Source of the DNA: Eledone cirrhosa | Taxonomy: Eukaryota | DNA length: 64,000 nt | Assembly: GCA_964016885.1 (NCBI GenBank) | Contig: OZ024743.1 | Location: 301,878,001 to 301,942,000, forward strand | Direction of reading: 5' to 3' | Shown: positions 1 to 64,000 of the stretch, piece by piece | Numbering within the stretch: position 1 is the first letter of the stretch | Layout: the number at the start of each line of letters is the position of its first letter | Made by a program: the position numbers and the translations under genes | The notes under the pieces: model-generated | Database searches by the model: none | What the model was told of the DNA's origin: nothing | Seen by the model: the letters and a program-made list of their open reading frames with translations, nothing else

Positions 1-195
1 GCTTTTGTAACCTCAGTACCCCCACCCCAGTAAATTATATATAGCATAGGCCGAAAACGCAATACCTACTAATTATAGCAGCTGCTTTAGGCTCTAGAGA
101 TGTTGTTATTACATTTTACTATCCAATTTTATTATTTTACTATTGAGTACTCTGGTGCCTTATGGTACATCTGGTTCCTTACCTCACCTCCTTCG

Positions 196-307
<112 letters not shown>

Positions 308-315
308 TATATATA

Positions 316-519
316 TTAGAAAGTGAGGTTTTTTTTTACAAAATGAAAAATAACCGAGGTGTCCTACACGAGTGAAAGTATAAAGAAAAAAAGATGAAAT
401 CCAAAATGCAACTGGAGTCTTATTTAAAAAAATATATATATATTTATTTGTTCCCTTTACCGATTTCGCAGTTCTTCTGCTTTTCAAAAGTAGAGTTGAG
501 ATGGAGGGTCTGTGGTTTT

Positions 520-524
<5 letters not shown>
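316..524 (-). mobile_element. PLE-type 3'-end fragment (family A) inside (TA)n, carrying a variant hammerhead
   Basis: Near-identical copies at 33448-33657, 42990-43157 and as an inverted pair at 53433-53794; all flanked by (TA)n. Confidence 0.8.
455..490 (-). ncRNA. Minimal type I hammerhead ribozyme, C3U/G8A core variant (family A)
   Basis: Minus strand: ctt-TTGAAAA-gcag aagaa ctgc-GAAA-(t/c)cgg-TA-aag. Stems I and II pair; stem III is the palindrome ACCGGT in the 33590 and 43130 copies. Confidence 0.65.
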
Positions 525-582
<58 letters not shown>

Positions 583-786
583 CCTCCACAGAATGCTAGT
601 GCTAATCGTAAGAATGCAACGGTAGACAATTCTAATGAACAATTTAAGGAAAGCAAAATAAACATCCTCTTAGAAGCAAACGCCTTATATCTCAAATGTT
701 TCTATCGATAATATGATCTACGAATGATCAAAACGTAATCCAAAATGATCAAAACGAAATCTGGTTTGCTCTCATGCTCTTGGAAA

Positions 787-977
787 TAATTGTTTCTACT
801 TTTGGCACAAGGCCAGCGATCACCCAATGTATTACTGGTACTTTATTTTATCGACGCCATAAGGATAAAAGGCAAACTTAACCTCGGCGGGATTTGAACT
901 CAGAATGTCAAGGACCGTAACTCTATGCGTCAAAGCATGGCGTCCGACCCTCTCCCGATACTGCCAATCCACCGCCC
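787..977 (-). mobile_element. tRNA-derived SINE (octopod-type)
   Basis: Minus strand begins GGCGGTGGATTGGCAGTATCGG (A-box-like), then GAGTTCAAATCC (B box), body and a ...AGAAACAATTA tail; many copies in the window. Confidence 0.85.
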
Positions 978-1886
978 CCAGAGATAATGTTAGTATGATA
1001 GCAATAATCATTTGAAAGGCGTCTGCTTCAAAACTAGACAATCAGGTACAAGGAGAAAGCAGCGTTTTGCAACAATGACAAAAAATGGAAAAATGTGTAA
1101 ACTTATCAACTGCTTCTGTAATATAATGTTTGCCGTTTCAAATATGATTATACTATAATACACATGCACCACTTCCTCGGCACTAGAAACGGAAGAATAA
1201 CAGATTGGCGCCCATAAACTTGAGAACACTTTAAATATGATATGCCCATAGATTTACGATGCGACGAAGTAAGTAAAATATAGTGTGGACTGATATACAA
1301 GTAAAACAATACAGACGAAAAACATCGGACGCACACTGAAGCCATGTAAAATGAAGCTAGGGAAACTTAAACAGATGGAATTTATTAATGTCCGGTTGTC
1401 CGTAATCAAAATGATTAATTATCAATCTATTTAAAATGTTGATCGAATGTGGGATGTGGAAACATTAACATTCTCAACTAAAGAAAAGACTCTCAATAAA
1501 CACCAGGGTGGGGATTTATAAACGTTTAATGGAATACATCGCAGGCAAGGTAAGGCATTTCTCGGATTTCCTGTAACACAAAATACGCGCAGAAATTTGG
1601 ACATAGTAAATTGTTGCTCGTTGAGTAGAAGGCTGTCATTATTTTATTTATTTACTCTCATTAGTAATCATGTATTTATATTTATATATGTATTCATTTA
1701 TTCATATAATAATTTGTGTAATTTATGTTCTTGTTCCGCCTCCCTGTTTTTATAAAGCTCAATTGTACATTCCCGCGAACATATTACAGCATTTTGTGAC
1801 ACCAATTTAAATGACTGCGCACATGTAAAACAAAAAATGAAGTATTATTATTCTTATTATTTTATTAAACGATTATATTTGCTTAC

Positions 1887-1933
1887 CAATGCCGGAAATA
1901 TTTTCTACTGCATTGTAAAAAATCATGTCTTAC
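1887..1933 (-). other. Candidate 47-nt exon / recursive splice site of a host gene
   Basis: Minus strand: tttacttattatgttctttcttttcAG|GTAAGACATG...GGCATTG|gtaagc; strong acceptor and donor, and the exon itself starts with GTAAGA. Confidence 0.4.
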
Positions 1934-2689
1934 CTGAAAAGAAAGAACATAATAAGTAAATTGTGAGCAAATATAGTAAATCGATAATTTTAGAAACACG
2001 AATATATAATATACCGATCATAAAAAAAAAAAACATGTTTGTTTTAAATATTAAACAAATAAATAGAAAATAATTCGTGGAAATTGCTCAAAACGCAAAT
2101 AATTGAACACTTTTAAATAGAATTCAACTTCTATGACTGTGGAATAGATTTATTCTATTCATGTGTGGAATAGGTTATTCACATGAACTACTCATATGTT
2201 TTTACGTGAAATTAGGTCACCAACATATCAGAAATAAGAATTTTTCTCATTCCAGTTTAGAACTATTAACTTTAATTTACCTCCGCTTACATAATTCATA
2301 ATACATCCTAAGTATACAACCCGGAAACATACAACTAATTACGGTTCCACTCCATAGGCTTTTGGAATGTTTTATGTAAGAAATCAACCGCACTTTATTG
2401 CTAATATTCAAACTAAGAATAAAAGAAATAATATCTTTCGCCTCAGATTAAACTTTAGAATTAGTAATACTATATATAAGAGATTTGAAATTGGTTTTAC
2501 CATATTCGTCCATACAATTATTATACAATATTAATGACAAACAACTATGCTTTACCTATCAGTGTGATAAAAAAAATATCGGAGGAGCTGTTTGATTATT
2601 GCAATTCGCCCATTCTAGACAACCAATACATGAATACATTTGTATCACAATTACATTCTTTATGATGTTAATTATGAGAAATGTAAGCA

Positions 2690-5400
2690 TAATTCAACGG
2701 GTCATTTTTTTAAATGTCTTTTGGTATAATGTTAAAAGGAGCGGGCCAATTGGGGTGAAATAATCGTGCCGTATTGTTATTATGAGATGCAGGATTGATT
2801 TTCGTTGTGGGCAGATAGCACTGGGCCCCATCCTTGTATGTAGTTTAAAGGTGATGCCAACATCATTTAAGCAATGCTGATGGAATATTTTCTACAGAAC
2901 AATGTAGCTCTCACGGCGGCGTTGGAGACAGGCCATATATCCTTTTCGTGATTGACCTTTAAGCAGCTTCAATTTGCATGATACGTTGTATTGCGTTGGG
3001 TAGCGAGACCACAGTAGACAACGATAGTCAAACGTGGGCTCGGGCAAAAGTGGAGAAGAGAAGGATAATAGTGTGGATATCTCTTGACTGGAAGGTTCTG
3101 AGAATAGAGCAACATATTCTCCGGGCCATGTTAACTTTGTTGTTTATATGAGTGGCCCAGCTGATGTTGCTGTCCACGAATACTCCCAAGTCTCTGATGT
3201 TGTTGGATGCCACTAAAGTGTCACCTGACGAAAGGGAGTATCGGAGTTTCAGGGTATCCATTTTTCCAAAGCGGATTAACTCAGATGTATCCTCCTTCAC
3301 CAGCATATTGTTATTTTGCACCCATTAGATTTCAGCCAGTAGATCTGATTGGAGTCATATCTGGTTACCCACGTCATCGATAGCTTTCTGAAGTTTGGAA
3401 TCATCTGAGAAGATTATTGTGATGCTGTGCTTGTTATCAGTTATGTCATTAACATAGATACTGAAAAAAGGTGGCCTAACACAGTGCCTTGTGGGACACC
3501 ACTACTGTCTTTGGCTCGGCTGGATTGTACTACTTCGACTACAACATGTGGGCTGTCAGACAGGAAATACTTGATCCACTGCAGCAACTTCCCAGCGACA
3601 CCAATTTTGGACAGCCTTCTCAGTATAATGTTGTCATCAACCCTGTCAAAGGCCTTGCAGAAATCAAGTTAGATGACATCAGTGCCCTCTCCCAAAGCTC
3701 TCAAAATATCATGAAAGTGATCCAGTAGCTGCGTTAAGCAAACTTTTCCATTACAGAACCCATGTCGGTTTATTGTTACTTTCAAGAAAGTGAGTTAATT
3801 GCGATTTCGCCAAACTCTCAAATACATTAAGGGAGGGGAGTGAGATCGGACCGTAATTCACGGCAAGGGATTTATTTCTCTTTTTGAAAACTGAGATAAC
3901 ATACTGGGATAGTCAGTTTTCTGTGATATATCCAGCATCCAATGAGTCCTTCCATAAATTAGCAAGAAGAGATGCAAGTTTGTGTCGTCACACCTTCAGG
4001 ACAAAAACAGGGAAACCTATCGGGGCCTACTGCTGGATGGTGTTTAGTTTCGTTTATTGCCGCTAAAAAATCAGAGGCGACAAACGTTATGTACGATATT
4101 GTGTGTTGGGTATTAACATTACTGATACGGCCCAGATCAGGCATATCTGGTTTGCTGCAAACAGAGCATTATTATTTTTGCAGTATCTCAATCAGGGTTT
4201 TAGCATTATCTTGGAGAGTTCTATTTTCATCAATTAGAGGCCCCACATTCGAACTCGTCACTGTCATTTTTGGCAAACGAAAAGAACACGTGGGGATTGA
4301 GTTTTATTTTCAAAATGGAGCAGGCTTCTTCAGCTGTTCTTTGATTGTTGATGATGGACATCATTCTGTTTTAGAGGTTGTATTTCATCGATTCTAGTGA
4401 TGTAATGGCAGTAATATGGGTGTGTTGCTGCTGGCAGTATTTACGTTTATTGATTTTTTTGTTTATTCTTTTACTTTTCCAGATAAGTGTTCTTTTATTT
4501 GTAGGGATCCTGCACTAAGATTTGTTCAGCGATCTTAATTGGGTATGTTTTTTATATATTTGCTGCATGTCTATAAATGTCGGCCAGCATGTTCTTGTTA
4601 CTGAGTGTGTGAGTGTGCGTGAAAGACCAATCGACATGTTGATTGATCACTATGCAGTTTGAATTCTGAATATCCATGGGGTCAAATGGATGAACTGGAG
4701 AGATGTCATTGGGATTGCTTTTTGGACGGGGGATTCTCAGATCACAGAGAAACATGGTCTGAGAGTAGAGTTTTGTCCACAGCAATATTGAGGATAGTGT
4801 CAGAGTGGGTACTGAACATTAGGTCCAATACACTTTTGTGTCACCTTGTTGGGTCGAATATCCGTTGGGACAGGAAAACCTAATCCATGAAGTCAAGAAG
4901 TGATTTTGTTGCCTCCTTGTCGTAGTTTAAGGTGGAAAATCCTAGTAATAAGCTGTTTGTGGACCAGTCAACACCGGAGGGGTTGAAAACCCTCTTCATT
5001 AAGATATTGCTATGGTGACACTGTTGAATGAAACACTGTATGATGTTGAGCAATCCTTTGAAGTATGGTAGAAGTGTTTCGGCTGGCCTATAGAATCCAA
5101 CTACTATTAAGTTGTTGGTTTTACTGTACACTGTGACTGCATCACAGTATCCATGGGAAAATATGTTCTTAGCCTCTGTCGAAAAAGAATCATGTACACA
5201 AATGGCCGTCCCATACTTTCTTCTGCCAGCAGGTTCTGCACGGATAGCTTTGACATTCTTCACTTTCACCTCGGGGTCAAAGCGCAGGGGGTTGAGATGG
5301 GGTTCAGTGAGGACGTAGTAATGGATGTGGTTAGGTTGGTTGTCAACCCAATCCTCATTAATTTGATCTTCCATTTTTGAGGATTGGTTGAATGACTGAT
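2690..5400 (-). mobile_element. Decayed CR1/Jockey-group LINE ORF2 (APE endonuclease + RT)
   Basis: Minus-strand peptides: LTEPHL...VVGFYRP...(APE, 4880-5374); LDFCKAFDRVD, SGVPQGTVLG, FSDDSKL, IRDLGVFVDSNISW (RT and C-terminus); multiple stops and frameshifts. Confidence 0.9.
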
Positions 5401-5496
5401 GCTTTGAGTATTAAGCAAAAGTGTTGATGCTAAAATGGTGGCTGATCTTAATTGTTTTGGGGGTTTCTGCTTTAATGGTAGCAATGGGAGTTTGTG

Positions 5497-5610
5497 CAGT
5501 GAAAACAAAACGTGCGTGTGTTTTATTGGCAACAAAATCCTCCCAAAGTATGACACTGTATGTCTCAACAAACGATTTCAGATGAGAAATCTTGCAAAGC
5601 AAATTAATAT
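5497..5610 (+). repeat. Diverged family B 3'-end fragment
   Basis: Matches 34020-34130 (gtgcgtgtgttt..attggcaaca..cctcccaaagtatgaca..cgatttcagat..aatcttgc). Confidence 0.7.
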
Positions 5611-7376
5611 AAACACTTTCCTAGTGAGTCTGTATATGTGTGATTTTGTTATGAGGTTGGTTTTCCATTTTAATTTATCCTTTTAATTATAATGTATTTA
5701 CTATACCTTTCACACCTCATATTTCCCTCACGCTGGTGGTTTTCAATCCTGTAAATGAAAACACACTCTCCTGTGTTTCTCATTTCTATATTATATATAT
5801 ATATGTGCGTGTGCGTGTGTGTGTGTGTGTGTGTACACTGTGATGTGTTTAGAAGACGGCGATTTAAATTTGATATTGTAATTGAATTAGTAGCATTCAC
5901 CGTATTTTTGCCTACATCCTAGACTCACCCTCGACTTGTTGTAGACTGCATAGAAACATGAGACATTCTTCTCCACACATTTCGATCAAGAAAAGCAGAG
6001 TTTAAAATGCTAATATAAAGTCTTGTCCATAAGTTGCCATTATCAAGAAACTGTTTTGGCTGCCGATCTTTACTTCTCTTACCGGCTCCTTTTTCTTCTA
6101 GGCTTGACCTACTCACACCACAAGTTTAAATTTTGATACGACCATATAGTTTAAATTCCCTAGATTAGATATGTCATGTGATTGGTTGAAGCATTGATAG
6201 ATATATGATCCATGAGTTGTTTGTTAGTGATATGTATAATGACGTGGTTCTAGAAGGTAGAGAGCATCTGAAGTGACTTTTTCTTCCAGTTAAAACATTC
6301 AATACCATATAAAACTACTGTTAGGGTGTCAGTATCAAACATCTTAGACTGCGAATGATAAAAAACACGTTTTGTTTTTAACACTCTGTTTGGCAGCTTT
6401 CAACTAGTTCCCGGGGAAAGCTGCCCAACAGAGGGCGTTGCGGTACTGCTCAGTGACCATTCCATTGTTGGTTGTAGATTGTAGATAGTAAGTTGGGTTT
6501 TGGTAATGGTTTTATCAGTTATCATGCACATTGTTTTAGAGATGTTGATATGTAAGAGAACTCTTGTGTAAGATTATTGAGGACATTCTGAAGATTTTGT
6601 GGATCAGTCCTTCAGTAAGTGGTGATGGCCTCATCGTCAGCACATCTAAAATTTGATAGGATTTATCCTCCTGTTCGATAGCTGGTGGAGTATGCTTCTC
6701 CAGTTTTGCATATAAATACAGATGCTATGATACAGAAAGGAAGTGCTGATAGGAAATTTCTCTGCTTAACTCTCTACAAGATATCTATAGACCGTGCAGT
6801 TCCCATGACTACATACAATAGTCTAATACAACGACGTAGAAGCACCCATAACGGAAATAATATACATATGAAACTTTCATAGTTTTTCATACCAAATGTT
6901 CTCAACATAATTTCCCTATGTAGGAACGCATATGGGTAATCCTTTTCCATTTTCGCTGCTGTCGCATTGATTTCCTAACGATCGGTGATATGTGTGGTTC
7001 ACTGTAAACACATGGACATGAATAACCGGTATAGAATATGTATCACATAAGTTACGTCAGATTTACGACAAAGGTTGACTCGAAAATTTGAGCAAGATAT
7101 TACAGATATTCACATATAGAGAGTATTGAGATTACAAGGGATTGGCTTGGTTATGAAACAGTTTAGATGCCACTAACGAAATTAATGGCGAAATCAAGAT
7201 GTACGATGTGATTCATTGATTGAATGCGCATGCTGCAGTAGATGTTGTGTCAGACAGTTTCTTCCGGAGTGTGTATAGAGAAAGAGGGGATATACTGAAA
7301 ATATTCTGCAAACATTTCATTCTAACTCTTTCGCTCCCACTCTTTTTATGCATGTATGGAACTCTCCAACTATGAC

Positions 7377-7428
<52 letters not shown>

Positions 7429-7670
7429 ATATACACATGTATATGTGTATATATATCTATTAGTGCGTGTGTTTGTATAAATAACATATATAAACAAAAT
7501 GATTTCAGTACGAACAACTCTTATATAAACACACATTTCACTGTTGGATGGGTAACAGCCACTAGCTTGTGTGTGTATATATATAGAGAGAAAGATACGG
7601 ATATACATAAAGTGTGAACCTAATAAACCTTTATTTGCCTGCCTCTCTGTTTTGTTCCCGTATAAATTTG

Positions 7671-7701
<31 letters not shown>

Positions 7702-7734
7702 ACGTATATTTCTCTATATTTGTCTCTTTCTCTC

Positions 7735-7912
<178 letters not shown>

Positions 7913-7913
7913 T

Positions 7914-7952
<39 letters not shown>

Positions 7953-8344
7953 ATGCATAGTGCACAAAAAAACGCAAAAGATGTTAATGTAACAAATAAA
8001 TAGTACAATTCTTCAATACCATAAAACGAATGAATATCGTAAATTAAGTTAACTCAGATGAATTATACGAGAAGCAGTTTGAATTGGTAAAACAGACATT
8101 TTCTCTATTTATTGAAATAGACTTTGAATGCCAGGGTTTTGTCCAGGACAGTAAATCGATTCTGATATCTATGTTTGAATGTACTTGGCTTCAATCATCA
8201 ATGCCTATTTTATACACATATACGTATTCCTAATATAGTATAGTAGGTAAATAGATATAGTATCTCTCTCTCTCACCCTCTATCTCTCGGTCTCTCCTCC
8301 GTCTCATTGTCTGTCTTTATATATTTTAATCTATCTGCCTCTCT

Positions 8345-8405
<61 letters not shown>

Positions 8406-8616
8406 TATATGTTGTAAATATATCGAAACAGATATAGTTAAATATAAAAATAAGCAGTTACATACATAGATTAACAGGTATCGATCAGTCCCTCTAACCC
8501 TATTCTGCATTAACCCGCTAATCATTATTTCCCACGTTGTACAACACTTACAATGAGCCTGAATACACATACACACCTCAGTGCCTCCTCTCTCTCTCTC
8601 TCTATCTATCTATATG

Positions 8617-8686
<70 letters not shown>

Positions 8687-8770
8687 GCGTGTGTGTGTGT
8701 GTGGTGTTAAAGTTATGTGTGTATATATAATAAAATATATTGATATGTAAAAAGGTAGATAGATGGAGAG

Positions 8771-8933
<163 letters not shown>

Positions 8934-9169
8934 TGAGAGGAAGATAGGGAAAGAAAGAGACAGAATGATAGCAAGAGAAATAGTTATAAGTATTCAGAAT
9001 TATAGATATCGATCAGACCCTCTGACATAGTGTTGATTTATTTTTTCATAGGGTGCGCAAAGGTAATAAATATACACGTATACGTAGACACCAGTCTATA
9101 TATTTATAGACACATACATCGCCTATACACACACATATATATACACCAACACAAACATACACATGCACG

Positions 9170-9249
<80 letters not shown>

Positions 9250-9318
9250 AAGATTATAACACCTACACTGGTATATACTGGGTTGAAAGAATATCTGTCC
9301 GTGTCTGTCAGTGTATCA

Positions 9319-9400
<82 letters not shown>

Positions 9401-11499
9401 TCTTTCAACGCAGTATATATTGTTAATAATCTTCCTTTTCCCATAACGACTATGACATCCCGAAAAAAATGTTATGAAATTGAATTTTGTTAATATATTT
9501 TAATGCTGCAATGCAAAGCTAAATATTTTAATAGTAGTAAATTACAATTACCACAGTCAAAATATCCTCATTCCTAATACCGCAATCGTTTTATTCATAC
9601 ATTAAATATATGCACAAAACCACATACTCAATGACCAATTTGCTCGAATAATGATCCTTTATAATAAGACATTTAATCACATCTTATTAATTTTCTAGAC
9701 ACAAACATACTGTAATTTTCAAAGTTGACATTCGATACTTTTATGGTGGTTAACGCACATGTATACACTCTTAAATGACCTAAACTACATTACGTTATTG
9801 CTATAGGATTGGTATAGAAAAGGACCCCGGCTTACTTGATAATGCTTATCAATTCGCATTCTATTATCTTCATCATTCGACTAGGCAATGCATGTTATAA
9901 TTTCTTCATACACAATCTCTGCACTGATTTTAATAAAAATAAAATTTCACCCTACGCCTAACTGAGTACTACAACGAGAGTCACCCTATTACAAGTAACT
10001 GAAGGCAAACCACATTCACATTAAACATCATGAAATATAAAAATAGCTTAACCGTTGTAGGTGTTGATCACAGGTTTCTTTTATCGGAGTTTACTTGGAG
10101 TAAAAACCGACAAATATCACTCCTCTTAAAATCCATTAATAAGATATATTCATCATTATTCTGTCTGTCAGGGGCAATTTTTGCAACTTTTAGGTCAAGA
10201 CTACCTACAATCTAATTGTGTATGTTGTGAAAGAAAATATATTTTTCTAACTGGAATTGCATCTCTTGCGAAGACATCCTCATCATGACATTTCTAACCC
10301 TGTGGCATTTAACTGTAATATAAAATTGAAGTCAGCTGAATGACTTAAGTGAATTCTGTAAGAATGTAATAGAAAATGCAAGGATATAGTCTGTATAATT
10401 AAGTTTTCTGTAATTATATTTATATAATAAAATTGGAATGCAAGCCATACAAGATAATTCACTCTTCAGTTTGAAAGTAGTTATATATTTTGTCACACTT
10501 TCCGGTCAATATATAATTATCACGGAATTAAATGAATTCAAAGTTCTGTTTCAAGCCATATTTTATAGGGAAATACCGACTATAATATTACTTTCAAAGA
10601 TTGAAATTTATCAGATTCTATCGCCTGTCTACGCTAAGTTAACTTTTCGTTGAATTTAGATAGTTGTTTTACTAGAAAGCGTTTGTTTTCAGAGAAATAT
10701 GATATCGCCAATTGAGAGATTGCGATATAAATTGTATCGATTATGGAGAGAAAATAGTAAAGCCCAGGATTTAAAACAAGAATACAACCCTATATGCCTA
10801 TAAATTTTCTCTCAGCTAATATATATCAGAATTGATAAAATATAGGTAAAAAGAGAACGTCAATCGCAATAATGCATAGACAAAGGTTACGGATGTATTG
10901 GGGGAAGTATATAAAAGAGAAAAATATCAAGGAATTTTTAATAGTTTCGTAGTATAATATACTCACAGCTAACGCCTAGCCATTCGAAGAAAAAGATGTG
11001 CAAATGGTTTTAACTTCAGTTTTAGTGTACGTTAGACCCTAATTTATTTTAAAAACCGGATGGTGATTTAATTGTCACCTTTAATTGTCACCACCCTTTC
11101 TTTATATATAGTGCATTTACTGGTATATGTGTGTCTGAACATTTAAGTTGGTTTCGTATTTTGGTTCTTGTCTAATCTTATGCAGGTGTTGTTTGTATGT
11201 ACATTTTGTTTCTTGTTTATTTTTTTCCCTCCACATTGTGTAACTGTTTTTCTATTACTCTATTTTACCGATGATGGGTTTATATCTATCTGAGCATATC
11301 TTTCATATGTATAATTATATTGGCCTCAGTTAAAAAATTGTAGCATTTTTCCATCTCATTTATGATTTTTATTGTGAGACGTTTCATTTTCTACTAAAAG
11401 CATTGATTCCTCAATCAGTCCGAAACGTTGATATGTTGCATGTGTTGATATCATGTTAATTCAATGAATTCTAGTAAGCCATCATATTCTAATATTGCC

Positions 11500-12420
11500 T
11501 GTCAGGAGGGCAATAGCATCTTCTTCTTGTTTTTGAGTTCTCACAAGTGTTCCTATATCATTTCCACTATAATACGATTTTTTTTCTATCTATACTGTGG
11601 TCATGTTTGTACATTGTCCTACTGTGCACATTATTCGTAATACTACACATTTAGTTCAATGGTTATCTATGATTCTATTTTACAACATATCGAATATTTG
11701 TGGTGAGAGGTTGGGTCTTAAATGTTCCAGTTCTGGTGACCTGGAATTTCATGTGAAGTTGGGTTTTTCGGCAGTATTATTATTTAGTCAGTTTTATGGG
11801 AGCATGGGCAAATATCACTCTCATATTTCTCTTATTACTCGAGTTGCTCTTATCTATATTCATCCTTATCATGTCTATTCTGTTCAACATGACAGGACAT
11901 CGTTATTGCAACTGTCAAGTTATCTCGCTTCTTGAGATTTATAGTTGTTCAAACTGATGTTATTTGTCACAGGTCAAGTTAGAGACATAATATTTTTTTC
12001 CCAAGACCTTAGTGATTCTGCATTTATCGTTCTGAAACCGAAGACACAGTGGGCGTCTTGGAAGACGTCATAGTGCTGCGACAGGTGACCATTAAAGTTG
12101 TCATCATTGTTTCTGAGTTCACCGTCACCATCAATCCTTAGTAAGGGAGATTTTGGTAGTTTCTTTGGTCTTCCCTTTAATGTACCAGTCACAAATGAGG
12201 TGCATATACAGAGGTAATTATCATAAATGTTTTCACTACGTCTAAACTAAGTATGATATGTCTAACTCTAACTCTCACCATTACATTGTGTACACATCTT
12301 TCTGAAAAATCAATATCTACTCGGCGCAACGCATGATTGTTAAATATCGAACAAAACTTTACCACTATGTTATACATATGCTTTCTGATACGGAGGTCCA
12401 TATCTGCCCATCTCGTCTAT
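11500..12420 (-). pseudogene. Possible very old LINE (L1/Tx1-like) endonuclease remnant
   Basis: Peptide fragments IITSVYAPH and DDNFNGHL resemble APE motifs; heavily disrupted. Confidence 0.3.
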
Positions 12421-12994
12421 GCAACACAAATGTAATTGTGTCCGTTGTAACATGTCTACAATTACACCAAACTGACCTACCAAATTACCTATACTGAGTG
12501 AGATTATGTTACTATTTGAGGAATACCTGGGATTGGAAACATTTTCAGGGTGGACGATTTTGTATTGTGTCTGTGTAGATGAAATGAGAATAATGGACAG
12601 AAGGACTACATAGCATTATTTTCAAATGTGGCCCGAAATATATACCCCTTATCCTCAACGAATCTTCAAGGAATCTACTATTATTTACGCCTTGGCCCTC
12701 AACGTTTGATGCTAAAGCGGTTTGATTTGACTAGCGGAGAGTGTGTGGGAAATTACGAAAGCAACAATGGGCAGTATATTTATATCAGCTAAGTAGACAG
12801 TCACGCCTAAATATCTAGAAAAGAAATAAAGAGGAAACAATATCTAATACTGACAGAAAGAAAAACGATATATATATATATACATAAATATATGTACATA
12901 TATGTATATATATGATGAATTCTCCCGAATGAAACAGTTCTAGTCCTGTAGAAGCATTTTCTATATTATATATATATATATAAATATATATATG

Positions 12995-13113
<119 letters not shown>

Positions 13114-15729
13114 ACACGGGTGTGTATGATTGTGTATAGAAGATTATATTAATAAAAGGAATTCCAACTTTGTCTGATATACTCGTTTTATTTACAATCC
13201 TTTAAAATTTATAATGGTATTACAATGAAATAGTATCGTAGAATATTAAATGTTAATTGTTAATTGAACAAGTACTTTCATGCTTTCGCAATCTTCAGGT
13301 TCACAATGTGTGGTGACAGTCAAGTTTGCAATTTTCACTTGTAATGAGATAGGTAAATTGTGTGCCTTATATAAAGTGAAAAGGGGCTCCAGAATGCTAA
13401 ATATTGCAAACTGTATTTCGACCAATCGGTATGTAGTTTCACTGGATTACTAAAGCTGATTGGTTTAGGCGTCACGGTTGGTTGAGCATGTCTAACGACT
13501 ACTATTTGACCCTATCCAAAGCATCAATTGTTTTGCTATTTTTAGAAATGATAAAAATAGTATTTTCTAGTAATCATCACCATCAACATCACTGTTGTTA
13601 TTATTCTTGTTGTTGTTGTTGTTGTTAGTGGTCGTAGTCGACATGGTCGTAGTCATAGTCATAGTCAGAGTAAAACTCCATTATTATTGTTCATTTAGCT
13701 TGGGTTTGGATTTATCAATAACATTTTTTTCTTTGATTTTTCTTTTGATTTCAATTGGGCTGTGTAATTTGTAGAATACGAATATTATAAATATTCCCTG
13801 ACCACATGGTGCTAGATGGTTACTTAGGGGTATCTAACGGACATTTGGGTCTCTGATTTGCTGTCGGTGTACCCGTGCACGTTCCGATAGTGCATTTCCA
13901 GTTTGACCGACATATAGTTCTTCACAATTCGGGCATTTAATGCAGTGAATTAGATTTCTGCTTTGGCAGATCATATTTGCATTTGGGAATATCTTTCCAG
14001 TTTTTGTTTTCATATATTGACCGGTGTGTATGGATTGACATGTACCACATCGACTATCATTGCATTTAGATACAGTGAAGATTGGTCTTTGTTGTTAAGG
14101 TCAAACTTTGCTTTTGTTAGTAATTGCTTCACATTTTTGGGCTGTCTTTTACTAAGAGTCAAAGATCGATCTGTTATTAAGCCTTTTAATTCATTACTTT
14201 GAACAATGATCGGTAGGTTTGCATTGGCAGTGTTATACATATTCTGGTGACATGGGTTGTGTGTCATTATAAATGGTATGACCAGTTCTTGTTTTCTTCT
14301 TCCTTGGGTTGTCCTAACATGTTGTATAGGTATTTTTATAGCCCGATGTATGCCATTTTCTATAAGTAGAGATGGGTATTTTGGTTTTAGCAAACATTCT
14401 CTTAGTTCTTTTAGGCGTTTGTACCTGGTATTCGTATCTTCTACAATGGTACAAATTCTTCTGGCTAGGCAGTATGGGATGTTGCGTTTTGTATGAGGTG
14501 GATGGCACGACTTAAAATTCAGATATTGATGGGTGTCTGTGTGTTTATTATATATATCCGTGGTAATGGTGGTGTCGTTTTTGATATTCATTATATCTAG
14601 GAATGGTAATTTGGTACTACTCATCTCTTTTGTGAATTGGAGAGACGGGTGTAGGTTATTCAGGAGATATTATTTAAGTGCAGATATTTCTGATTTGTTA
14701 ATGTTTGGCCTGACATTTGCATTACGTCTAAGAGGACATTTTGATAGGATGTCAATGTATTGGTCCAGATAGATATGTCTTCCTTTTGGCGGAGTGAAAT
14801 TTTATTTATTATTTACTAGTGATTCATCACTACTAAAGAATAGATCCATACACGCCGGTCAATATATGAAAACAAAGACTGGAAAAATATTCCCACATCC
14901 AAATATGAACTGCAAAAGCAGAAATCCAATTTACTGCATTAAATGCCCGAATTGTGAAGAACTATATGTCCGTCAAACTGGAAATGCACTATCGGAACGT
15001 GCACGGGTACACCGACAGCAAATCAGAGACCCAAATATCCGTCAGATACCCTTAAGTAACCATCTAGCAACCTATGGTCAGGGAATATTTATAATATTCC
15101 CATTTTACAAATTACACAGCCCAAGTGAAATCAAGAGGAAAATCAAAGAAAAAAATGTTATTGATACATTCAAACCCAAGCTATATGAACAATAATAATG
15201 GCGTTATACTCCTACTATGACTATGACTACGACCATGTCGACTACGAACACTAACAACAACAACAACAAGAATAATAATAATAAAAGTGATGTTGATGGT
15301 GATGATTACCAGAAAATGGTATTTTCATCATTTCTAAAAATAGCAAAACAATTGATGCTTTGGATAGGGTCAAATAGTAGTCGTTAGACATGCTCAACCA
15401 ACCGTGACGCCTAAACCAATCAGCTTTAGTAATCCAGTGAAACTACATACCGATTGGTCGAAATACAGTTTGCAATATTTAGCATTCTGGAGCCCCTTTT
15501 CACTTTATATAAGGCACACAATTTACCTATATCATTACAGGCGAAAATTGCAAACTTGACTGTCACCACACATTATGAACCTGAAAATTGCGAAATCATG
15601 AAAGTATTCGTTCAATTAACGCTTAACATTTAATATTCTACTATAATATTTCATTCTAATACCATTATAAATTTTAAAGGATTGTAAATAAAACGAGTAA
15701 ATCAGACAAAGTTGAAATTCCTTTTATTA

Positions 15730-15731
<2 letters not shown>
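13114..15731 (-). mobile_element. Neptune-type Penelope-like element, 5'-truncated, with head-to-head inverted 3' arm
   Basis: Minus ORF 14010-14624 LPFLDI..TDIYNKHTDTHQYLNFKSCHPPHTKRNIPYCLARRICTIV (PLE RT thumb). GIY-YIG IYCIKCPNCEELYVRQTGNALSER on + at 14794-15195. 14845-15731 is an inverted copy of ~13147-14035. Flanked by (GA)n and (TA)n. Confidence 0.92.
13265..13303 (-). ncRNA. Minimal type I hammerhead ribozyme in pLTR
   Basis: tgaac-CTGAAGA-ttgc gaaa gcat-GAAA-gtac-TT-gttca; palindromic stem III AGTACT. Degenerate copy at 15576-15614; further copies at 44550-44588 and 44642-44680. Confidence 0.85.
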
Positions 15732-15808
<77 letters not shown>

Positions 15809-15818
15809 TATATATATA

Positions 15819-16468
<650 letters not shown>

Positions 16469-19375
16469 ATTAGTTAAGCTAAACAAGACCTCACATTTCA
16501 CAAGGAAGAGATTATTAAAAGATTGTCAACACATTTTAGTTTGATGTAAGGAATATAGAGAATAATAATAATAATAATAATATTAATAATAATAATGTCC
16601 GTTTACAATTGTTTCGCTACTCCATGTGATATTTCTGGATTAGATGACTATATATCATAATCGATCTGGTTCAGTTTAAATTAATTAACATATTTAAAAG
16701 ACAGAGCGGCTCATCGGAACTTCAGAGCAGTATAAATTAAATAATGAGAGAATGTTACAACTTCGTCAGGAGCATTAAATTTGAAAAGCATTATAGACTC
16801 AAGAATAATTTCCTCACTAAATTAGCAACAACTATAAAAAAAATTTAAAGATAGCCACCTCTTACATGTTATGTCTGACAAAACTAAAAGTCTATTCACC
16901 ATGACGCCTGAAAATTACAATTATTTCCTTCTTAAAGAACTCAATAAAAACTATAAAAAAACTATACCATCCAGTGTAAACGTACTTAACCGAAAAGCCC
17001 AGGCTTTGGTCAAGGACTTGCATCTAGAACAGATTTACCCACCCTTGTGAACCATCAACCCCAAGGTTCTCTCTCAAGTATCATAAGCCAAACTTTATAG
17101 AGAAACCATCTATTAGACTTATAAGCCCAGCCACATCTGACCTGGGCTGCATCAGTAAGAACATCTTTGATAGGATAATCCTTGGGCTACGGGATGATAT
17201 CACCTGCAAGTTGTGGTCCAACAGCAGCCAAGTCAGTAGATGGCTCTCCGATCTAAGGTCCAAGCAATCTATGAGGTTCATCCAATTTGGCATCGACAGC
17301 TATTACGTGTCAATAACCCCGGAACTGCGCAACAAAGCATTAACCCTAGCCAGCACCAACTCGGACATAGCCAATAATGAAATTAACATCATACTTATGG
17401 CTAGGCAGAGTATCATTGAATTCAACGGAGCACTCTGGACAAGAAAAGATAGAACATACAATATTGACATTACGATGGGCTCAAATGACTCCGCGCAAAT
17501 CACCGATTTAGTTGGAATTTACCTATTACATAAGATCAGAGCCGAAATCCAACCCTTGCAAGGCGGAATAAACAGGGACGACGCCCTATTTGCAATCCAC
17601 AATTGCACTAATCGGGGCATAGATTTGCTAAAAAAAACAATTACATACATTCTTTAAAAATAACGGTCTCTCTATCACCATCGAGCCGAACCATAAAGTA
17701 GTAAACTTCCTAGACGTCACCCTGGGTCTCAACAATTACCTATATTGCCCGTATCATAAACCAGGTGAAATACTCATATATATTAGCCCACACTCTAACC
17801 ACCCACCGGCAGTCATCAGAGCAGTAATCAAATCTATCTCGTATAGGATCTCAATGCTATCAGAAAATGAGTAGATATTTATAAACCATTCACAATATTA
17901 TAATAAGGCTCTTTCTGAATCTGGTTATGAACAATCAATTTCTTACATACCTAAATGCCATAACACAGCATTTCACCATAATAAATGTAACACTGGAACT
18001 AGAAATACCTTAGCATATATCCAGATTCGTGCGAAATTTAGCAGTAACAGCACCTATACAGGGAAGTTTAATGGTTGCAGCGGCCTGCTCCCCACTCCAA
18101 GTAGCAAACTAAAAATCAACCTTAGAATAGAAATGAGAAATGGAATGACAAATACAAATCCCCAGGTAATAATAACCCTAGGAAAGCCCCTACCAACTCC
18201 ACTAGAACCCCTAGAAGAAATAGACCTAGAAATATCACCTGCATTAACCCCCCATTCTCATTTAATGTAGCCACTAATGTCCCCACACGCTTCTTTTCTA
18301 TCCTATCTAAACATCCCCCCCCCCCGAACCATAGATATTACAAACTCTTTAATAAAAATAATATTAAAATCTCATTCTCCACAACACCTATCCTAGCTAG
18401 CCACATCGAATTCAGTAACCATCATAAACTAAGACAGTATAACTCCCACACCGCGGTACCACTACCCCTATCAAATACACCACGCCACTACACCAATAAT
18501 TACTCTAGTAGCACACCTCCCCCATCTAATCCTTCTAGCACTGACGTACTGCTTAGGTTAAACTACCCTACTCTCACTAACCGCAGAATCAACTGCAACT
18601 GCCGTTACCCCAATGCATGTCCATTAAATCGACACTGCCTGACACCCAACATAGTTTATAGGTGCACGGTTAAAACTGCTTCGAATACCAGCTCTTATAT
18701 CGGGTCTACCTCTAACCCTTTTAAGGTACGCTATAAAGCGCACTCTTTTTCCTTCCAAGACTCTAGCAACATATGTTCGACATCGCTAGCTAGGCTCATT
18801 AAAAACCTTAAATTGAACAAAATTCAACACTCACTAAAATGGTATATCGTAGCTGTATTATCGTAGCTCTGTATTACCGAAGCATATTACATAACTTTAT
18901 CACGACCTCTACCGATTAACGATAGAACGGAGGTAACTATTAGCTGTCAACATCGAAGGGGTAATTCCTTCACCAATAGAATATTTTACCCAACTTAGTC
19001 ATCTAGCCCCATTTTTAATTGTAGCTAATAAGTTAAATAGCTATGAACAACTTAGATAATTATAAGTTACCTCCCCTACATTGGTTCTCAATTAAAACAT
19101 TAAAATATTAGCACTTAACTATAAATACCCACAATTTCTAATCTCTCGAGGAGTTACTTCCTCTAAAACCACCCTCTAATTAGTAAGGTAAATATGTCCT
19201 TTGGCAACAATCTTGTTACCCATAGGCAGATCTCACACAATGCACCCTCGACAGATGAATACTGCTTGATTATGGCTGACAACTGATGCAACCAAGACAC
19301 CATAGTGAAAAACCAATATATGGAACATTATATTATGTAACATTATCTCATTATTTTAATTTATATTCCTTTGAA

Positions 19376-19492
19376 GTTCCGATGAGCCGCTCTGTCTTTT
19401 AAATATGTTAAATATTTTCAACTGAAAATCAATTATGATATATAGTTAGCTGATCCAGAAATATGATATTGAGTAGCGAAACAATTGTAAAC
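19376..19492 (+). ncRNA. Hammerhead ribozyme, CCGAUGA core, long loop II
   Basis: gtt-CCGATGA-gccgctc[~78 nt]gagtagc-GAAA-caattg-TA-aac; same core in the inverted copy at 16601-16720. Confidence 0.65.
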
Positions 19493-19544
19493 GGACATTA
19501 TTATTATTAATATTATTATTATTATTATTGTTGTTGTTGTTATT

Positions 19545-20027
19545 CCTTGAATCTCAGTCATTGATGTTGGTTAACTGGAAAGTCCGTTGGAATGAATATC
19601 AAGCCACTACCTGCAGCCTCAGATATTCAGGACGTATCGGAGGGTTCTTGCTGTTCCAAGCAAGCATGCCTTTTGAAGCGTTCCAAAAAGCGTGAAGGGG
19701 CCGATTTTCTTTAACCATCCCTGGAAACTTTTGGAGATAGTCCCCAGTGCGCCTATGACAATCGGGATCACTTTGACTTCATGGCAGTTCCAAATCCTTT
19801 TTCCCCTCCCACTTTAGGTCCAGGTATCGGTTAATTTTCTCCCTCTCCTTCTCTTGCACTCTCGTGTCGAACGGGCAGGCCACATCCACAATCAGGCACG
19901 ATCTTTTTTCTTTGTCCACAACCACCAGGTCAGGTCTATTGTGTTCCAGTTTTTTGTCCGCCTGTATCCTAAAATCCCACAGCACCTTCACCTGATTGTT
20001 CTCCATCACCGCCTCTGGCCTATGCTC

Positions 20028-20028
<1 letters not shown>
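19545..20028 (-). mobile_element. R4/Dong-clade non-LTR retrotransposon 3' fragment (RLE endonuclease)
   Basis: KVLWDFRIQADKKLEHNRPDLVVVDK..CLIVDVACPFD..KEREKINRYLDL (PD..D/ExK RLE motif); flanked by (TTA)n on both sides. Confidence 0.85.
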
Positions 20029-20086
<58 letters not shown>

Positions 20087-20364
20087 TCTACATCAAAATA
20101 TAATATGTTGACAATATTTTAATAATGTCTTCCTTGTGAAATGTGTGGTCTTGTTTAGCTTAACTAATGAATATTTCCAGCAGTGCGCACCTAACTTCTG
20201 CATGAACCCAGCGACCTATCTGTTTTCTACCGCATTTGCACATTGAGCACATGCCTTTCGTTTTGGCTTCTAACTAATTCATCAATCTCTCCTCTCATAT
20301 CTCCTCTCCTATCTCCATCTCTCTCTATAAGATTGGTTAATCTTGCACTGTATATATATATATA

Positions 20365-20735
20365 TATATTTGAAAAAAGGGAAAATAATAACTTCACTAG
20401 TAGTGTTAAAAAATGTTTTTTGTTTAATTTTATATTATAATATTATGAGTTGGTAGATCCAGTAAGTTCTTTGTTATCTTCGGTGGGAAGAATTTTTGGG
20501 ATTCCTGGTTAACTTGGGTTGGAGAACTTTCTCGCATTCGTCTGTCGCTGGCGAATGTCAAACTGAGAGAAAGTTCTCCAACACAAGTTAACCAGGAATC
20601 TCTAAAGTTTTCTTACCGAAGATCTACCCATTCATAATATTACAATATTATAAAATTAAATTAATAAACTGTTAACACTATAAGCGAACTCATTCTTTTC
20701 CTTCTTTTCAAATATATCTAGGATCTCACACATTA
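20365..20735. mobile_element. Diverged foldback mini-element adjoining (TA)n
   Basis: ~20367-20533 is an imperfect reverse complement of ~20567-20716 (gattcctggttaacttg..ttggagaactttctc / gagaaagttctccaa..caagttaaccaggaatc). Confidence 0.75.
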
Positions 20736-20749
20736 TCCAATATATATCC

Positions 20750-21280
20750 AATACTACTGTACGTCTGTATACATATATGTATGTACGTATACATACTTAT
20801 ATTTATATATATATAAATATAAGTATGTATACGTACATACATATATGTATACAGACGTACAGTAGTATGTATATACATACATACATGCACAAACAGCCCG
20901 AATTAGTAGCCGTACAGTGTTCGGCAACCATCGTTGCCTTTTTGTTCAACACTGACTAAGGAACGATGAACAAGTTTCTAGCTTGTAAGCTCTCATCAGC
21001 ACCGTCAGTCGATTGATCGTTGAAAGTATATACTTTCTTATGCATATTAACGGCTTAGCAGCCTAATTTGCATTTCTACTGAGTTAGTCGGCCGGGTGTA
21101 CGGAAAACGATAAATGGAAAAAATGAAATTTCATTTCTCAATCTTAGTACGGCTGATACTTAAATATAAGTGTGTATACGTACACACATATATGTATACT
21201 GACCTACACTAGTAGCCGTTAATATGCACAAGGAAAGCCGTACTTAGTGTGAGAAATGAAGTGTCATTTTTTCCATTTAT
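20750..21280 (-). mobile_element. Retrozyme-like family C copy with short inverted end
   Basis: Homologous to 25550-26560 and 29904-31103; HHR at 20963-21005 (acggtg-CTGATGA-gagcttacaagcta-GAAA-cttg-TT-catcgt). Confidence 0.8.
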
Positions 21281-21496
21281 ATATATATATAAATCATAGA
21301 AACAAAAAGAGAATCAGTGTTGCTACGAATGGAATTTGTTGGACATATTACAATTGTTTATCTGGCGACAAACTCGAGGCACGATCGATGTGATGATCGA
21401 ACCTGACTCTGAAAATCGCAAGGTCCTCAGATACGTCTTGATTCTACGAAACAGATATTCCTATATGACGCTCTAAGCATCCAACACCAATTATAC

Positions 21497-21657
<161 letters not shown>

Positions 21658-21977
21658 GAAACATATCTTAGATGTGTGTATCATCTGAAATAGTTCTATT
21701 CGATGAAAATAAACAACTTCTAACGATTGACATTCATTCATTTGCACGATACCTTAGCTTGGAAATGCATGTCATTTTATAGTTTCCTTCGCGGTTAGGA
21801 CAAGGTGAGTGAGAGAGAGAGTGAAATATTGAAGATAATTTCAACAACGCTTGAAAATGTATATCTATTTCGAATTCATCGTAGTTTGAACGTGAGAAAG
21901 CATGCAAAATCTGTATTTAAATAAGCCAATGGGACAAAACTGTAGTAACGAAATATATATATATATATATATATATA

Positions 21978-22113
21978 TTATGAAAATAAACCAAAGAAGC
22001 CTTCAATACATCAAAAGTCTTTATTAACCAACAATGTTTCGTCTGAAATCGTTCATCAGAGGTTAAAAATGACTTTTGATGTATTGACGGCTTCTTTGGT
22101 TTATTTTCATAAT
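21978..22113. mobile_element. Small foldback element with a hammerhead-like motif in the spacer
   Basis: Arms ttatgaaaataaaccaaagaagcc..atcaaaagtc / gacttttgat..gcttctttggtttattttcataa; minus-strand spacer ttaacct-CTGATGA-acgatttcagac-GAAA-cattg-TT-ggttaa. Confidence 0.7.
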
Positions 22114-22222
22114 TCTTCGGCTCTGTTTAATTACATTGAGCTATACTGATACTGTCATTTCTATAATACGAAGAGGGTGTTTAACTCCAACACACTCTAG
22201 TATTTTAATTCTTATTTTAATT

Positions 22223-22293
<71 letters not shown>

Positions 22294-22718
22294 GAAGTAT
22301 TTATGTACATGTATGATACAGAGATATTTAAATGTGTAATAAACAACACAATACAATTATTCCATTTACCAAAGATTTCGCGAAGAGAGGTGAGCTAAAT
22401 AGAGACGTCTGAAATCGTTCATCAGAGGTTAATAATGAATAAGGATATAGGATATGAAATTAATAACAAAGGCTATTACAATTGAAAGCGAGGCTGAAAT
22501 AGAGTAAACATAAAAAAAAAACATGAAACGCATTAAAATAACGGGAAAAATATACACAATGATGCAGAACTTATGGTTAGTGTGTAAAAATAAATACATA
22601 TCTATCCACACACATATACGTACACATACACACACACACATACACAAACACACACGCATACACACACGCACACACACACGCACACACACGCACACATACA
22701 CACATACACACACACACA

Positions 22719-22748
<30 letters not shown>

Positions 22749-22752
<4 letters not shown>

Positions 22753-22938
22753 AACGAGTAGGACCCCGAGTCTGAGCTCAAGCCGTTTCGACGGCTAATT
22801 TGGTCCAGAATTAGCCGTCGAAACGGCTTGAGTTCGGCCGTCGGGGACATACTCGTTCCTATTACCCACTCTACTACCCTAAGTATTGAGTAATTTGGTG
22901 CGTTATGGTCTACCTGGTTCCTTACCACATTTCCTTTG

Positions 22939-22940
<2 letters not shown>
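22749..22940 (+). mobile_element. Foldback element with 3' half of a hammerhead plus tail
   Basis: 22749-22862 is a palindrome; GAAA-cggc-ttgagttcg-gccg-TC forms a true stem III with GUC. The tail resembles 140-197. Confidence 0.65.
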
Positions 22941-22978
<38 letters not shown>

Positions 22979-23034
22979 TTGCAGATAGAGACAGAGTATG
23001 TAATGATCATGAAAGTTGGGAGAGATTGAGAGGA

Positions 23035-23401
<367 letters not shown>

Positions 23402-25482
23402 GTAAATATGGATATAGATATATCGATGGAGAGTGTCGGATGGCTTAATGTCTAACTATATATAAACTATGTGTAGAAATATACGACACTGAATCAGACA
23501 CTCTCAAATACGAGCGCACGCATACACACACATACATATATAATCTTCGGAATTTAATCTCCACACTTATTATTATTATATACAGATATACGAATAGAAT
23601 TTTACGACTCTGTCACTTGACAGATTTAAGAGAAATGTAATAATGATTTATCGTATGTAACTTAAAGATTAATTATATTTAGACCGAATTATTTTAAACA
23701 TCATATCAGAAACTTCCGTTATTTTACAAAATGATCAATTAGTATACCTTCTATTATCTAGATTATTTTTTTAGTACCGAAAATAAATTCAGTCCGATCA
23801 AAGAAATCATTTAATGTAGCAAACTAATGTTTATTCTATTCCAATACCTATTTATCAACAATAACAATAATAAAGAGAATATTTAATCGGATTTATGAAT
23901 AAGAAATGAGGCAGCAACACAATGTTGCTACATTATGAATAGCCATTTAACATAAGGATTAACAGTATTTAATATAAGCAATAGGTTTTAGTAACGTATA
24001 TTATCCCAATATTCCATATATAAATCAAACTGATAAAAAAGAAAAACTTACTTTCGACTTTTATTGCTCAAACACATATGTGGATTCCTTATTTTTGTCT
24101 CTTCCTAAAAATTTGGATATAAATCTTGGATAGACTTGCATACATCTCTGTTACATTTGACTCGAATTGAATCCTTGCATGTAATGGTAAAATGTTAAAA
24201 AGAAATGTGTTCTACGGGTTATATTGTTGGCATATACAATCTTATAAATATTGTCTTTTTTCTCTTATAGTAAATTACTTCAATATGCGCTCTTGTTATT
24301 TGCGTTTTGCGACCAGTTTTGAGCTCGAAGGTCATATTTTATTCATAGCGATTATTAGACTATTCAGCATGTCAATTCTAAATATTGTATTACGTTCCTT
24401 GAGTGAGTTTTGTGATGTTATATTGCTAAAAAAGAATCAATACTGCGGCAAGTTATTGTAACATTTTTTTAGTTCATCTTCGTAAGATTTTCGAAGTAGT
24501 GAAAACATGTAAATCATAGAAAAACGAAGTAATGCGGTTTGATATATGCAACTTGTTATCGAACTAATTATAATGATATCCGATACCCTAATAATATATT
24601 GGCATGCTGTTTAATCAGAATATGGTGAACATCAACCTATTCCTACACAGATGTTTTAGCTAAATACATCAGGTATATATATACAAATGGAAGTTTAGTA
24701 AAATCGAATTTTCCGCTGTAGCCAAGGGAACGAAATACAATTAGGAATTATGCAGCCAAGCACACAGCTGTGCTCAGAGTAATAACATGCGTTAGATAGC
24801 AGGACAAATTGAAAACTGTGGCAGGCAAGCCTAGCCACAACCGCAAAGTTACGAAAAAACTTTCAGGTTAAATAACAAATCTGGAGCATATCGGAGCCAC
24901 AGCTCCGTGCTTCCGATAGGTTTCTATGAAACCAAATCAGCGATCCTTCTTGCGCATGTATGTAAGTTTTGGTGTTTTACGACAAAACTGAGGATCCATG
25001 TTCTCAAGAGGTGTATATATCAACAGGTGTATATACACACAGTCATACATACATAGATACATATTTACATATATAAGTGATCAGGCATATATTCTCTTTG
25101 AGTTAAATTTACGCGTGACTAGATATTGAAAATTACTACATTCAGTTGGGATCAGTAATGGATGTGAAATAAGGCCATATGGATATTTCCATTACAGGGA
25201 CGAGAACGCCCACTGACGACTTACTTTGCCGCCAATTTATGCAATGTATACTAACATTAACCAGGATTCTGTTCATGCGTGTTCCACTCGAAACGATCCC
25301 AGCAGATGGGAATCATAGAAAATGAAGCATCGTTCGATGTATATCAATTATCTTAACCACACGAAGTCGTTTTCTTCTGTGATTAGTGTAAGGGTATCAT
25401 CTAACATGGTGGATTTGAATTGTAATAACACGAACTTAATTGCATTATTGGGAGACTGACTAAATGACTGAAGTTGTGTCTC

Positions 25483-25549
<67 letters not shown>

Positions 25550-26562
25550 AATAGAACAAATGAAACGACATTTCATTTCTCATTCTTAGTACGGCTGTTA
25601 CTTAAATTTAAGTATGTAAACGTACATATGTATATGTATACAGACGTACAGTAGTATCTATATATATATATACATACATGCACACATATATATATATATA
25701 TGTACGTATGGATTTACCGAACATTTATTACAATGCCCGGTTTGTTTGTAAACAAACATCCCGAATTACGCCGTACAGTGTCTAGCAACCATCGTTGCCC
25801 TTTTGTTCAACACTGACAAAGGAACGATGTACTAGTTTCAAGCTTGTTCGCTATCGTCAGCACTGTATACTTTCCTGCCACGTGATTGAACGTCTGAAAG
25901 TATATTCTTTCCTTATGCATATTAACGACTGAGCAGTCTAATTTGCATATCGAGTGAGTTAATCGGCCGAGCGCACTGAAAACGATAAACGGAAAAAATG
26001 AAACGAAATTTCATTTCTCACTCTTAGTACGGCTGTTACTTAAATATAAGTATGTATACGTACATACATATATATATACAGCCGTACAATAGTATGTATA
26101 TATATATATATATACATACATGAACACACATATATATGTACGTATGGATTTATAGAACATTTATTATTTTCCATTTATCGTTTTCCATTTATTTTTTCCA
26201 TTTACGGTCTTCTGTGCGCCCGGCCGATTATCTCATTCGATATGCAAATGTGGCTGCTCAGCCGTTAATATGCATAAGGAAAGTATATACTTTCAGACGT
26301 TCAATCATCTGGCCGGAAGGTATACGGTGCTGACGATAGCTAATAATCCTTTGTCAGTGTTGAAAAAAAGGGCAACGATGGTTGCTAAACACTATGTGGC
26401 TTAATTCGGGATGTTTGTTTACAAACACACAGAGCATTCGAATAAATGTTCGGTAAATCCATACGCATATATATATATATATATATATGTGTGCATGTGT
26501 GTATATATATACATATGACCGTACGTTTGTATACATATATGTATGTACGTATACATACTTAT
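25550..26562. mobile_element. Retrozyme-like family C: ~1.4 tandem units (-) plus inverted partial unit (+)
   Basis: tgaaacga(c/a)atttcatttctca recurs at 25561 and 25999 (unit ~438 bp). HHR at 25824-25866 (-). Inversion at ~26168; the + arm HHR has an internal deletion. Confidence 0.85.
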
Positions 26563-26585
26563 ATATATATATATATATATATATT

Positions 26586-26992
26586 TCGTTTCTGAATTTG
26601 TTTAGCAAGATTCTTTATCTGAAATCGTGTGTTGAAACCGATATTGTTATACTTTGGGAGGGTCATGTTGCCAATAAGAAACACACGCACCAGTTGCTTC
26701 CACTTCAATTTATTATATATTTATAAATTTATAAATTTACAAATTTACAAACCTATAAATTTCTGGTTGGTTGGTTGGTTCCACAACCAGATAGTTGTTT
26801 ATATATACTCATAGTCCTTTCGTCACACACTCTGTGACCTCTTCAGTGACTGGGGATTCCTTTCCTTTGTTTCTGTGCCTTTCCTTTCTTCTATCCTACG
26901 CCATTTTGTTTCTGTGTGTGTGTTGTGTGCTCAGTTTGCGCATGCGCCACATCCGGGTGTCTGTGTGTGTTTGTGTTCATTTATCCATTTGT

Positions 26993-27023
<31 letters not shown>

Positions 27024-27540
27024 TTTTATTTATTTATTTATTTATTTATTGTTGGTTGGTTGTTTGTTCTATGTGTGTGTGTGTTTTCATTTTGTCCTGT
27101 GTGTGTTTTCAATTTGTCCTTAATTGTAGGTTGTTTGTTCTATGTGTGTGTGTGTTATCATTTTGTCCTGTGTGTGTTTTCATTTTGTCCTTAATTGTAA
27201 GTTGTGATGTTGCTGTTCCACTCATATCGGATGTGGCGTATGCGCAAACTGAGCACACAACACACACACAGAAACAAAATGACGTAGGATAGGAGAAAGG
27301 AAAGGCACAGAAACAAAGGAAAGGAATCCCCAGTCACTGAAGAGGTCACATAGTGTGTGACGAAAGGACTATGACTATATATAAACAACTATCTGGTTGT
27401 GGAACCAACCAAGCAACCAGAAATTTATAGGTTTGTAAATTTGTAAATTTATAAATTTATAAGTATATAATAAATTGAAGTGAAAGCAACTGGTGCGTGT
27501 GTTTCTTATTGGCAACATGACCCTCCCAAAGTATAACAAT
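26586..27540. mobile_element. Family B foldback element (~310-bp inverted arms, ~270-bp spacer, one-sided tail)
   Basis: 26642-26955 is the reverse complement of 27228-27540; hammerhead in both arms; (TA)n on both flanks. Confidence 0.88.
27332..27376 (+). ncRNA. Type I hammerhead ribozyme (family B)
   Basis: agtca-CTGAAGA-ggtcaca tagtg tgtgac-GAAA-ggac-TA-tgact; perfect 5-bp stem I; copies at ~26807-26851 (-) and 33874-33916 (+). Confidence 0.8.
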
Positions 27541-28579
27541 ATATATATATATATATACATACAAATGGATAGATAGATAGATAGATAGATATATAGATAT
27601 ATATATATATATACATACATATATACATACATACACACACATATGCACACACATACGCACACATACACACACACATATATAACTATATATATACATTCGT
27701 GTTCAATTGCTTATCATCGTCAACTGAATTCCTGAAAGTAAAATACATGTGTCTTTCTCGCAGTATGTCTTCTGTGTATTATTCAGACATCCATTTACTG
27801 TTCCGCCTTTATTGAATAACATCCACCTGGTTCTAAACCACTTCACATCCCAGACACGGGAAGATTCTTCACACATATCTTTAGCAATAATTCCTGTGGG
27901 AGTAAACTCCACCTAAATCCAAGATAACATTTTCTTGTGTACTCCACTTGCTACGACACATACAAAACTATTTACAACATCACGTCAGATCAATACACAT
28001 GCTCTTTCTCAGCTGCTTATTACAATTAAATGCGATCAGTAAATTACGTTAGATGTATCATGGGTTATTGAAAAGCGAACTTATTTGATGTAGAGAATTT
28101 TATCTTTTATTGTTATGTGAATAAGCAGCACATTTTGCTGAGTTTTTTTCTTTCCCACGTATTTTGTAACACAAACTATATTAAAAGGATAGTGGTGAAA
28201 GTAGTAAAATATAATTCCATGAAATGATGATGAATATATTTCTCTTGCTCACAGTAAACATATAATATGCTTTCAATAGGCTGTTATAATTATATAGTCA
28301 TTCTACCTTTTAAAGCGTGAAGATTCTTTGAAATATTTTACTACATTATGTTTGCATTTTATTATAGATTTCAATAACCACAATTTAATAACTTTTCAGA
28401 AAATGGTATAGTAAATATTTAAGGACTACAAATATACTCTATTTAAAGTGATTCAGGTAAGTTCAGAGATGTCCCCCCCCCCACACACACACATACGCAC
28501 ACGCATACATGCACATACAACCATACACGCTCACACGCAAAGACACAAGCACACACTGTGGGTGGGTGTCCGCATATGG

Positions 28580-28615
<36 letters not shown>

Positions 28616-29550
28616 CACGTGGGATACATACTATCTCAGGAAATTCAACGAAGACGGTCGCATCAAATATTGCCGCTCATAGACTTTCTGGTGGGTGTCA
28701 TGATAGTTTCAGATGCTTCGGAATACATGGCTATACTACCACTGTATGGATGCATGACGTTACACATGTATGTACTTGTGGCGACGTCTCTTTCATTATA
28801 TCTAAGTTTTGCAGCATAGAAATATGTTTCTAACAGTATTGGCTATGTACCAAACGAGTTATATTTTGACCAAACATTTAATTGCTTATTGGTAAATAGT
28901 TTCTTTGTTTTCGACACATATCTAATACGACAGTGAATGATATATATAACAATATGTGGGACAAATAGGATAATAGAAAATAGCTTCTGATTAACAGCAT
29001 ATCTCAACTACGGTGCACAGATGAGATAACAAAATATTTGTTTGGATATATTCATTGAAAAGACTGCACCATTTAATGTGTCTTATATGGCCTCCACAAG
29101 CGACGTGATACACTCATCATGATCCGGTTGAGAAGAACCACATTGTTGTATTCAATGGCATTGGTTGACTGAAATAGTGTGACGCTCAAAATAGTTGGCC
29201 TTTATTTATTTACCATAAAACTACGATCATTGAGGCTATTCCCGGATTGATAATCATTATACGTACGTTCAAAATGAAGAATAATTGACCAAACGTGTAA
29301 CAATCCTAAACATAGAGACTCATTACAATGATATTTTTCCAAATTGCATGGTATGCGAGTGAATGATTTTAGTCACAATATAGTATTACATCTACAGTAA
29401 AATTACAACGGTGCATGGACAAAGAGAACAATACTCAAGGCATAGTTGATGATATTGGTCTCATCATCGAGAAAGCTGACAGTCGATGTTGTTATCGCTT
29501 GATCTTATTTCACAGCTATGTGGGAGGGAATGTATGTATGTATATATATA

Positions 29551-29905
29551 TTTCTCCCTCATATAAAGAATTTGAAGACAATTCATTTTCAGCTGATGAG
29601 ATCAGTGATAATCGATCTATCTCTTATTGAAACATGTGACGTGATTAAATGATTGGAATTTTACCTTGCCTTCGGATTTTCATTTTGATACTTATACTCC
29701 GTTTTACATCATCTAGCTGTTCCATTGAATGGAATTGGAGATATACAAAAGCGTGGAGAACTTGTTAACATAAAGTTAGTGGACCATTTTACACAACAAA
29801 TAATTCACCTTACGATATAACCTATATAACATATGAGGGATTGAATTCTGTCAAAAAACATGTTTTTTTTTTCTCCCTCATATCAAGAATTTGAAGACAA
29901 TTCAT
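29551..29905 (+). mobile_element. ~320-bp partial-tandem unit with a degenerate hammerhead
   Basis: ~35-bp direct repeat ttctccctcatat(a/c)aagaatttgaagacaattcat at 29552 and 29871; inside, CTGATGA..GAAA-catg-T at ~29593-29637. Confidence 0.5.
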
Positions 29906-31103
29906 GAAACGAAATTTCACTTCTCACTCTTAGAACGGCACTTACTTAAATGTAAATATGTATGTATGTATACGTACATACATATATGTATACACACGTA
30001 CAGTAATATGTATATATATACATACATGCACACATATATATATATGCACGTATCGCTTCCCGAACATTTATTATAATGCCCGGTGTGTTTGGTTGTAAAC
30101 AAACAAACAGCACGAATTACGCCGTACAGTGTTTAGGCAACCAGGTCATTTTTTTGTTCAACACTGACACAGGAACGATGTACTAGTTTCAAGCTTATTA
30201 GCTATCATCAGCATCGTATACCTTCCTGCCAGCTGGTTGAACGTCTGAAAGTATATACTTTCTTTTTGCATATTAACGTCTGAGCAGCCTAATTTGCATA
30301 TCGAGTGAGTTCAGTCGGCCAGGCACACCTTAAACAATAAATGTAATAGAATGAAACGAAATTTCATTGCTCACTCTTAGTACGGCACTTACTTAAATTT
30401 ATGTATGTATGAATGTATACGTACACACATCTTCCCTGTGTCAGTGTTGAACAAAAAGGTAACGCGGTGTCCTAAACACCGTACGGCGTAATTAGGCCTC
30501 TTTGTTTGTTTACAGACAAACAAACCGAGCATTCTAATAAATGTTCGGTAAACCGATACGTGCATATATATATATATATGTGCATCTATGTATATATATA
30601 CATACTACTGTACGTATGTATACATATATGTATGTAAGTTTACATACATACATACTTACATTTAATTAAGTGCCGTACTAAGAGTGAGGAATGAAATTTC
30701 GTTTCATTCTATTCCATTTATCGTATTCGGTGTGCCCGGCCGACTGAACTCACTCGATATGCAAATTAGGCTGCTCAGCCGTTAATATGCATAAAGAAAG
30801 TATATACTTTCAGACGTTCAACCATTTGGCAGGAAGGTATACGATGCTAACGATAGCCAATAAGCTTGAACATAGTACATATTTCCTGTGTCAGTTTTGA
30901 ACAAAAAGGTGATGTGATTGCCTAAACACTGCACGGCGTAATTCGGGCTGTTTGTTTGTTTACAAACAAACAAATCGAGCATTATAATAAATGTTCGGTA
31001 AACCGATACGTGCATATATATATGTGTGCATGTATGTATATATACACATACTACTGTACGTCTGTATACATATATGTATGTACGTATACATACATACATA
31101 CTT
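29904..31103. mobile_element. Retrozyme-like family C: ~1.2 units (-) joined head-to-head to ~1.5 units (+)
   Basis: Unit 447-450 bp (atgaaacgaaatttc at 29904 and 30351; cat..ttcc..tgtgtcagt at 30428 and 30878); no real ORF. Confidence 0.88.
30175..30217 (-). ncRNA. Intact minimal type I hammerhead ribozyme (family C)
   Basis: acgatg-CTGATGA-tagct aata agctt-GAAA-ctag-TA-catcgt; perfect 6-bp stem I, palindromic stem III ACTAGT, GUA triplet. Confidence 0.9.
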
Positions 31104-31126
31104 ATATATATATATATATATATATA

Positions 31127-31213
<87 letters not shown>

Positions 31214-31288
31214 ATATATATATTTATATATATATACATATATTTATATATATATTTACATATATATATAAACTATATATATATATTT

Positions 31289-33447
<2,159 letters not shown>

Positions 33448-33454
<7 letters not shown>

Positions 33455-33657
33455 GTGAGTTTTTTTTTTACAAATTGAAAAATAACCGAGGTGTCCTACA
33501 CGAGTGAAAGTATAAAGTAAAAAAGATGAAATCGAAAATGCAGCTGGAGTCTTATTTAAAAAAATATATATATATTTATTTGGTTCCTTTACCGGTTTCT
33601 CAGTTCTTCTGCTTTTCAAAAGTAGAATTGAGATGGAGGTCTGTGGTTTTTCTCACA
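33448..33657 (-). mobile_element. Family A fragment in (TA)n
   Basis: Homologous to 316-524. Confidence 0.8.
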
Positions 33658-33707
33658 TATATATATATATATATGTATATGTGTGTATATATATGCATAT
33701 GTGTGCA

Positions 33708-33745
<38 letters not shown>

Positions 33746-33752
<7 letters not shown>

Positions 33753-34140
33753 ATACTTTGGGAGGGTCATGTTGCCAATAAGAAACACACGCACCAGTTG
33801 CTTTCACTTCAATTTATTATATATTTATAAATTAATAAATTTACAAATCTACAAACTTATAAATTTCTGGTTGGTCACTGAAGAGGTCACAGAGTGTGTG
33901 ACGAAAGGACTATGACTATATATAAACAACTATCTGGTTGTGGAACCAACCAACCAACCAGAAATGTATAAGTTTGTAGATTTGTAAATTTATAAATTTA
34001 TAAATATATAATAAATTGAAGTGAAAGCAACTGGTGCGTGTGTTTCTTATTGGCAACATGACCCTCCCAAAGTATGACAATATCGGTTTCAACACACGAT
34101 TTCAGATAAAGAATCTTGCTAAACAAATTCAGAAACGAAA
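33746..34140. mobile_element. Family B foldback element; + arm starts at the hammerhead
   Basis: 33746-33873 is inverted relative to ~33955-34083; the + arm begins gtcaCTGAAGA at 33874. A more diverged fragment follows at 34165-34340. Confidence 0.85.
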
Positions 34141-34340
34141 TATATATATATTCATATATATATATCGTTTCTGAATTTGTTCAGCAACATTCTTTATCTG
34201 AAAACGTGTGTTGAAACCGATATTGTTATACATTGGTAGGGTGATGTTTCCAATAGAAACACACGCACCAGGAGCTTTCACTCCAATTTAATTATAAATT
34301 AAATTTATAAATATAAGGATTTATAAATGTTCGGTTGGTT

Positions 34341-35098
34341 TGTTTAATTTATTAATTTTTCATTGAGCCACAACGTGACCTGTTGCAAAACACATATATA
34401 TCTATGACTTTTTATATATATGTATGTAAACCTTTATATGTAATAATCTCCCGTTAGGTTGAGATACAATTTGGCGGTATTAGACTGCGCTTTCTAGCAT
34501 TAAACCTACCCGCTGTAAGCAACTAATCGCATCCTTTCTAACTTGACCCCTGCCACGTCAAGATTCTTAGCCATTTTTTAATGTATTTTTGGCCCGAACT
34601 CTTTGGAAAATTAAATGTCTAATTTTGAGTTCTCTCCTGATGATTCCGAAACTCTAGACATTCCGTTATCGGATGTCTTAAAATACGGATGAAACCATGA
34701 TAGAGGTTTTTGGTATGTACACAATACTTCTAAGTTCAATTTTTACACCTAATTGTGTTTGGTTGACTGTATATCTGGTCGATTTTACATGCCGTAGAAA
34801 TGTTAGATAAATAATCGATCGTTGCCGCCATGAAGGGGCTGCTTTCGGTTGTTTGTCGGAGATGTCTTCATAGGAGCCTTTATTCTTATAGCTTTGTCTA
34901 ATTGATTTTTTATATGGTTGATTATGCTAATTGGGAGAGGAAATGGTATATATTATATCTCGTGATTCTAAATACATATTTTATGATATATAGCTCTGAT
35001 TGTTTAATTTATTAATTTTTCATTGAGCCACAACGTGACCTGTTGCAAAACACATATATATCTATGGCTTTTTATATATATGTATGTAAACCTTTATA
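34341..35098 (+). mobile_element. ~660-bp ORF-less partial-tandem element with hammerhead
   Basis: ~98-bp direct repeats at 34341-34439 and 35001-35098; HHR at 34633-34706: tctc-CTGATGA-ttccg[agacattccg ttat cggatgtct]cggat-GAAA-ccatga-TA-gagg. Confidence 0.75.
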
Positions 35099-35439
35099 TA
35101 TATATATATATTGTACGTACAAGGATATATGCGTAAGTTTCCTAGAAGAAAATATAAAGTGATTTGTCCCAACGGAATACTTTGTATACACTGTTATGTC
35201 GCATAAATAAATGACTGTTAAACTATATATTCATCATTCTACGTACAATATTTGCCCTCCTGCTCTCCTGTTCTTAGAGATCTTGCATATTCATGAATAA
35301 TATTATCGGATATTTAAACGTACTGTTTCGCGTGTCAATCCCATTACACTATTGTTACACTTATCTTGACAGTAAGACCGCAATCAAAAACACCGGGGAG
35401 GATAACAGACGAAAAAATACATTAGTATATTAAAATGAT

Positions 35440-35882
35440 TTTTGATTTAGGAACATTGCAAACCATTTTGGGGAAGGGGAATATTGATTTCATTGGCCCC
35501 AACGGGTCATCGCTACTTTATTTATCAACCACGTATGGATGGAACGTAAACCTAACCATGGTGCAATTTGAAGTCAGGAAGCAAAGGGACGTAACTATAT
35601 GCTGGAAGGCATACTGTCCCAATCTCTACTGGCGCTGCAAACCACCGAGCTTATAATAAAATAATATTAATGGTTTTTGATTGAGGCAAAATTCTAAAAT
35701 TATTTGGTGGAAGGGGAATCGACTAAATCGTCTCCAGTGAATTATTCGTGCTTTCTTTCACCGACCGCATAAGGATGAAAGGCAAAGTAAACTCTGCGGG
35801 ATCTCAAATCAGAGCGTAAAAGGCCGTAACTCTATGCAATAAAACATGATGCCCGGTGCACTACTGATAATGCCAATCCACA
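35440..35882 (-). mobile_element. Two diverged SINE copies (longer variant)
   Basis: taaggatgaaaggcaaagt..gcgggat..tcagagcgtaaa..gccaatccac motifs shared with 787-977. Confidence 0.7.
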
Positions 35883-35899
35883 ATAATGATAATAGTAGC

Positions 35900-36680
35900 A
35901 TAATTAAAAAAACAAACAGATTTCAGATTACCCAGATATAGAACTGGTTAAGGAAAGGTGTCCATGACAAAGCCACAGAGGAAATGCTATTGGCTGCTCA
36001 ATGGTAACTCTCAGAAAAGAGTGGATGAAACACCATATTGAAAACGAGGAGGTTAATCCAGCCTTAGGTATTTGTGGAGAGAGAGAGGAAACTGTGGCTC
36101 ACATCGTATCGGAATGTAAACACCTAGCCCATCCTCACTATAAAAGATGCAGGCATGAAAATGTAAGAAAAAGTGATTTACTGGCATTGAATCAAACTGC
36201 ACAAATTACCTGACTCTGAGAAATGGTATGAATATAAGCCAGAGTCAGTGATAAATAACGAGCGAGTGAAGTTGCTGTGGGATTTCAGGCTAGAAATTGT
36301 CAAATAATTAGAACATGATAGGTAATTGACATGGAAATCTACTCTTACTTCATTATAGATGTAGCTTGCTTCTTTAGCACACGCATGCAAGAGAAGTGGT
36401 ATGAGAAAATGTACAATACCAGGGTTGAAAATGGAACTGAAAAATTAGTTCGATGTGATTAAGTTCGTCTCCGTCGTCATAGATGCACTAGGTACTATCT
36501 CAAAGAGCTTCAAAGACTAGTTAAATTAGCCCAGCCCCATTGTTTTGAAGACACCAGAAGTTATGACTACTGGGAACAGCAAGGACACTCAGATATGACC
36601 TGAGTATCTGACTTTGACGTACTGACATGTGAACATTTTCCTTTTAAACAACAGCAATGACTGAGTTATCAAAGTAATAA
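35900..36680 (+). mobile_element. R4/Dong-clade non-LTR fragment (CCHC-type finger + RLE), decayed
   Basis: WLRKG..ATEEMLLAAQ; ICGEREETVAHIVSECKHLA..YKRCRHENV; WYEYKPESVINNERVKLLWDF; IIDVAC. Confidence 0.82.
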
Positions 36681-36699
36681 TCGTTTCTAAATTTGGCAC

Positions 36700-37042
36700 A
36701 AGACCAACAATAAACTCAGCGCATTACTGGTTCTATATGTTATCGTAACGATGAAAGGCAAAGTTAACCTCAGCTTGATTTGAACTCTAACCGTAAAAAG
36801 GTCGTAAAACCGAAAGACTAAGCTGTAAAACATGGCATCCCACCCTCTACCAATAATTGTTTCTACTTTTCGCACAAGGCCAGCAATTACTCAGTGTATT
36901 ACTGGTACTTTATTTTATCGACCACGTAAGGATGAAAGGCAAAGTTAACCTCGGTGGGATTTGAACTCAGACCGTAAAGGGATGTAACTATGCTGGAAAG
37001 CATGGCGTCCGACCCTCTACCGATACTGCCAATTCACCGCCC
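36700..37042 (-). mobile_element. Two adjacent SINE copies
   Basis: 36853-37042 is full-length and similar to 787-977; 36700-36853 is an older 5'-truncated copy. Confidence 0.85.
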
Positions 37043-37719
37043 TTGATTAGAGTACACAAATTATTCGAACTAAGAGAAGCTCTTGGGGAAATAACGCTCT
37101 TCTGGTAACCACATTCTTTCTCGCTAAATTAGCTATTTATGCATAGTATCCAGAAATATGAAAATTGGCATTAACCACAGAATGTTTGGAACTTAAATCA
37201 AAATGAATGCCATGAGACGTTTGGCTTGAAGCTTTAATGATTTTGCCAATTCCAGAACATTTTAGGCTTTAAACCTTGGATGATTCTGCCAATTTCAGAA
37301 CATTTTAGGATTAGAATTTTGATCGGTGTTCTCTGGACAGGAAAAATTATATGTGTATGCTACTAAGCTAAATCTATCAATTGTATAGTGAAAATGTTTC
37401 CTCTGATTGAGAGCATTTAAGCTTTGTCGTGTTGCTGACTTCAGAACGCACAATACTAATTCCACATCACCTGCGAATTTCCAGCCAAATAGATAAGCTA
37501 ATTATCAATTATCTATCTGTTAGAACATAGAAAGTACTTTGGCATTGATCAGTCTCACTCGACGGTTGATGTTTGATAATTTACGCGTAGATCCATTGAG
37601 CTCTTTTGGGGTCCAACGTTATCTAAATTAAACAAAAACTTGAATTTCTCCAAACAATGAACATCATGCATTAAGTTTCCATTTGGAACACATCGTTCTT
37701 ATTCTGTCAACTATAAATC

Positions 37720-39649
37720 TTTAGATTTTCAGAGGCCTGAAAACGTAACGATAAGTTTAGGAAAAAGGTTCTGTAGAGAACAACACAATTCCAAAGCCTA
37801 CTTCTTGACAGTGTACTTGATAGAATTATACCTGAAATTAGAAGTTTAGCCCCTCTTGCACTGTGGAACAATTCTTTCGCGGTGATTGATTGGTTCAACG
37901 GCATATGTAACAAGGAACATTGCCGTTTTATCCAATTCGACATCAACAATTACTACTCCTCCATCACTTTACCACATCTCCTTAGAGCTATCAATTTCGC
38001 TAAAACACTCACAGTGGTTAAAGATTTCGAAGTTGATGTCATCCTCAATGCCCGAAAGTCGGTGATTAATTTCGACGACTCTGTTTGGATTAAAAATCCA
38101 ATAGTACCCTATTCGACGTGAGTATGGGCGCCAGTGATTCTGCGGAGGTTACTGATCTTATCGGCCTTTTCCTTCCTATCTGTATCAAGGACGAATTCCC
38201 CAATGCGGGCGGTGGTTTGTACCGTGACGATGGTCTTTTGACCATGACTAAGTGCGGACCTCGTGCTTGCGACAGGTTCAGAAAAGAACTCACAGCCTTC
38301 TTTAAAGGCTTCAACATCTCTATACAGGTTGAGGCCAATCTCTCGGTCGTTAATTACCTTGACGTTACCCTCAATTTATTGAATGGGTTGTATTACCCGT
38401 ATAGAAAGCCGAATGATACGCTTAATTACATAAGTAAGCATTCCAACCAACCTGTCAGCATAGCAACAACCTGGTAAGAAACGTTTCGTTGAGGCTTTCC
38501 CGTCTTTCCACCAACGAGCGTATTTTCAACGACCATTCCACTTATTACAATGAAGCTCTTGCTCGAAGTGGATTTGTCGATAAGGTAGCATATACAGAGT
38601 ACGAAAATATACCTAGAAGAAATAGATCCCGTTGCATTTGTTGGTATAACCCACCATATAATATGGAGGTGGCCACACCATTAGCTAAGATCTTTATTTC
38701 CCTTATTACGAAGCATGTTCCCCCTACACATAAATATAGTAAATGTTTTAATAGAAATACTATTAAAATGTCTTACTCTACGACTCCTTACCTTGCACAT
38801 AACATCAAAGCTTCAAATTTAGCTAAACTACCTAGCCGTAGGAACACGTGCAACCCTGTAGTTAGTACTAACTGTAATTGTAGGAAGCGGGTTGATTGCT
38901 CCCTTTCCGGGAAATGCCTCTCCAGTAACATTGTCTATAAATGTAAGGTTGTAACACCCACGTCCCGTAGGGCCTACATGGGGTTAACGGCCAATAGATT
39001 CAAGCAGCGTCTTTACACGCATACCCATTCTTTTCGTTACCCTCTAAGAAGGAATATGACGTCACTTTCAGCTTATATCTGGAGTCTAAAAGACAACCAC
39101 ACCTAATATAAGTTACACTGGGAGACCCTAGCTAGGGCTAGATCGTATAACGGAAATAAAAGACCATGTGACCTAGCGCCGCTGAGGCCCTGGAAATACT
39201 CTACGCGACAGACCACATCTTAAACTGAAAATCTGAGGCAATTTCGGCTTGTAAACATAAATTGCACAAAACTTTCCTGTATTACAGCCCCAAGTTATAC
39301 CCTAACGGATAGTACGATCTATACGTGGATATTTTACGTCTTGATATGGGAGCTAATTTTATGTTTTGTTTATACCATTACTTATTTGCATATCGAACGT
39401 TTCTACGAACCAAAGTATCGTCTTCCTGTCTTACTCCGGTTGCAAAGTTTTTTGAAATATCCACTTCTGCGTTTACAGATTGACTTTGTTAGTTTCAGAA
39501 GATCCCGTTAAGGGTGAAAGCAGCGATTTTTTGCTTAAACTTTAATCTGTTTATTTGAATAAATATTTGCCCTACGGTTCTTATATATTTTATATATATT
39601 TATCCTTACCGAGCCCTCTTTGGATTTTAGTCTTGAAATTTATTATTAT

Positions 39650-39653
<4 letters not shown>
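37720..39653 (+). mobile_element. Nematis-type Penelope-like element, 5'-truncated
   Basis: FIQFDINNYYSSI, MGASDSAEVTDLIGLF, GLYRDDGL, VNYLDVTL, WYNPPY, CNCRKRVDCSLSGKCL..IVYKC..YMGLTANRFKQR; ends in (TA)n. Confidence 0.92.
39491..39541 (+). ncRNA. Hammerhead ribozyme (core U4 substituted by A in this copy)
   Basis: agttt-CAGAAGA-tccc gttaa gggt-GAAA-gcag cgatttt ttgc-TT-aaact; stems I, II and III all pair. Confidence 0.65.
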
Positions 39654-39692
<39 letters not shown>

Positions 39693-39744
39693 CAGAAAGA
39701 GAGATAGTGAGTGAGTGAAAGAGATAGAGTGAGGTGGGGTCCCG

Positions 39745-39860
39745 CAACAAATCAGTTAACCATATTCGAGGACGCGTGTTTCACTGAACGCATGCTCAAG
39801 CCGTATTAAAAATCCGCCCGGTGGAACGCGCGTCCTCAAGTATGGTTTACTAAATTGTTT
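39745..39860. repeat. Short GC-richer inverted repeat (MITE-like hairpin)
   Basis: aaccatattcgaggacgcgtgtttcactg ... cggtggaacgcgcgtcctcaagtatggtt. Confidence 0.6.
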
Positions 39861-41448
39861 TGGAATAAATTCTATACCGAACCTCTCCACTGGACTGAGT
39901 GCTTTACTTAATTAGCATATAATCTCCCGATATGTTACCAATATATATATATTTATGCATGTGTGTGTGTGTTTGTGTTTATACATATTAATGTCTGCGT
40001 GTGTGTCTCTGCGCATGTGTCTCTGTGCGTGCGAGTGTGTATGTGTGTGAATTTCAAGCATTTTTCACTCGTCTACCCGATAAACCTTTTGAGATTATCA
40101 ATAATTATAACGACGAAGAAGAATGCTGAACAACTTTTCTAGTTATTGCTTTTTTTTCTTTAAGAGCTTACCAGAAACTTGATGGAGACTATATTGTTTT
40201 CAATTTGAAATTGATAATAATTCTGCTTCAGCCTTTCTTAACTGAATTGTATTAAATACATTCTGTATTTTCTTAGATGGGGGTCAAATTTAACATGATC
40301 TCTAATGTAATATAGTAAATATTATAAAAATTATTCTGAAAGAACTAAAGTTAGACTTTTAATGAACTACATTTTGGAAACATCTAATTATACATTAGGT
40401 TTACAATCATAATTTAGCTATAAGTAACTTAAGAAATGTTTACTCATTCACCGCTAGTTGGACGAGGTGAATTCCGCCATTAACAAAATAAAAACAGACA
40501 GATTCCTCACAAGAATCAGTTTATTGAATTGTAGAATATATTGTAACTTAATTTCCACCAAAATATTTTATTCTCGGGTGAATTGAGAATTGTTTAGCTC
40601 TCCCAGATGAACTTTCTATATGACTTATATTGTTAAAAGAAAACTTTATTAAATGTTGTCTACAGCAGGATAATTTGGTTTTGGTATATTAACGTGAGAG
40701 TATGTTTCACAAAACAATTCAAAAGGCTGTAGATTATTTACAACGGAAGAATGTGTGCTTGAAAGTATATGGAAGAAAATATATATAAAAGTTCTCAATT
40801 CAGAAAACATATCTAGTGTATATGCTGCTCATCCTGTGCTCATCAGCGGCGTTCTGAACCTTAAATGTCGAAATAGTTAATGCACCGTTATTATTGCCAT
40901 ATTTGTCAAACATTGTCTTACAATATAGCCAAAAATGTAAACATTTGTACGTTCATGAGGATCATATAGGGCTTTGACAGGCAATTGGATGATGTTTTAC
41001 TTTAAGAATGACGTCCAACTTGCATCAGATCCGTAAGGCTTATTGATATCCAGCTAGTACATAGTTGTAATGCAAACAAGACAAACCTTAGAACCAGAAG
41101 GTAATGAAGCCCAAGTTATGAGAAATAAAGGTTGATGTAATGTAACTATGTGTAATAATGAACACATTTCTGTATAATTATAAATGAGGAAGAGCTTCGA
41201 CGACAAAAGGCATACACTTCCAATGATCACACTAATCGAAAGCAAGATATCAGGAAGTCAACATATGTGCTGCGTTTAAATTCTATCACATGATTTTCCA
41301 AAAAGCTTCCCATCTTATGAAATAAGCCCAACACACACCTGTAATTCTACTCACATCCACCCTAACACGAATAAGAGTATGTATACATATATGAATGAAA
41401 ACAATATACATATGAATATATATGTATATATATATATATATATATATA

Positions 41449-41632
41449 GTTTTGCGAGGTTTTTGATCTGGAATCGTGTGTCGAAACAAATATTGTTATA
41501 CTTGGAGAGGGTCATATTTGTGTAATATTGCCAGAATTAATAACAGAACACACTCACTGTGAGTATGTTCTTTTATTAATTCTTGCAATATTACACAAAT
41601 ATGACAATCCCCAAGTATAACAATACATCGTC
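41449..41632. mobile_element. Family B-related diverged fragment with short inversion
   Basis: atctggaatcgtgtgtcgaaac..tattgttatacttggagagggtcatatttgtgtaatattg, inverted at 41586-41625. Confidence 0.6.
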
Positions 41633-41641
41633 GTATTTTTT

Positions 41642-41992
41642 ACTAAATAAATTAGAGAAATTATTTAGCCTAATAGTGGACTTAAGAACCCACGGAGAAA
41701 TGGAAAAAAGATGCGTATTGACGTACATGGGAGTCGAACCCACATCTTTGATTATCAAGACCACTGTGCTACCAGTTACACCAACAATTGAAGCACAGTG
41801 GTTTGGATAACCAAAGATGTAGGTTCGACTCCCATGTACGTCAATACTCATCTTTTTTCCATTTCTCCGACGGTTCTTAACCCCACTATCAGACTAAATA
41901 TTTTCTCCAATGTCATTAGTCATAATACGGCGATAGCTTACATTTATAATAATTTCAAAACTCTCGCTCGCTGATTCGAAAATATTATTACA
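41642..41992. mobile_element. tRNA-derived element in head-to-head foldback arrangement
   Basis: Minus arm: TGGTGTAACTGGTAGCAC (A box/D arm)..gtggg TTCGACT cccat (B box/T arm)..TTTTTT. The + arm 41792-41910 is its inverted copy and continues with a tail to (TA)n. Confidence 0.75.
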
Positions 41993-42020
41993 TATATATA
42001 TATTACATATATTACATATA

Positions 42021-42168
<148 letters not shown>

Positions 42169-42169
42169 T

Positions 42170-42848
42170 ATTAAAATACAAATATTAATAAAATAGATGT
42201 TCTTTTGATCAATTACATTTTATTATACATATTTCGGATGCACAACAGTACGTCCTCATCAGACAAAATAAAAATGATACATGACATACCCTCAGATGTT
42301 AAATGGTTAAGATTTAATCAAGGTGGTGATTAAACTAAGACCAAATTTAACATCTATACCCTAATAATGAGAACATGCGAAAACGTAATAAATTCAATAG
42401 AGAATGAGTGATTAAGAAAAACGTTGCTTAATGTAACAGTTATAGAGATTTTTAAATGTATGATACTAGAATTTATGTTTATCTAGGAAAACATTTCATG
42501 AATTATAACAGGCAATGAGAGCCACTGTTGAATTTATTACGTTTTCGCATTTTCTCGTTATTAGGGTATAAGTGTTAAATTGTCTCTTAGGTTAATCACT
42601 ACCTTGATTAAATGTTAACTATTTACCATCTCAGGGTATGTCATGTATCATAATATTATGTCTGATGTAAACGTACCGTTGTACATCCGAAATATGAATA
42701 ATAACATGTAATTGATCAAAAAAACACGTATTTTATACATATTTGTATTTTAATATTAATAACTCTGGAAAACTATTTTTCGTAGAGTGCTTCCAATCTA
42801 CTGTAAAACTCATTCTCTTTGATATGCTCATTGCATCTTGTTTAACTC

Positions 42849-42855
<7 letters not shown>
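42170..42855. mobile_element. Foldback mini-element with hammerheads (~230-bp arms, ~125-bp spacer, ~100-bp tail)
   Basis: 42170-42400 is inverted relative to 42526-42755. Minus-arm HHR ~42222-42268: CTGATGA-ggacgtac tgtt gtgcatcc-GAAA-tatg-TA. Confidence 0.8.
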
Positions 42856-42945
<90 letters not shown>

Positions 42946-42989
42946 TAACAGATAAAAGTTTGAGCAAAGAATGTATATATATATATATA

Positions 42990-43395
42990 TTAGAAAATGA
43001 GGTTTTTTTTACACAATGAAAAATAACCGAGATGTCCTACACGAGTAAAAGTATAAAGAAAACAGGAAGAAATTGAACATGCAACTGGAGTCTTATTTTT
43101 AAAATAATATATATATTTATTAGGCTCCTTTACCGGTTTCGCAGTTCTTCTGCTTTTCTGTATTTATTTCTGCTTGGTACGGGTATTTTCTTTGTAGAAA
43201 TATACACATGTTGTTTCTGCATGATGAATATAAGTCAATGGAATGCTTAACCAGTGGAGCCATGAAAGCAGCAATACTTTGCTTAAACTTTATTGGTTAT
43301 TTTAATAAATATTTGCTCTTCGGTTCTTATATATTTTATATATATTCATCCTTATCGAGCCCTCTTTGGATTTTAGTCTTCACATTTATTATTAT

Positions 43396-43400
<5 letters not shown>
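42990..43400. mobile_element. Family A fragment (-) joined to a 3'-end fragment (+) of the 37720-39653 PLE family
   Basis: 42990-43157 matches 316-485; 43262-43400 matches 39515-39653. Confidence 0.75.
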
Positions 43401-43437
<37 letters not shown>

Positions 43438-44138
43438 AGAGAGAGAGAGAGAGAGGGAGAGAGAGAGAGATAGTGATATAGATATAGATATTGATATAGA
43501 CATATATATAGATATATATGCGTGTAAGTGTGTGTTTACATATATATCCTTTTGAATATTCATTACAAATATAACAACTTTCTGTATGTCTGATCGTTCA
43601 AATATTATAGATTGGTCTTGGCCTCAATACTAGATCACAAGTATTTTATGATTTATTTCGTGAAGGGCAATGAGTGCCAGATACGTTTGAAATATATATT
43701 ACGTTCCACAAAATTATAACTTATATTGCTTGAAGTTTGATTTCAAAGCTTTCTGTAGCCTCTAACGTTGATACTCCAGGCTTTGATAAATTGCGTACTA
43801 GAAAATTACTCCATCGATATAACGTACAATTCTTGTGTCTACGTTAGTTATCGATAATCATATTCACGAAAATTATGGTTGGTGAGGCAATATATAGAGA
43901 TATATTAAAGTTCTTTCGATATTTATTTGCATATCTTCCATTTCAGAATTAAATAGCCATAGGATTATATGTTGACATCCATTAATTTATTGTCGGTAGG
44001 ATTCTATAATAATCAGTATTAATTGATTGTGCCAATGATAGCCAAAAGTATGTGCTTGCACATCGCATGGCATTGTTGTGACATACATACTTTTATAAAT
44101 ATACGTACATAGACAGCTCATATTATATATATATATAT

Positions 44139-44323
44139 GGCGGTGAATTGGTGGTATCGATAGAGGGACGGACGCCATGCTTTAACGCATATATTTACGG
44201 TCCTTTCCATTCTGAGTTCAAATCCCGCCAAGGTTAACTTTGCCTTTCGTCCTTACGGGATCGATAAAATAAAGTACCAGTAATGCACTGTGTATTTGCT
44301 GGCCTTGTGCCAAAACTAGAAAC

Positions 44324-44328
<5 letters not shown>
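44139..44328 (+). mobile_element. tRNA-derived SINE, full length
   Basis: GGCGGTGAATTGGTGGTATCGA..GAGTTCAAATCCC..AGAAACAATTA. Confidence 0.85.
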
Positions 44329-44380
<52 letters not shown>

Positions 44381-44400
44381 TAGTTAGATATATAAATATA

Positions 44401-44793
44401 CACGGGTGTGTATGATTGTGTATAGAAGATTATATTAATAAAAGGAATTCAACTGTGTCTGATTTATTCGTTTTATTTACAATCCTTTAAAATGTATAAT
44501 GGTATCAGAATGAAATATTATGGTAGAATATTAAATGTTAAGTGTTAATTGAACAGGTACTTTCATGCTTTCGCAATCTTCAGGTTCATAATGTGTGGTG
44601 ACAGTCAAGTTTGCAATTTTCTTGACTGTTACCACACATTATGAACCTGAAGATTGCGAAAGCATGAAAGTACTTGTTTTAATTAACACTTAACATTTAA
44701 TATTCTACCATACTATTTCATTCTTATACAATTATACATTTTAAAGGATTGTAAATAAAACGAGTAAATCAGACAAATTTTGAATTCCTTTTA

Positions 44794-44797
<4 letters not shown>
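44401..44797. mobile_element. Foldback mini-derivative of the Neptune PLE at 13114-15731; hammerhead in each arm
   Basis: 44401-44620 matches 13114-13335; 44621-44797 is the inverted copy lacking the ~33-bp tail. Confidence 0.9.
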
Positions 44798-44849
<52 letters not shown>

Positions 44850-44867
44850 TATTTTGAATTCCTTTTA

Positions 44868-44968
<101 letters not shown>

Positions 44969-45291
44969 GACGTGCCCAGCATATCCTTTCCCTGTCGTGT
45001 CGATTCAGTAAAAGAGCACCAATTAACATATATATATAGATATTAATAAATATATATATATATTTAATACATTAACAGAGAAGGCTTTAAGCGATACTCT
45101 GACCAACTGCATCTCACTCAACAAACATTAGGATATACCTAAGTATAATCCCAATCTTGTGTTTCGGGTGCTAACTGTACAGTATTCCGTGGATAGCTGG
45201 TTGTATTATTTTATATGAGATATAATTAAATAAATCTCTCTTTCCTTCCATACGATCGTTTCGTTATAATATTTCTACATGTTGGGATAAA

Positions 45292-45476
45292 TAATTGTTG
45301 CTACGTTAGGCAAAAATCCAGCAATTACCCAGTGCATTACTGGTACTTTATTTTATCGACCCCGTAAGGATGAAATGGAAAGTGAACCTCGGCGGGATTT
45401 GAACTCAGATCGTAAAGGGACGTAACTATGCTGGAAACATGGCGTCCGACCATCTACCGATACTACCAATCCATCG
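45292..45476 (-). mobile_element. tRNA-derived SINE
   Basis: Homologous to 787-977. Confidence 0.85.
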
Positions 45477-45763
45477 ATAATGTCCAGGTAATGTAGAAAC
45501 TTGTATATAATCCATAGATATACACACAAGCGGGCCCTTATAACTCATCAGTGGCTGCCCATGCAATATCGATATAAAAAGCTACATCAATATTAATAAT
45601 TATTGATGGTCTCCGTCAGTGCTAGAAGGACAGCCACATTTTAAAGACAGTAGTCCTTCAAAAAGAAAATTCAGACTGTCCCCAAAAGGGAAAGGGGTGG
45701 TCATCGTAAAATATGAAATGATATACGCGCTGGTCATTGTCTAAGGACTCAAATGGATATATA

Positions 45764-45803
<40 letters not shown>

Positions 45804-45840
45804 ATTCACAAGAATCAAAGCTATGTTCAAAGCATTTATT

Positions 45841-45887
45841 CACTTACAATTGTTTCATCCAAACCTAGGCTTGGAGTCTTCGGAGCA
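45841..45887 (-). ncRNA. Hammerhead ribozyme, CCGAAGA core
   Basis: tgct-CCGAAGA-ctccaagc ctag gtttggat-GAAA-caattg-TA-agtg; partner copy at 50256-50302 (+) has A9G. Confidence 0.7.
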
Positions 45888-47528
45888 TTGTTCAATGTCT
45901 GTACATATATTTGACCTCCTATCCAACGCAAGAGACGTACAGATACATATATATATATATATTGATGTACATATATCATACTATACTATATGTGTACAGC
46001 ATTCAAAATCAAAGTCAAAATTAAAATTAAAATTAAAATTAAAATTAAAATTAAAATTAAAATACATTCGGCAGATATCACAGATACTGTTGAGCTGAGA
46101 TACATTAAATTACCAGTATGCTGATCAAATACCAACTTCCAATGTCAACCAAGAACATACCAATACCCTCCAAAGATACATACGAGAAATTATTGATCAA
46201 TAGTGTCAACTCCTTTATCAATAGAGTGAGATGGATGACATTCCATTATGATAAAAACAGATCTAACAAATTTGATGATACTAACTAAATCGACTCCTTC
46301 GGCTTTAAAACGTTTAGAAGACCCCTCTCAACACACTACTAAACTCTTTTGAAAATGACCTAATAAAACTAGTTAAGAACATTAAATACAAAAATCATCG
46401 TAATAGAAACAACACCTTCTTAAACAAACATAACTCCTCTATTAATGGATTCAAAACAAGTAGTAAAATGATTATGCATGCGGACAAAACTAATAAGATA
46501 TACAGCATAGATTATGATACATATAGAAAGTTTATATATAATGAACTACACAAGAACTACAAGAAAACTACTATGAAAAACATAGATGATATTAATTTGG
46601 AAGGCCGTAATATAGTGTCCAAACTGGGACTTCAGAGACATACACAACCATACACCCCGAAGCCCCCTAGATTCCCACTGAAGGATCATCAGGAGGATTT
46701 CATTAGTAACCCTTCGATTAGACTAATCTGCCCTTCCAAGTCTGACATTGACATTATCAGTAAGAATATTTTAGATAAATTCATCCCACAGATTAAACAC
46801 AAAATATACTTTAAACAGTGGGGAAATGCGGGCGAAGTTATTGAATGGTTTAAGGATATCAAGGAAAACAAAAATAAAAAATGTATTCAGTTTGATATCA
46901 ATTCATACTACACCTCTATTTGCCCTATCCTATTAAATAAGGCACTAATTATGGCCATGAACAATAGTGACCTGACAAGACCCCAGATTGATGTCACACT
47001 TGCGGCACGTAAAACCGTAATCACTTTTGAAGATCAGTTATGGACCCGCAAGGATACACATACAACTTTGACATAACCATGGGATCTAGTGCCTCGGCGC
47101 AGGTCACTGATGGGGTGGGCCTATACCTACAAAACAAAATCCATAAGGACCTACCATACCTCAACGGTGGTTTATACCGCGATGATGCACTACTCCTTAT
47201 AGACTATAACACATTTAATATAGAAAGGACTAGCAGCCTATTGCATAAGACTTTCAAAAACTATGACATAAGTATCACCATAGACAACAACACTAAAAAC
47301 GTTAACTTCCTTGATGCCACCCTTTACCTAGAAATAAATACACCATTCCATAAACCTAACGAAAAACTAATTTACGTAGATACCAAGTCTAAGGACTCTA
47401 GATCAATATGAAACTCTATATCTAAAGGAATATCCAATAGAATCTCTAATCTATCTTATGACGAAATCATATTTAGCAAAAACTCACAATACTATAATCA
47501 GGCATTAGCTAGATCAGGTCATAATAAT

Positions 47529-47713
47529 TGTTTCTACTTTAGGCACAAGGCCAGCAATTCACCAGTGCATTACTGGTACTTTATTTTATCGATCCCGTAA
47601 GGATGAAAGGCAAAGTCAACCTCGGCGAGATTTGAACTCAGATCGTAAAGGGACATAACTATGCTGGAAAGCATGGCATCCGACCCTCCACCGATACTGC
47701 CAATCCACCGCCC
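47529..47713 (-). mobile_element. SINE inserted in the PLE ORF with an 18-bp TSD
   Basis: Flanks agatcaggtcataataat (47511-47528) and agatgaggccataataat (47714-47731). Confidence 0.9.
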
Positions 47714-50509
47714 AGATGAGGCCATAATAATGAGATCGAGTTCCTACCTATTAAAACACATAGTTACAACATTATTTCTCACAATATGTCCATGAGCAAA
47801 AATAGTAATAAGAGTAATAACCACACACACACACTAATACGAAGGGTAGCAACAAACGTAACTCACACCAGAGAAGACACCAAAATACCATAAACGAAAA
47901 CACGTCAACAAATATAAAAATCAAAAATAGAAGAACTAATACATTTTCAACCCCCCTTTGAATCTAAACGTCTCAACCAACCTACCTAACGCTTTCTTCT
48001 CATCCTGGATAAAAAACTTCCCATCTGGCCACAAGTACCATAGTCGTATAAATAAAAACACCATTAAAATCAGCTACTCTACAACGCCTAACATAGCATA
48101 TCACATAGCTAGTAGCAATAAAAGAAAGATTAATACTTACTTTCAACAAACTAAAATACAGCAGGGGGTAAACTTTCAAAACAACGTAATATCTGCAAAC
48201 TCTGATATCAATAGTAATAATAGTAATAACACTAATGAAATCAATAACATTGGGAGCGACATTGCCCATAGTCATAATGCAATACCTAGCAACCAGACTT
48301 CTACACAACATAATAACCGACAGGTTAACATCCAAAATAATTGTAACTGTAGATCTAATAGAACCTGCCCTTTAGATAAAACTGCTTAATCAAGGACATC
48401 CTCTACTCATGCACGGTCAGAACTAGCAACTCTTCTGAAACCTATATAGGCTCTACTTCGAACTGCTTCAAAACCAGATACAATTCACACCTCCATTCTT
48501 TCAAAAAACACAGTCTAGCCGTCTCCACTTCACTATCTAGCTACATACACTATCTGAAATCTAGAAGTAGATCATGTACACTTCAATGGGAAGCGATAGG
48601 TAAATCGTCATCGTACAGACCACCTAATAAATTATGTAACCTCTGTCTACTAGAGACCCATACTATAATCTTCTCGAACCTTAACCTCCTTAATAACAAA
48701 TCGGAAGTGTTTGCGTCGTGTCAGCACCGCTTCCGGCACTCCTTCCAAAACTTTAAACCCAATATATAACAATGTGAGACTTGACCCCATCACCGCTTCT
48801 AACATCACACCTCAAGGGCATGCCTTACTCTACTACACCACAGTCTCTGATCCACCCCTCCCTCAACACAAATCATTCTACCTATCTATAACTTTATACC
48901 CTAGAAATATCCCCATAAACACCAACTTTTAATATAATTACTATCAATTACTTATACGTATATAGTGATATAAATCTAATACAGTCTATATAAACTTTAA
49001 ATACTAGATACGGCAGTGAATTATATATGTGATTGTAATTAAATATATGGAGTAATAACATTATATATATATAGGATTAATTTATTAACATAAGGGATCT
49101 GTCTAACCTATATGTAGGGTGGTGCAATGAATTATATATGAATTATATATGCATGTATAACTTGATGGATAGATTAATGACATTGTAAATGAGGGATGTA
49201 TTTGTCTACCCAAGAGATGTATTTGGTTTTGTCATGCAAACAGCCATACGCTGTTCCATAACTTACCAGGGGCTATGTAGACAACATTTTAATAGGTCCT
49301 CTGATATGTTTTGAGAGTAGACTGTATTTACAGTGAACTTTGATATAAATATATAGCACTTTGTATGAAAAATTCAATTATAGGACTATATAATAAAGAG
49401 TAATCAACTTCCTATAGATACCTTTAATACATTATGATAGAGTAGACTGTATTTAAAATTGAAAATTAGATATAAATATATAACCTTTCATATAAGAGAC
49501 TCAATTGAGGCCCCATATAATGTATGTTAGAACAATGCATTTAGTTATGAGAATCAGCTAGTTACCTCCCCTAACGCAATAACTCCCCTTAATTACACTC
49601 CTACTTCCGGGTAATAAACCACTGTAGATTCTCGCAGCAGAAATAACCTATTCTATAAATATGGATTAAATAATACTGAGCCTCAATACGGTACAATAAT
49701 GTAATGCATCAAACATTCAATACGGAATCATCGTAACTTATGTGATGGATGTAAATACTATATTTCCCTTTTCTGAATGTGAAAATGGTGGTGGATGAGA
49801 AAACTATAACTTTCTTTTTCTTTTTCTTTTTCTTTTTCTTTTTCTTTTTCTTTTTCTGCACACATACTTTTTTTATCTATACAAAATATACCCTACCACT
49901 ACAACCACCATAATACTCTTGCTTACCCGCTTAAAGTGCTTGCATTACATGTAACACCTTGCCACACAATAATCGTAGATAAATGAGACACACTTGCATG
50001 CTCCATGTGTAACTAACGCATACACTACCTACTAGAATTGACTATCAAACTAGTCTCTTGCATTATCTGTGTTATCTGCCGAATGTATTTTAATTTTAAT
50101 TTTAATTTGGATTTCGATTTTGAATTTGAATTGCCGTACAAATATAGTATAATATATGTCACTCTACTGTACATCAATATATATATATATATACATGTAT
50201 CTGTACGTTATTTGCGTTGGATAGGAGGTCAATTATATGTACAGGCATTGAAAAATGCTCCGAAGGCTCTAAGCCTAGGTTTGGATGAAACAATTGTAAG
50301 TGAATAAATGCTTTGAACATAGCTTTGACTCTTGTGAATCCTATATAAATGCTCTGTAGAACAACTGATGTTATTACATTGAGCTATTTATCTTACTGGT
50401 AATAGGTAGTAATAAATTACTGACCTTCCCTGTTTATAGGTTAAAATATACATAACTATAAATAGTATCCTTAATATTATATATATATATGTATATTAAT
50501 ACATACACG

Positions 50510-50556
<47 letters not shown>

Positions 50557-50584
50557 GAATATACATATATGTATATATATATAT

Positions 50585-50639
<55 letters not shown>

Positions 50640-50716
50640 AGTGTGTGTGTGTGTGTGTGTGTTATATGTATATATATATATATATAAATGTATATATATG
50701 CATATATATATATATA

Positions 50717-50777
<61 letters not shown>

Positions 50778-50820
50778 GTGTGTGTGTGTGTATATATATG
50801 CATGTATATATATATATATA

Positions 50821-53390
<2,570 letters not shown>

Positions 53391-53432
53391 TAACTACATA
53401 TATATACATATATAACTACATATATATATATA

Positions 53433-53787
53433 TAAAGAAAAAGAGATGAAATCGAAAATGCAACTGGAGTCTTATTTTTTTTTTAAATATATATATTTAT
53501 TTGGTTCCTTTACCAGTTTCGCAGTTCTTCTATTTATCAAAAGTAGAGTTGAGATGGAGGGTCTGTGGTTTTTCTCACATCTGTGAGAAAACCACAGACC
53601 CTCCATCTCAACTCTACTTTTGATAAGTAGAAGAACTGCGAAACTGGTAAAGGAACCAAATAAATATATATATATTTCAAAAAAAAATAAGACTCCAGTT
53701 GCATTTTCGATTTCATCTCTTTTTCTTTATACTTTGACTCGTGTAGGAAACCTCGGTTATTTTTCAATTTGTTAAAAAAAACATCAC

Positions 53788-53794
<7 letters not shown>
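53433..53794. mobile_element. Family A foldback element
   Basis: 53433-53578 is the reverse complement of ~53583-53730 (centre ctcacatctgtgag); the + arm runs on to the family 3' end and (TA)n. Confidence 0.88.
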
Positions 53795-53855
<61 letters not shown>

Positions 53856-53899
53856 GTGTGATTATTATTATTTTTAGTACTGTTAAGCGAGTATTACAT

Positions 53900-54940
53900 T
53901 CCTTTCAATTAACAACAGACCTGGATAGATTAGCCCCACATGGTGAAGAAAGAGATGTACACCTTGTTTTATACCGGGATGAAAGTGCTTAGCTGTGCAA
54001 CCGAAGTGAGTGTGAAGAAACACCACCGTACACTCTTGTACATATATCGTTCCATTGCCAAAGAAGGGAGATCTCTCTAGCATCAACAACTACAGGAGGA
54101 TATCACTGACGTCACCTGTGGCAAAGACCCTCAACGGCGTGATTCTAAACAGGATCCATTCCCCGATGGAAATAAGCTGAGGGACAACAACAACGGCTTC
54201 AGAGAGGGAAGATGAACCATCAGTCGCATCTTCTTGTTGAGGAGGATATTAGGGGGAGCTAGAGCAAATAGTAGTCTTGCTGCCATGGCTTTCTTTGACT
54301 TTAGGAAGGCTTTGATTCTGTGGCACGTCACAGACTGCTAAAGATCCTACAGGCTTATGGAATCCCCAAGAATATAGTGGACCTGATATTGCACCAAAGC
54401 CCAAGTCATTACAACTGATAGGATGACGGTGTCCTGTGAAATACTGGCTGGAGTGCTCCAGGGAGAAACATTGGCTCCCTACCTTTTTATCATCGCAGTG
54501 GACTATTGCATGCGCCTTGTTCTGGAGAAACATCAAGACTCTGGCTTTACTGTGCACTGGCTCAGAGCAGGAGAGTTAAGGCGAAAAAGTTGATGAATTT
54601 GCAGACGACATATTTCTGGTGACAAACACAAGGTTGGCGGCAGAGGAGTTGATGCAGGAAGAGGAGACCGTGTCGATGTGTGTGGGAGTGAGAGTGGTTG
54701 AGTTTAAGACGAAGTATCTGGTAGAGAATATTAAGAAACAAGAGAAGATTATCAATGTAGGCGGGGCCGCTAGAATTGGTTGAGGACATCCTATATCTGG
54801 AAGCAAAGATTGGAAACACAAAGCATGATATGTTTGAGAGGAAGAGCAAAGCCTCGGTGGTGTGCCACATTTTGAGATCAGTGTGGAAGTCGGACTTTCG
54901 TAAAGACCTGAAAATCCATGTCTTCGATTCCATTTGCTTT
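53900..54940 (+). mobile_element. RTE-group LINE reverse transcriptase fragment, decayed
   Basis: NNYRRISLTS..AKTLN..ILNRI; NNGFREGR; FFDFRKA; GVLQGETLAPYLFIIAVDY; EFADDIFL; LYLEAKI. Confidence 0.85.
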
Positions 54941-55799
54941 GATGTAAGACAAAATACTAACAATTTATTCTCAGCCACCGATAAACGTACACACATACAA
55001 TCTTCTTTTAAATCTATAACCCCGAGACCATTGTCATTTTGTACCATTAACTGTTTTTCTTACATAATACAAACGTACGGGCGTGGTTGAGAACAAATGT
55101 GTTCATTCTACCACTTGAGACTATTTATTTACAGAGCTTGATATTAAGGATTCTCCCTGGACATATTTAGTGAACCATGACAGCTTTAAAGTTTAGCGCA
55201 ATAACCATCATATATTTTTTTCAAACAATATCAATACTTAGACCTAGTAGAGAATTGAAAAAACGTTATGGCTATTCACTAAAAAATCAGGTGGTATTTA
55301 GCGAGCTATGGTTCTTGTTTTACGCAACGAAATACCTTTTCGGAATGATAACTTTTGGCACAAATATTGTTTTTTGTTACATGAGGTTAATGAGGTAGTG
55401 GGGGGTAACACGATTAATACCTAAGCTCGTGATCAGCTTCAGCGAATCAAATTCTAACTTAAATACAGAGAATTTCGAGCCATGTTCCTTCCATAGAAAA
55501 ATAAATACAATGCTTAAGCTTAATCTTGGTGCAAGACAATTTGGGCATATCTTAATGTTTGACTTTTCTCTGCAAAGTTTTGAAAATCAGGAAATAGAGA
55601 AAGCGGTATATTTATTGTAAATATAGCTTCGGAAAGTAAATATATTTTCGGATTTAAAGTCATTTTCCGACTCACATGGTCTTTATTAATGTAGATTTAA
55701 AAGGTATTTTTCGCTATATGTATAGATGTATACTGAACACGAAAAAATGAATTAACACTCGGAGGTAAAATTCCATTTCACTACCCCCCCCCCCTATTC

Positions 55800-56780
<981 letters not shown>

Positions 56781-57422
56781 TGTGGCTATATATTCCTACA
56801 TATGCCCGTGTGTGTATGTACGTATATACGCACATATGAGTGTGTTGAACAAAGGACTAATTTTGGGATGGACGTAGAAAAATTCTTCAGAAAAAAATAA
56901 TTGTTTACAAACTTGGCTGGTGCGATTTGCCTGTGACCATTCTCAACACAAAGAAATACTAAAATATTTTTTCCCCTGAATAAAGTAATTTTTCGAGAAT
57001 GACTGGGGCAGGCCGCACTTGCCACATTTCTCCCCACCCAACACTACTCATCGTCTCAACTCATTACTGCTATTAACACTTTTTCAACACACCTACACCC
57101 ATACACTTATTAAAGGGGGAGAAAAAACCCCACCACACCACACCACAAACATGTTAAATCCCTATATATAGAACAACACACCACATACACATCAGTCTGA
57201 CAAGCGCACCTCAGCGTGAAAGGTCGTTCTAAAAACGAAACAATACCTCCTCCGTTAACCAAGAACTCCTAAGACCTAACTTAATTTATAAAATATTTTT
57301 TTTAAGAAAATTATTTTTGGATTTTGTGAAGAAAATAAATTTGTTGAAAGCACAAGTGAAGCCATTTTTTCTTCCCCCCTGTCTTACTATACCTAACTGT
57401 ACCAAGAATTACACACATTTTG

Positions 57423-57461
<39 letters not shown>

Positions 57462-58175
57462 GATTGATTTTAAATCAGTGACACAATTTATGGAGAAAAA
57501 CTCTGCATTTCAATATTACTCAATGTAAAATATAATGCATCAAGAATTGGAAAAAATTTTTTGTAATATATCAAATCAAATTTACATTATTAAATCTTAT
57601 TCTTTTTTGATTCTTGAAAATACATTTTTTCAAAATATCAATTCAAAACTTTTGTGAATAGGCGTCATATCTTGTCATTTACCTATTCAGTGGGGGTTTT
57701 GTGCCCACGGGAACCCTTTGAATAAAATGAAATATACTTATCGAAGTATCCTTGGCAATGTACTTTAAAAATATGTTTATTTGTTGGGGTCTATCTCCAA
57801 AACTGTAGTAGTTCCTGAACGAACAATTGTATATATATATAAATATATATAGGGGGGTTAGTGCGTGTGTGTGTTTGTGCCAGTGGGTGTGTGTAGCAAT
57901 ATACATGTATATGTGTACGTTTTGGGACGAAAATAAAAAAAATAGGCATACTATGCTATGATAGGTGTATATATGGGTGCATGTGGAGGTTGCTTTGGCC
58001 TTGATATAATAGTAGGTGCATATATGATAGGAATAGTACGTGGTTATATGTGTCTGGTGTAACAAACTTGTATGTGTACATAAACTAAATAAAATAAACG
58101 CCGATAGCGACTAGATAATTTTAGCCATAACCTACTTCCCTACATTTTAAAGCATTAAGGCGCCTAATGCCGTAT

Positions 58176-58266
58176 ATTGTTTCTATCTTTGGCTTAATGC
58201 CAGCAATTACCAGTGCATTGCTGGTACTTTATTCTATCGACCCCGTAAGGATGAAAGGCAAAGTTC
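58176..58266 (-). mobile_element. SINE 3' fragment
   Basis: attgtttcta..gccagcaattac..ctggtactttatt.tatcgaccccgtaaggatgaaaggcaaagt. Confidence 0.8.
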
Positions 58267-59270
58267 AGGGTAAATTTGATTATAAACACTCGGTAAACAC
58301 TGCGGTATTCGCACTAAGTTCAACGCAGATTATATGAATATCAGTATAAAAGTACTGGAAATACCTGACTGAATAACTATTAAGAAAAATACCGTCAAAT
58401 AATTCTGTCAATTCCAACCATCCATAAACTCAGAAGAAATCTACGTTTACATTTTGTCGCTTCACGTATGACGATACACATATGTATCGGTCGGTAATTA
58501 AAGACATTCCATATGTTGCATTTAAATTGATCCTGATGATCACTCTATAAAGGCTTGGTAAATAATATATATAGGTTATGACTTGCGTAGAGATAACGTA
58601 AATAATGTATTAATTGTTGATCCTTCATGATTTTTCTTTTTATGTTACAATATGCTTTGTGATTAAAAATCTAAGATATCCGGAAGTTTACCAACTGGTT
58701 TACATCTGAACTAACTTTAGCTTTCCTGCAATTAGAATAAACCACATCTCAGCTTTAAATATCTGAACACTGTTCGATTGTACTATTGTACGATCAACTG
58801 ACATAATTTACTTTCAACTCTGCAGCTGGTGATCGAACTCTGTGGAGAAAGATATCTCATGTTGATGCGTGCACAGTCCGCAACAGGCGGAGTTTAGCGT
58901 CACAATATATATATATATATATATGGGGGGGGGGGTATGTGTATGTATGTGTATGTGCGTGTGAGTTTGTGTGGGTGTAGGTGTATGTGTGTGTATGTGG
59001 TTGTGTGTATATGTGTGTGTGTGTGTGTGTATGTGTGTGTGTGTGTGTATGTGTGCATTTTGTATATCAAATAATATACGATATATTTACGAATAAATCA
59101 TTATTTATTCGTAATTATATGCATTTTGAAACGTGGTGGCATGGGCTCAGCCTACATCTCCGTATGTAAACGACACTAATCAGCCCATATACATACCCCT
59201 TTAAAACATATATACACGTATTTATGCAACGCTATTGGATAGATTACTGTAATTATCTTACTCTCTATTT

Positions 59271-59311
<41 letters not shown>

Positions 59312-59327
59312 ACTCTCTATGTGCGTG

Positions 59328-59357
<30 letters not shown>

Positions 59358-59358
<1 letters not shown>

Positions 59359-59520
59359 AAATTAATAAAAACAATGAATAAAAACAAAGAACAAGTTCCT
59401 TATATTAAATAATTCATAATTTTACCATCGTTTCTATATATATATATATAGAAACGATGGTAAAATGATGAATTTTTTAATATAAGGAACTGAACTTGTT
59501 CATTGTTTTTATTAATTCAT
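59358..59520. mobile_element. Tiny foldback of the 50821-type PLE end (3' half of HHR only)
   Basis: tttaccatcgtttc-(TA)8-gaaacgatggtaaa centre; arms match 50821-50892. Confidence 0.75.
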
Positions 59521-59537
59521 ATATATATATATATATA

Positions 59538-59716
59538 TAGTAATAATAATAAATTTGACGACTAAAATCCAAAGAGGGCTCGATGAGGATAAATATATAT
59601 CAAATATATAAGAACCGTAGAGCAAATATTTATTAAAATAACAGATTAAATTTTAAGCAAAGAATCGGTGCTTTCAAGCGATTCTTTGCTTAAACTTTAA
59701 TCTGTTATTCTAATAA

Positions 59717-59718
<2 letters not shown>
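59538..59718. mobile_element. Foldback of the 39515-39653 PLE end (related copy at 62628-62712)
   Basis: The minus arm matches 39515-39653; inverted short arm gcgattctttgcttaaactttaatctgttatt. Confidence 0.8.
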
Positions 59719-59781
<63 letters not shown>

Positions 59782-59862
59782 TATATATATGTACATTGGT
59801 ATATTGCACCGAGCTACATTTTGCAATGTGTCGGTCGTGGATCGACAAACAAAATATTATGT

Positions 59863-60019
<157 letters not shown>

Positions 60020-60039
60020 TGTATATATATATATGTATA

Positions 60040-60096
<57 letters not shown>

Positions 60097-60571
60097 TTTA
60101 TTTGTTTATCTGTTTGTTTGTTTGTTTGTTTGTTAGTTAACTCATTCTTTTATTTATTAATTTATGAGTGATTGATTAGGCAATGAATAGATAAGGGATA
60201 AAAGATATGTAGCGAATAGTGATTGGTAAATAGTAAGCAATAAATAATAAATAGTAATTAATTACTTGATGATAATATTAATAACTTAATAGTGACATTA
60301 ATTATGTTATCCTCTATCAGGCCCAGTTTAAAATTTAAAATTTAAAATTTAAAATTTGTCCCACTACCTTTATACTATAGACACATGTATGAGTGCGAAC
60401 GAGTGCGTGTTTGTGCATATGCGTTTATGTGTACTTATTTGTATGTATGTATATGTATGTATGCGTGTTTGCTTGTAAACGTGTATGTGTGTGTATGTAT
60501 ATATGTATATATGTATATATATGTATGTATATGTATATGTATATGTATATATATATATGTATATATGTATG

Positions 60572-60707
<136 letters not shown>

Positions 60708-60840
60708 GATAAATCTACCAAGAGTTTACGGTAGTGTCCAATCCGTATGAAGAACTCAATGTAATCCGGATATCATGGAAAGAAGAGATGCATTGAAAAA
60801 TCACATTCGGTGAAAGATAAACGGAATACAGAGTCAAGAT

Positions 60841-61257
60841 AAAATATTAAAAAAATAATGAATAAAACAATGAAACAGTTCCTTATATTAAACAAAAAAA
60901 GTTCATTATTTAACGATCGTTTCTAGGATATATATGTGTTAGAATTGGCATGTATATTCAACAGATTTATGTACAAAATTATACAAAATTATACAAACTA
61001 TCAAAATTAAATATACATACCAACACACATATATGCCGTCTTCAGAAATAAATTATTTCTGAAGACGGCATATATGTGTGTTGGTATGTATATTTAATTT
61101 TGATAGTTTGTATAATTTTGTATAATTTTGTACATAGATCTGTTGAATATACATGTCAATTCTAACACATATATATCCTAGAAACGATCGTTAAATAATG
61201 AACTTTTTTTTGTTTAATATAAGGAACTGTTTCATTGTTTTATTCATTATTTTTTAA

Positions 61258-61264
<7 letters not shown>
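60841..61264. mobile_element. Near-perfect ~424-bp palindrome made of two hammerhead + tail arms
   Basis: Centre cagaaata-aat-tatttctg at ~61051; related to the PLE end at 50821-51010. HHR 61052-61199 (+): attattt-CTGAAGA-[~115 nt]-GAAA-cgatcg-TT-aaataat. Confidence 0.9.
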
Positions 61265-61310
<46 letters not shown>

Positions 61311-61531
61311 TTTTATATGTATGTGTGTGTGTATGTGTATATATGTATATATATGTGTGAATGTATGTGTTTGTGTGTATGTTTGTGTGTATGTGTATGT
61401 ATGTGTGTGCATATGTATGTATGTGTATGTATAGTATAGTTTACACGAGAGAGACATACGTACATGTAGGTGTGTATACACATATATATATATATATATA
61501 TATATGTATACATATATATGTATATATATAT

Positions 61532-61591
<60 letters not shown>

Positions 61592-61703
61592 GCACGTGTG
61601 TATGAGTAGATATATGTGTGTGTGTATGTGTATGCGTGTGTGTGTGTATATTTGTGTGTTTTGGTTTTTCTTGTGTATATATGCATATATGTGTATGTAT
61701 GTA

Positions 61704-61772
<69 letters not shown>

Positions 61773-61837
61773 GTATATGTATGTATATGTGTGTGAATGT
61801 GTAGGTGTGCACACTCACACACATATATATATGTATA

Positions 61838-61872
<35 letters not shown>

Positions 61873-62360
61873 GTATATATGTGTGTGTAAGTGTTTAAAT
61901 GTGTGTGTATATATATGTGTGTGTAAGTGTTTTTGTATGTGGCTGTGAGTATGTAAATATATTTTATTCTTTCCATCCTGTGGCTTGTATGTTAAGTTGA
62001 CCACTCACCCCAGTCTGTGCCATGATTCGGTCTTGTTAAATGTTTAACTTCTATTACCAACCCACCTAAATTTCCCTACTATTTACCTGTTGAATTACTA
62101 TTCTTGGGGTTTTTATTGATTTATTTTTATTGATTTATTTTTTATTTATTTTATTTATTTATTCTTTTACCTATTTATTTATTTATTTATTTACTTATTT
62201 ATTTATTTCAAAAAAGCACTCTGGCTAATTGACCACTCCCCAAAGAAAAAAACGCCCTGTACCATGAAGTGGTCCGGTGTACCTAAATACCCCCACCCCT
62301 CCACAAACCCTCCCTTACCACTACCTAAATGTATATATACCTGAACTTAATATGACACCC

Positions 62361-62411
62361 AGCTTCCTGAAGATTTCATCTGAATGAAACAGTACTAGTC
62401 CTGTAGAAGCT
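62361..62411 (+). ncRNA. Intact type I hammerhead ribozyme (family E)
   Basis: agcttc-CTGAAGA-tttca tc tgaat-GAAA-cag tactagtc ctg-TA-gaagct; followed by a ~90-nt tail to (TA)n at 62500. Partial copy at 12913-12968. Confidence 0.88.
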
Positions 62412-62498
62412 CCTTCTATAAAATAAATTTTGTTTTACTCTGCCATGTATTGAGTACCTTACTTACTGTGGTTATCCCCGACTCAACCCGGGACCTAC

Positions 62499-62630
<132 letters not shown>

Positions 62631-63353
62631 TAAAATAACAGATTAAAGTTTAAGCAAAGAATCGCTGCTTTCACTCTTTGGATTTTAGTCTTCAAATTTA
62701 TTATTATTACTATATATATATATATATATACATATATGTATACATAATATTTTGTTTGTCGATCCACGACCGACAAATTGCAAAATGTAGCTCGGTGCAA
62801 TATACCAATGTACAGGCCTGAAACCGAAATTCATGTAAATCATTTCACTTGTTTATTCAAAGTAAATGCGATTTATGTATGTGTGTATATTCTTCTTATA
62901 CCAATAACCACTAAATTGTAGAATGGCGGCATTCGTTGATATCTTTCTGGTCAGAACAAATATTTGCATTCCTGCCAGTTACCTAACTGTGATAGCGAAT
63001 GCTAGACATCCCTCTTCGGTCACAGATGTCTAAGTAGAATACTAATGCAACGATACTGGCAGCAATCTGTGAGAGGCATTTCGATGAAAATCTACACCGG
63101 GATCTTCAGACAAATTTCCCACTGACGAAGCTGGTAGATATCAATATATCTGATATACAGATCATGCAACAGAAGCCATGTGGACTGTTTCGTTCGGGAA
63201 TCGTCCTCCGTCCATTATATTCCACTCTGGTCGGAAGAAATATTTGTTTCAATTCCATTGAATGAATTGGTATTTAACTTTTATCAATTCGATGCATGTT
63301 GACACAATGCTAACAACCATGATTCATTTCATAAATATTCAAATCATATATAT

Positions 63354-63518
<165 letters not shown>

Positions 63519-63723
63519 GTTTTAATATAGATGTGATTCTACAGAACTAGAACTGTTTCAATCTTTAGAAATCACCAGAAATCTCTGATTCCTGATGATG
63601 TCTAAAGAATGAAACAGTTATTGACCTGTAGAATCTCATTTATATTAAAACTCTTATACTCTGCAATGTATATTGAGTACCTTACTTACTGTGGTTACCT
63701 CCGATTCAACCCCGAATAACGTA

Positions 63724-63726
<3 letters not shown>
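63519..63726. mobile_element. Family E foldback element
   Basis: 63519-63583 is inverted relative to 63587-63652; HHR 63587-63635 gattc-CTGATGA..GAAAcag..ctgTA-gaatc; tail on the + arm only. Confidence 0.85.
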
Positions 63727-63766
<40 letters not shown>

Positions 63767-63994
63767 GTACGTTAATCCGGGTTGAATCGGAGGTAACCAC
63801 AGTAAGTAAGGTACTCAATACATAGCAGAGTATACAAGTTTTAATATAGATGAGATTCTACAGGACTAGAACTGTTTCATTTATTAGAAATCATCAGGAA
63901 TCTGGCATTTTTATTTTTTGATACCCAGATTCCTGATGATTTCTAATGAATGAAACAGTTCTAGTCCTGTAGAATCTCATCTATATTAAAACTA
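63767..63994. mobile_element. Family E foldback element with two intact hammerheads
   Basis: HHRs at 63853-63903 (-) and 63927-63977 (+): agattc-CTGATGA-tttc taat gaat-GAAA-cag ttctagtc ctg-TA-gaatct; tail on the minus arm only. Confidence 0.9.
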
Positions 63995-64000
63995 TATATA

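Follow-up and report, generated by a model that had tools for sequence, protein, structure and literature searches.

One arm of a head-to-head insertion of a hammerhead-bearing repeat begins at the position where the ribozyme encoded by that repeat would cut its own RNA, and we regard the chances that this junction is a true cleavage end, the footprint of a self-cleaved RNA, as evenly balanced. Here, we describe the insertion, which lies in a 64,000-nt stretch of DNA (the window), and set its breakpoint beside those of related copies in the window and in public reads; its architecture and coordinates, the ribozyme motif and the scatter of breakpoints are direct observations. The element and its layout are of known kinds, and ribozyme-set 5′ junctions are known for R2. 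One junction cannot settle the matter, and in the few others sampled the breakpoints are scattered, with no more than a shoulder past the cut; on present evidence we are dealing with an ordinary retrozyme insertion of the Penelope-like element (PLE) type. The account towards which we lean, by a little, is a twin-primed PLE insertion in a family with mostly scattered breakpoints, a minority of which perhaps derive from cleaved RNA.

The eukaryotic DNA of the window is rich in AT and in microsatellites (GC 32%). The insertion, locus L3, is built from a 447-450-nt repeat (family C) and spans 29904-31110 in two head-to-head arms, with the following features (monomer position 1 is N1.1 of the hammerhead).

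29551..29905, left flank: unrelated 319-nt unit with a 36-nt direct repeat at its borders
29904..30430, minus strand: minus arm, monomer positions 198-447 then 1-277
30175..30217, minus strand: intact type I hammerhead, cut between 30181 and 30180
30427..30430, inversion junction: ACAT in both arms across the cleavage position, or 5 nt if 30426 is included
30428..30877, plus strand: plus arm, full monomer from N1.1
30847..30883, plus strand: internal hammerhead, decayed and read through, with its cut position at 30877/30878
30878..31110, plus strand: plus arm, partial second monomer (1-234), ending into (TA)n
31111..31348: (TA)n tract at the plus-arm 3′ end, followed by an unrelated long-inverted-repeat element
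31381-31885 and 32896-33403: arms of that element, right of the L3 (TA)n and unrelated to L3

The arms form a 374-nt inverted repeat flanking a 197-nt loop. Because they share diagnostic variants against the two other family C loci of the window, L1 and L2, and differ from each other by 8-15%, L3 appears to be a single old event and not a chimera, with both arms probably drawn from one source. The plus arm mismatches the monomer at +5 and +7, the +5 variant being present in both plus-arm units (including that at 30878) and absent from the minus arm. Comparison of the flanks found no target-site duplication at L3, where the right flank is (TA)n split by the other element. That element (31350-33420) has terminal inverted repeats of ~500 nt with 110-nt subrepeats, is inserted in the (TA)n, and has ends that recur at 198-578, 22940-23337, 42853-43158 and 53431-53851. 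On the left, the 319-nt unit carries CUGAUGA...GAAAC without a hammerhead fold, adjoins the family C tail with a 2-nt overlap and could belong to the L3 insertion.

The hammerhead of the minus arm (C3 30211, H17 30181, N1.1 30180) has a GUA cleavage triplet, a 6-bp helix I, CUGAUGA, a 4-bp helix II with a basal U.U, GAAA and a palindromic mini helix III. This is the canonical metazoan type I pattern (CUGANGA / GAAA / NUH, 6-bp helix I, 4-bp helix II and a 1-2-bp palindromic helix III), in the layout given in the available text of PMC4209133. A descriptor scan of the window returned 11 distinct core positions, against 0.1 per shuffle (30 shuffles), with a descriptor that overlooks family D, which has a bulged helix II and whose cut site was placed by motif. 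The Rfam hammerhead models gave no match at the gathering score and none among the best 150 of 197 matches at E<=5, a scan dominated by microsatellite matches to miRNA models. A dimer with intermolecular helix III has a computed energy of -44.2 kcal/mol, as opposed to -44.4 kcal/mol unconstrained, and weak, dimer-dependent cleavage is typical of such motifs according to the available portions of PMC7229834 and PMC4209133. Monomer positions +1..+18 are predicted to form the 3′ strand of an extended helix I hairpin. In the plus arm, the hammerhead at 30878 is decayed (CUAACGA, GAAC-A, mismatches in stems I and II).

In reads from two organism labels, no other part of the repeat is as well conserved as the hammerhead: in the best 40 of 208 variant rows, the sole one within 30151-30228 falls on N7, and in organism B read depth reaches its maximum over the hammerhead core. 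As judged from these sequences, the family C ribozyme looks selected. Family C hammerheads are intact in all three minus-strand copies (20999, 25860, 30211) and broken in both plus-strand copies (26330, 30847), a bias that could be fortuitous, or could arise if self-cleavage within a plus-strand host transcript were selected against.

A tandem unit with one hammerhead, the lack of an ORF and a very high copy number together indicate that family C is a non-LTR retrozyme. No ORF of at least 90 codons passing the complexity filter occurs in L2 or L3, and the family accounts for 6410 contigs in the set X1, 62463 reads in X15 and 56803 reads in X16, with three loci in 64 kb. Metazoan non-LTR retrozymes, in the available text of PMC7229834 and 10.64898/2026.07.22.740005, likewise consist of GC-poor tandem units of 150-450 bp, each with a single type I hammerhead, that lack an ORF, occur in very large numbers and share the genome with PLEs; the family C helix III resembles that of axolotl HHR_Amex1, and the U.U at the base of helix II that of HHR_Amex2. 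As far as those texts extend, they describe tandem arrays and circular RNA templates, the latter being the published retrozyme model (PMC7229834), whereas family C, known here from DNA, forms head-to-head insertions and suggests, in a minority of its copies, a template whose 5′ end is defined. An 18-nt family motif hit 50 metagenome and 4 viral loci, none of which aligned over more than 33 nt, so that 0/54 were accepted as family members, and a 23-nt family motif had 0 matches in genome_contigs and 0 in viral_contigs. A search of the mostly non-subscription literature found no published map of retrozyme or PLE inversion joints onto the hammerhead site.

Alignment of the plus arm with the monomer starts at 30427/30428, which is N1.1 (-1/+1), and the earlier note was therefore right to place its start at ~30428, at the equivalent of the cleavage site. 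The next cleavage site does lie 450 nt further on, at 30878, but as a position and not as a functional site, given its decayed core. The 'cat' microhomology proposed at the joint consists of bases that are indeed shared, although the overlap is longer, namely the 4 nt ACAT straddling the cut, and probably TACAT, 5 nt, if the mismatch at 30426 is restored as in the paralogous copies. Since ACAT spans the scissile bond, the breakpoint can be placed only to about -2..+4, the first base exclusive to the plus arm being +4. The chance that a random arm start falls in a 5-nt window is 1.1% for one arm and 6.5% for any of 6 family arms, and the monomer offers 7 sites with at least 4 nt of microhomology to the L3 plus-arm end, the cut site among them. 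The L3 start is unusual, yet not far past chance once selection is counted.

The breakpoints of other copies were compared in two ways. Within the window, the starts of 18 arms or fragments were placed relative to the cut site of their own family (C, D, E or F); most lie upstream of the ribozyme, with 1/7 at the cut in family C (the L3 plus arm) and 0/11 in families D, E and F. Beyond the window, two contig sets and two RAD (restriction-anchored) read sets were aligned to the L3 minus arm, to which the reads are mostly 90-95% alike (share of words 0.21; organism A may not be the window's species). Twelve of the best 15 of 75 joints connect opposite strands, and two of these, 30119/30359 and 30148/30360, were left out as tail-to-tail. 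The geometry of the other ten was inferred from side lengths: in 9/10 the length of the short side matches the distance to an AATT site, which indicates a head-to-head joint, the tenth being less sure. These ten, drawn from the best 15 of 75, lie at +90, +61, +10, +9, +4, -16, -22, -42, -50 and -61, that is, none at -2..+3, three at +4..+10 and five upstream of the cut, the last implying templates that were uncut. X15 and X16 share the same joints and belong to one study, and so are not independent. The tail-to-tail joint 30148/30360 is present in the two RAD runs as well as in a deep X1 contig, possibly as an amplified rearranged subfamily. A peak of loose ends at 30359/30360 (X15, X16), considered as a fixed 3′ end, was rejected: it coincides with an AATT site, at which molecules end too, and may represent ligation chimeras.

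If 30% of arms began at the cut, 0/10 joints there would have a probability of 0.03 (0.35 if 10% did), and a sharp family-wide peak is therefore disfavoured. None of the best 24 of 1002 loose ends falls at the cut, and depth across it in X15 falls smoothly, without a step (8972, 8408, 8207, 8019), though read-through arrays may dominate that depth. The peak at N1.1 expected by the earlier note is thus absent in its strong form, with 0/10 read joints at -2..+3 and 1/18 window arm starts at the cut. Three of ten joints within +1..+10 have P 0.013-0.047 (10-nt window, three uniform spans), in a window chosen post hoc, and the +4..+10 excess has P 0.04-0.24 with 15-20-nt windows. Such a shoulder could stem from trimmed ends of cleaved RNA, as in R2 (PMC3774820, available portions), and also from reverse transcriptase (RT) stalling in the helix I hairpin.

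The head-to-head layout is found in 3/3 family C loci of the window, and in other hammerhead families there. The two sister loci are as follows.

25547..26575, L2, head-to-head: arm starts about 107 and 267-284
20751..21280, L1, head-to-head: junction 21214, arm starts 173 and 347 (then 242)

The 3′ ends lie at 291 and about 234 in both, those of L2 running into (TA)n, and every family C locus has one end at ~234 and one at 277-291, so that a tail of ~57 nt sits on one arm; 6/7 examined 3′ ends run into TA-rich repeats, the exception being the L3 minus end. One arm start per locus lies close to the partner's 3′ end (198 versus 234 in L3, ~284 versus 291 in L2, 242 versus 234 in L1), a distance of ~8-36 nt in each locus, as twin priming on one multimeric RNA predicts. 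Under twin priming, the L3 minus arm, with its longer 3′ end or 'tail', is the non-inverted arm and the plus arm the inverted one, whose start is a candidate RNA 5′ end; the inverted arms of the three loci start at +1 (L3), +107 and +173. The L2 plus-arm hammerhead has a 19-20-nt deletion across its cut site (~-14..+6, at 26346) without clear microhomology, and reads contain a 24-nt back-jump over -16..+8 (30196 to 30173) that also spans the cut. Both are weak cases, and possibly jumps across cleaved RNA.

Inverted hammerhead repeats of several other kinds populate the window. Family D (26584-27545, 33745-34339) has a CUGAAGA core, a bulged helix II and inverted pairs, with two arm starts at +43 and +61. 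Family E forms an inverted solo pair at 44360-44963 and also ends a decayed PLE-like element at 13074-15833, which has 889-nt inverted arms and ORFs that are RT-thumb-like and weakly GIY-YIG. Family F (62353-62543, 63494-63993, 12913-12993) has a hammerhead with a longer helix III, head-to-head and tail-to-tail joints and an optional ~80-nt tail, and all 6 of its starts that are mapped or visible group a short way upstream of the core (five of them mapped, at -38 to -53). Family G (15960-16440) is hammerhead-like and a near-perfect fold-back of the self-priming type, with a palindromic junction at ~16245. Single hammerhead-like motifs occur on the minus strand at 42207-42270 (C3 42262, 8-bp helix I, AUA triplet) and at 21980-22430 (C3 22059, inside a long hairpin). 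Decayed RT-like ORF runs, Penelope-like by eye and one with a weak GIY-YIG, lie at 17028-18863, 37777-39103, 46318-48766 and 52085-53415, and a partial tRNA match in Rfam (41727-41783, minus strand, 32.1 bits) is perhaps a SINE head or a pseudogene.

The closest parallel to the family C layout is found in endonuclease-positive PLEs. The available text of PMC8557442 and PMC3846280 gives an inverted 5′-truncated copy, a one-sided tail and microsatellite bias as PLE marks, and these sources, with those parts of PMC11167929 and PMC4209133 at hand, match family C in the head-to-head orientation of that copy, the tail at one end, the targets in microsatellites or AT-rich DNA, priming at internal sites, joints with microhomology and opposite-strand hammerheads 100-700 bp apart. 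The differences are a tail of 30-40 nt against ~57 nt in family C, and the missing RT/GIY-YIG ORF in the latter. A purified PLE enzyme, as described in the available sections of PMC11167929, nicks and extends both strands, prefers AT-rich DNA and has two internal start sites, which delimit the tail. The same sections report that the PLE PAc uses mainly uncleaved RNA, that cleavage is dispensable in vitro, and that RNA-seq gave 0 reads ending at the ribozyme site; with cleavage dispensable and no RNA ends left, PAc differs from the footprint reading of family C. In the window itself, Pfam gave weak, below-cut-off GIY-YIG matches in 2/14 ORFs and an unrelated weak match in one, NCBIfam had no match for 4/4 ORF remnants, and the PLE-like remnants were recognised, weakly and below the bar, among animal HTH clusters. 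These remnants share no family C sequence, and no autonomous partner carrying family C sequence was found within the window. Twin priming of L1 elements, attributed to Ostertag and Kazazian (2001), reportedly also gives head-to-head arms with a small overlap or gap and microhomology at the joint. Family C differs from it in the absence of poly(A), the tandem template, the fixed internal priming sites and the (TA)n targets. For a cut that sets the template's 5′ end, the established case of a genomic self-cleavage footprint is R2 with its HDV-like ribozyme (PMC3774820, available portions), where chance-microhomology joints likewise vary by a few bases. Both ribozyme class and enzyme differ there, and the R2 cut as a rule coincides with, or lies close to, the end of full-length copies, as opposed to a minority at most, and at an inversion joint, in family C.

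Taken as a PLE-type event, L3 would have arisen when a putative Penelope-like RT-endonuclease copied the retrozyme into an AT-rich site and primed on both DNA strands. The first cDNA would have begun near monomer 277-291 and stopped at 198; the second would have begun at 234, at least one unit upstream on a multimeric RNA, passed one hammerhead site and ended at ~+1, whereupon the two cDNA 3′ ends may have annealed via ACAT/TACAT and been filled in to give the head-to-head arms. The enzyme, the twin priming on a single RNA and any cleavage in vivo are what we infer. The template switch put forward in the earlier note survives only as annealing to antisense cDNA, the sequence past the joint being sense and of the same strand; its view that cDNA ran to the 5′ end of a self-cleaved RNA fits the arm geometry, the plus arm being inverted and its end one that can be an RNA 5′ end, which favours cleavage, but not the breakpoints elsewhere, which mostly scatter. 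Counting against cleavage, the L3 molecule was read through two hammerhead sites, one still intact, and two internal sites left uncut would be in line, by analogy, with weak, dimer-dependent cleavage and with the mostly unprocessed RNA of PAc. Most templates would on this account be uncut multimers or circles with scattered stops, and a minority may be self-cleaved linear RNAs. That the joints of the family record both classes, uncut templates in the scatter and cleaved linear RNAs at +1 to +10, we hold to be possible and somewhat doubtful.

A PLE-type insertion from uncut or circular RNA, in which the cDNA dropped off in the helix I hairpin and was joined at ACAT with the cut irrelevant, is a credible explanation that we nonetheless think probably wrong. 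The cut is one of seven sites with at least 4 nt of microhomology to this arm end, and even without that bias any of six arms would hit the window with a chance of 6.5%; 17/18 window arm starts lie away from the cut, the extended hairpin could stall RT and explain the +4..+10 joints, PAc transposes in vitro independently of cleavage, and circular templates are published (PMC11167929 and PMC7229834, in the parts available). Coincidence fares less well with the fact that the match sits in the very arm and end that twin priming predicts, with three of ten read joints (from the best 15 of 75) close by on the 3′ side of the cut and the nearest joint upstream 16 nt off, and with the L2 deletion and the read back-jump, which also span the cut. 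At the other extreme, the ribozyme cut could set arm starts as a rule, in the manner of R2; the L3 junction, the conserved ribozyme and the R2 precedent of a cut-set 5′ junction (PMC3774820, available text) speak for this, and the empty interval at -2..+3, the smooth depth and the 5/10 joints upstream make it very improbable.

The inversion itself might have formed otherwise, by fold-back self-priming, the cDNA end annealing to itself at 30628 and copying back, or by the fusion of two insertions through deletion. The inverted repeat around its loop has the expected shape, self-priming has been proposed for PLE inversions (PMC3846280, available portion), and the palindromic junction of family G is of that kind. 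The minus arm, however, reaches monomer 277, past the plus-arm end at 234, and so cannot be a full copy of the plus arm, and it lacks the +5 variant of both plus-arm units, while the shared diagnostic variants and a layout recurring at 3/3 loci argue against two insertions; we consider this pair of origins improbable. An assembly or amplification chimera is scarcely conceivable: assembly is difficult where inverted repeats adjoin long (TA)n, and the L3 junction is absent from the best 15 of 75 joints, but the arms have diverged too far for a fresh chimera and similar joints are present among the raw reads from two DNA runs.

The twin-primed PLE insertion to which we lean bears on a question described as open in the available text of PMC8557442, PMC7229834 and PMC11167929, namely the role of the hammerhead in PLEs and retrozymes and whether their template is circular or linear. 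High copy number, frequent inversions and fixed priming sites lend the family to a test from DNA only, in which the end of each inverted arm samples a template 5′ end. If two classes of joint are borne out, they would amount to a record, written in the genome, of germ-line hammerhead cleavage, and a Penelope-like RT would be seen to twin-prime cleaved, linear RNA, in conflict with the circular-template model and with the dispensability of cleavage in vitro.
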